Shown here: in pieces, positions 1 to 64,000 of the stretch
How positions within the stretch are numbered: position 1 is the first letter of the stretch
Layout of the letters: each line of letters begins with the position of its first letter
Assembly (NCBI GenBank): GCA_943787795.1
Contig: CALSNU010000001.1
Span: 960,001-1,024,000 of the forward strand
Source of the DNA: an uncultured bacterium
GTDB lineage: Bacteria > Planctomycetota > UBA1135 > GCA-002686595
DNA: 64,000 bases
Direction: 5' to 3'
The notes under the pieces: model-generated
Told to the model about the DNA's origin: nothing
The model's database searches: none
The model's input: only the letters and a program-made list of their open reading frames with translations
Made by a program: the position numbers and the translations under genes

Positions 1-1297
1 CGGGCTCGTCAAGGCCTTTGGCCTGGGACTCACGCCGCTGGCGGCCCTGGTTTTCCTCTCCAGCCGACCCGTGGGCCCCACGGTGAGCGGGCCCGACGTG
101 CTGGTGGTGCAGTCCGGCATCGAGCAGGAGATCAAGGCGGCGCGCCGCGACCCGCTCCTGGACCTCTTCGTCCCCCAGGTCACCCGCACGCTGGAGGCGC
201 TCATCGAGACCCGCGTTCCGGGGGAGGCGGGCTTGCCGGATGTGGTCATGTGGGGGGAGACGTTCCTCCCCGGGAAGGTCCACGAGCCGGACGTGCTTCA
301 GGACTTTCGGGCCGGCGTGCGGCCGACGGAGCTCTCCGGTCGGGCCGCGCTTGGCGAGGGGGACCTGGTGCGCCAGAACGAGCTGGCGGAGGACCTCGTC
401 TCCGCCCTGCTGGGAACCGGGCCCGGCCAGCTGCTGACTCCGCCTGTCTGGCGGCAACTCTTCGAGCGCGAGCCGGCGGCCGAGTGGGCGGATCGCGTGG
501 CGCGCGGCGAGCCGCTGCTGCCGCCGGGGACCTCTTTTCTCTCCGGCGTCGAGGGCTGGGCCTCCGTACAGGTCGACGGGGAGCCGGTCCTGCGCAGCGT
601 GAACGGCGTCAAGCTCTGGACCCCCGACGGAGGTTCGACACCCATCGCCAGCAAGGTCCACCTGGTCCCGGGGGGCGAGTCGCCGGACGCGCTCCGTGGG
701 ATCCCCTTTGTCCTCGAGGCGGTCAGGAGGGTGGCCAACGCGGTCCCTGACTTCGTGGCCGGCGAGGAGCCGGGGGTCCTGTTGATCCCCGGGGCGGACG
801 GCCGTGTGCACCGTGCAGGGATCGCGATCTGCTTCGACAACGCCTTCGATGATCCCTTCACAACGCCCCTGCGCCGGGGGCCCGTGGACCTCTTCGTGGT
901 CGTCAGCAACGAGGCCTGGTACAAGGCGAGCCCGGAGATGGACCACATGCTGGCCTTCTCCCGCATCGCGGCAGCGGCGTCGAGGCGCTCGATTGTTCGC
1001 GCGACCAACTCCGGGATCTCCGCCGTGATCGGGCCCGACGGGAGGATTCTCGGGGAGGTCCGCGGCGAGGGCGGCCGGCGCAAGATGGTCTCCGGTGCCC
1101 TGCGAGCGAGGGTTCCCGTGCCGGATCGGCGAGCGGGCGCGGGGGCCGGCGGGGAGGCCACCTTCTTTGCCCGGACTGAGCCGGTCCAGCCTTGGGCGTG
1201 GGGGGGGGGCGCGGCGCTGATCCTGCTCTTCGCCCTGGTTCGTCGGCGGTTCGGGCAGTCAGGGCCTGGGGAGGCGCACCCGGCGCCGGGCTCATGA
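1..1297 (+). CDS. lnt: Apolipoprotein N-acyltransferase, C-terminal nitrilase domain (5' partial)
   Basis: Triad motifs WGET, SKVHLVPGGE, ICFD, plus SNEAWY and RATNSGISAVIGPDG; C-terminal TM helix; frame is open back to the window start. Confidence 0.9.
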   Translation, partial: GLVKAFGLGLTPLAALVFLSSRPVGPTVSGPDVLVVQSGIEQEIKAARRDPLLDLFVPQVTRTLEALIETRVPGEAGLPDVVMWGETFLPGKVHEPDVLQDFRAGVRPTELSGRAALGEGDLVRQNELAEDLVSALLGTGPGQLLTPPVWRQLFEREPAAEWADRVARGEPLLPPGTSFLSGVEGWASVQVDGEPVLRSVNGVKLWTPDGGSTPIASKVHLVPGGESPDALRGIPFVLEAVRRVANAVPDFVAGEEPGVLLIPGADGRVHRAGIAICFDNAFDDPFTTPLRRGPVDLFVVVSNEAWYKASPEMDHMLAFSRIAAAASRRSIVRATNSGISAVIGPDGRILGEVRGEGGRRKMVSGALRARVPVPDRRAGAGAGGEATFFARTEPVQPWAWGGGAALILLFALVRRRFGQSGPGEAHPAPGS

Positions 1298-1436
1298 GCC
1301 GATTCGGGCGGCTTTTGGGGGTAACCGGGAGCCGGCTCCCACTTATCCCCCTCACCGCGCCGCGACACCAGGCCCGAGGCTGGGTTCCCAGGGAGGCGGT
1401 TCCGTCGAAGACACGCGCTCTCCTGCGAGCCACTCC

Positions 1437-1466
1437 TTGACCCTTCGGCGCGGTGGCCTCTACACT
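1437..1466 (+). promoter_or_regulatory. Candidate sigma70-type promoter
   Basis: TTGACC-N18-TACACT in the intergenic region upstream of the ORF at 1702. Confidence 0.4.
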
Positions 1467-1701
1467 TCCCCCGTCGCTGCGAGCCCACGACCTTCCCGGG
1501 CACTCGGTCGACAATCTTTCGCACCCCCAGTTCCATCCGGCGTTTGCCGCGGCCCCTGCCGCGACCCGCGAACACCGTTCCCCCCAGGGTTCCTGGGTTC
1601 AGCGCCACAGGCGTTGTCTCCCAGGGCACATCCGCCCCGGGCGTCCCCGCGACGCCTTGACCACCGAGAACTCAAAGAGTTCCCCTCCACGAGCCAACGT
1701 C

Positions 1702-2550
1702 ATGAGCCCGATCGGACGGACCTTCGTCGCCATCAACTTCGCCCTCTCCGCCGCCTTCCTCGGCTTCGCGTCCAACAACCTCTCCACGGCGCAGAAGTAC
1801 CGCGGGCAGTTTGAAGACGTGACCGCCGAGCTCGCGTCGTCCAAGACCTCGATGCAGGCTGAGATCGATCAGATCACCGCTGATCGCAACGCCGCCAACG
1901 ACCTGCGCAACAACATTCGCAGCGAGAAGGACGCTCTCGAGGAGAAGAACACTGCCCTCAAGCTGAACCTGGCGACCGCCACGGACGAGCTCAACGAGCT
2001 CAAGTCCGACATGGGGAACATCAGCTCGTCGATTGGCGATCTCTCCTCCAGCCTCGACGACATGAAGAGCCAGGTCGCTCAGGCCAACGAGGCCCGCGCC
2101 GAGGCGATCAACGCCCGTCGCGACGCTGAGAACGCCCGCGACGCCGCTGTCGCAGCCAAGGAGAAGGCCGACGATCGCTCGAACGGGCTGTCTGCGGACC
2201 TCGCTCAGGCCGAACGCGACCTGACCGCGACCCGCGGCGATCTCGAGGACGCCAACACGACGATCGCCATGGTCGTCGAGGCCACGAACTACGACCTCAC
2301 GCGCGGCGTGGGCGCCCCGCAGATCGACGGAGCGGTGCTGCAGTACCGCGCCGACCAGAAGCTGGTCCACATCAACCGCGGCACGAACAACAAGGTCAAG
2401 CGCGGCCACATCTTCGACATCTACAGCGGCGACACCTACAAGGGTCAAGCCCGTGTCGAGGTCGTCAACCCGGACACTTGCACCGCCGTCCTCGTGGCCA
2501 CCACCGGCTCCGCGATCGCGCAGGGAGACCTCGTCTCCACGCAGATCTGA
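1702..2550 (+). CDS. Membrane-anchored coiled-coil protein with C-terminal beta-barrel (FlgT-C/MreC-like), 282 aa
   Basis: N-terminal hydrophobic helix FVAINFALSAAFLGF, long charged heptad region, terminal LVHINRGTNNKVKRGHIFDIY..KGQARVEVV; strong codon bias from ATG 1702. Confidence 0.75.
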   Translation: MSPIGRTFVAINFALSAAFLGFASNNLSTAQKYRGQFEDVTAELASSKTSMQAEIDQITADRNAANDLRNNIRSEKDALEEKNTALKLNLATATDELNELKSDMGNISSSIGDLSSSLDDMKSQVAQANEARAEAINARRDAENARDAAVAAKEKADDRSNGLSADLAQAERDLTATRGDLEDANTTIAMVVEATNYDLTRGVGAPQIDGAVLQYRADQKLVHINRGTNNKVKRGHIFDIYSGDTYKGQARVEVVNPDTCTAVLVATTGSAIAQGDLVSTQI

Positions 2551-2589
2551 GTTCCCCCCTCTTCTTTCGAACCCAACAGGGAGAACCAC

Positions 2590-2829
2590 ATGGCACGTTC
2601 CAAGAGCCGTTCCGGGTCCAGCCGGCGTAGCGCATCCTCCGAGGTCGCCGAGGTCGAGATCGTCTCCGAGGAGTCCGGTCTGGGCTTCGAGGTGGCACTC
2701 GCCATCATCACCACCGTCGTCCTCCTCGCAGCGGTCATCATGATCGACTACGACCGAGGGGCGAACTACGGAGAGGGCATGCTCTTCAAGGGCAAGTACG
2801 CGGAAAACGCCGCGTCCGCCACGGAGTGA
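2590..2829 (+). CDS. Small single-pass membrane protein
   Basis: AGGGAG RBS upstream, one hydrophobic segment, coding-like codon usage. Confidence 0.7.
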   Translation: MARSKSRSGSSRRSASSEVAEVEIVSEESGLGFEVALAIITTVVLLAAVIMIDYDRGANYGEGMLFKGKYAENAASATE

Positions 2830-2873
2830 GCAGGCCGCGGCTTGCCTCCCCAGGCGGCCGCTACAGATCGAAT

Positions 2874-2907
2874 GCGAGCCCGCAGCGCCCCGGCGCTGCG
2901 GGCTCGC
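2874..2907 (+). terminator. Perfect 15-bp stem-loop, probable terminator
   Basis: GCGAGCCCGCAGCGC-CCCG-GCGCTGCGGGCTCGC about 45 nt after the stop; only a weak U-tract. Confidence 0.6.
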
Positions 2908-3170
2908 TTCATGAAATGTGACCCCGCGCTGCGTTGTTCTTGTTGAACCCGCCCCCTCCGTCCTTCAAACTCCAGCCGGAGTCGCGCCCGCGGTTGAGGG
3001 GCCGCAGCGATTCTCGAACGCCGCACCGTTCGTCACCGCACAGATTTCATGAGGCCGAATCGCATGAGCCAGCTGTCTTCACGACGCTGTGTCCGAGCGG
3101 GTTCTCCGGAGCCCGCCAGCCATAACTTTGTATCCCACGCCGACGGGCTCCTGAGCCCGGGAGCGGAGCG

Positions 3171-4232
3171 ATGAGCCTCTTCAAGCCGATGGAGTGGGCC
3201 TTTGGTCACCTCTCCACTGACATGGGAATCGACCTCGGGACCGCGAACACGCTGGTTTGTACCCGCGGTCGCGGGATCATCCTGAATGAGCCGAGCGTCG
3301 TCGCCGTCAAGAAGGGCACGAACGAGGTCCTGCTCGACGGCATGGCCGTCGGGAACACGGCGAAGGAGATGCTCGGGCGAACCCCTGGCGGCATCCAGGC
3401 CATCCGACCGCTGCGCCACGGGGTCATCGCTGACTTCGACGTGACGGAGAAGATGCTCAAGTACTTCATCACCAAGGTCCACGAGGGCCGGCAGTGGGTG
3501 AAGCCGCAGGTTGTCATCGCGGTCCCGGTCGGCATCACGGCGGTCGAGCGACGGGCGGTGATTCACTCGGCGGAGCGTGCGGGTGCTCGGCGAGTCTTCC
3601 TCATCGACGAGCCCATGGCTGCGGGTATCGGCTGCGACATGCCGGTGACCGAGGCGCGCGGTTCGCTCATCGTCGACATCGGCGGCGGAACGACGGAGAT
3701 CGCGGTGCTCTCCCTCGCCGGCGCCGTGGTCTCCACCTCCCTGCGGATCGCAGGCGACGAGATGGACGAGGCGATCCTCTCCCACCTCCGACGTCATCAC
3801 AACCTGCTCATCGGTGAGCAGTCCGCCGAGCGCATCAAGCTCACCATCGGGTCCGCGTGGCCGATGGAGCAGGAGCTCTCCATGGAGGTCAAGGGCCGGG
3901 ACTCGGTCCAGGGCCTCCCGCGCCGTGCCACGGTCACCTCGATCGAGATTCGCGAGGCGCTCAGCCACCCCGTGCGTCTCATCTGCGAGGCCATCCGCGG
4001 CATCCTCGAGGAGGCGCCTCCCGAGATCAGCGCGGACCTCGTCGACACCGGCATCACGCTGGTCGGCGGCGGCGCGCTGCTCTACGGCATGTCGCAGGCG
4101 ATCTCTGATCACCTCGGGGTCCCCGCCCGCGTGGCGGAGGATCCCCTCACGGCCGTGGCGCGCGGCACCGGGATCTTCCTCGACAAGCTCGACGTCTTCA
4201 GCCGCGTGCTGTCGACGGAAGACGACGACTGA
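3171..4232 (+). CDS. mreB: Rod shape-determining actin homologue MreB
   Basis: GIDLGTANT, NEPSVVA, IRPLRHGVIADF, IVDIGGGTTEIAV, LVGGGALL, EDPLTAVARGTG. Confidence 0.97.
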   Translation: MSLFKPMEWAFGHLSTDMGIDLGTANTLVCTRGRGIILNEPSVVAVKKGTNEVLLDGMAVGNTAKEMLGRTPGGIQAIRPLRHGVIADFDVTEKMLKYFITKVHEGRQWVKPQVVIAVPVGITAVERRAVIHSAERAGARRVFLIDEPMAAGIGCDMPVTEARGSLIVDIGGGTTEIAVLSLAGAVVSTSLRIAGDEMDEAILSHLRRHHNLLIGEQSAERIKLTIGSAWPMEQELSMEVKGRDSVQGLPRRATVTSIEIREALSHPVRLICEAIRGILEEAPPEISADLVDTGITLVGGGALLYGMSQAISDHLGVPARVAEDPLTAVARGTGIFLDKLDVFSRVLSTEDDD

Positions 4233-4348
4233 CCCACTCGTCCCGTCGGGACGCCCAGGCCCTCGTGGGGCCGGGCGGCTCGCACGGGCGCCTGGCGGCG
4301 CATCCTCGCGACGTCACTGATCGAGCAGGTCTGGGGGGACCGAAGCAC

Positions 4349-5890
4349 ATGGCGACGATGCGGACACGAAGGCTTGGCTGGACCATCGCGGCCGGTGCTG
4401 CGCTGGTCTCCCTGCGTCCCGTCGGGCCGTTCGAGCGGGTCGCTGACCTCGCCCTGGTTCCCGCCCGTGTGATCGGCGTCCTCGGAGCCCCCTCGCTCCT
4501 CTGGGCCCGGGGAGACACGGGGGAGGGCGCTGGCGGCTCACCCGACGCCTTGGCCGCCGAACGCGAGCTCTCCGCGCAGCTCGAGCTGGCGATCCTCCGC
4601 TCTGCCGAGCCGACGGAGGTCCCCTGGCCGATCCGCGGCGTGGTGCCGATTCCCGGCGAGGTGGATGTCTCGGAGAAGGTGAACCGCGACCGCATCTCGC
4701 TGCGCGTCTCGGACCCCGGGCCCATCGAGCGCGGACAGGCGGTGGTGGCTGGAGACGTCTTCGTGGGCACCGTGGAGAAGATCCCCGTGCGGGAGCCCTA
4801 CAGGGATCGGCCCGGGCTGCTGGAGAAGATCCTGCGCCGGATGGGGCTCTCCTCGCCGCCGGTACCGCCGCCTCGAGACCTGGTGATCGTGCGAATGATC
4901 ACGGACCCTTCGGCCCGGGTCGGGGCTCGAATCCAGGAGATCGACGGACAGCCCGAGTGCCGCATGGTGGTGGGGGGCCTCGAGCGGCTCGACGATCGCG
5001 TCTGGCTCGCGGTCCATAACCCGGAGAGCCAGAACCGGTTCACCGGCCGGGTCGTCGTCCACGAGGCCGCCGCGGCGGTCGACTCCGCGGACTCCACGGC
5101 CAGCGGCTTCCTGCTCGGTGACCTGCGCCGGGCGACGGTGGCTGCCACCGAGCGCACCCCCCGGCGTCAGGTCATGGGCGTGGACCCGTTACTGGACTTC
5201 GAGGCGGGGCTGAACCAGGTGCTGGTCCTCACCGCTGGGCGCGGGCGAGGGACCGTGGACCCGCGTCGTTCGGACATTGTGGGGGTGCTGGAGTCCACCG
5301 GTTGGCGACACGTGGACATGGCGTCCCTCGGGGACCTCTGCCCCTGGCGCTCAACGGGGAGGCTCGACGTCGGGCGCAACGTCGGCGTACGGGCGGGGGC
5401 AGCGGTGGTGGACGGCGTCCGGCTGGTCGGTCGCGTCTCCCGTAGTGATCAGATCGGCGCCACGGTGGCGCTGCTCGATGACCCCGGGTTCCGGGTCACC
5501 GCCCTCGCGCAGCCTGCAGGCGACCCCGGGGCGACGCCCCTGGTGCTCGGGGAGCTCGTGTCGTCCGGCTGCAACGGGAGGGGGCAGGTCACGGTTCGCT
5601 GGCGTCCCGCTTCGGGGAGCCGCTACGGCGAGTGGATCGAACGGCACTCGGAGGGCGGCGGCGAGGTCGAGGTCCTGCTCTGGACCGGGTCCGGGATGCG
5701 CCGCGTGCCGCGCGGCCTGCTGCTGGGGCGCACGTCGCTCCAGGCGCCGGGGGAGCCCGGGGGCGAGCTGGTCATGGCGCTCGAGGGCTCGGGTGACCCG
5801 GGAGCCAAGCTCCAGGTCCGGACCGGTAGCTCGAGGCTCGCGCGCCCCGCTTCAGGCAGCGTCATTCACGCGGCGGAGGGGGCACGTTGA
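4349..5890 (+). CDS. mreC: MreC-like protein, 513 aa, with two MreC-type beta modules
   Basis: Directly after mreB; GQAVVAGDVFVGTV..MITDPSARVGA and LDVGRNVGVRAGAAVVDGVRLVGRV..LLDDPGFRVTA; WTGSGMRRVPRGLLLG. Confidence 0.7.
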   Translation: MATMRTRRLGWTIAAGAALVSLRPVGPFERVADLALVPARVIGVLGAPSLLWARGDTGEGAGGSPDALAAERELSAQLELAILRSAEPTEVPWPIRGVVPIPGEVDVSEKVNRDRISLRVSDPGPIERGQAVVAGDVFVGTVEKIPVREPYRDRPGLLEKILRRMGLSSPPVPPPRDLVIVRMITDPSARVGARIQEIDGQPECRMVVGGLERLDDRVWLAVHNPESQNRFTGRVVVHEAAAAVDSADSTASGFLLGDLRRATVAATERTPRRQVMGVDPLLDFEAGLNQVLVLTAGRGRGTVDPRRSDIVGVLESTGWRHVDMASLGDLCPWRSTGRLDVGRNVGVRAGAAVVDGVRLVGRVSRSDQIGATVALLDDPGFRVTALAQPAGDPGATPLVLGELVSSGCNGRGQVTVRWRPASGSRYGEWIERHSEGGGEVEVLLWTGSGMRRVPRGLLLGRTSLQAPGEPGGELVMALEGSGDPGAKLQVRTGSSRLARPASGSVIHAAEGAR

Positions 5891-6453
5891 AGCGGTTCAC
5901 CTCGCTGGGGGTCTTCTTCCTCTGGGTCTCGGTCGCCGGGGCCTTGCAGCTCCTGCTGACGAGCGGAGCGAGCGGGCCCGGCGAGGATGGCCCCGCCCTT
6001 GGGCGGGCCTGCGTCCCCGACCTGATGACGCTGGTCCTCGTGGCCGCCGTGGGGCGCCTCGACCGTCGCGACGTGGTCACCCTGGCCCTCGTCACGGCCG
6101 CGGCCAGGGCGGCCTACACAGCGGCGCCACCCTTCGCCGTCGTGTCCGGTTGCCTCGTCGCGGCGCTGATCGCTGACACGCTCCGGCGCTTCGCTGACCT
6201 GGACCGTGCATGGCTCCGATCCTGCGCAGCGGGGTCGGGCGCCCTCGCCATCGGGACCTGGCTCCTGGTGGTGGACCTGGTCCGCGGGAGCCAGGCCCGG
6301 GTCACCGGCGGCCTGAGCTTCGGCCAGGCCAGCGACCGGGACTTCGCGCTCGTCGTGCTGACGGCCACGGTCACCGCGCTGGTGGCGCCCCTGGTCTGGC
6401 CGGCTCTCCACCGCCTTCCGGGTCTACGCCGGCTCGAGAGGAGGGCCTTCTGA
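5887..6453 (+). CDS. mreD: MreD-like integral membrane protein
   Basis: About five TM segments, PDL motif, between mreC and mrdA, overlapping start/stop codons. Confidence 0.65.
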   Translation: MKRFTSLGVFFLWVSVAGALQLLLTSGASGPGEDGPALGRACVPDLMTLVLVAAVGRLDRRDVVTLALVTAAARAAYTAAPPFAVVSGCLVAALIADTLRRFADLDRAWLRSCAAGSGALAIGTWLLVVDLVRGSQARVTGGLSFGQASDRDFALVVLTATVTALVAPLVWPALHRLPGLRRLERRAF

Positions 6454-9400
6454 TGCTCAGGCGCTTCCTGCCCCTGCTCGCGCTGCTGGTCCTCTCGATC
6501 GCGACGCTCCTCGCCCGGCTCTGGGATGTCCAGGTGGTCCAGCACGACGTCTGGGCGACCGAGGCGGCCAACATCGTGCGCTCCTACGGGATCGAGCCCT
6601 ACCGGCGGGGAGCGATCCTGGATCGCAACGGCGAGGTCATCGTCCAGGACGAGAAGCGATACGTGCTGGAGTTCATCTGGCGCGACTTCCGCCGCAGCCA
6701 CCCCCTCGGCCAGCTCGCCATGCTGCGCTCCCTCGCGATGGCGCGCCCCGTCGGGCTGGACGAGGCGCGCCGAAGCCCGGTCCGGGCAGCGCGGGCCTAC
6801 ACCCTGCTCTCGCCCGAAGACCTGCTGCGCTTCGCGCGCGGCGGAAAGCTCGAGGCGGACCTCGACTATGTCCCGGCCCTCGCAGCGGAGACAGAAGAGG
6901 GGCGCAAGGACGAGGCCGGGCGGGCGCGACGGCGCTCCCGGGCGGGCGACATGCGGTTCTACATCCTGAGGCTCCTCGAGCTGTCGCCGCGGGAGGCGAA
7001 GGAGCTGGCGGAGCTCGTGGAGGAGGAAGACTGCGGCGACCTCTCCTACGTGCAGCTCGCGGGGCTCATCAAGGATGAGTCCACGGACGACATTCTCCGG
7101 CGGCTCGAGCGTGACGTGAGGGTGCGCGACGAGCAGCTCACGCGCCTCGCGCAGCTGATCCAGTGGGAGTCCTCGGATGGACTGGTGGACGACGGTGACC
7201 GCCTCGTGGCGCTCATCGAGGAGCGGCGCCGCGCGGTGGATGATGAGACCGCGGACGCGCTCTTCCGGATCGCGCTCGGATTCTCTCCCGTGCGCTTGAA
7301 CGAGACCAACCTCGCCGCGATCGATCTCTCCTGGCTGCTCTCTGCCCTGGACTGGGATCGGACCCGGTTGGAGGAGTGGCGGCGTTCCAGGGGCACGGCC
7401 TTCGTCAACTCCACCCGGGCTGGCTTTGTCATCGCGCGTTCCAAGCCGTTCCTGGGAGCAGCCCGCGAGCCAGGTGACCAGGCCGCAGGGGATCGTTTCG
7501 TCTCTGCGCTGGCCCACTCGTTCCGGGCGGATCCGGACGGCTGGGAGGCGCGCCATCCGATGCCGGAGGATTGGCGAGACGTCGACCGTTTCCAGGTGCT
7601 TGACGGGCTCTCGGGCCGCCTCGCTGGCGCGCCGATCGACGAGACCGAGGCCCAGCAGGGGATCTTCAGCTTCCAGGACGGTGGGCTCAGGGAGCTCGAC
7701 ACCCGGGACGAAGCCCTGCTCTTGTCGCTGCTGGGGGACTCACTCGGCAGCGTCCGCTCCGCGGGGACTTCCGCTGGGCTCGCGAGCGAGCTGGTCGCGC
7801 TGGCAAGGAACGCTCGGGGAGAGTGGCAGGCCGATGACGCGGAGCTCGTGGAGGACCTGCTCGGGCTGATGCACGTCAGGTTCCAGCGCCGCATCGCCGA
7901 GGTGTTCGCGCGCTCTGCGGGCGGGGCCCTCGAGCCGGGGTCGGTTCGGGTCGCCGCGCCGTGGATCGAGCGGGCGCTCGAGACCCGGCGCTACGTGGTC
8001 CGTGACCGCGGGGCGCGTCCCAAGAAGGTGGGTCAGGACCCCAGCATCGACCTGGTCCTGCTGGTCACGCGCTACAGGGAGGAGTTCGCGGGGTTCCGCG
8101 CTCGGGCTCAGACCTCGCGGGTCGCGGTGGCGACCACGGTGGACAGTGAGCTACCGGTGGCCTCCAAGCTGATCGGCAAGGTGCGCAGCCCCTTCCTCGT
8201 GGATGTCCTCCAGCAGCGAGCCAAGGCGGAGCGGCTGATTGACCTCCAGCGCAAGCGGCGGCTGCCGGAGGAGGACGCCGCGGAGATCCTCGCGCTGGTG
8301 GACGCCACGAGGCGCGCCGGGGAGACGGTCGGGGGCAGCGGTCTCGAGGCCTGGCTGGACCGGGAGCTCTCCGGGAAGTCTGGATACCACGAGGTTCAGG
8401 GGCTCCAGGACCGAGTCGAGGGCAACCGCACGCCGATCTACCGCGGTGCGCTGGACGGGCTGGACGTGAAGCTGACGCTCGACGTTGACCTCCAGCGAGC
8501 CGCGGAGGCGACGCTCCTCGATCCCGGGCCGTTCCCGCCAGAGGGGCTCCGACGCTTGGACAATACGCTGGACCGCAAGTACGACCAGCGCTGGTTGGAA
8601 TCACCGGTCGGGGCCATCGTGCTCGCGTCCGTGAACGGAGACGTTCTCGCGGCGGCCTCGGTCCCGGTCGTCCCGGTCGACGAGGAGCACCTCTCTGCTC
8701 AGGCCCTCCGGTGGCTGGGGTTCACAGATCGGGAGGCTCTGACGGCGCCGGATCGGACGCTCACGCGTCCCAAGGCCCAGGCGCCGGGTTCGGTGGTCAA
8801 GCCGCTGCTGGCGGCGTACGCGCTTGAGCACCTCGGCCTCGACCCGAACGAGGTCCTCCAGGCCTGCCACGTCGACCTGCCGCGCGCGGGGACCCGCCCG
8901 AAGGAGAGCGGTTCCCCGGGCTACGGTCAGGTCAATTGCAGCGCCCCCTATGGGCACGGGGAGGTTGACCTCCCTGAGGCGCTGATGAAGTCGTGCAACG
9001 TCTACTTCGCGGCGCTCGGCGAGCGGGTCTACATGCCGGGGTCCATGCGAGCGGCGTACCGGAGTTTTGGATTTGGTGAGCCCACAGGCGTTCGCTTCGA
9101 TGACAACGGGAGCCGCAGCGGGCTGGTGGATAGCTACCGCATGGACCCGAGCGGTCCCATGGGCGACGACGCCCCCGTGGACCGAATCCACGCGGTCGTA
9201 CGCCAGTTCCTCGGCAACGGGCTGACCCATGTGGACGCCAGCGTGATGCAGGTCGCGCGGGCCTACGCGGGCCTCGCGACGGGGTCGCTCCCCCGCATGC
9301 GGCTCGTGCAGCAAGTCGGAGAGAAGGAGTTGCCCGCCGAGGGCCTGGACCTCGGCATCGGCCCCGAGCACCTCACGATCGTCCATGACGCCCTGGAGAC

Positions 9401-9785
9401 CGTGGTCGGCCGCCTCGGGTCTGCGAAGGATGCCGGACTGACGGCCTCCGGCCTTGGCTTTCGGCTCGCCGCCAAGACAGGGAGCGCGGACTACCGCACT
9501 GGGCACGTCCCGCCCCCGAATGAACCCGACGCCCCGCTCGAAGCCTACGACGAGGATGGAGTTCGAAAGCACACTTGGCTCGCGGGCTGGTTCCCTGCGG
9601 AGGAGCCGCGCTTTGTCATCACCGTCTACGTGCACGATACGAGCGCGACGGCGAGCCACTCCGCGGCCTATGTCGCACGGAAGTTCCTTCGCTCCGAGGC
9701 GGTGCAGGACCTGATGGAGGCGACCTTTCCTCCGGCGGTTGGGACAGCGGTCGATGCGAGCGCTGAGCGGGAGGAGGGACGATGA
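6453..9785 (+). CDS. mrdA: Class B penicillin-binding protein (PBP2-like), 1110 aa
   Basis: N-terminal TM, RGAILDRNG, GGSGLEAWLDRELSG, LTLDVDLQ; SVVK, SCN, KTG motifs; ATG overlaps the mreD stop. Confidence 0.88.
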   Translation: MLRRFLPLLALLVLSIATLLARLWDVQVVQHDVWATEAANIVRSYGIEPYRRGAILDRNGEVIVQDEKRYVLEFIWRDFRRSHPLGQLAMLRSLAMARPVGLDEARRSPVRAARAYTLLSPEDLLRFARGGKLEADLDYVPALAAETEEGRKDEAGRARRRSRAGDMRFYILRLLELSPREAKELAELVEEEDCGDLSYVQLAGLIKDESTDDILRRLERDVRVRDEQLTRLAQLIQWESSDGLVDDGDRLVALIEERRRAVDDETADALFRIALGFSPVRLNETNLAAIDLSWLLSALDWDRTRLEEWRRSRGTAFVNSTRAGFVIARSKPFLGAAREPGDQAAGDRFVSALAHSFRADPDGWEARHPMPEDWRDVDRFQVLDGLSGRLAGAPIDETEAQQGIFSFQDGGLRELDTRDEALLLSLLGDSLGSVRSAGTSAGLASELVALARNARGEWQADDAELVEDLLGLMHVRFQRRIAEVFARSAGGALEPGSVRVAAPWIERALETRRYVVRDRGARPKKVGQDPSIDLVLLVTRYREEFAGFRARAQTSRVAVATTVDSELPVASKLIGKVRSPFLVDVLQQRAKAERLIDLQRKRRLPEEDAAEILALVDATRRAGETVGGSGLEAWLDRELSGKSGYHEVQGLQDRVEGNRTPIYRGALDGLDVKLTLDVDLQRAAEATLLDPGPFPPEGLRRLDNTLDRKYDQRWLESPVGAIVLASVNGDVLAAASVPVVPVDEEHLSAQALRWLGFTDREALTAPDRTLTRPKAQAPGSVVKPLLAAYALEHLGLDPNEVLQACHVDLPRAGTRPKESGSPGYGQVNCSAPYGHGEVDLPEALMKSCNVYFAALGERVYMPGSMRAAYRSFGFGEPTGVRFDDNGSRSGLVDSYRMDPSGPMGDDAPVDRIHAVVRQFLGNGLTHVDASVMQVARAYAGLATGSLPRMRLVQQVGEKELPAEGLDLGIGPEHLTIVHDALETVVGRLGSAKDAGLTASGLGFRLAAKTGSADYRTGHVPPPNEPDAPLEAYDEDGVRKHTWLAGWFPAEEPRFVITVYVHDTSATASHSAAYVARKFLRSEAVQDLMEATFPPAVGTAVDASAEREEGR

Positions 9786-10966
9786 TCGACGCGATCCGCG
9801 GCGCCTTCAGTCGCATTGTCTCCACGGGCCACGTGCGCTGGTCCGAGTTCGCGTGGCCCGTCCTGCTGCTGGCCGCGGGATTGCTCGCCGCGGGGATGAC
9901 GTTCATCTCGGTCATGGCGGCCTCGGCGAGCAACCCCGAGCTGGGGGGCGTCGATTACGAGGGCCACCGCCAGAAGATCCTGGTGGCGTTGCCTGTGTTC
10001 TTCGCAGGCCTCTTCCTTCGACCGAGTTGGCTCAAGCGGAACGCCGCGTTGATCTACTCGGGGTGTCTCGTCCTCCTGGCTCTGGTGCCGTGGATCGGGG
10101 ATGAGCGGAACAATGCAAGGCGCTGGATCCAGCTGCCCAAGTTCGACCTGCAGCCGAGCGAGCTCGCCAAGATCGGGGTCATCCTCATGCTCGCCAGGGT
10201 GCTCCACGAGAACCCCCTGAAGACCGGGCGAGACTGGCTGAAGCCGATGCTGGTGACGGCGGTCCCCATGCTGCTCGTCGCCGCGCAGCCGGACCTCGGG
10301 ACGGCGCTGACCCTGGTGCCGGTGCTGGGGGGGCTGCTCTACCTCGCGGGGGGGAGTGGCCGGGCGCTCTGCGCTCTCGGCCTCGCCGGGATCGCCGCCG
10401 GGGTCGGGGTCTGGCAGAGCGGCCACGTGCAGTCCTACCAGCTCGAGCGGATCGAGACCTGGGTCGAGTCCTTTGACGACCGGGAGCTGATCGCGTCGCG
10501 CAATGGCCTCGGCTTTCACACCTATCACGCGCGGACCTTCACCGGGAACGGAGGCCTCTACGGGCGGGGGCTAGGCGAGGGGGTCGCCAATGAGACGGGC
10601 CTCTTGCCGGAGCGTGACTCGGACTCAATCATCGCGGTGATCGGTGAGGAGTGGGGCTTCGCGGGGACGGCGCTGGTGATCGTCCTCTACGGGCTGATGG
10701 TCGGGCTGCTCATGCTCCACGCCGCCGGGCTCCGGGATCGGTTCTCCAGGCTCGTCGTGGGGGGCGTGGCGATCTACTTCGCCGCGCACCTGTTCATCAA
10801 CGTCTCCGTCAATCTCGGTCTGCTGCCGATGACGGGGCTCACGCTGCCGCTGTTCTCCACCGGCGGCTCCTCGCTCCTCGCGACCTTCCTCGCCCTCGGT
10901 CTGGCGCTCGGGCTCTCGTCCCATCACGAGCGCAGCCTGGGTGGCGACGCCTTCCGGCGGTACTGA
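9782..10966 (+). CDS. rodA: SEDS glycosyltransferase RodA
   Basis: ARRWI, LQPSELAKI, QPDLGTAL, LPERDSDSI, IGEEWGF, LLPMTGLTLPLFSTGGSS. Confidence 0.93.
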   Translation: MIDAIRGAFSRIVSTGHVRWSEFAWPVLLLAAGLLAAGMTFISVMAASASNPELGGVDYEGHRQKILVALPVFFAGLFLRPSWLKRNAALIYSGCLVLLALVPWIGDERNNARRWIQLPKFDLQPSELAKIGVILMLARVLHENPLKTGRDWLKPMLVTAVPMLLVAAQPDLGTALTLVPVLGGLLYLAGGSGRALCALGLAGIAAGVGVWQSGHVQSYQLERIETWVESFDDRELIASRNGLGFHTYHARTFTGNGGLYGRGLGEGVANETGLLPERDSDSIIAVIGEEWGFAGTALVIVLYGLMVGLLMLHAAGLRDRFSRLVVGGVAIYFAAHLFINVSVNLGLLPMTGLTLPLFSTGGSSLLATFLALGLALGLSSHHERSLGGDAFRRY

Positions 10967-10979
10967 CGAGAGCGTCGAT

Positions 10980-11008
10980 GGGCCCCTGACGGCGTCCGTC
11001 AAGGGCCC
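10980..11008. terminator. Hairpin between convergent rodA and SNF2 genes
   Basis: GGGCCC-C-TGACGG-CGT-CCGTCA-A-GGGCCC. Confidence 0.5.
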
Positions 11009-11041
11009 GATGGAGCGGGACCGCGCCGCGCACCGCGGGGC

Positions 11042-14000
11042 TCAGGACAACAGGAACTGCAGGTCGTCCGAGTCGAGATCCGAGAGCGACGACGCCGCCC
11101 CGCCGAGCACCAGCGAGGACAGGTCGCGCTTCTTCTCCTGGAGCTCAAGGACTCGATCCTCGATCGTGTCGCTGGCGATCATCCGGTAGACGTGCACCGG
11201 GTGCTCACGGCCGATGCGGTGGGCGCGGTCGATGGCCTGGGCCTCGACGGCGGGGTTCCACCAGGGGTCGAGCAGGAAGACGTAGTCGGCGGCGGTGAGG
11301 TTGAGGCCCGTCCCGCCGGCCTTGAGGCTGACGAGGAAGAGGGGCACCTCGGGGTCTTGCTGGAAGGCGTTGACCTCGGCCTCGCGCTTGCGCGTGCTGC
11401 CGTCCAGGTAGGAGTAGCGCAGGCCCTTGGCGTCCAGGGCGGCCCGGACGATGCCCAGGAACCCGGTGAACTGCGAGAAGATGAGGGCCTTGTGCCCCTG
11501 GTCCACGAGCTCCTCCACGAGGGGGAGCAGGACGTCCAGTTTGGCGGAGGACTCTCCCTGGCGGGTGGGGTCGATGAGGCCGGGGTGGCACGAGGTCTGC
11601 CGCAGGCGCAGCAGGGCCTTGAGGACCTCGACGCCGCCGCGGGAACCCGCGGCCGCGAAGCTCGAGCGGTAGTGTTGGCGGATCTCGTCGTAGTCCTGGC
11701 GCTGCTTGCCGTCGAGGGTGCACTCGAGGACCTGCTCGGTCTTGGGCGGCAGGTCGTCCAGCACCTCGTCCTTGGTCCGGCGGAGCAGGAACGGCCGCAC
11801 AGCGCGCACCAGGATGTCCCGTGACTCGTCGTCGAGTCTGGCGGAGCGGCCCTTGGCCCGCAGGCGCTGGCCGAGCCGCGTCCCCTCCAGGGTCCCGGGG
11901 TTCAGGAACTCAAGCAGCGAGCCAAGCTCACCGAGGTGGTTCTCCACCGGGGTACCGGAGAGGGCGAGACGCTGGCGGGCCTTCAGGCCGCGTGCCGCCG
12001 CGGCCGTCTGGCTCGCGGCGTTCTTGATCGCCTGGGCCTCATCGAGGACCACGAGGTCGAAGTCGATCTGGGCCAGCTCGGCCTGGTCGCGGCGGAGCGT
12101 GCCGTAGGTGGTGAGCAGGATGTCCGGGGACTCCGCGCTGTCGAGGGCCTCCAGGCGGTTGGCGCCCGTGTAATTCACGACCCCGAGGTCCGGGGCGAAG
12201 CGCTTGGCCTCGGCCCGCCAGTTGAAGATGACCGACCGCGGCGCGATGACGAGGGACGGCCGCCGCTCCTCGGAGAGGCGGGTTCGGTGGAGCAGATAGG
12301 CGAGGATCTGGACCGTCTTACCGAGGCCCATGTCGTCGGCCAGGCAGCCGCCGAGACCCAGGTCGCTCAGCTGCTTGAGCCAGCCGAGGCCCTCGCGCTG
12401 GTAGGGGCGTAGCTCGCCCACGAAGGACTCCGGCTCGTCCATGGGGACGGGGGAGGAGGCCTCGCTCAGGAGGGAGCGCAGGTCGGCGAAGGGCTCGTCC
12501 ATCTCCACCGCGTCCATGGACGCCTGGCGCTCGAGCAGCGCCGAGAGGACCCACCCCTGCTCCTTGCTGAAGCGGACCTTGCCGTCCTCGGTTTGCCCGA
12601 CCTCGAGGAGCTTCCAGCGGGACGCCCAGTCCTTCGGGAGCAGGCCGCGGGACCCGTCGGGCAGGGTGACGAACTTGGCGCCGCGGTCCGCCGCCGCGAG
12701 GAGCGCGGGGAACGGGACCTCTTGCCCCTCGAAGGACACGTGACCGTCCAGGTCGAACCAGTCGATGCCGGACTGCACGGAGGCCGCGGAGCCGGTGCTG
12801 GAGCGCACGCTCTTGCCGTCCGCCTCCACGTCCCAGCCCTCGGAGAGGAGCCGTGCGATCAGGAACTCGATGTCCTTGGCGGGTACCCGGGCCGTGGCGA
12901 TCTCCTCTTCGGGGTCGAGCTTTCGGCTCCCGCCCGCGTCGAGGAAGGTCCGCAGCGCGGCTCGCTCCCCCTCGAGGTCTCGGGAGAAGACCTGGCCGGC
13001 CTCGTCCTCGAGGGACCAGCCGTAGGTGTCCGCGGCCACTCGCCGGGATCCGTACACGAACGTGATGTCGGCCTCGAGCATCTTGGAGCTGCCCTCCTCC
13101 TCTTCGGGCAGCCGCACGACCAGCAGGGGGGTCACCTTCGGACCGGTCTGGATGGAGCCTGGCGCCATGACCTGGTTGCCAAGCTGGGCCAGGGCGCGTC
13201 GCAGCCGCGACTCGCCCCCCGCGGGCGTCTTGAGCTCGCCGCGTTGACGGAGGACCGCGGTCACCGGCGCCGCGGCCATGGGCTCGAGCCGCGACAGGGC
13301 TCCGTTGATGATCAGGTGCCCGTCGGCGGAGACCATGGCGACCTCCGAGAGCTGGAGGTGCTCATCGCCTCGGTCGAGGTGGCCGGTCAGGATCAGGGGC
13401 TCGTCCTCGCCGCCGTCGCGGCCCAGGGAGAGCCGCACCTTCCAGGGGTGATCCAGCTCGTTGCTGAGCGGGGCCGGGAGGCTGCCGCCGTCGGGATCCT
13501 CGGAGCTGGAGGGCGCCAGGAACAGGCGCTCGGTGTCCACGAGGACGCGCATGGCCGCCTCGGTACCCGGCCCGCCCAGGTGCCAGGTCTCGGGTGGAGC
13601 CTCGTAGCCGGTGACCGCACGGCCGCGGCCCCCGGGGCCGTCGAGGAGCGCGACGATCTCGATGTCCTCGCTGCGCGACATGCGCACGTCGTCCCAGTCC
13701 TTTCGGCCGATCTCGAGGGCTGCGCCCCAGGACCCGTCGGCGCGGCGGCGGCGACGGCGGATCGAGATCGAGAATCCTGCGGTGGCCCCCGGAGAGGGGA
13801 TGGTCAGGGCGTATTCGATGCGGAGGAAGGCCTCCCGTTCGAGGGCCTCCCAGGGGCTCGCACCCTCCTCGACGCCCGCAGCCTCGACCACCGCGTCCAG
13901 GAAGTCCCGGCGCTCGCGGTCGTCCTTGCGGACCTCCGTCCGCTCGGCGCGCCAGCCGCCGAGCCCCATCTGGCGGGCGGCGACCACGAGGGCCGCCCAG

Positions 14001-14455
14001 ACGTGGCGGCATCCGCCTTCGATGGCGAAGCGGTCGCAGGAGCACTCAGCGTCCACGAGGCCGCCCCGGCCGACCCGTACGGCGAAGGGCTCGTCCCGGT
14101 CGGTCACCGAGACGGAGAACCCGCGGGTCTCCAGCTGGATCTTGCCCACGAGGTCGCGCCGGGCGAGGCCCTCGCCTCGACCACGCTCGACCCCCTTGAG
14201 ACCCCGCAGCATGGCCTGACGGGTGTCCTGAACGATGGCTCGGAGCTCATCGCTCAGGTTCAGGCTCTCCACGACCTCCGCCAGGGACCCTTCCCCGCCC
14301 TGAGTGTCCCCGCCTTGGGATTCCTCACCCTGGGCTTGGCCCCCCTCGGCTTCGCCGCTCGCCATGTCGGGCGAGGGGGCTGGGTCCAGGGGGGGCTCGT
14401 GCTCGCGTGAGTCCGAGTCGGGGTTCACGGTGGCGTCGCCGGAGTCACTGTTCAT
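11042..14455 (-). CDS. SWIM zinc-finger SNF2-family helicase (paralogue 1)
   Basis: SWIM CSC-x8-CRH; LADDMGLGKT, LDEAQ, LSGTPVEN, SLKAGGTGLNLTAAD, QAIDRAHRIG. Confidence 0.93.
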   Translation of the reverse strand: MNSDSGDATVNPDSDSREHEPPLDPAPSPDMASGEAEGGQAQGEESQGGDTQGGEGSLAEVVESLNLSDELRAIVQDTRQAMLRGLKGVERGRGEGLARRDLVGKIQLETRGFSVSVTDRDEPFAVRVGRGGLVDAECSCDRFAIEGGCRHVWAALVVAARQMGLGGWRAERTEVRKDDRERRDFLDAVVEAAGVEEGASPWEALEREAFLRIEYALTIPSPGATAGFSISIRRRRRRADGSWGAALEIGRKDWDDVRMSRSEDIEIVALLDGPGGRGRAVTGYEAPPETWHLGGPGTEAAMRVLVDTERLFLAPSSSEDPDGGSLPAPLSNELDHPWKVRLSLGRDGGEDEPLILTGHLDRGDEHLQLSEVAMVSADGHLIINGALSRLEPMAAAPVTAVLRQRGELKTPAGGESRLRRALAQLGNQVMAPGSIQTGPKVTPLLVVRLPEEEEGSSKMLEADITFVYGSRRVAADTYGWSLEDEAGQVFSRDLEGERAALRTFLDAGGSRKLDPEEEIATARVPAKDIEFLIARLLSEGWDVEADGKSVRSSTGSAASVQSGIDWFDLDGHVSFEGQEVPFPALLAAADRGAKFVTLPDGSRGLLPKDWASRWKLLEVGQTEDGKVRFSKEQGWVLSALLERQASMDAVEMDEPFADLRSLLSEASSPVPMDEPESFVGELRPYQREGLGWLKQLSDLGLGGCLADDMGLGKTVQILAYLLHRTRLSEERRPSLVIAPRSVIFNWRAEAKRFAPDLGVVNYTGANRLEALDSAESPDILLTTYGTLRRDQAELAQIDFDLVVLDEAQAIKNAASQTAAAARGLKARQRLALSGTPVENHLGELGSLLEFLNPGTLEGTRLGQRLRAKGRSARLDDESRDILVRAVRPFLLRRTKDEVLDDLPPKTEQVLECTLDGKQRQDYDEIRQHYRSSFAAAGSRGGVEVLKALLRLRQTSCHPGLIDPTRQGESSAKLDVLLPLVEELVDQGHKALIFSQFTGFLGIVRAALDAKGLRYSYLDGSTRKREAEVNAFQQDPEVPLFLVSLKAGGTGLNLTAADYVFLLDPWWNPAVEAQAIDRAHRIGREHPVHVYRMIASDTIEDRVLELQEKKRDLSSLVLGGAASSLSDLDSDDLQFLLS

Positions 14456-14567
14456 GGGTCTTCAGGCCTCGCTGAGGCCGGCCCCACATTCTGGACACTC
14501 TATGACCGCCGAACCATCAAGTTCCCGCGGGAACCAAAGAGCAAATTGATCGGAGGCCCGAGTCACT

Positions 14568-15905
14568 TCAACGCGACCTGGGCTTCCACAGGGCAAACAC
14601 CAGCCAGCCGACGGCGAGCACTCCCACGCCGAGCATCGTGACCTGGGGTCGTGTCACCACGAGGTTGCCCACCACGATGGCCGCGGCGAGCGCAGCGTAG
14701 GTGGCAGGGAACAGGGGGAACCACAGGCTGCGGAACGGCCGGTCGGGACCGAGGCGTTTGGCGAGGGTGATAAGGGCGAGGCCGGCGAGGCCGTGGAAGA
14801 TCCACTCGGCGAAGACCACGGCGCCGGTGAGCGTGTCCACGTGGGCGGCGTCGTAGGCGCTCCACGCCAGATAGAGGAGCACCAGCACGCACTGGGAGAT
14901 CAGGGCCACCACCGGCGCGCCGGTGCGCGGGTGCATCCAGCCGAAGGCCCGCAGGAAGAGCCCCTCCCTCGCCATGGCCACGTAGATGCCCGGGGTGGTG
15001 ATGAGCGTCGCCACCAGGAACCCGAGGGCCGAGATGGCCATGGCGGCGGTGATGAACGTCGCGCCCACGTTGGCGCCCAGGGCGAGCTCGGCCATGCGGT
15101 TGGCCATGGGCTGATCGGACTGGGCGGCCATGCCCCCGATACCGAGGACGCGCAGGTAGGCGAGGTTCACCAGGAGGTAGATCACCGCCACGCCGGCGAC
15201 GCCCATGACAATGGCCCGTGGCAGGTTGTGCTCGGGGTCCTTGACCGCCGGGGCGATGTAGCTGATGAGCTGCCAGCCCCCGTACGAGAACAGCACGCTC
15301 AGGGAGGCCCCGAGCATGCCGTCCACCAGGCCGTCGGAGGTGCGGTCGGCAGCGGCCACGGCCACCGCCTCGGCCGGCTCGGCGAAGAGGGCCAGGCCGA
15401 AGACGATGAACGTCCCCACGGCCGCGATCTTGAGCAGCATGCAGAGGTTCTGGAAGAGCGCCCCGCTCTTCAGCCCCGCCAGCCCGATCCCCGTCACCAG
15501 CAGGACGATGCCCGCAGCCACGGCGAGCTCACCGCCGTCCCCGAGCCCCGCGAGCTCGGCGACCTGCGCCGAGAAGAAGCGGGCCACCAGGGCGCAGGCG
15601 CCGGTGGAGACCACCAGCAGGACCACCCAGGCGAACAGGAACGACGTCCGTGCCCCGAAGGCCTCGCGGAGGAAGACATACCAGCCCCCGGTGCGAGGGT
15701 AGGCCGCCGACAGCTCGGCGAAGGTCATGGCTCCAGAGAGCGCCGCGAGGGCGCCGAGGCCCCACATGGCGAGGTAGGCGCCGGGCTCGGTGACCTCCCG
15801 GGCGATCTCGGGGGGCGTGAAGAAGATCCCGATGCCGAGGATCCCACCCATGACGAGCATGGTGGCGTCGAAGAGGCTGAGCTTGCGGGTCGCGGCGTCC
15901 GTCAT
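14568..15905 (-). CDS. APC-superfamily amino acid permease
   Basis: GGILGIGIFFTP, FAELSAAYPRTGG, FSYGGW, VKDPEHNLPRAI; many TM segments. Confidence 0.9.
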   Translation of the reverse strand: MTDAATRKLSLFDATMLVMGGILGIGIFFTPPEIAREVTEPGAYLAMWGLGALAALSGAMTFAELSAAYPRTGGWYVFLREAFGARTSFLFAWVVLLVVSTGACALVARFFSAQVAELAGLGDGGELAVAAGIVLLVTGIGLAGLKSGALFQNLCMLLKIAAVGTFIVFGLALFAEPAEAVAVAAADRTSDGLVDGMLGASLSVLFSYGGWQLISYIAPAVKDPEHNLPRAIVMGVAGVAVIYLLVNLAYLRVLGIGGMAAQSDQPMANRMAELALGANVGATFITAAMAISALGFLVATLITTPGIYVAMAREGLFLRAFGWMHPRTGAPVVALISQCVLVLLYLAWSAYDAAHVDTLTGAVVFAEWIFHGLAGLALITLAKRLGPDRPFRSLWFPLFPATYAALAAAIVVGNLVVTRPQVTMLGVGVLAVGWLVFALWKPRSR

Positions 15906-15909
15906 GGCA

Positions 15910-18900
15910 TCAGGTGAGAAGGAACTCGAGGTCGTCGGGGCCAAGGTCGGAGAGGGTCGTGGCGGCTCCCTCCAGGGCGGTCCTCGCGAGCTCGGACTTG
16001 CGGTCCTGGAGCTCGACCACGCGGGCCTCGACCGTGCCCTCGGTGAGGACGCGGTAGACGTGGACCGGCCGGGTCCGACCGATCCTGTGGGCGCGGTCCA
16101 CGGCCTGGGCCTCGGCGGCGGGGTTCCACCAGGGATCCATCAGGAACACATAGTCGGCCGCGGTCAGGTTGAGGCCGGCGCCGCCGGCCTTGAGGCTGAT
16201 GAGGAACACGCAGCCCTCCGCGGCCGTCTGGAAGCGCTCGACCACGGCGCCGCGGTCCCGGGTGGCACCCTCGAGGACGTGGTAGGGGATGCGCGCGGTC
16301 TCGAGCCGAGTCCGGATGAGGCCGAGCAGCCGGGTGAACGAGGAGAAGACGATGGCCTTGCGTCCGCTGGCCACGAGCTCCTCGAGCATCGGCAGCAGGA
16401 GGTCGAGCTTGCCCGAGCTCTCGGCCACGAGGGATGGATCGACGAGCCCGGGGTGGCAGGCGGCCTGACGCAGCCGGGTCAGGGCCGAGAGCACGTGCAC
16501 CTCCACCTCGCCGGGGTTCTCAAGCCGCTCCTTGCGTCGCTGGCCCTTGCTCTTTGAGAGCTCGGCTCGGAAGTACCTGGAGAGGTCCTCGTAGGTGGTG
16601 CGCTGGGCGTCGCCCATGGGGGCGCTCAGGACCTGTTCGACCTTGGGCGGGAGGTCGGGGAGCACCGCGTCCTTCGTGCGACGGAAGAGGAAGGGGCGCA
16701 GGGCCTTGGCCATGAGGTCGCGCCCCTCCTCCGGGAGGGCGTGGCGGCCCCGCGGAGCGCCCAGGCTCGCGAAGGCGGCGTGGGCCCCCAGCATCCCGGG
16801 GTTGAGGAACTCCAGCTGGGACCACAGGTCGCCCAGGTGGTTCTCCATGGGAGTGCCCGAAAGTGCCAGCCGGCGGCGCGCCCGCAGCGCCCGTGCGGCG
16901 AGGGCGGTCTGGCTGCGGCGAGAGCGGATCGCCTGGGCCTCATCGAGGACCAGGACGTCGAGCTCGGTCTCCTCAACCTGGGTCGCGTCTCGGCGCAGGG
17001 TGCCGTAGGTGGTGACCAGGAGGGAGCCAGGCTTGGCCTGGTCGAGCCGCGTCCAGCGGTCGGGGCCCGTGAAGTCCAGGGTGGCGAGGGTCGGGGCGAA
17101 GCGCGCGGCCTCGTGGAGCCAGTTGAACACCAGGGAGCGCGGGGCGACCACCATGGAGTGTCGACCCTCGCTGCTGGAGGTCCGGCTCAGGAGGTAGGCC
17201 AGGACCTGCACGGTCTTGCCGAGGCCCATCTCGTCGGCGAGGCAGCCCGAGAGGCCGACCCGGTCGAGCGACAGCATCCAGCCGAGCCCCTCCCTTTGAT
17301 ACGGACGCAGCTCCCCTCGGAACTCCGGCGGGGGGGCAGCGGCCACGGGGGCCCCGAGGATTCCGAGCTGCTGGCGGAGGCGAGCGAAGGGCTCGTCCAC
17401 CTCGGCCGCCCGTTGCTCCGCGAGCGCGGCCACGGCCCATGCCTGGGAGGTGTCGAAGCGGACGCCCCCCTCGATCTCCTCCCCGAGCGCGGCGAGCTTC
17501 CAGCGCTCGAGCCAGCGTTCGGGCAGCAGCCCACGTGAGCCGTCACCCAGCTCCACGAAGCCGCGCTCGTTTCGCGCGGCGTCGAGGGCGGCCGGGAAGG
17601 GGACCTCCTCGTCTCCGAAGCGGACGGCCCCCACGAGGTCGAACCAGTCCACGCCGGTGCGGACCGAGAGGTTCACCGACCCCAGGCCCCGGATCACCTG
17701 ATCCCGGGCGGTGACTTGCCAGCCTTCATCCACGAGGGTGCCGACCATTCCGAGGAACTTCCCACCGGGGACCGCGGCGGCGGCTCCGGACCCGCTACCC
17801 GCGGCGCGCCCACCGAGCTCACGGAAGCGGAGGATCGCCGCGGCCTCGAACAGGGGTTGGCGGGGGACCGAGCGGCCCTCGAGGCCGGGCACGACCTTCG
17901 TGCGGTCGTCGGGCCGGACCCTCGTCCCCGAGTAGTCGAAGGTGACCTCGCACTCCACGCGCGCTTCACCCCCGGACTCGAGGGGAGCCTCCGCCCGCAA
18001 GCACGGCACCGGGCGCGGCGGCTCGGCGATCTCTGCCAGCCGAGGGCCGACCAGGGTCGCGGTCCCCGCGATGGCGGAGAGGCTCGGGGCCTCCTCTGCG
18101 GGGAGCTCAAGGGGCCCGGTGGAGAGCTCCAGCACGACGGCGGTCGCCTCGCCGGCCGGGAGCTTCAGGAGCTGCCAGGACCCGCGCAGGATGCACAGCC
18201 CGTCATGGGTCACCCTCGAGACCTCCTCGGCGCGGACGCGCTCCTTCTTGCCGAGGACGAGGCTGGCGTGCACGCGCCAGAGCGCGCGGGACTCGTCCTC
18301 GGCCTCGAGCTCGAGCCCGACGACCTCCTGGAGCTGGAGCCTGATGGGTTCTGGGGGCCCGCCGGAATCAGGGGTCACGAGGAGCGGCGCCGCGGCGGCC
18401 GCCGCCTCGAGGAGCGGGCGCGCGACGTCGCGCGTTACCGAGGCCACGGTCACGCCTCGGTGGGTGGGGTCCCTTCGCCACCCCGCGTCGCTCGCTCCGC
18501 TGGCCACGGCAGCGACCGCGGCATGGGCGGGCCCGAGGAGGGAGAGGTCCACGTCCCCTGCGTCCGCGCCGGAGAACGGGATGGGGACCCAGCTGGCCTC
18601 GGGCCCTCCTCGCTGGACCTGACATTCCAGGCGAGCCTCGAGCCCCTGTCGCCGCTCACCGAAGCGCAGCATGTAGCGGACCTCGATCGTGGCGGGGTCG
18701 GGAGCACGCCAGGGATCGAGGCGCCGGCCGCCCCCAGCCTCGATGCGATGGGTCACACGTTCCAGCCGGGTGAGCCAGCGGGGGGCAGAGCGATCCTGGG
18801 CTCTGGGTGCCTCTTCCTCGTCCAGCGCGGCCAGGGTGGCCTCGAGCAGGGCGACCGCGTGTGGGCAGGTGCCCCGGCGGCGAAAGTCCGCGCAGGGGCA

Positions 18901-19149
18901 GCGGGCGGTGCCCGGATCCTCCCAGTGCAGCTCGATCCGGATCGCCTGTCCCTCATCATCACAGACGGCCGCGGCCCCCCGCTTGTCCACCGAGACGGCC
19001 GTCAGGTGGGCGCCCGCGACCATGCGCCGTGCGCGCTCGCGGACCCGCGCCGTCGCATCTCCCCTGAACTGAGCCAGGAATCGACGCGCCTGGGTCTGGA
19101 TGCTGGCCCGGTCCGAGGGGCTGAGGGGGCGGGGATCAGGGGACGGCAT
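15910..19149 (-). CDS. SWIM zinc-finger SNF2-family helicase (paralogue 2)
   Basis: SWIM CPC-x8-CPH; LADEMGLGKT, LDEAQ, LSGTPMEN, QAVDRAHRIG; start placed at MPSPDP. Confidence 0.92.
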   Translation of the reverse strand: MPSPDPRPLSPSDRASIQTQARRFLAQFRGDATARVRERARRMVAGAHLTAVSVDKRGAAAVCDDEGQAIRIELHWEDPGTARCPCADFRRRGTCPHAVALLEATLAALDEEEAPRAQDRSAPRWLTRLERVTHRIEAGGGRRLDPWRAPDPATIEVRYMLRFGERRQGLEARLECQVQRGGPEASWVPIPFSGADAGDVDLSLLGPAHAAVAAVASGASDAGWRRDPTHRGVTVASVTRDVARPLLEAAAAAAPLLVTPDSGGPPEPIRLQLQEVVGLELEAEDESRALWRVHASLVLGKKERVRAEEVSRVTHDGLCILRGSWQLLKLPAGEATAVVLELSTGPLELPAEEAPSLSAIAGTATLVGPRLAEIAEPPRPVPCLRAEAPLESGGEARVECEVTFDYSGTRVRPDDRTKVVPGLEGRSVPRQPLFEAAAILRFRELGGRAAGSGSGAAAAVPGGKFLGMVGTLVDEGWQVTARDQVIRGLGSVNLSVRTGVDWFDLVGAVRFGDEEVPFPAALDAARNERGFVELGDGSRGLLPERWLERWKLAALGEEIEGGVRFDTSQAWAVAALAEQRAAEVDEPFARLRQQLGILGAPVAAAPPPEFRGELRPYQREGLGWMLSLDRVGLSGCLADEMGLGKTVQVLAYLLSRTSSSEGRHSMVVAPRSLVFNWLHEAARFAPTLATLDFTGPDRWTRLDQAKPGSLLVTTYGTLRRDATQVEETELDVLVLDEAQAIRSRRSQTALAARALRARRRLALSGTPMENHLGDLWSQLEFLNPGMLGAHAAFASLGAPRGRHALPEEGRDLMAKALRPFLFRRTKDAVLPDLPPKVEQVLSAPMGDAQRTTYEDLSRYFRAELSKSKGQRRKERLENPGEVEVHVLSALTRLRQAACHPGLVDPSLVAESSGKLDLLLPMLEELVASGRKAIVFSSFTRLLGLIRTRLETARIPYHVLEGATRDRGAVVERFQTAAEGCVFLISLKAGGAGLNLTAADYVFLMDPWWNPAAEAQAVDRAHRIGRTRPVHVYRVLTEGTVEARVVELQDRKSELARTALEGAATTLSDLGPDDLEFLLT

Positions 19150-19252
19150 CTGGCACAGTGTAGACGCAGGGCGGCTCCGTGCCGCGCGCTGGTCGGTCGC
19201 AGCCTTCCGTGTGAGGATCTCGTCCGGACCGGCCAGCAACCCGGGGACCTCG

Positions 19253-19281
19253 TTGCCCGTTGATGGGGCCAGCCCTAGACT
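19253..19281 (+). promoter_or_regulatory. Candidate sigma70-type promoter of the BMC operon
   Basis: TTGCCC-N17-TAGACT about 75 nt upstream of the first BMC-H start. Confidence 0.5.
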
Positions 19282-19355
19282 TATCGTCCGCATTCCACCG
19301 TGGAGGCCCAGGCGCCGCCGCGACCCCATCTCTCGACGAGCCAGGAGCTCTACCC

Positions 19356-19679
19356 ATGGCGAACCCCGCCGCGACCTCGAGGAAGCCGATGGCCCTCGGC
19401 ATGGTCGAAACCAAAGGACTGGTCGGTGCCATCGAGGCTGCCGACGCCATGGTCAAGGCCGCGATGGTCGAGCTCAGCGGACACGAGCGTGTCTCCGCAG
19501 GGCTCGTGACCTTCTTCGTTCAGGGCGAAGTCGGCGCCGTCAAGGCGGCGACTGACGCCGGAGCGGCGGCCGCTCGCCGGGTCGGCGAGCTCGTCAGCGT
19601 GCACGTGATCCCGCGCCCGCACGACCAACTGTGCAAGATCCTGCCGGAGATGCGCCCGACCTCGGGCGCCTCCAGCTGA
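19356..19679 (+). CDS. BMC-H hexameric shell protein (PduA/EutM-like)
   Basis: [54 protein letters not shown]. Confidence 0.96.
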
Positions 19680-19716
19680 TCGAACCCGGGGGCTCTTGCG
19701 GCCCCCCTGAACGATC

Positions 19717-21639
19717 TTGAAGGGCCTCGATCCGGACCTGCGTGCCTTGCAAGAGGTGCGCGACGCTGTCTCCCGCGCGAAAGCCGCGCAGGAGGTGGCG
19801 GCCTCGTGGACGCAGGAGCAGACGGATCGAGTGTGCGCCGCGATGGCGGCGGCCGCCGCGGCCGCGGCCCACGACCTCGCGCGGCTCGCCGTGGACGAGA
19901 CCGGGATCGGGCGCGTCCACTACAAGATCCTGAAGAACCTGTTCGGTTCAGAGGGCGTCTGGGACTCCATCCGCGACGAGCGGACGGTGGGCTTCGTGGA
20001 GCGCGACGACCGCCGCGGCGTGCATGAGGTTGCGACGCCGGTGGGCGTGGTGGCGGGCATCGTCCCGACCACGAACCCGACGTCCACGTCCATGTACAAG
20101 GCGCTGATCTCGGTGAAGGCGCGCAACGCCGTGGTCATCAGCCCGCACCCCCGGGCCAAGCGCTGCATCGCGGAGACCTGCGAGATCATGCGGCGCGCGA
20201 TCGAGCGCGCAGGGGGGCCGCCCGACCTCGTCGTGTGCCTCAATCACCCGACGATCGAGTCCACGGGCGCGCTCATGAAGCACCGCGACGTGGCCGTCAT
20301 CCTCTCCACCGGCGGCAGCGGCCTGGTGCGCGCGGCCTACTCCAGCGGCAAGCCCGCTTACGGCGTGGGGCCCGGGAACGTGCCGTGCTACGTGGACCGC
20401 TCCGCCGATCTCGGCAAGGCGGCTGAGGCGGTGGTGTCCAGCCAGAGCTTCGACAACGCGACGCTGTGCTGCTCCGAGCAGGCGCTGGTGCTCGACCGGC
20501 CGATCGCCCAGCGCTTCCTCGCGGAGATGCAGGCGCGCGGGGCCCACGTCGCCACCGACGCCGAGCGCAAGCGGCTCGAGGCCTTCTGCAACCGCGGCGG
20601 CCAGATGAACGCGGACATCGTCGGCATCGACCCCTGGCGGGTCGCCGATCAGGCGGGCTTCCATGTGCCCCAGTCGACCACGGTCCTGCTCGCCTTCCAA
20701 GACGGCGTCGGGCGAGATCACCCGCTCTCCATCGAGATCCTCTGCCCGCTCCTCTCCGTGCACGTGGTCGACGGCTGGGAAGAGGGCTGCCGGGTCTCGA
20801 AGCAGATGCTTCACTTCGGCGGGCTCGGGCACACCATGAGCCTCCACGCCATGGACCAGGAGGTGCTCGACTCCTTCTTCCTGCAGAAGCCCGCGAGCCG
20901 GATTGTTGCGAACGGGCCCTCCTCGATGGGGGCCGTGGGCTTCTCCACCAACCTGGTCCCGTCCTTCTCCCTGGGCTGCGGTCCGCAGGCGGGGAACATC
21001 ACGAGCGACAACATCTCCGCTCGTCACCTGGTGAATATCAAGCGCGTCGCGTTCCCGACGGGCGACTGGAAGGAGCGTGAGCGCAAGGCCCACGAGCGCG
21101 CGGCCTCCATGACCGGCGCCGGGATGCCTCGCGGGTCGATGATGGATGGAGACCCGGGCCACCGGGGGTCCACCGCGCCGGTCCCGAACCTGCCGGCGGC
21201 CCCCGCGCCGACCCCTCGGGTCCCCGGGGGGACCTCGTTCACGCCCCCTGCTCCCCCTGTCGTGAGCGCTCGTCCGGCGGCCCCCGCACACCGTCCCGCT
21301 CCTCCGGTCGTGAAGGCCCCCGCTGCGCGGCCCGCCGCTTTGGCCCCGGCCGGTCCCGACCCCACGAAGGTCGGCGGCCTCGGCTCGGCGCCGCGCTTCA
21401 CGTCCGATCGACCGGCTGCGGCTGGATCTGCGGCTGGATCTGCGGCTGGAGCCGCCGGCAGAGCGGCCGCGCCCCAGGCCCCGGCAGCGCCTCCGGCCAG
21501 GCCCCAGGCCGAGTCGGGCGTCTCCCTCTCCTCCTCGGAGATCGAGAAGATGCTCGAGAATGCCGGCGCTGGCTGCCCGCTCGGCCCGTGCCAGGGCTGC
21601 CCGCACCACGACGTCCAATCCCACACGTGCACCGCCTGA
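19717..21639 (+). CDS. CoA-acylating aldehyde dehydrogenase (EutE/PduP-like) with long C-terminal extension
   Basis: [50 protein letters not shown]; Pro/Ala-rich linker and Cys-rich tail. Confidence 0.93.
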
Positions 21640-21682
21640 TCGCGGACACGTCTTTCCCTGAACCGAATCTACAAGTCATCCC

Positions 21683-21964
21683 ATGGCTACTGAATCCCAG
21701 ATCGCCCTCGGCCTGATCGAGACCAAGGGTCTCGTCGGCTCCGTCGAGGCCGCTGACGCGATGTGCAAGGCCGCCAAGGTCACGCTCCTCTCCAAGGAGA
21801 AGTCCGGCGCAGGCCTCGTCACCGTGATGGTGCGCGGCGAGGTCGGCGCGGTGAAGGCCGCGACCGAGGCCGGCGCTGCCGCTGCCCGCCGCGTCGGCGA
21901 GCTCGTCAGCGTGCACGTCATCCCGCGTCCGTCCTCGGACCTCGAAGGCTACCTGCCCGAGTAG
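21683..21964 (+). CDS. BMC-H hexameric shell protein
   Basis: [40 protein letters not shown]. Confidence 0.96.
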
Positions 21965-21971
21965 GCCGTAC

Positions 21972-22622
21972 TTGTCCGGAACGCTTCATGCCGTGGAGCT
22001 CCGCGGTGCGGTTCATCTCGACCAGATGCAGCCGCAGCTCACCGCGATCAGCGCCCTGAAGTCGGACGGCTACTTCCCCGTGGAGGGGGATAGCGCGTTC
22101 TGGCTAGAGGTGCGCCCCGGCATCGTGGTGAATCGGCTGCTCGACATCGCGCTCAAGCGCTGCGACGTCACGCCCGGAGCGCTCACCACCGAGCGTCACT
22201 ACGGCAGCCTCGAGGTGCACGGTCCGGACCAGGGCCAGGTCCTCCAGGCGGGCGCCGAGGTGCTCAAGGCGATCGGGCGCAGCTGGGCCGACCAGCCCGC
22301 GCCGGAGGTGCTGGCCGACGAGGTCATCCGCAAGGTCACCTCGCACCACGCCAACCTCCTCAACCAGGCCAGGGCCGGCATGCTGGTCCTCGGGGACGAC
22401 GCCGTCTACACCCTGGAGGTGTCGCCCGCCGTGCACGTGGTGCGCTGCGCCAACGAGGCCGAGAAAGCGGCCCCGATCCGGATCGCGTCCATGCGCACCA
22501 CCGGCGCGGTCGGCCGGCTTCGACTGGCCGGCGGCGACGCCGAGATCGACGAGGCTGTCAAGGCCGTGCGTCGCGCCCTCGAGACCGTCCGAGAGGACCC
22601 CAGCCGGGCGGGAGGGCGCTGA
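21972..22622 (+). CDS. BMC-T, circularly permuted stacking type (CsoS1D/CcmP-like)
   Basis: LDQMQPQL, WLEVRPGI, ERHYGSLEVH..DQGQV, ANEAEKAAPI, GAVGRL. Confidence 0.88.
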   Translation: MSGTLHAVELRGAVHLDQMQPQLTAISALKSDGYFPVEGDSAFWLEVRPGIVVNRLLDIALKRCDVTPGALTTERHYGSLEVHGPDQGQVLQAGAEVLKAIGRSWADQPAPEVLADEVIRKVTSHHANLLNQARAGMLVLGDDAVYTLEVSPAVHVVRCANEAEKAAPIRIASMRTTGAVGRLRLAGGDAEIDEAVKAVRRALETVREDPSRAGGR

Positions 22623-22624
22623 TC

Positions 22625-22948
22625 ATGTTCCTTGGACGCGTCGTCGGGCAGGTCTGGGCTACGCGAGAGGTGGAAGACCTCAGGGGTAAGCGACTGCTGG
22701 TGATCGAGGCCGTCGACGACGCCTCGGACCCTGGTGCGCCCAAGGTCACGCCGGTCATCGCCGTGGACCCGGTCGGCGCGGACGTTGGCGAACACGTCAT
22801 GGTCGCCTTCGGCAAGGCCGCCCGGGTGGCATGCGGCGGCGATGGGGATCTCGCCTACGAGGCCGCCATCGTGGGCATCGTGGATGACGTCCACGCCCCG
22901 GGTGCGCCCGAGTCGTGGAGGCCCGAGTCGGCCAGGGGGCGCGCCTGA
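22625..22948 (+). CDS. BMC-P vertex protein (EutN/CcmL family)
   Basis: MFLGRVVGQVWAT..AVDPVGADVGEHV..GKAAR..AAIVGIVD. Confidence 0.95.
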   Translation: MFLGRVVGQVWATREVEDLRGKRLLVIEAVDDASDPGAPKVTPVIAVDPVGADVGEHVMVAFGKAARVACGGDGDLAYEAAIVGIVDDVHAPGAPESWRPESARGRA

Positions 22949-23259
22949 TGCACGTCGCCACCGTCATCGGCTCTGTCTGGGCCACGAAGAAGGACGCCTC
23001 GCTCGATGGCCTGCGGCTGCTCGTCGTCCGCCCTTACACCACGGACGGCAAGCCGTCCGCCGAGACCATGATCGCTGCCGACCCGATCGGCGCGGGGGAG
23101 GGCGAGCGAGTCCTCGTCGTGCACGGTCGAGCGGCGCGGCACGCCATAGGCAAGGGCCACGACATCGGCTTTCAGACGGCCGTCGTGGGCATCATCGACC
23201 GGATGGATCTCTCCGATGGCCGAACCGTCGGCCCGCACGTCGACTTTGACGAGGGCTGA
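22948..23259 (+). CDS. BMC-P vertex protein (EutN/CcmL family)
   Basis: MHVATVIGSVWATKK..AADPIGAGEGERVLV..AVVGIID; ATG overlaps the previous stop. Confidence 0.95.
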   Translation: MHVATVIGSVWATKKDASLDGLRLLVVRPYTTDGKPSAETMIAADPIGAGEGERVLVVHGRAARHAIGKGHDIGFQTAVVGIIDRMDLSDGRTVGPHVDFDEG

Positions 23260-23331
23260 CCCGGCCCGGCACAGAACAGCGCACAGAACACCCGACTCCA
23301 GGATTCAGCAAACGCACGGGGACGACCCGCC

Positions 23332-23929
23332 ATGCAGAACAACGACCACAATCCGACGCTCTCCGGAGCGGAACTGCAGCCCGCCATCGCGCTGCTCGAG
23401 ACCGCGAGCGTCGCGGCCGGGATCGAGATGACGGACGCGATCCTCTGGGAGTCCGACATCGAACTCCTGTTCGCCACGCCCGTCCAGCCCGGCAAGTACG
23501 TGGTGCTCTTCACCGGAAGCATCGAGGACCTGCGCAGCGCCCTGCGGCGCGGGGCCGAGGTGGCCCGTGGGGACCTCGTCGACCAGCTGCTGATCCCCCA
23601 GGTGGAGGCGGGCGTCTGCGAGGCGCTGCGCCGCCAGGGGCAGCCGCTCCCGGACGGCGAGCTGGACGCGGTCGGGGTGGTGGAGACCACCACCGTCGCC
23701 GCCAGCATCCTCGCCGCCGACATTGCCCTCAAGGAGGCGAGCGTCGACCTGCTCGACCTGCGCGTGGCCAACGGGCTCGGCGGGAAGAGCTTCCTGACGA
23801 TCACCGGCGAGGTGAGCGACGTGCGGAGCTCGGTGCAGGGCCGCCGCTGGCAGCGCGGACTCCTCCGGGCGCCTCGCCCGTCACGTGGTCATCCCGCGTC
23901 CGCACCCCGAGCTCTCGGCGCACCTCTGA
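23332..23929 (+). CDS. BMC-T, PduT-like; apparent +1 frameshift at 23838-23840
   Basis: Two BMC domains (IALLETASVAAG..PGKY; AVGVVETTTVAASILAADIALK..GLGGKSF); removing one G restores RHVVIPRPHPEL-SAHL-stop (198 aa). Confidence 0.88.
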
Positions 23930-23955
23930 TCCCTCGAGGTCGGGCGGAGTGATTC

Positions 23956-24250
23956 ATGGCGTCGAGGAAGAAGCTCGTGACGGAGGCGGACGTGCGGCGC
24001 ATGGCGTCCGGCACGCGCGAGCTTGTCCTTGGCCCCGAACGGATCGCGACCCCCCGCGGCCCTCGACCTCGCCTTCTCCAGGGGCATGAAGGTGATCTAC
24101 GCGGAGGCCGACGCGGCGTCTCCGCTTCCCAGCGATCTGTGGTCGCGCATCAAGTCCAGGGACGGCACCTACGTCGTCCAGGTCGAGAGCGGACGGGCCA
24201 CCGTCACGCGGCTCGGCCCGGCCGGCCCCGAGCCCATCGGCGGAGAGTGA
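23956..24250 (+). CDS. Small BMC-associated protein with EutQ-N-like domain; apparent +1 frameshift at 24050-24055
   Basis: KKLVTEADVRR..ELVLGPERIATP continues as AALDLAFSRGMKVIY after removing one C (97 aa). Confidence 0.7.
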
Positions 24251-24257
24251 ACGAGCT

Positions 24258-24758
24258 ATGACCAAGAGATTCCTGACAGCTGAGGACGTCCGGCGACTCG
24301 GCGGCCCCGAGATCCTCCTCGAGGAGGGGACCGTCGTGACGCCCCAGGCCGCGGAGGCGGCGGCCACCGCGGGCGTCCGCCTCATTGGCCCCGCGGGCGC
24401 TTACGCGCCGCCGCTCCCCGACAGGGGACCGGACGCGGCGCGGGCCAAGGCGACCCTGCCCCACCTCCCCGAGCCCTCGACCACCGATGGCATCGGGCTG
24501 GTGGTGACCGTCGTCGGGCGCAACCGACCCGGCGTCCTCGCCGAGATCACGGCCGCCCTCGCGTCCCACGAGTGCGACGTGGCGGACATCAGCCAGCGCA
24601 ACGTCGGCGGCTACTTCCACACGGTGTTCACCTGCGCCGTGCCCCCCGGACGAGACTTCGGTTCGGTCAAAGACAGCCTCCAGTGCCTCGGCGGGGAGGG
24701 CGACTACGTCGTCCGCGTCATGCACGAGAGCGTCTTCCGCTTCATGCACCGCGTCTAG
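24258..24758 (+). CDS. EutQ-N-like domain fused to UPF0237-type ACT domain
   Basis: [27 protein letters not shown]; then [36 protein letters not shown]. Confidence 0.85.
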
Positions 24759-24771
24759 CGGAGGACCCACG

Positions 24772-26137
24772 ATGCCGTTCACCGACCACGAGATCCTCGA
24801 GACCGTCCGGATGTTCGAGCTGGAGACGTTCGACATTCGAACGACCACGCTCGGCATCAACCTGCTCGACTGCGCTGACCCGGACCTGGAGTCGTCGTGC
24901 GAGAAGGTCTACGCCAAGATCGTGCACCACGGTCGCAACCTGGTGGAGACGGCGGGCAGCATCGAGTCGGACCTGGGCATCCCGATCATCAACAAGCGGG
25001 TCGCCACCACGCCGATCGCGCTGGTCGCGGCGGCCTCCGGCTCGAAGGACCTCGTCCCCTTCGCGCGCGCCATGGACGCGGCCGCCGAGGAGATCGGGAT
25101 CGACTACATCGGCGGCTACACCGCGTACGTGCACAAGGGCTACTCCAACGCCGACCACGCCCTGCTGGAGTCCATCCCCGAGGCGCTCGCGTCCACCGCG
25201 CGCGTCTGCTCCTCGGTCTCCCTCGCGACGACCAAGGCCGGGATCAACATGGACGCGGTCTCGCACTTCTCGAAAGTGGTCCTCGACACTGCGCGTCTCA
25301 CCGCGAGCGAGGGCGGCCTGGGCTGCGCGAAGCTGGTCTGCTTCTCCAACCCGGTGGAGGACAACCCGTTCATCGCCGGCGCCCACATCGGCATCGGCGA
25401 GCCGGAGACGGTCCTCAACGTCGGGGTGTCCGGCCCCGGCGTGGTGCGCTCGGCCCTCGAGCGCCTCGGCCCCGACGCCGACCTGCTGGCGGTCGCCGAG
25501 ACCATCAAGCGCACGGCCTTCAAGATCACCCGCATGGGCGAGCTCGTGGGCCGCGAGGCCGCGCGCCGGCTGGGGACCGTGTTCGGCATCGTCGACGTGT
25601 CCCTCGCGCCGACTCCCGCGGTGGGGGACTCGGTGGCGGACATCCTGGAGCTCATCGGGGTGGAGCGGACCGGCGCGCCGGGCACCACCGCCGCCCTCGC
25701 GCTGCTCACCGACGCCGTCAAGAAGGGGGGGGCCATGGCCTCGTCCAGCGTCGGCGGCCTCTCCGGGGCGTTCATCCCGGTGTCCGAGGACGCGGGGATG
25801 ATCCAGGGCCGTGGCGGACGGCGCCCTGAGCCTCGCGAAGCTCGAGGCCATGACGACCGTGTGCTCGGTCGGCCTCGACATGATCGCGGTCCCCGGGGAC
25901 ACCAGCCAGGCGACGCTCGCGGGCATCATCGCGGATGAGATGGCGATCGGCATGGTCAACCAGAAGACCACCGCCGTGCGCGCGATCCCGGTGCCCGGCA
26001 AGAGGCCCGGGGAGACCCACGACTGGGGCGGGCTGCTCGGCACCGCGATCGTCCAGGACCCCGGGAGGTTCGGCAGCGAGGTCTTCCACTCCCGCGGCGG
26101 GCGGATCCCCGCGCCGCTCCAGAGCTATCGGAACTGA
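24772..26137 (+). CDS. DUF711/UPF0210 PFL-fold family protein; apparent +1 frameshift at 25806-25808
   Basis: [66 protein letters not shown], then [15 protein letters not shown] in the next frame (454 aa joined). Confidence 0.92.
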
Positions 26138-26139
26138 GG

Positions 26140-26498
26140 GAGGAGACGGTCGCGCCGGTCCTCGGGCGCCCGAGGACTCCCGCTCCGGCCCGGGGCTCGT
26201 CCCCCTGCTCTGGGGGAGCCTCGTCCTCGTGGCGGCGGCGCTGGCCCTGGCGATCAAGGACATGAGCGGGGCCAACCGGCCCCACGAGCTCACCCTCTCC
26301 CCGCTGGTCGCGCTGCTGCTGCTCGTGAACGGTGGCGTGTTGGTCGCGGCCATTCGAGTGCACGGTCAGCGCCTCGCGCGGCGGCGAACCGTCCTGCGAG
26401 GCCTGCAGCACGGGGGGCTCTGGCTGTACGCCGCCGTCTGCGCGCTGCTCCTGGTCATCGCCACCGCCACGGCGATCGACGTGTTCCTCGCTCGCTAG
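26140..26498 (+). CDS. Possible small 3-TM membrane protein (start codon unclear)
   Basis: Three hydrophobic segments in the 25935..26498 frame; no obvious start after the DUF711 stop. Confidence 0.4.
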
Positions 26499-26657
26499 GT
26501 CACCGGCCACGGGGCGCGTTCCGGCGCGCTGGCTCCGGGGAAGTCGTCCGCTCATGAGACCCTGGCGGCGCGGGTGCGTGCCCGGGTCCACGGTTTCCCG
26601 AGGGGCGCCTACGATGGCGTCGTCCCCGCTCCCCTCAGAGTCCCCAGCTCCAGCGCC

Positions 26658-29114
26658 ATGCGTCACTCCCTGCACCTCGCCGCCGCGTCCGCCCTCGTCC
26701 TCGCTCCGCTCGCCGCAGCGCCCCAGGGCGAGGGGCCGGGGCAAACCGATGCCGACACGCGCATGCGCCTGTACGGGGAGCACCTCGACCTGGTGTCGGG
26801 CTCTCCCCATGGGGACCTCAACTGGCAGTTCGCCGGCCCGACGAACATCAGCGGCCGTATCACTGACGTGGCGGTCACGAGCCCGCGGGGCGAGACCTAT
26901 ACGCTGTACGTCGCGGGCGCGTCCTCCGGCGTCTGGAAGTCCATCAACGAGGGGGTCTCATGGGAGTGCGTGTTTGACGAGGCGCCCAGCATGTCGATCG
27001 GCGACGTGACCCTGGACCCCTCGAACCAAGAGACGGTCTGGGTCGGCACGGGCGAGGCCAACATCTTCCGCAGCTCAATGGCCGGCGCCGGGGTCTACCG
27101 CTCGCTGGACGGCGGGGCGACCTGGGAGCACCGCGGCCTCGCGGAGACGCACACGATCGCGCGCATCGTCGTGCACCCCGGCGACTCCGACACGGTCTAC
27201 GTGGCCGCCTCCGGCAACGAGTGGACCTCGAACCCCGAGCGCGGCGTGTACCGGACCCGGGACGGCGGCGAGAACTGGATCCAGGTCCTCTCCGTGGACG
27301 ACGAGTCCGGCGCCATCGACCTCGTGCTCGACCCCGCGGACCCCGACACGGTCTACGCCTCGACCTGGCAGCGCACGCGACAGCGCTGGAATGACCCCCG
27401 CAACACCCCGACCACCGCCGGGAGCGGCATCTGGCGCAGCGACGACGGCGGCGACAGCTGGAGCCCCATCAACGAGGGGCTCCCGGAGCCGCGCTTTCGC
27501 GGCCGGATCGGGATCGACCTGTGCGCTTCGCAGCCAGAGACGATCTACGCCTTCGTCGACAACTACGAGCTGGGCGAGGTCGGCGAGGATGAGGTCGACT
27601 CCTACAACCGCAAGCGCAAGGCCTCGATCAAGGGCGCCGAGGTCTACCGCTCCGATGACAGCGGCGCCTCGTGGCGCCGGGTGTCGGAGTCCAACGAGAC
27701 CATGCGTCGGCTCTCCGCGACCTACGGCTGGGTCTTCGGCCAGCTGCGCGTCGATCCGACCGACCCCGAGCGTGTCTACGTCATGGGGCTTGGCCTCAAC
27801 GTCTCGGAGGACGGCGGCAAGACCTTCCGTCGGCTGCGCGGCATGCACGGAGACCACCACGCGCTCTGGATCGACCCCGAGAACCCGCGCTACCTCGTCA
27901 ACGGCAATGACGGCGGGGTCGCCATCTCCTACGACGGCGGCGAGCGCTGGCGCACCTTCTACGACAACCTCCCGCTGGCGCAGTTCTACAACGTGGGCCT
28001 CGACATGGCGGAGCCGTTCCGCGTGTACGGGTCCGTCCAGGACCACGGGTCCTATCGGGCGGAGGTCGATCTCCGTCGAGGCCGCGACCGCGTACGCGCG
28101 GTGGACTTCGAGCGGGCGCCGGGCGGTGAGGCCAGCTATCACGCCGTGGATCCCACGGACGCCGACGTGGTCTACCACGAAGGCTTCTACGGATCGATCC
28201 GCCGCGCTCACATGGAGAGCGGAGAGCGCGTGACCCTCGACCTCCCGGTGGCGGATGGGGAGGAGGATCTACGCGGCCAGTGGTTGGCCCCCTTCCTGAT
28301 CTCCCACCACAACCCGCGCATCATCTACCACGGCATGAACAAGGTCTTCCGCTCCCTCGATCGGGGGGAGAACTTCGAGGCCATCAGCCCGGACCTCTCC
28401 TTCGCCAGGGACGAGCGCAAGGGGGACATCCCGTTCCAGACCATCACGACGCTAGCAGAGTCACCGCAGCGCTTCGGGGTGTTGTACGCGGGGACGGACG
28501 ACGGGCGCCTTCACATGACCGGCGACAGCGGCGCCACCTGGACCGAGCTCGGTGACCGCTTCGCGCCGGACCGAGCCTTCTCCAGGGTCGAGGCCTCGCG
28601 CCACACGGAGGGCGTCATCTTCGCCGCCCAGAACGGCAAGCGGAACGAGGACTTCACGCCTTACCTCTGGATGTCTCACGACCACGGTGAGACCTGGCGC
28701 AGCATCGCGGGAGGGGTCCCCCTCGGTCCGATCAATGTCATCCGCGAGGACCCGAAGAACCCGCAGGTGCTCTACGTCGGCACCGACCTGGGCGTCTATG
28801 TGTCGTCCGATCGCGGGGGGAGCTGGGACGCGCTGGTGGCCGGGCTGCCCAACACCTTCGTCCATGATCTCGCGGTGCACCCCCGCGATGACGTTCTCGT
28901 GGCCGGGACGCACGGCCGGGGCGTCTGGGTCCTCGATGTCCGTCCGATCCAGGACCCGGAGGCCGCTCGCGCGGCTCGAGAGGCGGCCGAAGCCGCCGCG
29001 GCTGAGGCTGCGGCCTCGGACGGGGACGAGGAAGACCAGGAGGAAGAGGAGGACCCTGCCGAGGAAGAGGCGGCCGCCGCGCGGGCCCGTGCGGCGGGTG
29101 GCGCTGGAGCCTGA
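26658..29114 (+). CDS. Secreted BNR/Asp-box repeat beta-propeller (VPS10/sortilin-like, putative glycosyl hydrolase)
   Basis: Signal peptide; GPTNISGRI; many SxDGGxxW boxes; HGDHHALWIDP; GTHGRGVWVLD; acidic tail. Confidence 0.88.
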   Translation: MRHSLHLAAASALVLAPLAAAPQGEGPGQTDADTRMRLYGEHLDLVSGSPHGDLNWQFAGPTNISGRITDVAVTSPRGETYTLYVAGASSGVWKSINEGVSWECVFDEAPSMSIGDVTLDPSNQETVWVGTGEANIFRSSMAGAGVYRSLDGGATWEHRGLAETHTIARIVVHPGDSDTVYVAASGNEWTSNPERGVYRTRDGGENWIQVLSVDDESGAIDLVLDPADPDTVYASTWQRTRQRWNDPRNTPTTAGSGIWRSDDGGDSWSPINEGLPEPRFRGRIGIDLCASQPETIYAFVDNYELGEVGEDEVDSYNRKRKASIKGAEVYRSDDSGASWRRVSESNETMRRLSATYGWVFGQLRVDPTDPERVYVMGLGLNVSEDGGKTFRRLRGMHGDHHALWIDPENPRYLVNGNDGGVAISYDGGERWRTFYDNLPLAQFYNVGLDMAEPFRVYGSVQDHGSYRAEVDLRRGRDRVRAVDFERAPGGEASYHAVDPTDADVVYHEGFYGSIRRAHMESGERVTLDLPVADGEEDLRGQWLAPFLISHHNPRIIYHGMNKVFRSLDRGENFEAISPDLSFARDERKGDIPFQTITTLAESPQRFGVLYAGTDDGRLHMTGDSGATWTELGDRFAPDRAFSRVEASRHTEGVIFAAQNGKRNEDFTPYLWMSHDHGETWRSIAGGVPLGPINVIREDPKNPQVLYVGTDLGVYVSSDRGGSWDALVAGLPNTFVHDLAVHPRDDVLVAGTHGRGVWVLDVRPIQDPEAARAAREAAEAAAAEAAASDGDEEDQEEEEDPAEEEAAAARARAAGGAGA

Positions 29115-29301
29115 GCTGCGGCCTCGTCGCCTCCGGGCGAGACGGAGGGGCGCACCAGACGACCCCCAGGGCCGGATCAGGCGTCGCGGGGCATAGAAAT
29201 CTGATCGCCCGAAGTCGTAAACCGGGGCCGGACCCCATGCTAGATCCAGACGAATCCAAGGCGCCGCGAAAGCGCTCTTGACCCTCTCCCAAGAAGCCAC
29301 C

Positions 29302-30456
29302 ATGACGTTCGGCCTCCTCCTGACCGCCCTCCTCGCGCCTGCCCCGGTCGCAGAGCACGCCTCACTCGACGTGAAGGCGTACCGGACCTGGAAGATCGAG
29401 CTCCCCGCCGACCCCTTCCAGAAGGTCTCAGGCACCATCCCGATTCCCCACGCCGATGGAGCGGGCTTCCTCGTGGAGCCCCGCGGCCAGGGCCTCGCGA
29501 TCGACACCGATGGTGACGGCGAGGTGGACCGCGAGCTCAACGGGCGGAAGGACCCGGACACCCAGGTGCGCCACGCCCGCGTGGTGCTGACGGGCAAGGC
29601 GACCGACGGCGGAGACCTCCGCTACCCCGTCCGCTTCAAGGACGAGGGCTCCGGTTGGACCTGGGCCGCGGGCGGCGCGCTCGTCGGTCAGGTCGGCGGC
29701 GTCGGGCTGCAGATCATCGACCTCGACGGCAACGGATCGTTCCACGACGTGGGCCGTGACGCCGTCGTCGTGGGCGGCACAGGCGTCGCGCAGTTCCTCG
29801 GCGAGACCCTCGCCGTGGGGGACGGGCTCATGAGCCTGACCTTCGAGGACGGGGATCGCGGCCTCGCGGTCGAGCCCTTCGATGGCGCCACAGGGACCCT
29901 GGATATCGCCACCGACTTCGGGGGCAAGGGCGTGATGCTCGCGGCCGTCGTGCAGTCCGTGGACGGCCGCCAGAGCTTCGAGCTGGGCGCGCACGATGGA
30001 AAGGTGACGGTCCCCGCAGGCAGCTATCGCCTCGTCACCGCAGCGCTGGGCCTCGGCGACGCGAGGGTCGAGGTGGACCCCGCGCGCATGAAGGCCGTCA
30101 AGGTCTCCGGCGACGCCACCGCCAAGCTGGGATGGGGCGCGCCCATTCGCGCCACCTTCGACTACGAGCGCGAGGGCGGCGAGCTGACGTTCGACCCGCG
30201 TCGGGTGAGCTACGTCGGCGCAGGCGGCGAGCGTTGGATTGGCTGGAACCCGATCGGCAAGAGCCCGAAGTTCCAGGTCAAGGAGAAGGACACCGGCGAC
30301 GTCCTCGTGGACGTGGTGTTCCCTGGCTCTTGCTGAGGCAAGGGCTTCGTTCCGGCCACCGTGAGTGTGCCGGCCACCAAGGACATCACCGTCGACATGA
30401 CCGCCCAGACCTGGGCCTTTGGCGAGATCCAGGGAGCTCCGCTGGCGAGCCGCTGA
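29302..30456 (+). CDS. Secreted protein with probable selenocysteine (TGA 30334-30336, motif GSCUG), 384 aa
   Basis: Signal-like N-terminus, DTDGDG and DLDGNG loops; 39 GC3-rich sense codons follow the TGA; SECIS-like hairpin. The ORF to 30336 is secure, the read-through is inferred. Confidence 0.65.
30352..30373 (+). promoter_or_regulatory. Candidate bacterial SECIS hairpin
   Basis: CCGGC-CAC-[CGTGA]-GTG-T-GCCGG; the loop follows a 23-nt spacer after UGA, with G at loop position 2. Confidence 0.55.
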
Positions 30457-30457
30457 T

Positions 30458-30508
30458 CCGTTGAACTTCAAGAGCCGTTGAACTTCAAGAGCCGTTGAAC
30501 TTCAAGAG
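30458..30508. repeat. Three perfect tandem 17-bp units CCGTTGAACTTCAAGAG
   Basis: Read directly; each unit contains the inverted repeat TTGAA-C-TTCAA. Confidence 0.95.
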
Positions 30509-30627
30509 GCGGACCGGTGGGAGCACCGGGCGCCCCGTCGCGCGCTCGATAGCGAGTTCGCGCTGACGGTCCCGACACCACCTTCGGCGGGCCCCATAGG
30601 GCCCGCCGAAAACACTCCCTTCCCTCC

Positions 30628-33030
30628 GTGCCCTTCGCTGCCCACTCGCTCCTCGGCGTCTCCCTGCTCCTCTGCGCTCCCGCGGCCGCCCACGCCCATC
30701 CGGGTGAGGCTCAGGGCGGTGGCTCGATGGCCGTCTCCGTCGTCGGGCAGCGCCTGATCGTCTCCTGCGACCTCTCCACGGCGGCGAACCGGATCCCGGT
30801 CAACCTCTTCGTGGAGCTCGAGGGGCGCCACGGCCTCCAGCTGGCCAACAAGGCCGCGGCGGGCCTCAAGGCGGAGACGAGCGACGGCAAGCCGCGCCCG
30901 ATCACCATGCACTTCGGCGACTTCGAGGTCGTCGTCCCCGCCCGGGAGCTCGGGGACGAGGACCTCTTCGCCGCCTTCACCAAGTACCACTCCGCCGAGA
31001 TGGGGGAGAACGCCCTGGTGGGATCGATCGGGGTCGAGGTCCTCCGGGATTGGGACGTCACGCTCCGCGTGGGCGACGGGCAGATCGACCTCAGCCCGAT
31101 CCAGGCGGACGCCCCGGCCCCGCCGATGGCGCTCAACATCATGGACGACGGCACCGTCGTCGCGCCCCTGACGCTCATCGACGACATGGCGTGGATCCCG
31201 GTCCGCTGGAGCGACGGGGCGGCGGGGGGGCTGATGGTGGGGACCGCCGTGTACGACACGCGCATCGACGCCCGCGCCGCAGCCCGCCGTGGGCGACCCG
31301 CCGGGGACGTGGGCCCGATCAAGCTGGCGGACATTGACCTGCATCGCTACGTCGCGTTCCGGCCCGAGCCGGTGGTGCAGGTGCACCCGGACAGCGTCGT
31401 CGGCGTCACCGGGGTCAACCTCCTGCGCTGCCTCGAGGTGTCCCTGGACAGGAGCAAGAGCGAGCTTCGCGTGCGGCCGGTGCGCGAGGCGCAGTTCCCC
31501 GACGCAGACCTGCAGTTCTTCCAGGCCCGCGCAGACGAGGACCCCGACGCCGTGCTGGGCTTTCTCGAGGAGCACCCCGAGGAGCGCCTCGCCGGCGAGG
31601 CCGCGCGCCTCCTCCTGGACTACCGCATCGAGGACGCCGCCCCCTCGGATGAGATCGACTCCGCCGTCCAGTGGGTCTTTGAGACCGAGGTCGGCGACCT
31701 GCGCACCACGCGCATGCTCGACCTGATGAAGGAGATGAGCGACGCGGGCGAGGTCGGCGTCGTGATCGCGGCGGGCCGACTCGGTGTGGATGCGGGCCGC
31801 GACGACCGTTACCCGAACGCCGTGCACGAGGTGCACGGGCTCCTCGGGCGGACGCTCCTGGACGAGGGCGAGGGCGACGAGGCCTGGCGGCACCTGCTCT
31901 CGGCCGCCTTCGGGCTGCCTGAGGACGGCAGCATCAACCTGGACCTCGGCCGCTTCTACGAGCAGCAGGGCCGCTACCGCCGGGCCTTCTCCCGCTACGT
32001 CCAGGCCGTCATCCGGCCCGAGTCGGGCGCGGGTGGGCTCGAGGGCCTGCAGCGGGTGCAGTCGCTGCTGAAGAACGATGAGGGGGACGCGGAGCCGTTC
32101 TCGGTGCGGACCATCGAGCGGATGATCGCGGGCAAGGTGCGCAACTTCGGCGCCTCCAGCCGCTTCGTCCCCGACGAGGAGAACCCCGCGCTGCGCACGG
32201 TGCTGTGCGAGTTCTTCACCAACGGGCACCTGGGCTCCGAGGAGCGCGGCGGCGCCATCGGCGGGGCGCTGGCCTTCGAGGGCCTCGAGGGCCGCTTCGA
32301 CCCCGAGCACGTGGTGCTGCTGCAGTACCACCTCCCCGCGCCCCAGCCGGACGCCCTGTGCTCCAGCGTGGCCCGGACAAGGGCCTCCGTCCTGGGCGTA
32401 GGGGACCCGACGGTGATGGTGCTCGACGGCAAGACGGGCTCGCCCGGAGCAGGACGCTGGCGCCAGGCCGAGGCGATCTACGACCGCGCGCGCAAGATCG
32501 CCGTGAAGCGCATGGCGAAGCTCACCGACTACGACGTCGACATCTCCGCGCGGATCGAGGGCGACCGGGTGGTGGGCTCCGCGATCGTGACCGGCGCAGA
32601 GGAGACTGGGCTGCGCGTCCAGGTGCTCCTCGCGGAGGCCGCGGTGCTCTATCCCGGCTCCAGCGGAGTGGTGGTTCACCGCCACGTGGCCCGCGCGTCG
32701 CTGCTCGGCGACGACATGGGCGCCTGGTTTGAGCCGGAGGAATTCGAGCAGGAGTTCAGCTTTGACCGCAGCCTCACGGAGATCGAGTCCGAGCAGGTCG
32801 CCTTCCTCGGCGAACTGGAGGCCGAGGGCCTCGGGACCGCGCCGTTGATCTCCACCCGGGTGGATCCGGCGGAGGCGCGGGTCGTGGCGTTCCTCTACGA
32901 CGGGAGCACCGGCGAGGTGTTGGCGGCCTATTCGGTCAAGCCGACCGCGGCCGACGGCGCCGCGGGTGTCACCGAGCCGAGCGAGGAGGCCCCGCAGGAC
33001 GCTGATGGCGCCGGGAGCGGCGGGCGGTGA
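30628..33030 (+). CDS. Secreted multidomain protein: two degenerate retropepsin-like domains, TPR region, thioredoxin/Omp28-like domain
   Basis: Signal peptide; GSIGVEVLRDWDVTL and GVTGVNLLRCLEVSLD; LGRFYEQQGRYRRAF; VLCEFFTN..VVLLQYHL..HRHVARA. Confidence 0.6.
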   Translation: MPFAAHSLLGVSLLLCAPAAAHAHPGEAQGGGSMAVSVVGQRLIVSCDLSTAANRIPVNLFVELEGRHGLQLANKAAAGLKAETSDGKPRPITMHFGDFEVVVPARELGDEDLFAAFTKYHSAEMGENALVGSIGVEVLRDWDVTLRVGDGQIDLSPIQADAPAPPMALNIMDDGTVVAPLTLIDDMAWIPVRWSDGAAGGLMVGTAVYDTRIDARAAARRGRPAGDVGPIKLADIDLHRYVAFRPEPVVQVHPDSVVGVTGVNLLRCLEVSLDRSKSELRVRPVREAQFPDADLQFFQARADEDPDAVLGFLEEHPEERLAGEAARLLLDYRIEDAAPSDEIDSAVQWVFETEVGDLRTTRMLDLMKEMSDAGEVGVVIAAGRLGVDAGRDDRYPNAVHEVHGLLGRTLLDEGEGDEAWRHLLSAAFGLPEDGSINLDLGRFYEQQGRYRRAFSRYVQAVIRPESGAGGLEGLQRVQSLLKNDEGDAEPFSVRTIERMIAGKVRNFGASSRFVPDEENPALRTVLCEFFTNGHLGSEERGGAIGGALAFEGLEGRFDPEHVVLLQYHLPAPQPDALCSSVARTRASVLGVGDPTVMVLDGKTGSPGAGRWRQAEAIYDRARKIAVKRMAKLTDYDVDISARIEGDRVVGSAIVTGAEETGLRVQVLLAEAAVLYPGSSGVVVHRHVARASLLGDDMGAWFEPEEFEQEFSFDRSLTEIESEQVAFLGELEAEGLGTAPLISTRVDPAEARVVAFLYDGSTGEVLAAYSVKPTAADGAAGVTEPSEEAPQDADGAGSGGR

Positions 33031-34553
33031 GCGCCGACCAGGACCTCACCCGCGACCTCGATCAGATCGAGGGGCGCGCAGGCTCCATGCTCCAGGGCGT
33101 CGAGTCCCGGGCGGCGTTCATGGCGGCGGGCTTCCGGGCGCTGCCGCTGCTGGCCGCGGTGCCGGCGGCCTTCGTCCTCATCCAGCTCATGCGCTGGGCA
33201 GGGGGCGGTGAGCCCGCCATTCTCCCGCTGCCCTTCGTGCTGCTGCTCAGCCTCCTCGCGCCGGGGATCCCCGCCGCGAGAGCGGCGGCCGCCGCCCGGG
33301 CGAGCCGGATCTCTCGAGCCCGCGCCCTCGCGGAGGCCGACCGGCAGCTGGACCTCTCGGACCGGCTGGTGACCGCTGACGAATTCCTGCGCCACGGCGC
33401 CCGGACCGGCTTCCAGCAGGCCGCGGTGGAGGACGCCGCGCGGCGCAGCGAGGCGGCCGCGAGCTCCGCGCTCGAGGCCCCGGAAGCGGCGATCGCCGGG
33501 TCACGAGGGCTGCCGGCGTGGGGCGCGCTCTCGGTCGTCCTGCTGGCGCTCTCCGCATGGGTCAGCACGTTCGAGCCGCGGCCCGTGGGCGGCGGAGGGT
33601 TGACCGAGACCGCGGCCGCCGAGGCCGGAGAACCGCTCGACGAGGAGGCCGCCGAGGACGCGGTGACGGCCGAGGATCGCGCGGCCCCCGCGCCGCCCGA
33701 GGCCGTGCCCACGGAGCGCCGCGCCCAGGACCCCGCCGAGGCCAAGCGGTCGGAGAGCGGCGAGGACGTGGACGACTCCGTGAAGGAGTCCTCCGGCCGC
33801 ACCGGCGCGGGCCGCTCCTCCGGCGCGCTCTCTTCCTCCGCGGCCAGCGAGTCGCGCAGCGCGCCCTCCACCCAGGGCCAGTCGTCGAAGCCGGCCGAGC
33901 GCGATAAGAAGAAGCGCGAGTCCAAGAAGAAGAAGGAGCGCAAGACCGGCGAGCAGCCGACCCCTGAGCGCCGCCCCGAGGACGAGCAGTCCGGCGCGAC
34001 GGCGGGGAAGGGCTCCTCCAAGGGCTCGAACCGCAACCCCACGGCGTCCGAGTGGCAGAGCAAGGATCAGGTGACCGAGGTCGACGACCAAGAGGTCGAG
34101 GACGACGAGGACACCGACGAGGACGAGGAGGAGCAGGAGAACCGCGGCGGCGTCCAGCCGAGCCTCAGGGACCGCCGCCCGCCGGTGAGCCGCGACCTCC
34201 AGATCGGCTTCGGCAACCGCGCCAACCCCGACGCCAACGGGCGGGGCGGCCCCTCCGAGCAGAAGAAGTCACGGGGCGTCGCGTCCCTGGTCCTCGGCGT
34301 CCCCGTGCCCGACCGGGTCAAGGGCCGCCCCGGCCCCGGCCCGACGAAGATCACCCAGGAGCGCATCGAGCCCCAGGCCGAGGAGGCCGGCGCCCTCGTC
34401 GCCTCTGCCCGGGCCGCGCGCTCACGCCCCGTCCCCGCCCTCTCCAGCGTCGAACTCGGCCCCCAGCTCCGCGAGCTGGTGCGCGCCTACTTCCTCGCGC
34501 GCCGCGCCGCGGCGCCCCCGGCTGCAGCGCCCCCTGCACGCAAGCCGCAATAG
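33027..34553 (+). CDS. Membrane protein with long low-complexity charged C-terminus
   Basis: Three TM segments, ADRQLDLSDRLVTA, Lys-rich then Asp/Glu-rich tracts; directly before MoxR. Confidence 0.7.
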   Translation: MSADQDLTRDLDQIEGRAGSMLQGVESRAAFMAAGFRALPLLAAVPAAFVLIQLMRWAGGGEPAILPLPFVLLLSLLAPGIPAARAAAAARASRISRARALAEADRQLDLSDRLVTADEFLRHGARTGFQQAAVEDAARRSEAAASSALEAPEAAIAGSRGLPAWGALSVVLLALSAWVSTFEPRPVGGGGLTETAAAEAGEPLDEEAAEDAVTAEDRAAPAPPEAVPTERRAQDPAEAKRSESGEDVDDSVKESSGRTGAGRSSGALSSSAASESRSAPSTQGQSSKPAERDKKKRESKKKKERKTGEQPTPERRPEDEQSGATAGKGSSKGSNRNPTASEWQSKDQVTEVDDQEVEDDEDTDEDEEEQENRGGVQPSLRDRRPPVSRDLQIGFGNRANPDANGRGGPSEQKKSRGVASLVLGVPVPDRVKGRPGPGPTKITQERIEPQAEEAGALVASARAARSRPVPALSSVELGPQLRELVRAYFLARRAAAPPAAAPPARKPQ

Positions 34554-34596
34554 CCCCCTCACCGTCTCCACCGAGCCACGGAAAGCCCCTGTTCCC

Positions 34597-35613
34597 ATGA
34601 CTGATCCCAACGCCGACGCCGCGCGCGCCGATGCCCAGCGTTTCCGCGAGACCTACGAGTCCATCCGAGCCGAGGTCTCCCGACGCATGGTCGGCCAGGC
34701 CGACGTCATCGAGGGGGTGCTGACGGCGCTCCTCGCGGGCGGCCACGTGCTGCTCGAGGGCGTGCCTGGGCTCGGCAAGACCATGCTGGTCTCTTCCCTG
34801 GGTGAGGCGCTGAAGCTCAGCTTCAGCCGGATCCAGTTCACCCCCGACATGATGCCGGCGGACGTGCGCGGCACGTCGGTGCTGGTGGAGAGCGAGGGCG
34901 GCGGCCACGAGCTGCAGTTCGAGCAGGGACCCATCGTGGCCAACCTGGTGCTCGCGGACGAGATCAACCGGGCGACGCCCAAGACCCAATCGGCGCTCCT
35001 CGAGGCCATGCAGGAGCGGCAGCTCACCATCGGGCGCCGCACCATCAAGCTCGAGGAGCCGTTCTGCGTCATGGCGACCCAGAACCCGGTGGAGCAGGAG
35101 GGCACGTACCCGCTGCCCGAGGCCCAGCTGGACCGCTTCCTCTTCAAGCTCGTGGTGGGCTACCCCGAGGAGGGCGACTACCGGGAGATCCTCCGCCGGA
35201 CCACCGGCGAGCAGGAGGTCGAGCTCAGCTCCGTCTCCAACGCCGACACCATCAACGCCATGCGCAGCACCGTGCGCCAGGTCCCCGTCCCCGAGCACGC
35301 CGAGGACTACGCCATCCGCCTCGTCATGGGGACCCAGCCCGGCAGCGCCTACGCGCCTGAGCTCGTGAACCGCTATGTCTCCCTGGGGTCGAGCCCCCGC
35401 GGGGCCCAGGCGCTCCTGCTCGGCGCCAAGGTGAAGGCGCTCCTCGCGGGCCGCTTCGCCGTGGCCACCGAGGACATCGCCGCCGTCGCGCGTCCGGTGC
35501 TCCGCCACCGCGTGCTCCTCGGCTTCGAGGGGCTCTCCGAGGGCGTCACCACCGACCAGGTGGTGGACGAGGTGCTGGCCAAGCTCCCGGTCCCCCAGGA
35601 GGCGGCCGGTTGA
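34597..35613 (+). CDS. moxR: MoxR-family AAA+ ATPase
   Basis: HVLLEGVPGLGKT, RIQFTPD, LADEINRATPKTQSALLEAMQE, ATQNP, PLPEAQLDRF, SPR. Confidence 0.96.
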   Translation: MTDPNADAARADAQRFRETYESIRAEVSRRMVGQADVIEGVLTALLAGGHVLLEGVPGLGKTMLVSSLGEALKLSFSRIQFTPDMMPADVRGTSVLVESEGGGHELQFEQGPIVANLVLADEINRATPKTQSALLEAMQERQLTIGRRTIKLEEPFCVMATQNPVEQEGTYPLPEAQLDRFLFKLVVGYPEEGDYREILRRTTGEQEVELSSVSNADTINAMRSTVRQVPVPEHAEDYAIRLVMGTQPGSAYAPELVNRYVSLGSSPRGAQALLLGAKVKALLAGRFAVATEDIAAVARPVLRHRVLLGFEGLSEGVTTDQVVDEVLAKLPVPQEAAG

Positions 35614-36527
35614 TCGAGGAGGGCCGCGACCCCGCCGGCCTCGAGTCGGGCCAGCTGTTCGACGCCGCGTTCCTCGCGGCGGCGCAGCGGCTCCGTCTCG
35701 TGGCTCGACGCGTGGCGCCACGCGGCCGCTTCGCCGACCAGCGCTCCAAGGACCGCGGCTCCGGCCTCGAGTTCCAGGACTACCGCCCCTACGTGGCGGG
35801 CGATGACCTGCGGGCCATCGACTGGACCGTGTACCGGCGTCTCGGCCGCGTCTTCCTGCGCCTCTTCGAGGAGCACGAGGACCTCCCGCTCTACCTGCTC
35901 CCCGACGTCTCGCGGAGCGCCTGGGTGGAGAGCGAGCCGCGCGCGGTGCCCGGCCTCCAGGCGTGCCTCGCCCTCGCGGCCGTCGCACTGGGCCAGCACG
36001 ACAGCGTGGGGGTCTTCCCCTTCGCCGATGACCTGACCGTCCTCCAGCGACCCACCTCCGGCAAGAACCGGGTCATGGAGCTCGCGCACCGGCTGGAGAG
36101 CGTCACGCCGGGCGGGGAGACCGACCTCGGCACGGCGCTGCGCCGCTTCCGCGGCCTCGGCCTGCGCGAGGGCCTCGTGGTCATCGTCTCGGACTTCTTC
36201 GACCCCGGCGGGATCGAGGCGGTCACCGAGGCCCTCTCGGGGCTCCGGCACCGGCTCCTCCTGGTTCAGCTCGTGCGGAGCTCTGACCGTGAGCCCTCCT
36301 GGGCGCGCGGAGACCTGCGGCTCGTGGACTGCGAGAGCGGGGACGCCCAGGACGTGTCGGTCACGCCCCAGGTGCTCGATCGCTACCGCGCGGCCTATGA
36401 CCGCTTCGCCGAGGGGCTCGCGGACCTCGCGCGCCGCCGCGGCGCGGGGCTGCTCGCTCTGGATGTGGAGTCCGACGTGATCCCCCAGGTGGCGGACCTC
36501 TTCGAGAACGGGAGGCGCGAAGTTTGA
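35610..36527 (+). CDS. DUF58 domain protein
   Basis: GSGLEFQDYRPYVAGDDLRAIDW, DVSRS, IVSDFFD; follows moxR. Confidence 0.92.
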   Translation: MIEEGRDPAGLESGQLFDAAFLAAAQRLRLVARRVAPRGRFADQRSKDRGSGLEFQDYRPYVAGDDLRAIDWTVYRRLGRVFLRLFEEHEDLPLYLLPDVSRSAWVESEPRAVPGLQACLALAAVALGQHDSVGVFPFADDLTVLQRPTSGKNRVMELAHRLESVTPGGETDLGTALRRFRGLGLREGLVVIVSDFFDPGGIEAVTEALSGLRHRLLLVQLVRSSDREPSWARGDLRLVDCESGDAQDVSVTPQVLDRYRAAYDRFAEGLADLARRRGAGLLALDVESDVIPQVADLFENGRREV

Positions 36528-38206
36528 CCTTCACCGCGCTCTCCGGCTCCGCGCTCCTCGGCGGGCTCGTCGCCACGGCCGCCGTGCTCTACGCGCTGCA
36601 GCGCCTGCGCGTGCGCCACGAGTCGCGCACGGTGGTGACCTCGCTCTTCTGGCGCGAGGCCACCGAGGAGACCCGCGCGCGCTCGCTCTTCGAGCGCTTC
36701 CGGCACCCGCTGGCGTACGCCATGGCGCTCCTGTGCGCGGGGCTGATGCTCCTCGGCGCGGGGCGCCTCGACGCGGACCGTGATGAGGGCCTGCGCCACG
36801 TCCTCCTCCTGGACGCATCCGCTGGCATGGCCCGCACCGTGGGCGAGACCACTCGCTTCGCACAAGCCCAGGCCGCGCTCGCCGCGGAGCTGGAGCAGAG
36901 CCCCCGCGACCGCACGGAGGTGCTGTGGTGCGGCGAGCACGTGCGGACGATCCTCGCGCCTGGGGAAGACCGCGCCCTCCTAGGGCCGCGGCTCGCCGGC
37001 CGGAACCCCGACCTCGCCCCGGGGACCCTGGACCGGGCGCTTCGCTCGAGGGCCAGCATGGGGGACGGGGAAGGCGCCGGTCGCCGCTTCGTCCTCTTCG
37101 GCGACACGCCCGTGGCGCCCTCCACCCTGGCCGCGCTCGGCGCGGACGAGCGGGTGGAGCGAGCGGCCCTCGCACCCGTCATCGACGGCGGCGTGGGCAT
37201 CACCGCCATGGGGGTCTCGGAGCCGGCCTCGGGCCGCTGGGGCATGGTGGACCTCTTCATCGAGACCCGAGGCGGCTCGACCAGCCTCTTCGACCTCATC
37301 TTGACCCTCGACGGCGAGCGCTTCGAGCGTGGCGTTGTGATCGGCACGGACGGGGATCGTCGCGGCTTCCTGATCTCCGATGTTCCCGCCGCGGGGGCGC
37401 TGCTCGAAGCGCGCCTCGACACGGCTGGAGAGGCAGCGGACGGTGACCTTGTGGCCGACGACGTGGCGTCGATCCGGCTCCCCAGTCGCCCGCCGATCCG
37501 AGTCGCCGTGGACGGTCTGGCCCCGGCGTTCGGAGCTGCGGTCCGCGCCGTCCTTGCGGCGGACACCGCCGTGGAGCTGGTGGAGGGAGCGGGTGAGGCC
37601 GACGTGGTCGTCGGCGGTGCCTCAGCGGGCCGTCCGTCCCTGCGCTTTCCCTCCTCTACCGACCAGGAGGAGGCGATCCTCATCGGGCACGACCGCGAGG
37701 AGGACTCCAACTCGGCGCTCGCGAGCGCGGTGGGGGAGCTCGGCCTGGACCGCGTGGACGCCTCCGCCCTCGCGGAGTCCCTCGGCCGGCCCCTCGCCGT
37801 CGGTGCGCTCCCCTCCGACGTCCGGAGCGTGGCCATCTGGTCCGACCTCATGGACCCGAGCCGCACGAGCTTCCTCGAGAGCCGTGCGTTCCCTGTGCTG
37901 GTGGGCCGGTCCATCCGGTGGCTCGCGGCGGTCCCTGACCTGACGCCTTATCGCGCCATCGGCCGGCTCGAACCGACCGCCCTCGACGGGGCGCGATCGT
38001 CGCTCGCGGCGATGGTGACCGTGGACCTCGACGCGGCGTCGCTCCTGGACCCGGCGACGACCGCGCCGGTGACGGCGGGCGTCTCCCTCGCCGAGCCCAG
38101 CCCCGAAGGCGCGGGCCCGTGGCGCCTGTACACCTGGGTCCTCCTCCTTGCCCTCGCCGCCCTCTCGGCGGAGTGGGCCCTCTTCCAGCGCGGACGCATG
38201 CCCTGA
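36524..38206 (+). CDS. BatA-like N-terminal membrane domain plus VWA domain protein
   Basis: LYALQRLR..VVTSLFW, LLLDASAGM, C-terminal TM ending AEWAL. Confidence 0.82.
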   Translation: MTFTALSGSALLGGLVATAAVLYALQRLRVRHESRTVVTSLFWREATEETRARSLFERFRHPLAYAMALLCAGLMLLGAGRLDADRDEGLRHVLLLDASAGMARTVGETTRFAQAQAALAAELEQSPRDRTEVLWCGEHVRTILAPGEDRALLGPRLAGRNPDLAPGTLDRALRSRASMGDGEGAGRRFVLFGDTPVAPSTLAALGADERVERAALAPVIDGGVGITAMGVSEPASGRWGMVDLFIETRGGSTSLFDLILTLDGERFERGVVIGTDGDRRGFLISDVPAAGALLEARLDTAGEAADGDLVADDVASIRLPSRPPIRVAVDGLAPAFGAAVRAVLAADTAVELVEGAGEADVVVGGASAGRPSLRFPSSTDQEEAILIGHDREEDSNSALASAVGELGLDRVDASALAESLGRPLAVGALPSDVRSVAIWSDLMDPSRTSFLESRAFPVLVGRSIRWLAAVPDLTPYRAIGRLEPTALDGARSSLAAMVTVDLDAASLLDPATTAPVTAGVSLAEPSPEGAGPWRLYTWVLLLALAALSAEWALFQRGRMP

Positions 38207-38211
38207 ACGTC

Positions 38212-40698
38212 ATGCAGTTCCTCCAGCCCACACTTCTCCTCCTCTGCGTGGTGGCGCTCCTCCCCTGGGTCGGGCCGCTCCGCACCCGCGACCGGGCCCA
38301 CGCGCTGCTGCGGTCCCTCGCGCTCCTGCTGATCGTCTTCGCCGCGGCTCGTCCGGTTTCGCGGGCGGTCGATGGCGGCGTTCACCGTGTGGTGGTCATC
38401 GATCGAACGTACAGCGTCACCGAGCAGGCCGACGGGACGGCGCGCGAGCTCTTGACCGCGGCGATCGCCGGGCGGCTCCCGGAGGAGTCCTTCACGGTGG
38501 TGGAGCTCGGCGGCGACGGCCGACCGGCCCTCGAGGCATTCGAGGGCGTCGAGCGCCGCACGGTGATGGACGCCGGCGGGTCTTCGCTTGGGCGCGCCCT
38601 CGAGGCGGCCCTGCGCGGGATCCCCGACGGGGCGCGCGATGCCTCCGTGACCGTCCTCTCGGACGGTCTCGCCACCGACGACCGAGGCGGCGCTCACTGG
38701 GCCGCGGCCCTCGCGGACGCGGCGGCTCGCGGTGTCAGCGTGGAATGGACGGTCCTTGACGGGGCGGCGGGCGACCTGAGGCCCGTTGGGCTGGACGTCG
38801 TCGGCGCCCTGGGCCAGGTCGGCCAGCAGGTGAACCTGGACGTGACCCTCGTGGGCGGTGGGCAGGTGGTGAGCTGCACCCTGATCGGACCGGAGGGCGA
38901 GCTCGACCGGGCAGAGGGCGTCGCGGTGGACGGACGCATCCGGCTGCGCCTGGGGTTCGAGCCGGAGGTTGCCGGGTTCATGGATCTGGCCGTCGAGGTC
39001 GAGGTCACGGACGGCGCCGACCCCGTGGGCGGAGACCTGCGGATCGAGCGCACCCTCTGCGTGCAGGACCCCACCCGCGTCCTCTACCTCGGCGACCGCG
39101 TGGCGGGCGGCGGCGAAGCGTTGGCTGACCTCGTAGGGGGAGGCTTCGAGGTGGAGGTGGCCGACGGGATGCCGTCACCGGAGTCACTCGATCGCGCGGA
39201 GCTGGTGGTCCTCGATGACCGCCCCGCGACCGCCGTGCCCGAGGCGTGGCAGGAGGAGCTCGTCCAGCGCGTTTCTGCCGGCAGCGTTGGCCTGCTGGCC
39301 GCGGGCGGCGACGCCGCCTTCGGCCCCGGCGGCTTCCACGATCAGCCCCTGGAGGAGATCCTCCCGGTGGAGTTCGTCCAGAAGGAGGAGAAGCGCGACC
39401 CCAGCACGACGCTCGTGGTGATCATCGACACCTCGGGCTCCATGGGCGGCAACCGGGTGCAGCTCGCCAAGGAGGTGGCGCGGCTCTCCATCCGCCGTCT
39501 CTTGCCCCACGACAAGGTGGGCCTGGTGGAGTTCTACGGCGCCAAGCGCTGGGCGGTTCCGATCCAGCCCGCGTCGAACTCCATCGAGATCGAGCGCGCC
39601 CTCAACCGCCTCGACGCGGGCGGCGGCACGGTGATCCTGCCCGCCATCGAGGAGGCCTACTACGGGCTCAAGAACGTCCGCACGCGCTTCAAGCACGTGA
39701 TGATCCTGACCGACGGCGGGGTGGAAACAGGCGCCTTCGAGCCGCTCCTGCGCCGCATGGCCCAGGAGGGCATGAACGTCTCTACGGTCCTGATCGGATC
39801 GGACGCCCACTCCGAGTTCCTTGTGGGGCTCGCGAACTGGGGGCAGGGGCGCTTCTACTCCGTGCCCAACCGGTTCAACCTCCCGGAGATCCTCCTCAAG
39901 CAGCCGGCGAGCGCCAAGCTGCCCGCCTATCGGCCGGGGGTGGTTCAGGTGCGCGCCCGCGGCGGCGCCGCGTGGTGGGGGGAGGTGGACCCCGAGTCGA
40001 CGCCGCCGCTGGGAGGCTACGTGGAGACGCGGGCTCGTCCGGGGGCCGAGCGGGTCCTCGAGACTGCTGACGAGGGGCATCCCGTCCTCGCCTCCTGGCG
40101 CTACGGGCTCGGCCGCGTGAGCGCCCTGACCACCGAACCCACGGGTCCGGGGACCGAGCCCTGGCAGGGCTGGGACGGCTACGGCGAACTGATGGCCCGC
40201 GCCCTCGCGCGGACCGCTTCCGACACCGCCTCGCCCTTCGCGTTCCGCCTCGACCGGGACCCCGATGGTGCCCTCCTCGTGGCGGAACGCCGCGCAGCGG
40301 CCGCCGGCGCGCGACCCGCCGCCGAGCGCGTCGTGGAAGGCGCAGATGAGCCCGACCGTCTCGCGTTCGAGCAGGTCTCACCGGACCGCTTCGAGGTTCG
40401 GCTGCCCGCCCGTCAGGACGAGGGGCTCCGGGTGCTCGCGGGCGCCGCGGATCGACCGGCCCGGGAGCGCCTCGCCCTCGATGCCCTGGGCGGCGGCGTT
40501 CGCGAGCTGCAGGTCGACCCCGCTGTGGCCGGACGGTTCGGCGCGGCGCTGGCCGCCTCGCCTGCCGCGGAGCGAGAGGGGGGCGTGATCGCCCTGAGGG
40601 AGCTCTCCCCCTGGTTCGCCTTCCTCGGGCTCCTCGCCTACCTCCTCGACATCGCGTATCGACGCTGGCCCCGGGGCGAGACCCGACGCACCTCATGA
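38212..40698 (+). CDS. VWA plus glutamine-amidotransferase-like domain membrane protein
   Basis: IDRTYSV, LSDG, AAGGDAAFGPGG..LEEILPV, MIDAS IDTSGSM, ILTDG, PVLASWRYGLGRV. Confidence 0.85.
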   Translation: MQFLQPTLLLLCVVALLPWVGPLRTRDRAHALLRSLALLLIVFAAARPVSRAVDGGVHRVVVIDRTYSVTEQADGTARELLTAAIAGRLPEESFTVVELGGDGRPALEAFEGVERRTVMDAGGSSLGRALEAALRGIPDGARDASVTVLSDGLATDDRGGAHWAAALADAAARGVSVEWTVLDGAAGDLRPVGLDVVGALGQVGQQVNLDVTLVGGGQVVSCTLIGPEGELDRAEGVAVDGRIRLRLGFEPEVAGFMDLAVEVEVTDGADPVGGDLRIERTLCVQDPTRVLYLGDRVAGGGEALADLVGGGFEVEVADGMPSPESLDRAELVVLDDRPATAVPEAWQEELVQRVSAGSVGLLAAGGDAAFGPGGFHDQPLEEILPVEFVQKEEKRDPSTTLVVIIDTSGSMGGNRVQLAKEVARLSIRRLLPHDKVGLVEFYGAKRWAVPIQPASNSIEIERALNRLDAGGGTVILPAIEEAYYGLKNVRTRFKHVMILTDGGVETGAFEPLLRRMAQEGMNVSTVLIGSDAHSEFLVGLANWGQGRFYSVPNRFNLPEILLKQPASAKLPAYRPGVVQVRARGGAAWWGEVDPESTPPLGGYVETRARPGAERVLETADEGHPVLASWRYGLGRVSALTTEPTGPGTEPWQGWDGYGELMARALARTASDTASPFAFRLDRDPDGALLVAERRAAAAGARPAAERVVEGADEPDRLAFEQVSPDRFEVRLPARQDEGLRVLAGAADRPARERLALDALGGGVRELQVDPAVAGRFGAALAASPAAEREGGVIALRELSPWFAFLGLLAYLLDIAYRRWPRGETRRTS

Positions 40699-43600
40699 CC
40701 GACGCCCCCCGCGCCATGAACCGCCTCGCCCTCGCGCTGGCGCTTGCCTTCACGGGCTCCGTATCCACGGAACCCCTGGCGGCCCAGTCCATCCAGGGCG
40801 TCCGAATCCCGGCGCAGGGCTTCGCCGCGCTCAAGGGCGCCTCCGCCATGAAGCAGGGCGGCGCCGTCACCGTGATCAACAACGCTGCGGGCCAGGAGGG
40901 GCCCGCGCCGCCCGCTCCGGAGCTGGAGCCGGTGGTCAAGGAGCTCCCCCCTGAGCTCCTGGCGCGGCTCGCCGGGCTGGAGGGGCAGGGGCTCGACGCG
41001 GCCGCGGCCCGTTCCGAGGCCGGGGCGCTCTTCAGCGCCGCGGCGGCCTACCCGGGGGGCGTTGACCTCCTCAAGGACGAGCTCCGCAAGCTCTCCCGTG
41101 GCAAGAGCGACGCCGTCACCACGCGCCGGATCCTGGGCTGGGTGGCCTGGCGTCACGGCGACCTCAAGGACGCCGCTCGCGAGTTCAAGCGCCTCGCCAA
41201 GGACGAGGGCGACCTCGACAGTCGGCTCGCGCACGCGCAGCTCCTCGACGCCCGTGGGGAGGCAGAGGACGCCCTCGAGGCCTACGGTGCCCTGCTTCCT
41301 GATATCGAGGATCCCGAGCAGCGCACCCGCCTGCGGCTGCGCATGGCTTTGATGTCCATGGAGACCGGCGGGGAGGACCAGAAGGACGCCCTCGCGAGCT
41401 TCGCTAGCGAGCCTGGCGTCACGCCCGCGCTCCGGAACCGCTGCGCCACCGTGCTCGCGCTCCTCGGCCGGCCAGGTGAGGCGGCGGCGCTGTACGTGGT
41501 GCCGAGCGTGGCGCCGGACGGCGCGCCCACCGACGAGGTCAAGCGGCGCCGCAAGGCGGCGGCCAACGGGGAGCTGCGGGTCGCCGAGTGGTCGATCGGC
41601 GCCCAGGACTGGACGCGCGCCCAGGACGCCGCCTGGCGCGGCGTGCACCTTTCCACGGTGGCGAGGGAGCGGCGCTACGGGCTGACGCTCCTCGCCGAAG
41701 CGCACCGGGGCGACGGCTCTCTACCCGCCCTCCTCGAGCGCTTCGACGCCGAGCGCGCCGGGCTCCCGGCCGAGGCGCGCCGCATGTGGATCGAGCTACT
41801 CCGGGAGACCGGAGAGACCGACGAGGCCATCGCTATGACCCAGGGGGACTCGGCCGCGACCTTCAGCCGCGAGGACCGGGTTCGGCTGCTCGAGATGTAC
41901 CGCGAGGCCGACCGCGTCGAGGAGATGCTCGCCGTCTATGGGGAGTGGATCGCGGGCGAACCAGGTGAGCTGCTCTGGCGGCAGGGCCTCTGCCGCTACC
42001 ACCTCGAGAACGGGGACCGCGCGGCGGCCATCGAGGTCTGGGAGTCGTGGTTCTCCGAGATCGGCCCCGGCGCTGCTGAGCCCTCCTCGGTCCTCGAGGC
42101 GGCCGAGATGCTCCGGAGCCTCGGGCTCGATGACCTCGCGATCCGCGCCGCGGAGCGGGTCGTGGACGGGGCAGAGCTGCGGGAGACCGCGCTGCTGTTC
42201 CTCTTCGAGCTGAGCCTCGAGCGCGGTCGGATCGACGCCGCCCGGATGAGCCTGGACCGCTTGGATGAGCTGGCGCCCGCCGGATCGGCGGCGCGCATGC
42301 CGCTCTCCGATGGGTATGAGCGCATCGGCGAGCTCGAGGGCGCGGTCCGCACCCTCGAGGGGGTGCGCGCGGCGCGCGGCGAGGGGCGCGCGGGCGAAGA
42401 CCTTGAGATGCGGCTGGCGTGGCTGTACTCGGAGGTCGGCCGCGAGGAGCAGGCGCTGGAGCTCTGGCGGGAGCTGTGGCTGCGCGTGAAGTCGCTCTCG
42501 CGACGTCGCTTCGTGGAGGATCGCATGATGACCGTGGCCGCCCGGCTTGGCGTGCTCGCGGACATCGCCATCGACATCGAGCGCAAGCTGGTGCGCGGTG
42601 AGGCTACCGATCGAGACAGTGGCCTCCTCGTGCGCCTCTACACCAAGGTGGGCGACGCCGTGTCCGCGGCGGAGATCATCGATGAGTTCCTCAAGCTGAA
42701 GGGCGGTTCCGAGCTAGAGGCCCTCTCGGAGAAGGCGCGGGTCTACCTCGCCTGCAACGACTTCTTCAACTACGAGGAGGCCGTTGGTCGCCTCATCGAC
42801 ATCGACCCGGACGGTCGGCCCGACTACTACCGCCAGCTCGCCATGAGCCAGCTGGAGCGCGGCCGGCCCGACGAGGCGCGGACCACGCTCATGCGGCTGC
42901 AAGAGCTCCCCGGCGGGGACGACACGTCGGCGGAGTTCGAGGCCGGGGTGCTCTCGCTCTCCGGGATGCGGGAGGAGGCCATCGACGCGTACCGTCGCGG
43001 GCTGGTGGCGCACCCCGAGCGCATCGACTCGTACCTGCTGATGGCGGGCCTGATGAAGCAGGTCAAGCAGTCGGACCGCGCGGTGGGGATGTTCCAGTTC
43101 CTGGCGGAGACGGCGCCCAAGGACGACGTCTTCACCATCGCCATCGACGGGCTGCTGAACATGCTCGTGGAGGCGCCGCCCCGACCGGAGATGGTGCAGT
43201 GGGCGCGCCGGATCACCCTGGAGCGCCTCGCCGGCCGTGAGGACGCCGCGTACCTCTACCAGCTCCTCGCGGACCTCGCAGAGGAGACCGGCGACGATGA
43301 GGCGCAGGTCACGGCCCTCCAGAGCCTGCTCGCGTCCGCCGGCCCACGCCGGGCCTCGGTGCTGCGGGAGCTGATGGAGCTCTCGAAGCCCGCCCGCGCG
43401 AGCTTCAACGTCAAGGGTCGCAAGGGGGACGAGGCGCAGCTCCTGGCCTTCGGTCGGCGCCTGGTGGGGCTGGGCGAGATGGTCCCGCCGGAGGTCTTCC
43501 TCGACCTCGGAGACGCCTTCCTCGAGGCGGGGGACGAGCGCTCCGCGGCGCGGACCTTCGACCTCACGCGGGAGTTCCCCGACGGGGAGATGTACCAGAA

Positions 43601-46600
43601 GAACGCGGCGGAACGCTTTGAGAAGGCGGGCTACATCGAGCGCTCGCTGGAGCGCTACCAGGCGGTGCTCGCGGCGAGCCCATCGGACATCGCGCTCCTC
43701 ACCAAGGTGGGGGAGCTGCGAGAGGCGCTCGGGGACGACGCCGCTGCCCTCGAGCTCTACCGCCGGGCCCATGGGATCCTGCTGGGTCGACGCCTGCTGC
43801 TGGAGAACAAGCGCGAGGAGGAGGAGGACAAGCTCCAGCGCTTCATGCCACGCAACGTGGACGAGCTGGACCAGTATGGAGAGCGCGTCCTGCAGGGGAT
43901 GCTCGCGACCATGACGGAGGCCGAGCTGGATGGCTTCCTCGGGGAGCAGGTCGGCGCCGTGGAGCTGGAGCTCCCGCGCGCCTTCGCGGCGGCGGATGCG
44001 GACCGCGGCGGCGAAGGGGTCGCGGCTGCGGCAAGGCGCATGGCCCAGCACCCGCGCCTGGCGAGCCGGGCCGAGATCGTCCGGCGCGTCAGCTTCGCGA
44101 CGGGCCGGGTGGACGCCGCCCAGGCGCTGGATCGCGTGCTGCTCGAGGCCTTCCCCGGGGATGAGCGGCTGCTCGAGGACGCCATGGTGTCCCGCGTTCG
44201 ATGGGGCCTGATCCCGCAGGCCACCGAGCTCCTCGCCAGGTTGAGCGAGGACGGCGGCGGCGCGGACCGCTGGCGCGCGCGGCTCGGGGGCGGTGGCGCG
44301 GAGGCGGATGGCGCTGCCGGGGCCGTTCCCTTTGATGAGGCGGTCGCCGCGGCGCTCCCCGCGGTCGCGGCGGGTGACCTCGATCGAGTCCGCGCCATCG
44401 TGCAGCGGGCCAACGTGGGCCGACTCGAGGACGACGAGCTGCAGGGCATGGCGGTGCTCTTCGCGGCCGCGAGGAGCGCGGACGACGAGGAGTTGGCGCT
44501 CCGCGTCGCCCGCGACTGGCTGCGGCTCTCCCTCGCGAGCTCGCCGAACCCCTATCAGGTCGAGGAGCTGATCGATGCCCTGGTGCCTGGCCTCGGGGAG
44601 GAGACCGGCCTCGCGCTCGCGCGCTACGTGGTCGGCCTGATCGTCGTCGACCCGGAGAAGAACTCCCGGCTCGTGCGGGTCCTGCCGAAGCTGGCGGACC
44701 GCTTCGGCGAGGCCGCGGTGTCGCCTGAGCAGGTGCAGGCGCTCGTGGACGGCTTCGGTGAGGCCTACGCCTTCGGGCTGGTCCCGGTCCTGCTCCTGCT
44801 CCCCGAGGAGGACCGCTCCTCGTCGCTGCGCTCGATCTGGTCGAAGCTCGAGGCCCAGGGTCGGGCCCGGTTCCTGCTCGGGATGATCGCCGAGGCCCCC
44901 GGGGAGCTCCCCGAGGAGATGGCGGACTTCATCCGTGACTCCCTGCCGGGGGCGCTGGAGGACGGCGCGGACCTGCTGGAGTTCTACGTGTCCAGGCTCC
45001 TGGACGTGCCCCACAGCCACCAGCTGGTGATCGACGTCTGCCAGGACATCCGTCCGTCGCTCGGCTCCAAGCTCGATGTGCTGGACGCCGCGATCGTGGT
45101 CCACCGTTGCGCGCTGGAGGGGCCCGAGGCGCTCGCGGACGAGGGCGCTGCGGTCTTCGCGACGCTCGCCGCGGACACCGAGGACGACTATCAGCGGCGT
45201 CAGGCCAGCGAGCAGCTCGCGGCGGCCTTTGAGGGCCCCGCGCGGGATGCATTCATGGCCGCGCTCGTGGAGCAGGCTCCCGCGTCGCCGACGGCGACGC
45301 CCCTGGACTTCGCCCGGGCGCAGCTCTATTCCAGCTGGGAGCGGCCCGCGGATGCGCTGGCGCTGCTCGAGGGGTTCGAGGTCGACGAGGAGACGGAGGG
45401 GCGGCGGCTCGACCTGATCCGTAGCGCCCAATCGAAGCTCGGTCGGGAGCTCGCCGCCGCGCAGACGCTGGTCCGTCGCGTCGCTGTGGCGGAGGACGAC
45501 GACGAGAAGAGGCGGCTGCTCAAGCAGGCGGTGCGCCTCTGGGAGCGGCTCGAGGCCCCCGAGATCGCGCTGGAGGCGCAGCGCATGCTCGACACCCTGG
45601 GCGACGAGGTTGAGCCGGGCGAGGCGGGCTTTATCCTCCCGCCGGGCACCCTGTCCCTCACGGTCGGGGGCGTCACCTACGACGCCGAGGACAAGCCCGA
45701 GAAGAAGGGGCTGCCGAAGACGTTCCGCGAGGTCCGCGAGGCGCTGAGCGCTGGCGACACCGAGGATGCGGCCCGCATCTTCCGTCGGGTCTGGCGGGAG
45801 TTTCCGGTGGGCCAGCCCGCGGCGCGCATGTCGTCCTTCTTCTTCTTCCGCCGTTCTCCTCTGGGAAACCTGCGCTGGCCGGGGGCGCCCGCTCCCGCGG
45901 GCGATGACCCCGGAGCCGAGGCTCGGAGGCAGGGAGGGCTCTTGGCGTTCCGTGCGCCGGACGCCCCCGAGCGGCCGCCGGCGCCCGACGCCTACGAGAA
46001 GCTCGCGGCCTATCCCGAGATCGTGGCGGAGCAGGAGCGCTACCTGCGCGGCGTGCAGCCGGCGGAGCTGGACCGCATCCAGAAGCTCACCCGGGGCATG
46101 CTCCAGGCCGAGGTACGCGAACGCGGCGCCGAGGTGGTGCTCGCGGAGCTCCTTGGCGAGGTGAAGCGGACCGGCGGGCGGCTCGCGCAGATTCAGCTCC
46201 TGACGCTGCTGGACCTCAACCCCGAGCTGATCACCGGCGAGGCGGCGGCCGCGCTCGAGGGGCTGGTGAGCACCATGCCGCCCATGGACGCGGCGCAGGT
46301 CATGCGCCTTGCACGGACGCTCCTCCGCAGCGGCGACCGCGGCATGGCGCTGCGGTTGTACGAGTGGTGCGCCCTGATCGGTATCGCCAGTGATAGCCCC
46401 TTCAACGACGATGGCGCCTACGTGATCTCGAGCGTGCCGCTGCCCGAGCTCATCGACGACGTGAAGAAAAACCTCGTGGGGGAGGAGCGCGTCGCGCCGA
46501 TCGCTGCGCTGCTGCAGAGCGTGTCGGGGGGCCGCCCCTGGGAGATGGAGCGCACCCAGACCCTGGCGGTGAAGACCTGGGCTGAGCTCGTCGAACCCGA

Positions 46601-47408
46601 GGAGGCGCTCCAGCGACTGGGCCCGATCGCCGTGGATGCTCTGGACCTCGCCAAGGGTCTGCAGCGCTCGGTCGCCGTGCAGCTCGCTCCCCTCTACCTC
46701 GCCACCGGGGACGAGGAGCGGGCGCTCCGCGCCTTGGAGGTCGGGACCGCGCGGTTCAGCGCGTCCGAGGTCGGCAATCCCGACATGTTCTGGATGGCCG
46801 AACCAGGAGCGCCCGAGCGGATCCCCCGGGACGTCCTCGAGGCCGTCCTGCCCGAGGCCGGGGAGGGGCTCGAGGACCCCGGCCGGTGGTTCGCGCGCCT
46901 CGCGGAGAGTCACCTGGCCTGGCTCGAGGATGGGCGGCTGCTGGACTCCTCCGCCGTGGAGGCGCTCGCGCTCTGCGCCGTGCGCATGGGGGAGGTCGGG
47001 CTTGGCGCCGAGGGCATGGCGCTGGCCCTCGAGCTCGCTGACCTCGAGAACATCCACGCGCGGTCGAGGCTCTGGGTGGTGGACGCCCTTCGTGAGCTGG
47101 GCGGCGACGAGGCGGCGAGCCGCATCGAGGTGGGGATGCTCACCGACGGCGAGCTGGTGACCTCGCGGCTGGCGAGCGTCGTCGAGGGCGTGCTCGAGCG
47201 GGAGGGCCCCGAGGCCGCGTTTGCCATCGCGGCGACGACGGCCGCCTTCTCGCACCCCGAAGCCCTCATGACGGTGCTGATCCGGGCGGCCTCCCAGACC
47301 GGAGACGAGGACGCCGTGGCAAGGTGGACCGAGGTCGCAGAGAAGGCGGCGCGCGCCGCCGCGGACCTGAAGGCCAAGAAGGAGGAGAACGCCTCCAAGA
47401 ACCGATGA
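40695..47408 (+). CDS. Giant secreted TPR-like helical repeat protein, 2237 aa
   Basis: Signal peptide; recurrent TPR-like helices; start and stop overlap neighbouring genes. Confidence 0.82.
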   Translation: MTDAPRAMNRLALALALAFTGSVSTEPLAAQSIQGVRIPAQGFAALKGASAMKQGGAVTVINNAAGQEGPAPPAPELEPVVKELPPELLARLAGLEGQGLDAAAARSEAGALFSAAAAYPGGVDLLKDELRKLSRGKSDAVTTRRILGWVAWRHGDLKDAAREFKRLAKDEGDLDSRLAHAQLLDARGEAEDALEAYGALLPDIEDPEQRTRLRLRMALMSMETGGEDQKDALASFASEPGVTPALRNRCATVLALLGRPGEAAALYVVPSVAPDGAPTDEVKRRRKAAANGELRVAEWSIGAQDWTRAQDAAWRGVHLSTVARERRYGLTLLAEAHRGDGSLPALLERFDAERAGLPAEARRMWIELLRETGETDEAIAMTQGDSAATFSREDRVRLLEMYREADRVEEMLAVYGEWIAGEPGELLWRQGLCRYHLENGDRAAAIEVWESWFSEIGPGAAEPSSVLEAAEMLRSLGLDDLAIRAAERVVDGAELRETALLFLFELSLERGRIDAARMSLDRLDELAPAGSAARMPLSDGYERIGELEGAVRTLEGVRAARGEGRAGEDLEMRLAWLYSEVGREEQALELWRELWLRVKSLSRRRFVEDRMMTVAARLGVLADIAIDIERKLVRGEATDRDSGLLVRLYTKVGDAVSAAEIIDEFLKLKGGSELEALSEKARVYLACNDFFNYEEAVGRLIDIDPDGRPDYYRQLAMSQLERGRPDEARTTLMRLQELPGGDDTSAEFEAGVLSLSGMREEAIDAYRRGLVAHPERIDSYLLMAGLMKQVKQSDRAVGMFQFLAETAPKDDVFTIAIDGLLNMLVEAPPRPEMVQWARRITLERLAGREDAAYLYQLLADLAEETGDDEAQVTALQSLLASAGPRRASVLRELMELSKPARASFNVKGRKGDEAQLLAFGRRLVGLGEMVPPEVFLDLGDAFLEAGDERSAARTFDLTREFPDGEMYQKNAAERFEKAGYIERSLERYQAVLAASPSDIALLTKVGELREALGDDAAALELYRRAHGILLGRRLLLENKREEEEDKLQRFMPRNVDELDQYGERVLQGMLATMTEAELDGFLGEQVGAVELELPRAFAAADADRGGEGVAAAARRMAQHPRLASRAEIVRRVSFATGRVDAAQALDRVLLEAFPGDERLLEDAMVSRVRWGLIPQATELLARLSEDGGGADRWRARLGGGGAEADGAAGAVPFDEAVAAALPAVAAGDLDRVRAIVQRANVGRLEDDELQGMAVLFAAARSADDEELALRVARDWLRLSLASSPNPYQVEELIDALVPGLGEETGLALARYVVGLIVVDPEKNSRLVRVLPKLADRFGEAAVSPEQVQALVDGFGEAYAFGLVPVLLLLPEEDRSSSLRSIWSKLEAQGRARFLLGMIAEAPGELPEEMADFIRDSLPGALEDGADLLEFYVSRLLDVPHSHQLVIDVCQDIRPSLGSKLDVLDAAIVVHRCALEGPEALADEGAAVFATLAADTEDDYQRRQASEQLAAAFEGPARDAFMAALVEQAPASPTATPLDFARAQLYSSWERPADALALLEGFEVDEETEGRRLDLIRSAQSKLGRELAAAQTLVRRVAVAEDDDEKRRLLKQAVRLWERLEAPEIALEAQRMLDTLGDEVEPGEAGFILPPGTLSLTVGGVTYDAEDKPEKKGLPKTFREVREALSAGDTEDAARIFRRVWREFPVGQPAARMSSFFFFRRSPLGNLRWPGAPAPAGDDPGAEARRQGGLLAFRAPDAPERPPAPDAYEKLAAYPEIVAEQERYLRGVQPAELDRIQKLTRGMLQAEVRERGAEVVLAELLGEVKRTGGRLAQIQLLTLLDLNPELITGEAAAALEGLVSTMPPMDAAQVMRLARTLLRSGDRGMALRLYEWCALIGIASDSPFNDDGAYVISSVPLPELIDDVKKNLVGEERVAPIAALLQSVSGGRPWEMERTQTLAVKTWAELVEPEEALQRLGPIAVDALDLAKGLQRSVAVQLAPLYLATGDEERALRALEVGTARFSASEVGNPDMFWMAEPGAPERIPRDVLEAVLPEAGEGLEDPGRWFARLAESHLAWLEDGRLLDSSAVEALALCAVRMGEVGLGAEGMALALELADLENIHARSRLWVVDALRELGGDEAASRIEVGMLTDGELVTSRLASVVEGVLEREGPEAAFAIAATTAAFSHPEALMTVLIRAASQTGDEDAVARWTEVAEKAARAAADLKAKKEENASKNR

Positions 47409-48448
47409 TGGACCTCCTCACGCTGATGATCGCCGGGGTCCTCACCCCATCCGATACTGACCTCTGGGTCAGCTACCCGGGCGCCGGGGACGACGCTCCC
47501 CACGTCGTGCTCATCGCAGGCGACGAGGAGTACCGCAGCGAGGAGGCGCTCCCGCAGCTGGGCAAGATCCTGTCCGTCCACCACGGGGTCCGCTGCACGG
47601 TCCTGTTTCCGATCGACCCGCAAAGCGGCGAGATTGTCCCCACCTGCCTCGACAACATCCCGGGGCTCGAGGCGCTCGAGACCGCGGACCTGATGGTCAT
47701 CGCGACGCGCTTCCGCGACCTGCCCGACGAGCAGATGCAGCACATCGACGCCTACCTGAAGGCGGGCAAGCCGGTGCTCGGGTTGCGCACGGCCACGCAC
47801 GGCTTCCGCAACGCGAAGGACGGGCCGTGGGCTCACTACGCGAACGGATACAACGGGCCCAGGTCGGAGTGGAAGGGCGGCTTTGGGCGCCTGGTGCTCG
47901 GGGAGAAGTGGGTGGCCCATCACGGCGCCCACGGGAGCCAGAGCTCACGCGGCATCCTCGCGCCCGATCAGGCGAAGCACCCTGCGCTGCGCGGGCTCTC
48001 CGATGGCGACGTATGGGGCCCCAGCGACGTGTACAGGGTCCGGATGCCCATGCTCGAGGGGACCGAGGTGGTCATGCTCGGCCAGGTCCTCGACCGTGCC
48101 GGCCCCGGCGAGGACGGGGACCCGCTCATGGGCATGCGTCCGGACGACCGCGTGGCCGAGGGGGCCCGAAACGACCCGCTGATGCCGCTCGCCTGGTTCC
48201 GAGCCTACGAGCTCCCCGGCGGCAAGCCGGGCAAGGCCTTCACCTCGACGCTCGGGGCCTCGACGGATCTCGTGGCGCCAGGATCTCGGCGGATGCTCAT
48301 CAACGCGGCGCTGCATCTGCTCGGCCGCGAGGTCCCAAAGGGCGGGGCGGAGGTGGCGCTCGTGGGGACCTACGAGCCCTCGCGTTTTGCCTTCGGTCGA
48401 TACCGGGCGGGCCTTCGCCCGGCGGACTACGCCCTCGAGAGCCGCTGA
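47405..48448 (+). CDS. ThuA-like (class I GATase-fold) protein
   Basis: HVVLIAGDEEYRSEEALPQL, IPGLEALETADL, RFRDLPDEQM, GLRTATH, AFTSTLGAS. Confidence 0.85.
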   Translation: MMDLLTLMIAGVLTPSDTDLWVSYPGAGDDAPHVVLIAGDEEYRSEEALPQLGKILSVHHGVRCTVLFPIDPQSGEIVPTCLDNIPGLEALETADLMVIATRFRDLPDEQMQHIDAYLKAGKPVLGLRTATHGFRNAKDGPWAHYANGYNGPRSEWKGGFGRLVLGEKWVAHHGAHGSQSSRGILAPDQAKHPALRGLSDGDVWGPSDVYRVRMPMLEGTEVVMLGQVLDRAGPGEDGDPLMGMRPDDRVAEGARNDPLMPLAWFRAYELPGGKPGKAFTSTLGASTDLVAPGSRRMLINAALHLLGREVPKGGAEVALVGTYEPSRFAFGRYRAGLRPADYALESR

Positions 48449-48472
48449 GGGTCCCCGCGCCCGGGCGGAGCG

Positions 48473-48584
48473 GCAGAGGACTCAGGCGGCAGAGGACTCA
48501 GGCAGCAGAGGACTCAGGCAGCAGAGGACTCAGGCAGCAGAGGACTCAGGCAGCAGAGGACTCAGGCAGCAGAGGACTCAGGCA
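48473..48584. repeat. Seven tandem 16-bp units GCAGAGGACTCAGGC(A/G)
   Basis: Read directly; no spacers; one degenerate copy near 48601. Confidence 0.95.
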
Positions 48585-48729
48585 GCTGGAAACCCGGCCG
48601 GCAGCGGACTCAGACTCCGGGGAATCCAGGCGGCAGGGAAGTGGTGCGGCCAGGGAATGGGGTTCTCGCGCGCCCCTGCCGCGTCAGCGATCCCACAATG
48701 TCGGGCCACCGATGACCCCGCCAGGATTC

Positions 48730-49776
48730 ATGCTCACGAGAACCACCCTCACCCTGTTGCTCCTCGCGGCGCCGCTCCACGCCGCCGCCCCCGCGCCCCA
48801 GCAGAAGTCGAGCTGGCCGCCGCCCCGCGCGAGCGTGTCCGACGCCCTCCGGGACTGCCAGGTGGAGAAGCCCGAGAAGCTCTTCACGGTCGAGCGGGTG
48901 GTGGATGGGGACACGATCTACATCCAGCGCAACGGCGCGCGCGAGAAGCTCCGGCTGCTCTCGGTGGACACCGAAGAGAAGTACATGGGGGGCAAGGACA
49001 TCTCCGCGTCCAAGCCTTCCACCCGCTTCGCCGAGCAGTCCACTGGCTGGGCCACCGGCTTCTTCCTGCCCCGGAGCCCGGACGAGGGCCCGGCGAAGGT
49101 CGGCCTTCGGTTCCCCGGTGGCGAGGAGGCCCGCGACATCTACGGCCGGCTCCTCTGCCACGTGGTGACCAAGGAGGGGATCGACTTCAATCTGCTCCTG
49201 GTCCGCATGGGGCACAGCCCGTACTTCAACAAGTACGGCAACAGCCGCCTCGACCACGAGCGCTTCCTCGCGGCGCAGCGGACGGCCATGGCCGAGAAGC
49301 TCGGGATCTGGGATTCGAAGACCAACGAGGGCGGAAAGCGCCGGGACTATTCCAGGCTGATGGCCTGGTGGACGGCACGGGCTACGGCCATCGACGACTT
49401 CCGGGCCCGCGCGACGGCCAGCCCGAAGCGGTTCGTGGCCTGCGATGATCCGGACCGGCTGGAGGCGGCGCTCGAGGCCGGCGGCGGAGAGGTCACGCTC
49501 CTGGCCTCGGTCGATCGATTCTTCGACGAGGACGACGGCTCCTGGACGATCTTGCTGCGCTCGGGAGACCGCAAGCGGGCGGTCCGCGTCGGCGTCCCGG
49601 CATCGGGGCGCGCTGCACTCGAGGCCCTCGACCTGCCCGGGACCAAGGACGAATTCAGACAGAACTACCTGCTGGTCACCGGCCAGCTGACCCGCGGCCC
49701 GCGGGGGTTCCGTCTGGAGGGAGTGGGGGCCTCCGACTGGCGGCGCGCGGGCCCGGAGCCCGCGACCGGGGGCTAG
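48730..49776 (+). CDS. Secreted thermonuclease (SNase family)
   Basis: Signal peptide; VERVVDGDTI, LRLLSVDTEE, RDIYGRLLCHV, LGIW; extra C-terminal domain. Confidence 0.88.
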   Translation: MLTRTTLTLLLLAAPLHAAAPAPQQKSSWPPPRASVSDALRDCQVEKPEKLFTVERVVDGDTIYIQRNGAREKLRLLSVDTEEKYMGGKDISASKPSTRFAEQSTGWATGFFLPRSPDEGPAKVGLRFPGGEEARDIYGRLLCHVVTKEGIDFNLLLVRMGHSPYFNKYGNSRLDHERFLAAQRTAMAEKLGIWDSKTNEGGKRRDYSRLMAWWTARATAIDDFRARATASPKRFVACDDPDRLEAALEAGGGEVTLLASVDRFFDEDDGSWTILLRSGDRKRAVRVGVPASGRAALEALDLPGTKDEFRQNYLLVTGQLTRGPRGFRLEGVGASDWRRAGPEPATGG

Positions 49777-49959
49777 AGCCGCTGAATCGAGGTCGGCGGA
49801 CATCCCCTGGACGGTCCACACGCAGGGGACTTGGGGGTCTTCAGAGCGGTGAGTGCGTAAGTCCTTGGACTGTCGCCAGCGGGTGGAGTGAATTGTGGGC
49901 GCCGCTCCGTAAACTCCTGTTGGCCGCAATAGATCCTGCCCGGCGGCGTAGTGCACACC

Positions 49960-51513
49960 ATGCGAGCATCCCTCCGAATCGTCCTCCTCGCCATCTTCGT
50001 CCTGGTGGCGATCCCCTCGACCGGGCTCGCCCAGAAGGTGGCTCGCAAGCCGGTGGCGTGCCCCGAGCACGGCTTCCAGTTCAAGCCGCTCGACAATTTC
50101 GACGCGGTCCCCATCGACAGCGGACGTGGCGGCACCGAGGCCCTCAAGTTCGCCCAGGATCGCCGGGAGCTCACCGCTCACGCCTTTGAATCGGAGGGCC
50201 CCTCGGAGGAGGTCGAAGAGGGGAGCACCGTCGCCAAGAAGCGGCGTCGCAGCATCGTCGGGTACCTGAAGCGGTACAAGGGCTTCACGGACAAGGTGGG
50301 CAAGAATCCGCAGGTCGACGAGATGGTCGAGGTCGACGGAGTCGACGCGAAGCACCTGCGGTTCGAGCTGGACGGGTACATGCTGGACGTGTGGTCGTTC
50401 CCCCTGAAGCACGCGGACATCCACCTGATCTATCTCATCCCAGGGGAGGTCAATCGCAAGTGGGAGAAGGCCATCCGCCAGTCCGCTGAGTCCTTCGAGC
50501 TGATCGAGCGGGTCGAGGCGGAGGAGATCGATACGACCACGCGGAGCTTCGAGTCTCAGTTTGCCTGGGCCGAGGCCGAGGCCGCCAAGGTCGAGGGCTG
50601 GCGCGCCATCGGCACCCCCTCCAAGCGCTTCGTTGTGCTGACCAACGCGACCAAGAAAGCCTTCATCAAAGAGGTCCTCAAGCGGCTCGAGGTGTCCCGA
50701 GACATCTACGAGCAGGACTTCCCCCCGTCCGCGGAGTTCAAAGCGGTGTCGGTGATCCGCATCTGTAAGGACCGCGAGGAGTTCCAGCGCTTCAGTGGCG
50801 CCCCTCCCGGCGCGGCCGGGTACTTCAGCCCGCAGTCGGTCGAGCTGGTCCTCTACGACAACGTGGAGACCGATCGCAACTCGACCTACGCGGTGGTGAG
50901 CCACGAGGCCTTCCACCAGTACTGCCACTTCCTCTTCGGCCAGTCCGAGGCGCACCGCTGGTTCGACGAGGGGCACGGGGACTACTACGGCGGGATGAGG
51001 GTCGCGGGCAGCCGCGGAAAGATCACGCCCAAGATGCCCGCTGGCCTCGACCGCCTCTCGGTGATCAGGGACATGGTCCGTGAGGAGTCCTACAAGCCGC
51101 TCTCCGAGCACCTCTACTACAACCACCGCCAGTGGCAGTCGCAGGGGCCCTCGAACGTGAGCTGCTACGCCCAGTCGTGGTCGGTCATCTACATGCTCCG
51201 CCAGGGCGCCCTGCGCAAGGTGAGCCGCAAGGTGTGGAAGGACGAGTACGCGGACATCATCCCGAACTATGTCTCGACCCTGAACCAGGGCTTCCAGGAC
51301 GCCTACAAGGAGATCCGCGAGAAGCGGATCGAGCAGGCGAAGAAGAGGGACCGCGAGCTCGATCCCAGCGACCTGAAGATCAACCGCTTCGACCTCGACC
51401 CGCGCCAGAAGCAGAAGATCTGGGACGCCGCGATGGAGGCCTCATGGGGGCAGGTCGACCTCGACGAGTTCGAGAAGGACTGGGTGCTCTACATTCAGAA
51501 GTACCTCAAGTGA
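49960..51513 (+). CDS. Secreted DUF1570-like zinc metallopeptidase domain protein
   Basis: Signal peptide; HEAFHQY followed by WFDEG; YAQSWSVIYML. Confidence 0.8.
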   Translation: MRASLRIVLLAIFVLVAIPSTGLAQKVARKPVACPEHGFQFKPLDNFDAVPIDSGRGGTEALKFAQDRRELTAHAFESEGPSEEVEEGSTVAKKRRRSIVGYLKRYKGFTDKVGKNPQVDEMVEVDGVDAKHLRFELDGYMLDVWSFPLKHADIHLIYLIPGEVNRKWEKAIRQSAESFELIERVEAEEIDTTTRSFESQFAWAEAEAAKVEGWRAIGTPSKRFVVLTNATKKAFIKEVLKRLEVSRDIYEQDFPPSAEFKAVSVIRICKDREEFQRFSGAPPGAAGYFSPQSVELVLYDNVETDRNSTYAVVSHEAFHQYCHFLFGQSEAHRWFDEGHGDYYGGMRVAGSRGKITPKMPAGLDRLSVIRDMVREESYKPLSEHLYYNHRQWQSQGPSNVSCYAQSWSVIYMLRQGALRKVSRKVWKDEYADIIPNYVSTLNQGFQDAYKEIREKRIEQAKKRDRELDPSDLKINRFDLDPRQKQKIWDAAMEASWGQVDLDEFEKDWVLYIQKYLK

Positions 51514-51590
51514 TGCCCTGCCTCGGTGTCCTCCACGTGGCGTCCTCCACGCACTGCAGCCCAGGCGAGGCCGGGTTCGAGGCGCTCCCG

Positions 51591-51758
51591 GCGCCGAGGT
51601 CGCCGCGCCGAGGTCGCCGCGCAGAGGTCGCCGCGCAGTGATCGCCGCGCAGAGGTCACCGCGCAGATGTCACCGTGCAGAGGTCACCGCGCAGAGGTCA
51701 CCGTGCAGTGATCTCAGCGCAGTGATCTCAGCGCAGTGCTGACGGCGCAGCGCTGACC
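51591..51758. repeat. Twelve degenerate tandem 14-bp units (consensus GCGCAGAGGTCRCC)
   Basis: Read directly in 14-bp register. Confidence 0.9.
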
Positions 51759-51867
51759 GTGCTGACGTGGCAGAGCTCACCGCGTAGAAGGGGCGGCGGC
51801 GGAGGCCCTTGTCCAAGTCCCTGGCCGGAGCTGAATCGGGCCGCCGCGCAGGTTCGAACAGCCCAGC

Positions 51868-52788
51868 ATGGAATTCGGCCGCCTACCCGATGTCCGCGGT
51901 GTGGACTTCACCCTGCCCGTCGACCCCGCTCGGAACCGCCCGCTCCTTGAGGGGGCGCGTGCTGCGTCTCCATTGGGCGACGGTGACCTCCGCCTGGGGC
52001 TCCCCAGCTGGTCGGACCCAGGGCTCGCGGGCCGGCTCGGCGGGAAGAGTCCGGCCGGGGTGCTGCGGGCCCACAGCGCTGCGGTCCCATCGAACGAGCT
52101 GAACTCCACGTTCTACGGCTACACCGTGGAGCGCTTCACCCGCTGGGCGGCGGCGGTCCCTGAGGGGTTCCTGTTCTGCCCCAAGCTCCCACGCGCGATC
52201 ACTCACGATGGGATGCTCGAGGGCGTGGAGGAGGAGATGGGGGCCTTCGTCCGCGCGACCGAATCCCTGGGTGCCCACCGCGGGCTCACCTGGTTCGCGC
52301 TCCCCCCCTTCTTCGGCGCGGAGCGCCTGGGAACCTTGGCCGCGTTCCTGGATGAGTGGGCCGGCGAGCTGCCTCTCGCGCTAGAGGTGCGCGACCCCAG
52401 CTGGTTCAGGGACCCCGGGGCGACCGAGGCGCTCTTCGGGCTGCTGGAGGCCCTGTCCGTGACGGCGATCATCACCGACACCGCGGGCCGCAGGGACTGC
52501 GCTCACATGGCCCTCTCGACCCCGAAGACGCTCATTCGCTTCGTGGGGAACGGGCTCCACCCCTCGGACTTCGAGCGACTCGATCGATGGGCGGAGCGGC
52601 TCCTGGGCTGGGTGAACAATGGGCTCCAGCAGGCGTTCGTCTTCTTCCACCAGCAGGATGAGGCGCAGACCGTCGACCTCGCCGAGCACCTGGAGCGCCG
52701 GTTCGCGGCCGCGGGCCGCCCCGTACTGGGGCCCTGGCGAAGCGCCTCCGGGTTCATCCCCCCCGGCGCTCAGCTCGGGCTCTTCTGA
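51868..52788 (+). CDS. DUF72 family protein
   Basis: ELNSTFY, FCPKLPRAITH, LEVRDPSWF, ITDTAGRRD, IRFVGN. Confidence 0.9.
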   Translation: MEFGRLPDVRGVDFTLPVDPARNRPLLEGARAASPLGDGDLRLGLPSWSDPGLAGRLGGKSPAGVLRAHSAAVPSNELNSTFYGYTVERFTRWAAAVPEGFLFCPKLPRAITHDGMLEGVEEEMGAFVRATESLGAHRGLTWFALPPFFGAERLGTLAAFLDEWAGELPLALEVRDPSWFRDPGATEALFGLLEALSVTAIITDTAGRRDCAHMALSTPKTLIRFVGNGLHPSDFERLDRWAERLLGWVNNGLQQAFVFFHQQDEAQTVDLAEHLERRFAAAGRPVLGPWRSASGFIPPGAQLGLF

Positions 52789-52941
52789 TGGGGCACCCCG
52801 CCCGCCCTTTCCCAACCGATACAACGCCGTTGGCGGGATCTCGCATGGTCGGCGTGACCTCCGGGATGCCGAGCGGTTCAGATCAGCTCTCTGGCTGGGC
52901 CTCCCTCTCCCGGCCGACCCGTTCCACTTGACCGTAGACCC

Positions 52942-54501
52942 ATGCTCCGATCCCTCTCCCTGCTCGTCGCGTCGTCGGCCGCCGCTCTCCTCCCCGCCAG
53001 CGTCGCGGACATTCAGTGGTCGCCCTCCTTCGGGGACGCGCTCGAGGCCGCTGCTAGCGACGAGCGGGTGATCTTCATCGCGGTCAACATGGACGGCGAG
53101 CGGGCCAACGATCAGATGGCCGGGAAGGTCTACAAGAACCGGGGCATCAAGGAGCTCGCGGCCGAGACGGTCAACCTGATCGCCTCCGCGGACCGGCACC
53201 GCAAGAGCGGCAAGTGCCCGCGCTTTGGATGCGAGTCCTGTGAGCAGCACCGATTCGTGGACATCGCCGTGCGCGAAGAGGTCCTGAAGCCGTCGGCGAC
53301 GGGCGCGGTGATCGCGCCACAGCACGTGTTCTGCGCGCCGGACGGGAGCGTGATCCTCTCGGTGCCCTACGGGATCTCGGTCTCGGAGCTGGAGTGGTGC
53401 TTCCACGAGGCCGCGGCGATCCAGGCGGGCGTCGAGCTCGCCGACCGGTCCCACCCGGGGCGCAGGCCTCGGCGCCTGATCGTGGGGGACGTGGCTCAGC
53501 TCGGTGGGGCGGATGGACCGGTCACCCGCGAGGAGGCGCTGGAGCTCATCGCTACCATCAAGAAGGGGGGCAACGGCGGGGAACAGCGGGAGATGATCCG
53601 GCGGCTCGCGACCTCCGACGAGCCCGAGGCGAGGGAGTACGTCCTCAGCGTCTTGCGCGCAGGCGGCAGCACCGGCCGAGGTGGGGGCGGCGGTCGTGGC
53701 GGGCGCGGCGGTGGCGGCGGCGGCCGCGGCGGCAACTCGGATCGCGAGCGGGGCCAGCTCCTGCGGTGGATCGGAGAGCAGTCGCCGGCCAGCTACTGGG
53801 AGGTCTGCATCGAGTTCGCAGACAGCGGGGCCGACGCCGTCAAGCAGGAGGCCGTCGTCGCCCTCGAGCAACTGGGGGCGGAGGACTCGCTCTCGGTCCT
53901 CATGAAGGCGCTGCGGCGGAGCGGGTCCGAGCCTGAGCGGCAGAAGAACGTGCTCCGCGCCATCGGCTCGGTGGCGAGGGATGACCGCAAGGCGCGCTCG
54001 GCGCTGCTCAAGGCCTCGGTGGATCGCAAGCAGCCCTTGATCCGCGCCAACGCGCTCCTCGCCCTCGGGTGGCTGGACGCGGACGAGGACGTGGCGGAGC
54101 GCCTGAAGGCGGCGGCCACGCCCGCGGTCCACGGGGGTCTCGCGAAGGTCGACGTGGAGGACGTGACCGAGGAGGAGCGCCTCGCCGCGGTCGTCGCCAT
54201 GGGGATCTCAAGGCAGCCCGAGTGGAAGCCATTCCTCGAGCAGCTGGCCGCCGCCGAGGCGGACGAGTCAGACCTGAAGGAGGCCGCTCAGGCCAGCCTC
54301 AGCGTCCTCGCTGGCAAGCCCTACGCCGGGCTCCGCTCGTTCCTGGAGACCGCTGGCTCCGACGAGATCCCGCGGGAGCGACTTTTCGGGCGTGGGGGCG
54401 GCCGGCGCGGAGAGAGGCAGCCTGAAGGGCGACGTGGTCGCGGCGAGGGCGAGAGCGAGGGCGAGGGCGAAAGGGAAGAGGGAGAGGGCGGCCGCGACTG
54501 A
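52942..54501 (+). CDS. Secreted thioredoxin-like plus HEAT-repeat protein
   Basis: Signal peptide; WSPSFGDALEAA..VIFI, CPRFGCESCEQH, APQHVF; Gly/Arg-rich linker; HEAT-like helices. Confidence 0.7.
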   Translation: MLRSLSLLVASSAAALLPASVADIQWSPSFGDALEAAASDERVIFIAVNMDGERANDQMAGKVYKNRGIKELAAETVNLIASADRHRKSGKCPRFGCESCEQHRFVDIAVREEVLKPSATGAVIAPQHVFCAPDGSVILSVPYGISVSELEWCFHEAAAIQAGVELADRSHPGRRPRRLIVGDVAQLGGADGPVTREEALELIATIKKGGNGGEQREMIRRLATSDEPEAREYVLSVLRAGGSTGRGGGGGRGGRGGGGGGRGGNSDRERGQLLRWIGEQSPASYWEVCIEFADSGADAVKQEAVVALEQLGAEDSLSVLMKALRRSGSEPERQKNVLRAIGSVARDDRKARSALLKASVDRKQPLIRANALLALGWLDADEDVAERLKAAATPAVHGGLAKVDVEDVTEEERLAAVVAMGISRQPEWKPFLEQLAAAEADESDLKEAAQASLSVLAGKPYAGLRSFLETAGSDEIPRERLFGRGGGRRGERQPEGRRGRGEGESEGEGEREEGEGGRD

Positions 54502-54620
54502 CCGTCGCGTCCCCGGCCGCCTCATGGGCGAACGCCGGGCGGTCCGCTGATACCCTGACTCTCCAGTCGGAGCGGTTCAGCCGCTCACCCCGCCCTGAAC
54601 GCGCCCACGCGCCCCGACCC

Positions 54621-55154
54621 ATGACACCCTTCACGCTGCCCGAGTCCATCCTCCAGAGTCCCATCTCGGCGACACCTGCACTCGCGGGCGCTTCGACCCT
54701 CGGCGTAGCCCTTGGCGACGAGCCCACCATCGTGGTGTTCGTCCGGCACCTGGGGTGAACGTTCTGCCGGCGTGACATCGAGAACCTGCGCGCCCGCGCT
54801 GCGGACCCGGCCTTCCCGCCGGCGCTCGTGGTGCACATGGGCACCCTCGAGGAGGGGGAGCGGTTCTTCGAGGAGCGCTGGCCGGAGGCGCGTGCCGTCT
54901 CCGACCCGGACAAGGTCCTTTTCGATGCCTTCGGGCTGGAGCGCGGGTCGCTCCTGCAGCTCGTGGGGCCCGGAACCTGGGCGGCCGGCTTTCGAGCCCG
55001 ACGGCACGGTGTGGGGCTCCCCAAGGGGGACCCTCGAGTGCTGGCTGGGTCCTTCCTCGTGAAGGGTGCCGAGGTGCTGGAGTCCGACCTGGCAACGACG
55101 TCCGCGTCGACGCCGGACCTGAGCCGGCTCGCGCGCGCGGCCGAGGCTCTCTGA
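54621..55154 (+). CDS. SelL-related/AhpC-TSA-like redox selenoprotein (UxxC; TGA 54756-54758), 177 aa
   Basis: VVFVRHLG-[TGA]-TFCR in frame with VVHMG..VSDPDKVLFDAFGL; TGA sits at the first Cys of the family RHxGCxFC motif. Confidence 0.88.
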
Positions 55155-55160
55155 CATGAA

Positions 55161-55195
55161 CCGGCCCCGGACTCCTCGCGGGAGACCGGGGCCGG
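55161..55195. terminator. Hairpin between convergent genes
   Basis: CCGGCCCCGG-A-CTCC-TCGCG-GGAG-A-CCGGGGCCGG. Confidence 0.6.
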
Positions 55196-55242
55196 CGACA
55201 CCCAGGAGCAGCACCTGGGCCCTCATGGCCCCGTGGGCCCGG

Positions 55243-57210
55243 TCACTGGAGTCGGTAGTAGCGGACGACCTTGTCGGCCGAGTCGCCGTCACCGTTCAGG
55301 TCGCCCCCGGCCATGAACTCGTCGGTCAGGAAGCCTCCGAATCTGGCCTGCCCCACCTGGAAGTAGGTGGCGGGCGTCGGCGCGTTGTCCGCCGTGGCGA
55401 AGTACGTGCTGGCGAACGCGCCGACCAGGCTGAAGCGCTGGAGAACGAAGTCGGTCGCGTCCCCGTCGCCGTTGATGTCAGAGTTCCCCTGTGCAGCCTC
55501 GGAGATCCGGTGGATGCCGACGTTCTGCTTCACGCGGAGGCCTGGGCTGGTCGCGGCGACCGCGAAGGCGACGCCCGGAAACGTGAGCGTATTGCCGGAG
55601 ACGACGGTGGGGATCGTGGAGATCGAGTCCACGAAGTCGCCGTCGTTGTTCCCGGTGTAGCCCGGGCCGAGCCCCGCGAGGAGGCTGTCCTCGGTGATCG
55701 CCGCGAAGAAGCGGCTGGGGTCTTCGAGGTCCGGCTGGATCCAGGTCGTGCCAACGGGCGTCGTGAAGGTGGAGCCGTGATCGAAGTTCCAGGCTTGGCC
55801 GCTGGCTGAGGGCTGGTGGGCGGCCACGAGGTTCCGGTCGGTGCCCGGATCCCCGTCATGATCTCTGCCGTCGGCCGCCTCGTCCACGACGATGGCCCAG
55901 GTGTCTTCGAGCGCGATGACGCCGCCGGTTCCACCGGCGATGTTGCCCCGTACGGCGAGCAGGCGCCCGGAGCTGGTCACGGGCAGGGGGGGGGCGATGG
56001 GGTCTGCGGCGGCCACCCACCGGAAGATCCCGTCGATGGAGTCGCCGTCGCCGTTGAGGTCGCAGCCAGGGCCGCTGCCCTCCTCGACCTCCGGCGAGAC
56101 CGTACCGACGAACTGGTCGATCATCGCGTAGGCCTGGGTGTCCCCGACGAGCCCGGTGTTGACGGCGGGTGTCCCGGCGATCAGGTCACCGAGTTGAAAC
56201 CAGTGCAGAACCGCGTCGGTCTCGTCGGTATCCGGGACGGCCACACAGTTGCCGGGCTGCCAGGCGCCGGTGAAGTCCGCCGGGTCGTTGAGGTTGTCAT
56301 TCTGGCTGGCCTCATCCACGAGGAAGGCCGCGAGCCACTCGCCTCCGCCGACCACGGGCACCGCGTCAGCGCTGCTGCCAGTATCGAAGGCGAGTCCGAC
56401 GTTCACGATCTGCGGAGTCAGCGCGCCAGCGTCGACCACGGCGAGGATGTTGTCGTCGACCGCGTCCCCGTCGCCGTTGAGCTCGCCTTCGATGACCTCG
56501 TCTGCCACCAGGAAGACGAAGCCGGCGCTCTCGCTCTGCACCGAGTACGAGACCCCGTCGTTGTTGGGGTCGGTGCCCGTGAGGACCATCGCGGGCGCGG
56601 CGGGAGCAGCCCCCGCGGCGGCGACCGCCGCCAGGTAGAGGTTGGACTCCATTGAGGCCGTGGGGGCGGTCGCGGAGGGGTAGAGGAGCCGGTCGGCCGC
56701 GCTGACGAGGCCGCCGCTGAGGCTCGTGGGGACCTCGTCATAGAAGACCGGGTCCGGGGTGCCGACGGCGTGGAAGAGCAGGACCCGGTCGGTCAGGTCC
56801 GTATCAAGGTTCCAGTCACGACCGTCCTGGGCCTCGTCCACGAGGATGAACAGCGTCTCGTTCACGAAGGTGACCTCGATCGCGGCGACGTTGAGGACCT
56901 CGGAGATCCGGGTGCTCGTGTTGTGCCGTACGGCGATGGAGTCGAGCGTATCGCCGTCCCCGTTGAAGTCCGTACCGGCCCCGGCGCCTTGGCCCGCCTC
57001 TGAGAGGCGGTAGGCCAGCCAGTCGTTGTCCGCACGCAGCGGCTCCGTGTTGCTGGCGGCCGCGTGCTCCGTGCTACGGACAACGAAGGCCTGGGAGGGC
57101 TCTTCCTCACTCGAGCAACCCACCGCGAGAGTGCACGCAAGGGCGGCCCCGAGCAACGAGGAGCGGGACGTCGTGGGACGGGAGGGCGGGGGGCAGTTCA
57201 CGATGCTCAT
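55243..57210 (-). CDS. Acidic lipoprotein with repeated DxNGDGD calcium-binding loops
   Basis: Lipobox LAVGC; DFNGDGD, ELNGDGD, DLNGDGD twice, DINGDGD and variants. Confidence 0.78.
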   Translation of the reverse strand: MSIVNCPPPSRPTTSRSSLLGAALACTLAVGCSSEEEPSQAFVVRSTEHAAASNTEPLRADNDWLAYRLSEAGQGAGAGTDFNGDGDTLDSIAVRHNTSTRISEVLNVAAIEVTFVNETLFILVDEAQDGRDWNLDTDLTDRVLLFHAVGTPDPVFYDEVPTSLSGGLVSAADRLLYPSATAPTASMESNLYLAAVAAAGAAPAAPAMVLTGTDPNNDGVSYSVQSESAGFVFLVADEVIEGELNGDGDAVDDNILAVVDAGALTPQIVNVGLAFDTGSSADAVPVVGGGEWLAAFLVDEASQNDNLNDPADFTGAWQPGNCVAVPDTDETDAVLHWFQLGDLIAGTPAVNTGLVGDTQAYAMIDQFVGTVSPEVEEGSGPGCDLNGDGDSIDGIFRWVAAADPIAPPLPVTSSGRLLAVRGNIAGGTGGVIALEDTWAIVVDEAADGRDHDGDPGTDRNLVAAHQPSASGQAWNFDHGSTFTTPVGTTWIQPDLEDPSRFFAAITEDSLLAGLGPGYTGNNDGDFVDSISTIPTVVSGNTLTFPGVAFAVAATSPGLRVKQNVGIHRISEAAQGNSDINGDGDATDFVLQRFSLVGAFASTYFATADNAPTPATYFQVGQARFGGFLTDEFMAGGDLNGDGDSADKVVRYYRLQ

Positions 57211-57286
57211 GGGATGGCGGTGGATCAACAGATGAAGCAGGGGCGACCTCGGCCGGTGCTCAGCGACGCATTGTGCATCAAGAGGA

Positions 57287-59238
57287 CTACCCGCGCAGGT
57301 CTTCTAGTTCCTCCCAACGGGCGAAGACTTCTTCGAGCCGCTTCTGGGCGGCCTCTCTCTCGGCGGTGAGGGCCTTGGGGCGCTGCGGGTCGGCGCCGGG
57401 CGCGTAGATGTCGGGGCTCCCGAGGGATCTGTCCAGCCCTGCGATCTGCTCCTCAAGCTGGCTCACTTCCGCCTCGACCTCGACGAGCTCCTTCTCCTGC
57501 CAGGGGGTGAGCCGCTTGGGAGCCGGGGTGTCCTGGCTGGGCCTCTCGGCGGCCTCTTGGGCTAGCTTCTTTGCCGGCTCCTGGCTCGCTCCCTTACGAG
57601 CCCGCTGCTCCGCGAGCCGATCGGCCTCACGCTCCGCCGTGATCTGGGGCAGGAGCTCCGCGAGGCCGCCGTGGTGGAGCCGCACGCCGCCCTTGCCGTC
57701 GAGGTACAAGAGGTGGGTCGCCACGCGGTCGAGGAACCAGCGGTCGTGGCTCACGATCACCGCCGCGCCGGGGAACAGGGCGAGGGACTCCTCCAGCGCG
57801 CGCAGGGTGGTCAGGTCGAGGTCGTTGGTGGGCTCATCGAGCACCAGGACGTTGCCGCCCTGGAGGAGGAGCTTGGCCAGCAGGACCCGCGCGCGCTCCC
57901 CGCCGGAGAGGGTCTTGACCAGCGAGTCCCGGCGGCGCGCGTCAAAGCCGAACTTGTCGAGAAAGCTCTCCACGCGCACCGTGCGGTCGCCGACAGCGAC
58001 CACGCCCTGCCGGCCCGCGACGTTCTCGGCCACGGAGGCGTCGGGGTCTAGCTCGGTGCGCTCCTGGTCGACGCCCATGAACGAGACCGTCTCGCCGACC
58101 TCGCGGCTGCCGGTGTCCGGTGGCTCCTGGCCCAGGAGCAGCCTCAGGAAGGTCGACTTCCCCGCGCCGTTGGGCCCGATCACGCCCAGGCGCATGCCGG
58201 GCCCGAGCTCCAGGTCAAAGGGGGAGAGGATGGTGCGCTCGCCGTAGCGCTTGGTGACGCCCTCGAGGTGGACCACCCGCGCACCCAGGCGCGGCCCGGG
58301 GGGGGAGGCTGAATTCGAGGTCCTCGGGGCGTAGCTCGGGCGCGGCCTCCACGAGGTCGTCGTAGCGCTGGATGCGGGCCTTGGACTTCGTGGTCCGTGC
58401 GGGGGGGGCCGCGGCGGATCCAGGCGGTCTCTCGCCTGAGGACCGCGAGCCGGCCAGCCTCCGCGCGCTGCTCCGCGATGAGGCGCGCGGCGCGCTGCTC
58501 GAGGTAGTCGCTGTAGCCGCCCTGATAGGACCAGAGCTTGGACGCGTCGAGCTCGACGATTCGATCGCAGACACGCTCGAGCAGGTAGCGGTCGTGGGTG
58601 ACGAGGACCAGCGGGATGCGGGTCTCCAGGAACCAGTCCTCGAGCCAGTCGGTGACGAAGGCGTCGAGGTGGTTGGTGGGCTCGTCCAGGAGGAGCACGT
58701 CGGGCCGTGACACCAGCAGGCGTGCGAGCGCGACCCGGCGCTTCTCACCGCCCGAAAACGGTCCGCACTTGGCGTCGGGGTCCGGGATGTCGAGTGAGGT
58801 CAGGGCCTCCTCGATGCGGTGCTCCACGTCGTGGCCGCCCGAGTCCTCGAGGCGTTGCTCCAGTCGCTCCAGGCGGGCCAAGAGCTTCTCCATGGCCTCG
58901 CCCTCAACCTCGCCCAGCTGCTCATGGACCGTGGCGAGCTCGGCCAGGATCTTCTCCCTGCCGGCCAGGCCCTTGCGCACGGCCTCACGGGCCGAGAGCT
59001 GTCCATCCAGCTCCGGCTCCTGCTCCAGGAAGCCCACGCGGCGTCCGGAGCGCAGGGTCACCACGCCCTCGTCGGGGGGGTCCACCCCGGCGAGGATCCG
59101 CAGGAGCGAGGACTTGCCAGACCCGTTCCGTCCCACGAGGCCCACGCGCTCACCCTCGCCCAGCTCGAAGCTGACCCCCTCGAAGAGGGTCCTGTCGTTG
59201 AACCCCTTGGTCCCGTTCTCGAGGGCGATGAGCGTCAT
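57287..59238 (-). CDS. ABC-F family ATPase (Uup-like); two apparent +1 frameshifts (58401-58408, 58298-58305)
   Basis: GRNGSGKS/FSGGE/LDEPTNHLD and GPNGAGKS/LSGGE/LDEPTNDLD; linker RRGPP-ARTTKSKARI..FSLPP-GPRLG across three frames; C-terminal RWEELE (649 aa joined). Confidence 0.9.
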
Positions 59239-59399
59239 GGAGGGAACGGTCCTCGCTTCGCCGCTCCAGGTCAAGGCCGAGGGGGGTCGGCTCTGGCGAG
59301 GTTCTCGGGGGTCAGGGGGGCGATCCAGAAGGGAGACTCCACATCGCGGCCCTCCGCGCACCCATGCGCTGGGCCACGGCGAATAGGCTAAGCCTCGCA

Positions 59400-60137
59400 A
59401 TGACGTTCTCTCTCCGCCCCTCGATCCACATGACGTGGCGCGACCTGTGTTTCATGCACTGGCGAGCTGATGCAGCGGCGCTGCGGCCGTTGATCCCGGA
59501 CTCGCTGGAGATCGACCAGTTCGACGGGGCCGCCTGGGTGGGGGTGGTGCCCTTCGAGATGAGGGACACGCGCATCTCGCCGCTGCCCGCGGTGCCCGGG
59601 GTGCGGCACTTTCCCGAGCTGAACCTGCGGACTTATGTGAAGCACGGTGACCGGCCCGGGGTCTGGTTCTTCAGCCTGGACGCGGGCTCGAAGGTCGCGG
59701 TGCGCGCAGCGCGGCAGACGTTCGCGCTGCCCTACTTCGACGCAGAGATGTCCATCAAGCGAGAGCCTGGGGGCTCGATTCAGTTCGCAAGCCAGCGTCA
59801 GGACCGCTTCGGTGGGCCGCCAGCGGCGCTCGACGTGCGCTTTCGGCCCTGTGGACCGGAGGCTCCGGGTGAGCCGGGCTCCCTCGAGCACTTCCTGACC
59901 GAGCGCTACTCGCTGTTTGCGCAGCGCGGATACGGCGTCCCAAGGAGCCTGCGCGGCGGCCTCCTGCGAGGCGATATCGAACACTCGCCCTGGCCGCTGC
60001 AAGCGGCCGAGGTCGAGCTGGGGCGGAACGACATGTTCCAGATCGCCGGCCTGGAGATCCCCGAAGAGCCGCCCTTGCTGCACTTCGCGGGTGAGGTGAA
60101 CGTGCGTGCGTTCCCGCCCCGAAGGGTCGGCCCCTGA
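59400..60137 (+). CDS. DUF2071/YqjF family protein
   Basis: WRDLCFMHW, AWVGVVPF, FPELNLRTYV, GVWFFSLDA, FLTERY. Confidence 0.92.
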   Translation: MTFSLRPSIHMTWRDLCFMHWRADAAALRPLIPDSLEIDQFDGAAWVGVVPFEMRDTRISPLPAVPGVRHFPELNLRTYVKHGDRPGVWFFSLDAGSKVAVRAARQTFALPYFDAEMSIKREPGGSIQFASQRQDRFGGPPAALDVRFRPCGPEAPGEPGSLEHFLTERYSLFAQRGYGVPRSLRGGLLRGDIEHSPWPLQAAEVELGRNDMFQIAGLEIPEEPPLLHFAGEVNVRAFPPRRVGP

Positions 60138-60197
60138 CGGCTGGTGGCCCCTGACGCCTGGTGGCCCCTGACGCCTGGTGGCATCTCACTCCTGGCG
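60130..60197. repeat. Three 17-bp tandem units GCCCCTGACG(C/G)CTGGTG plus one degenerate copy
   Basis: Read directly; first unit overlaps the DUF2071 stop codon. Confidence 0.85.
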
Positions 60198-60330
60198 GCA
60201 CCCGCTCTGCCGCCGCCTCGGCCCTGCAGTCCCACCTGATCTGCCGGCGCGGTGGCCCTGAGGGGCCCTTCGCTCCCTCCCCGCACAGGTCGCGGCCCTG
60301 TCGATCCGGGCTCCTCGCGATCTTCGCTCC

Positions 60331-62208
60331 TCAGCGGGTAATCTTGACGCCTTGCCCGTCCCCTTCAAGTCGGAGGGTGGTGGTCTCGCCGGCGCGGACC
60401 TCAACCGTGCCCAGGCTCGCGCCCTCCAGCCGGAGCTCGTAGTCCCCGGCGGGGGTGAGACCGAAGTTGAAGTCTCCGCTGGCGTCGGGAAAGCAGAGCG
60501 AGGTCGCGCGGGTGCCTGCAGCGCCTCGGCGCTTTCGCTCCTCGTCACCCGGAATCAGGGTCAGGATTCGCCCCTCTGCTGCCCGGCTCTTCCACGTGCC
60601 GCGGACCGTTCCGGTCGCGCCACTGAGGACGAGGACCGGACGAGGGACCGGACGAGTCGTGCCGTGGGCCTTCGGGGTCGAGGTGAGCCGGTCCCCCAGG
60701 TTCTCCAGGGCCATCACCTCGACGGCGGGGCCGAGCGCTCCCCGGATCTCAAGTCGCCCTGCCTCGTCGGTGAGGGCGCGGAAGGCCGGGAGCGGAGCGC
60801 CCACCACGAGGACCTCCCGGAAGCTCGCGGGCTCGCCGTCCTGGGTCGTGACCTCGAGCTGCCACGGGCTCTGTGGATCGCCGATCGGACCGGGAGCGCC
60901 GGCGTAGACCCGGTCGAGGCGCGCGACGCCTGGCTTGCTCCGGAGCGGCGCGCCGCCCGGTTGAACGGCGAAGGGCTGCGATGTGAGGAAGAGGTTCCCT
61001 TGCAGCGCCAGCCGAATCCAGCCCTGCTCGACCTCGGGGAAGCGGAGCTTGCCGCCGAGATCCACGGGAAAGACCACCAGAACGGGAGCTCGCTCGACGC
61101 CCGGGCGCGGGCTCGCGGCCGGGTCCGGCTTGGAGCCGAGTGAGGCGAGCGAGGTCGGCGCATCCACCGCCCGCATCAGGTGTTTGGGGAGGCGAGGCCG
61201 AGCGCCTGGGCGATCGTCACGGTCGCCGGTCACGCTGACCGGGATGACGGACGGGACGCGCAGGGGGGAGGACTCGAAGTCGAGGTCGGCCACCACCGTC
61301 TTCCCGTCGGGAGCCAGCGCCTGCAGTCGCTGGAACTGGATCGTGTCGAAGGGAGCGAGGAACAGCGTCTCGGGCCCCGCCTCAATGCGGACCCGTGCCG
61401 TCGACGTCTCACCGGCGGTGACGCTGACGAGGAGCGGCGAGCCGTTGCGGAGCGTGGCCGCGCCGAGGAATCCGTCGCGGGTGAGATAGAGGGTGCCCCG
61501 GCCCGCCGGCGCCCGCAGACGGCCCCGGCTTCCGACGAAGCTGACGGAGGCCTGTGCCTTGCGGTGACTCGCGGGCTCGGGCCGCGCGTCGGTCCAGGTG
61601 GCGTGGAAGAGCTCCTCGGGCTGCGCGCCAACGACCTCGATCTCCACGGTGCCGGTCTCGTGCAAGACACACACGGCCAGCTGTCGAAGGTCGATGGTGG
61701 CGAGGCGCTCGATGTCCTCCGGGCCGTCCTCGAGGCGGCGCTCCGCGTGGACATAGGCCACCGTCCAGTCCGGGTCGGGGCACGTGATATCGAGGGCCTC
61801 GGGGGCGGCCCCAGGCTCCCACGTGATCATGCCCCGCGGGTCGCTGCGCTCGCCGCCCGAGAGTCGCGCCGAGACCGAGGTCCCGGGGAGCCGTTCGATG
61901 AAGTGCAGCTCGACGCCTGGGACGGGGATCCCGGCGCCGTCGACCACGAGCAGGCTCGCCGGCTGCGGTTGGGCCTCGACCGGCTCCTGGGTGGCCTCCT
62001 GGCTAAACGGGCTCGCGCTGAGAGGGCTCACGAGGAGGACCGCGAGGGCGGCCAGGCCCCAGGCCGAAGGGGTCTGCTTCAGGGGCCACCGCAGGGGCCA
62101 CCGCAGGGGCCACTTCAGGACCCGCGTCAGGGGGGCAGGTGCCGCGAGCGGGTCCTGGGAGCGACGCGTCCTGGCGACGGCGGTGAGCAGCGTGCGGCGT
62201 GAGGTCAT
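60331..62208 (-). CDS. Secreted hypothetical protein with carboxypeptidase-regulatory-like beta-sandwich domains
   Basis: Hydrophobic signal; VVDGAGIPVPGVEL, TDEAGRL, DASGDFNFG..AGDYEL; start uncertain. Confidence 0.6.
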   Translation of the reverse strand: MTSRRTLLTAVARTRRSQDPLAAPAPLTRVLKWPLRWPLRWPLKQTPSAWGLAALAVLLVSPLSASPFSQEATQEPVEAQPQPASLLVVDGAGIPVPGVELHFIERLPGTSVSARLSGGERSDPRGMITWEPGAAPEALDITCPDPDWTVAYVHAERRLEDGPEDIERLATIDLRQLAVCVLHETGTVEIEVVGAQPEELFHATWTDARPEPASHRKAQASVSFVGSRGRLRAPAGRGTLYLTRDGFLGAATLRNGSPLLVSVTAGETSTARVRIEAGPETLFLAPFDTIQFQRLQALAPDGKTVVADLDFESSPLRVPSVIPVSVTGDRDDRPGARPRLPKHLMRAVDAPTSLASLGSKPDPAASPRPGVERAPVLVVFPVDLGGKLRFPEVEQGWIRLALQGNLFLTSQPFAVQPGGAPLRSKPGVARLDRVYAGAPGPIGDPQSPWQLEVTTQDGEPASFREVLVVGAPLPAFRALTDEAGRLEIRGALGPAVEVMALENLGDRLTSTPKAHGTTRPVPRPVLVLSGATGTVRGTWKSRAAEGRILTLIPGDEERKRRGAAGTRATSLCFPDASGDFNFGLTPAGDYELRLEGASLGTVEVRAGETTTLRLEGDGQGVKITR

Positions 62209-62322
62209 GATCGCCTGAGATTATCCGAGTGACGGGGCGGTGTTTCGGGTCTGTCCGTGGCTTCTGGTCGGTTCCGCGGGCACCCTCATCGCCCGCGGCG
62301 CGCCATCACGGCCCCGCGCCCC

Positions 62323-63624
62323 ATGGAGAGTCACTGGAAGCGAACGTACTGGGTGGTGTGGACCGCCAACCTGATCACCTCGATCGGGATGATGAGCTTC
62401 CTGCCGTTCTTCCCGAGCCTGCTCGAGGAGATGGGGGTCGAGGGCGAGGCCTCCGTCAGCCGCTGGGCGGGCCTCTGTTTCGCCGCCGCGCCGCTCTCGG
62501 CCACGGTCTCGGCGCCGCTCTGGGGGGCCATCGGAGACCGCTTCGGCCGCAAGGTCATGGTGTGCCGAGCGATGCTCGCCATCGCGGTCTTCGTCGGCGG
62601 GATGGGCTTCGTCAACACGCCCGCGCAGCTGCTCGCCATGCGCTTCGGACAGGGGCTGTTCTCAGGCTTCATTCCGCCGAGCATCACCCTGGTGAGCGTC
62701 GTCGCGCCGGAGGACCGGCAGGGGCGCGTCGCGGGGAACCTCTCCACGGCGCTGGCGGTGGGGGGCCTGTTCGGACCGCTGCTCGGCGGGTTCCTCGTCG
62801 CTCTGCTCGGCTCCTACCAGTCCGTCTTCTTCGTCGTGGGCTCGATGGCCTTCACGGGGGCCATCATCGTCTGGTTGGGGGCGGTCGAGGACACCTCCAA
62901 GCGGCAGGTGCGCGGGGACAGCGACGGAGCACGAGCCGGGGGGCGGGGGGTCATGCGATCCACCGCCAGTGACATCGGCGACGTGCTCAAGATCCGAGCC
63001 CTGCGCTCCGCCGTGCTCGTGGTCTTCGCGCTTCAGTTTGGCCTCGGCGCGGTGAACCCGACCCTCGAGATCTATGTCGAGGAGCTCTTCGCTGGCCGCG
63101 TCCTCGAGGGGACCTACTGGGAGGCGCTGACCTCGGCGGCGGGGACCGAGGGGCTCGGGCTCCATGACCGCGCCGTCGCCCTCGCCACCAGCGTATCCTT
63201 CGCGGTGATGGCGGTCGCCAACCTGCTGAGCCTATCCATGTGGGGCCGGTACGGCGATTCGATCGGGCACCGGCGCGCCCTGATCCACTGCGCGGTCCTC
63301 TCGGTCCTGGCGATCTCCATCCAGGCTGCCGCGCCGGTCTTCTCGCTGCTGCTCGTCGGCCGCTTCGTGATGGGGATTGGCATGGCCGGAATCGGGCCGC
63401 TGGCCTTCGGTCTGGCCGCGGGCGAGGCCAGCGTGGGTCGCCGGGGCGGCGCGTTCGGGGTGGTCTTCTCGGCCCGGACGCTCGCGGTGGCGACAGGGGG
63501 GATGATCGGGGGGGCCCTCTACCCGGTCCTGGGCGCCAGGGGGGTCATGGTGATGTCGGCGCTGCTCCTGGTCGCTACGCTGGGGACGTTCCGGTTTGCG
63601 CGGCGCGCTCCGGACGGGAACTGA
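62323..63624 (+). CDS. MFS transporter (DHA1/MdtG-like)
   Basis: Motif A WGAIGDRFGRK, RFGQGLFSG, GPLLGG; many TM segments. Confidence 0.9.
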   Translation: MESHWKRTYWVVWTANLITSIGMMSFLPFFPSLLEEMGVEGEASVSRWAGLCFAAAPLSATVSAPLWGAIGDRFGRKVMVCRAMLAIAVFVGGMGFVNTPAQLLAMRFGQGLFSGFIPPSITLVSVVAPEDRQGRVAGNLSTALAVGGLFGPLLGGFLVALLGSYQSVFFVVGSMAFTGAIIVWLGAVEDTSKRQVRGDSDGARAGGRGVMRSTASDIGDVLKIRALRSAVLVVFALQFGLGAVNPTLEIYVEELFAGRVLEGTYWEALTSAAGTEGLGLHDRAVALATSVSFAVMAVANLLSLSMWGRYGDSIGHRRALIHCAVLSVLAISIQAAAPVFSLLLVGRFVMGIGMAGIGPLAFGLAAGEASVGRRGGAFGVVFSARTLAVATGGMIGGALYPVLGARGVMVMSALLLVATLGTFRFARRAPDGN

Positions 63625-64000
63625 TGCAGCACCTCGACGAAACCCCGCACCGACTTCAGCGCGCCGAGGCCGTTCTTCAGCGCCGCACCTCTCGGCTCGT
63701 GCTCATCCTCGAGCGTCCGTGGAACGACGAGAACGTGCAGGCCGTGCTGCGGACCGCCGAGTCCTTCGGGATCCAGCACGTTTGGACGATCAAGCACCCT
63801 CACATGCGAGGCCGCGCGCAGCGCAAGGTGACCAAGGGCAGCCACCAGTGGCTCACCCGGCGCTTCTTCAGCGAGATCAGTGAGTGCGTCGCGGCGGCCC
63901 GCGAGGAGGGGCTTGAGCTGTGGGCCACGGATCTGGACGACGGCGCCCTGGAGCTCACGGGGCCCGAGGTGTTGCGCCCCTTTCCCGATCGGGTCGGCTT
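63624..64000 (+). CDS. trmH: TrmH/SpoU-family RNA 2'-O-methyltransferase (3' partial; absent from the ORF track)
   Basis: Manual translation MQHLDETPHRLQRAEAVLQRRTSRLVLILE..NVQAVLRTAESFGIQ..KGSHQWL. Confidence 0.8.
   Translation, partial: MQHLDETPHRLQRAEAVLQRRTSRLVLILERPWNDENVQAVLRTAESFGIQHVWTIKHPHMRGRAQRKVTKGSHQWLTRRFFSEISECVAAAREEGLELWATDLDDGALELTGPEVLRPFPDRVG

Follow-up and report, generated by a model that had tools for sequence, protein, structure and literature searches.

A MIC3-type microcompartment locus of a marine planctomycete with an accessory GlyXS/GlyXL module

Main operon and satellite loci

The window, by which we mean the whole 64,000-nt stretch of DNA analysed and to whose positions the operon coordinates refer, contains a microcompartment operon at 19356-26137, from a marine bacterium whose genome is 85% complete (Table 1). 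All operon genes lie on the + strand with intergenic gaps of -1 to 72 bases. The original prediction of a tightly packed same-strand operon with a full shell set, an acylating dehydrogenase, an ACT protein and DUF711 was borne out by Pfam and NCBIfam models, which matched each gene it had named, and the operon is real. That prediction had missed the small gene at 23956-24250, the N-terminal module of the ACT protein, the tail of the dehydrogenase and three frameshifts; owing to the module, the ACT protein is 166 residues long rather than about 90. The dehydrogenase C terminus consists of a Pro/Ala linker, a short amphipathic-looking helix and a four-cysteine tail. No cysteine was seen in the pore-region stretch inspected in the PduT-like BMC-Ts. 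Neither a glycyl radical enzyme with its activating enzyme (the GRM hallmark) nor an alcohol dehydrogenase was among the Pfam matches of the operon, the only region covered for the latter. Promoter and terminator scans returned 0 and 0 sites, an uninformative result at this GC content. RNA runs X15 and X16 yielded scattered contigs over the operon, one each across the ACT-DUF711 junction, although contigs cannot show transcription or co-transcription.

Table 1. Positions of the organelle genes in the window and at the satellite sites
Feature	Position	Strand	Evidence or remark
BMC-H shell hexamer 1	19356..19679	+	PF00936, 94.7 bits
Acylating aldehyde dehydrogenase	19717..21639	+	PF00171; best model TIGR02518, 519 bits, below cut-off of 620
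BMC-H shell hexamer 2	21683..21964	+	PF00936, 96.7 bits
Permuted BMC-T (Tdp, CcmP-like)	21972..22622	+	NF053796 (CcmP), 186 bits, below cut-off; weak PF00936
BMC-P pentamer 1 of module-linked pair	22625..22948	+	PF03319
BMC-P pentamer 2 of module-linked pair	22948..23259	+	PF03319
PduT-like BMC-Ts	23332..23929	+	TIGR02526, 100 bits; one-base frameshift near 23838
Small stand-alone EutQ-N-like module protein	23956..24250	+	Profile matches; frameshift near 24050
GlyXS-type ACT protein with N-terminal EutQ-N-like module and Pro-rich linker	24258..24758	+	PF13740 (ACT_6), NF001220
DUF711 / UPF0210 / GlyXL	24772..26137	+	PF05167 in two pieces; frameshift near 25806
Satellite 1: three pentamers and class II aldolase	contig C1, about 900,800-902,500		PF00596 (aldolase)
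Satellite 2: RpiB and DeoC	contig C4, about 776,100-777,900		Targeting-like extensions; no shell gene there

The three frameshifts, each of one base within a run of G or C (at about 23838, 24050 and 25806), look like assembly errors, since the genes are intact in relatives (DUF711 has 454-455 residues there) and other runs do not have the extra bases. In contigs of run X3, which comes from a different study, none of the three sites has the extra base; it is likewise missing from run X15 at 24050 and from run X16 at 23838. Run X1, which may be the source run of the assembly, has the window's letters at 24050 and 25806. As further genes of the same assembly are likewise split across frames, true pseudogenes are unlikely. 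The small gene at 23956-24250, intact in relatives, is variable among them.

Genes of the organelle occur at three sites, the main operon and satellites on contigs C1 and C4. A search for such satellites, proposed in the original prediction, thus found conventional enzymes away from the operon, which that prediction had regarded as speaking against DUF711 as the core. One satellite joins a class II aldolase to a pentamer triplet; the other contains DeoC and RpiB, each bearing a targeting-like extension and each present as a single copy in the host genome. DeoC is 59-77% identical to that of the host in all 18 dehydrogenase-positive genomes of the order, and distant or missing in all 11 genomes of the order without the dehydrogenase. 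RpiB adjoins DeoC in 20 of 31 loci and bears an EutQ-like module in 15 of these; in three other families the two genes lie within the pentamer cluster, followed in one of them by a nucleoside phosphorylase. The class II aldolase also accompanies pentamers in families f66, f28 and f60. Since tagged RpiB was not found in f66 and f28 (5/5) and DeoC is distant there, the DeoC step is not shared by all shells of this type. A DeoC helix pattern, written after the sequences had been seen, matched 14 of 22 close DeoCs, 0 of 9 distant ones and 10 of 1500 random stretches. The hydrophobic moment of the helix equals that of EutE (0.43), in a comparison made without a control. Phosphotransacylase and acetate kinase, which the original prediction had noted as missing from the window, were found nowhere in the host genome (85% complete); acetate kinase is present in 2 of 4 relatives.

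Organelle type

The original prediction did not recognise the microcompartment type and had named a match to a catalogued one as evidence against itself. We reject a new type, because the locus is a MIC3 metabolosome, a planctomycete type already catalogued by Sutter et al. (2021, PMC8217296; Supplementary Data 2 and 6); lineage, shell set, tail of the dehydrogenase and satellite all agree. The host is a planctomycete, and the nearest Atlas clusters of the ACT fusion, in a search that returned ACT clusters alone, are mostly Planctomycetota. In those supplementary data the MIC3 dehydrogenase ends in a long linker and a four-cysteine C-terminal domain, as here; the main locus has two BMC-H, two BMC-P, BMC-Ts and a CcmP-clade BMC-Tdp; and a satellite combines a BMC-P triplet with a PF00596 aldolase, giving five pentamers altogether. 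The HMM table of the catalogue already includes an ACT HMM named for ACI/MIC3. However, the PF04909 amidohydrolase listed for the MIC3 main locus had no match in the host genome (tblastn with a relative's protein; 85% complete), and the locus is therefore filed as a MIC3 variant. This gene lies near the operon in six family loci and is variable among relatives, so that it is not supported as a constant part. Further differences are that the available text of PMC8217296 names neither DUF711 nor a tagged DeoC/RpiB satellite and reports encapsulation peptides as undetected, and that three-pentamer versions without the GlyXS/GlyXL module were found here among relatives.

Other catalogued types share parts of this arrangement. 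In PMC8217296, DeoC (PF01791) and RpiB (PF02502) are the signature of SPU and FRAG5/FRAG8. As in those loci, DeoC and RpiB here have N-terminal extensions, track the shell and occur near nucleoside genes, but they reside in a shell-less satellite on another contig, and the class II aldolase and GlyXS/GlyXL are additionally present. Myxococcota carry the same tagged pair in HO-like loci (H, P, dehydrogenase, Ts, Tdp; P-P-aldolase), although the myxobacterial module brings four extra pentamers and the planctomycete module two. FRAG4, compared by its description in the catalogue only, likewise includes an ACT protein whose N-terminal domain is specific to its locus. In PMC8217296, MIC3, HO and several FRAG types are listed as organelles of no known substrate, and the surplus of pentamer genes is called unexplained.

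The GlyXS/GlyXL pair and its extra pentamers

ACT and DUF711 correspond to GlyXS and GlyXL (Price et al. 2026, PMC13759103), a common pair, mostly adjacent, in many genera, which supports glycine synthesis with glyoxylate as the predicted product. GlyXL is non-radical, works aerobically with the catalytic residues missing, and functions without any shell in E. coli (PMC13759103). The PFL-like fold noted in the original prediction thus does not imply radical chemistry, and on this literature we rejected DUF711 as a radical PFL-like enzyme. The families and their order (PF13740 gene, then PF05167 gene) are the same here, with structures 2HA9 and 1ZPV; a relative's intact DUF711 matches PDB 2HA9 at E 1e-155. 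The window's DUF711 pieces retain all four residues of the predicted pocket (R, R, E, R). R23, R76, E339 and R403, paired by position with the published R22, R75, E339 and R403 in an alignment that did not include the B. breve protein itself, are invariant in 80/80 aligned DUF711 rows, and the pocket of tagged DUF711s is the same as in shell-less relatives. By contrast, GlyXS here bears a 75-residue extension, and the host genome also has glyA. Microcompartments are not mentioned in the main text of PMC13759103, and a literature search found no paper linking GlyXL to them. Malate synthase as a sink for glyoxylate and acetyl-CoA was set aside, since neither this enzyme nor isocitrate lyase was found in the host genome, G126 or G044; both are present in relatives G023 and G467.

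The N-terminal module of GlyXS is homologous over 47 columns to residues 1-50 of E. coli EutQ (probability 94.7, E 6e-8), the part whose helices 1-2 bind the shell and which connects it to cargo inside (PMC12487888). Neither helices 3-4 of EutQ, which bind cargo, nor its cupin domain is matched, and the module is followed by an ACT domain instead. No such tag was found on 71/71 background ACT partners, among the matches listed, or on the ACT protein in 5/5 genomes without the shell or its dehydrogenase. The same module occurs on RpiB, an enzyme listed for SPU (PMC8217296). GlyXL itself bears no extension. Co-folding of ACT and DUF711 from a same-genus relative scored 0.53, against 0.00 for the best control, with runs agreeing in at least 91% of contacts and a partner pLDDT of at least 83, and lends weak support to a predicted interaction: 116 of 157 solved complexes attained the mark, as did 2 of 215 mismatches, but the range up to 0.60 holds just 18 of those 157 complexes and both mismatches.

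In 76 family genomes with both genes, DUF711 lay at most 6.5 kb from the dehydrogenase in 45, at most 10.5 kb in 5, farther away on the same contig in 4 and on another contig in 22. GlyXS and GlyXL might accordingly belong with the organelle yet act from outside, either attached to its outer face or a vertex or co-regulated with it in the cytoplasm, and there convert an exported product or sense glycine. An untagged GlyXL that often lies far from the operon, where the ACT fusion remains, its shell-free function in E. coli (PMC13759103) and extra pentamers that track the module, which fits docking as well as a gate, are what such an arrangement would give. We nevertheless regard it as rather unlikely, as the homologous EutQ region bridges the shell to internal cargo (PMC12487888) and the same module sits on RpiB.

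Gene order was conserved in 14 of 20 fetched family loci, DUF711 standing without ACT or shell genes beside it in 6 of the 20, whereas shell genes were found on the fetched stretch in 1 of 80 DUF711 loci of other phyla (79 background loci without shell), among the matches listed. The linkage of DUF711 to shell genes is therefore more than chance. It extends beyond the host genome to planctomycete relatives, five other planctomycete families and Myxococcota; 22 of 40 other-class planctomycete DUF711 loci had neither shell genes nor tag, and DUF711 was not found in 60 class-sample genomes without the dehydrogenase and pentamer 2. A separate clade of microcompartment-linked DUF711s, a check proposed in the original prediction, was not found in quick trees. 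In the one that omitted two very distant f11 rows and included 44 of the 79 background sequences among the matches listed, 36 of 40 tagged DUF711s fell in one group (support 90), with 5 changes.

In the class sample, pentamer 2 was present in 76/77 DUF711-positive and 0/73 DUF711-negative genomes, and the ACT fusion in 75/77 and 0/73. Pentamer 1 of the pair was absent from 10/10 fetched DUF711-less operons, 3 of which retained the small gene at 23956-24250. The five family members that lack the module group in a single clade, surrounded by carriers in the dehydrogenase tree, which implies one joint loss of the module; kin are not independent, and these counts reflect about four changes on that tree. 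In the myxobacterial sample, 6-7 pentamers were found in 14 of 15 DUF711 genomes (the remaining carrier has three only) versus 0-3 in 20/20 without DUF711; a tag of the EutQ-like kind was present on 14/15 and a pentamer gene adjacent in 13/15. HO-type loci occur both with and without the module. In f27 and f65 (3 loci) the tagged pair directly follows BMC-T, with no pentamer pair between. The extra pentamers of the two phyla were compared on 91 columns, a length that leaves shared ancestry undecided. The link between the ACT fusion, DUF711 and extra pentamers is no accident, and conserved linkage, tag and co-occurrence in two phyla place ACT and DUF711 in the organelle locus, as originally predicted.

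DUF711 was, however, missing in 13 of 89 relatives that have this dehydrogenase, and all 13 keep the shell, the aldolase and three pentamers; five pentamers were found in 5 of 6 DUF711-positive genomes checked, and neither aldolase nor pentamers in 4/4 shell-less genomes. Because shell, dehydrogenase and aldolase persist without it, DUF711 is accessory and not the defining core enzyme. The original prediction of an aldehyde-generating core thus fails as to the core, while published genetics tie DUF711 to a predicted aldehyde, glyoxylate (PMC13759103). On the strength of that product, of DUF711 sharing the main operon with the dehydrogenase in 50 of 76 family genomes, and of the same operon in 10/10 f66 and 3/4 f28 loci, where tagged RpiB was not found, GlyXL could still be the true signature enzyme, making glyoxylate, with or without a second aldehyde, inside the shell for the dehydrogenase to consume, with the aldolases secondary. 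The 13 genomes, the class II aldolase beside pentamers in f66, f28 and f60 too, the nested position of the module-less clade and the two kinds of HO-type locus make this improbable. That an ordinary glyXS-glyXL operon landed behind shell genes and was inherited along without a functional link is very hard to believe: the pair is common and usually adjacent elsewhere (PMC13759103), its pocket is unchanged and related genomes represent few independent events, but against this reading stand the microcompartment-type module acquired by the ACT protein, the recurrence of the link in five further planctomycete families and, with another shell type, in Myxococcota, and the negative DUF711 result for the 60 genomes mentioned above.

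Working model and its implications

We favour, with some confidence, a MIC3-type metabolosome that is fed by aldolases and carries an accessory glyoxylate-handling GlyXS/GlyXL module with its own vertices, the encapsulation of which we infer. The organelle probably burns sugar-derived aldehydes. Tagged DeoC would cleave deoxyribose 5-phosphate to acetaldehyde and glyceraldehyde 3-phosphate; a further sugar phosphate would be split to a short aldehyde by the class II aldolase together with RpiB, and the aldehydes would be captured as acyl-CoA by the dehydrogenase. CoA recycling is left unexplained by this model, as no phosphotransacylase or acetate kinase was found. The EutQ-like module of GlyXS would bind the shell and its ACT domain would bind and regulate GlyXL, so carrying the untagged enzyme to the organelle, where it may form glyoxylate from an anionic substrate. 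The two extra pentamers would be the vertices that go with this module. Glyoxylate would most likely exit for transamination to glycine, the alternative being oxidation by the dehydrogenase.

A more tentative proposal, which we consider possible but doubtful, is that GlyXS/GlyXL and its dedicated pentamers form a portable plug-in that turns MIC3, HO and FRAG5-like shells into glyoxylate-handling organelles. The extra pentamers would then be vertices specific to this cargo, docking or gating the tagged enzyme, and GlyXL would act as a non-radical lyase and supply its aldehyde product to the acylating dehydrogenase. If true, surplus BMC-P paralogues would gain a function for the first time, and the substrate of GlyXL would be sought among the sugar-phosphate fragments of the organelle.

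Candidate inputs of MIC3 are now assembled in DeoC, RpiB, the class II aldolase and GlyXL, and in each of two phyla the pentamer count goes up where one cargo module is present (from 3 to 5 and from 3 to 7). A 50-residue shell-binding tag would serve the loading of engineered shells. GlyXL is widespread and has the ribonucleotide-reductase fold, and the organelle context narrows the search for its substrate.

The operon and its catalogued type

The microcompartment operon comprises ten genes on a single strand with intergenic gaps of -1 to 72 bases, and Pfam and NCBIfam matches confirmed the gene families that the original prediction had named. The BMC-Ts gene, a small gene and DUF711 are each frameshifted by one surplus base within a run of G or C. 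In the contigs of sequencing run X3 this base is absent at all three sites, and in runs X15 and X16 it is absent at one site each, while run X1, which may be the source of the window assembly, has the window's letters at two of the three. Relatives' versions of these genes are intact, and we treat the three frameshifts as assembly errors. The host is marine, judged from the runs containing it, and its nearest Atlas clusters indicate a planctomycete. Two SNF2-type helicase genes of ~1,140 residues, with an amino-acid permease between them, lie immediately upstream of the operon. In family f1 (loci L044, L047, L050, L051, L053 and L057), a receiver-plus-HD-domain gene recurs 3' of DUF711 or of the operon, often accompanied by an MFS transporter, which also follows module-less operons.

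The locus had been thought to represent an unrecognised microcompartment type; it matches the catalogued MIC3. Sutter et al. 2021 (PMC8217296, Supplementary Data 2) place MIC3 in planctomycete hosts and describe a dehydrogenase whose C-terminal end has a flexible linker plus four cysteines, a main locus of two BMC-H, two BMC-P, one BMC-Ts and a CcmP-like BMC-Tdp and, at a satellite, three pentamers with a class II aldolase. Host, dehydrogenase tail, shell set and triplet-aldolase satellite all agree in the window genome; the amidohydrolase of the MIC3 description was not found there and is variable among relatives. An ACT model bearing the names ACI and MIC3 appears in the HMM table of the catalogue, but PF05167 does not, and the locus diagrams of the same paper may show DUF711 in MIC3 loci. 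Genes upstream of the satellite resemble those at other families' satellites. The four-cysteine tail is missing from the inspected dehydrogenases of families f7, f6, f66 and f28. A small cysteine-rich motif following a helix occurs both in the dehydrogenase tail and at DeoC N-termini (L234, L235, L237).

Features of the window genome and related loci
Feature	Position	Strand	Remark
Microcompartment operon	window 19356-26137		ten genes
Aldehyde dehydrogenase	window 19717-21639		helix and cysteine motif of the tail within 21560-21639
Main-locus BMC-P pair	window 22625-22948, 22948-23259		second is pentamer 2
Small frameshifted gene	window 23956
SNF2-type helicase	window 11042-14455	minus	assigned from translation
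SNF2-type helicase	window 15910-19329	minus	Pfam-confirmed
Pentamer triplet and class II aldolase, SurA-like gene before it	G000:C1 ~900,800-902,500 (L012 8793-10498)	minus	same contig, ~78 kb upstream of operon
RpiB (EutQ-like module), then DeoC (helix-plus-cysteine extension)	G000:C4 ~776,100-777,900 (L216 6084-7940)	minus	profile match
Family III CoA-transferase, family f28	L109 15130-16365		directly upstream of operon
Family III CoA-transferase, family f28	L256 3562-4644		directly upstream of operon

An add-on tied to the organelle

DUF711 had been proposed as the core enzyme, which the class sample did not bear out. Among its 150 genomes, DUF711 occurs in 77 of 84 from the host's own family and in none of the 66 others, and the dehydrogenase in 89. 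Each of the 13 genomes with the dehydrogenase and without DUF711 retains exactly three pentamers and the aldolase, and among the ten of their operons that were fetched, none has either main-locus pentamer or the ACT gene. Pentamer 2 is found in 76/77 DUF711-positive versus 0/73 DUF711-negative genomes, and the ACT fusion in 75/77 versus 0/73. The five family members without the module cluster as a single clade nested within carriers on the dehydrogenase tree, where module presence or absence requires four changes, at least three of them forced, so that the co-occurrence counts reflect few events rather than 150. These data indicate that DUF711 is an add-on and not the organelle core.

The add-on is linked to the organelle. 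At its N-terminus the ACT protein carries a module that aligns to residues 1-50 of E. coli EutQ (probability 94.7, pairwise E 6e-8). Helices 1-2 of the Salmonella EutQ protein bind the shell, and its residues 1-99 send a reporter to the organelle (PMC12487888). The module was absent from all 71 background ACT partners of DUF711 and from all five genomes lacking shell or dehydrogenase, one of them DUF711-positive. DUF711 was present in 55 of 400 genomes of the phylum sample. At 40 loci fetched of 42 from other planctomycete classes, shell genes lay beside DUF711 in 16, a tagged ACT gene in 2 more and neither in 22. Exceptions to the pentamer association are three loci in families f27 and f65 without a pentamer pair ahead of the module. 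Four f11 loci (L098, L102, L131, L132) have two ACT-like matches preceding DUF711, without adjacent shell genes.

Nor is the linkage confined to this genome or phylum. Among the matches listed, 80 DUF711 loci of other phyla included one, from Myxococcales, with four pentamers, tagged ACT and DUF711. In that phylum 17 of 201 genomes carry DUF711. Of the other 15 full-length copies, 14 are accompanied by an ACT protein with the module (a different helical extension in the remaining one) and 13 by an adjacent pentamer gene. Six or seven pentamers occur in 14 of these 15 genomes, the exception having three, and none to three in DUF711-less genomes (first 20 listed of 184). The main loci of the myxobacterial carriers are HO-like.

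RpiB and DeoC at a third locus

Searching the window genome with a profile of the ACT protein's module (alignment A2) gave one strong match outside the operon, the N-terminal extension of an RpiB on contig C4. No conventional signature enzyme had been seen in the window; RpiB, carrying the EutQ-like module, and DeoC lie at this third site. No shell genes were found near it, and a nucleoside phosphorylase and nucleoside transporter lie ~5 kb upstream. DeoC, RpiB and the class II aldolase are each single copy. A close DeoC is present in 18/18 dehydrogenase-positive genomes of the order and is distant or absent in the 11/11 lacking the dehydrogenase. RpiB adjoins DeoC at 20 of 31 DeoC loci, with the module on RpiB in 15 of the 20, and in families f65, f27 and f36 both genes are located among pentamer genes. 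At L231 (genome G039) the two share one open frame behind the module, an apparent fusion. Compared with E. coli EutE, the extensions look like candidate encapsulation peptides. The best model for the dehydrogenase is an acetylating acetaldehyde dehydrogenase; DeoC yields acetaldehyde, the probable dehydrogenase substrate, and DeoC with RpiB is the SPU signature pair (PMC8217296).

Function of the pair and alternatives

Price et al. 2026 (PMC13759103) named the ACT/DUF711 pair GlyXS and GlyXL. In that study, fitness data and the rescue of an E. coli glyA mutant under aerobic conditions showed the pair to support glycine synthesis. The paper reports no radical residues in GlyXL, a predicted glyoxylate product and a predicted pocket of three arginines and one glutamate, and its main text contains no mention of microcompartments. 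The pocket positions are invariant in 80/80 aligned sequences, tagged and untagged alike. DUF711 has no extension, and so needs a carrier. Co-folding a same-genus relative's ACT domain with DUF711 scored 0.53, and the best of three controls scored 0.00, with at least 91% contact agreement and a partner pLDDT of at least 83. The mark is attained by 116/157 solved complexes and 2/215 mismatches, but scores no higher than 0.60 account for just 18 of those 157 and for both mismatches. This lends weak support to a predicted association. Sequence searches found both proteins solved separately and no solved complex.

Searches of openly accessible literature found nothing joining DUF711 with microcompartments, or microcompartment, glyoxylate, ACT domain and BMC-P together, and MIC3 only in the catalogue and its preprint. 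Three results come from the present analysis: the accessory status of the module, the third locus, and the numbers of pentamers that accompany the module.

Beyond their reported lack in the window itself, neither phosphotransacylase nor acetate kinase was found in the window genome, which is 85% complete. In 2/4 f28 loci a family III CoA-transferase, a candidate CoA recycling enzyme, precedes the operon. In f66 (L097, L100, L108, L111, L113, L116) the aldehyde dehydrogenase gene is preceded, on its own strand, by one for a Glu/Leu/Phe/Val dehydrogenase, which stands where the first BMC-H is missing and could supply amino groups to glyoxylate.

We consider it rather unlikely that GlyXS/GlyXL works outside the lumen. 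Somewhat less likely still is GlyXL as core enzyme: the best case for it as a major input comes from f66 and f28, in which tagged RpiB was not found, but the class II aldolase is present there too. Hitchhiking of the pair seems highly improbable.

We favour, as moderately probable overall, an accessory GlyXS/GlyXL module with its own pentamers on an aldolase-fed shell. Gene content, the three loci, homologies and co-occurrence are direct observations, to which the literature adds the DeoC reaction, EutQ shell binding and GlyXL genetics. DeoC, RpiB and the class II aldolase would be encapsulated, GlyXL would be tethered via GlyXS, glyoxylate would form at the shell and the extra pentamers would serve the module.
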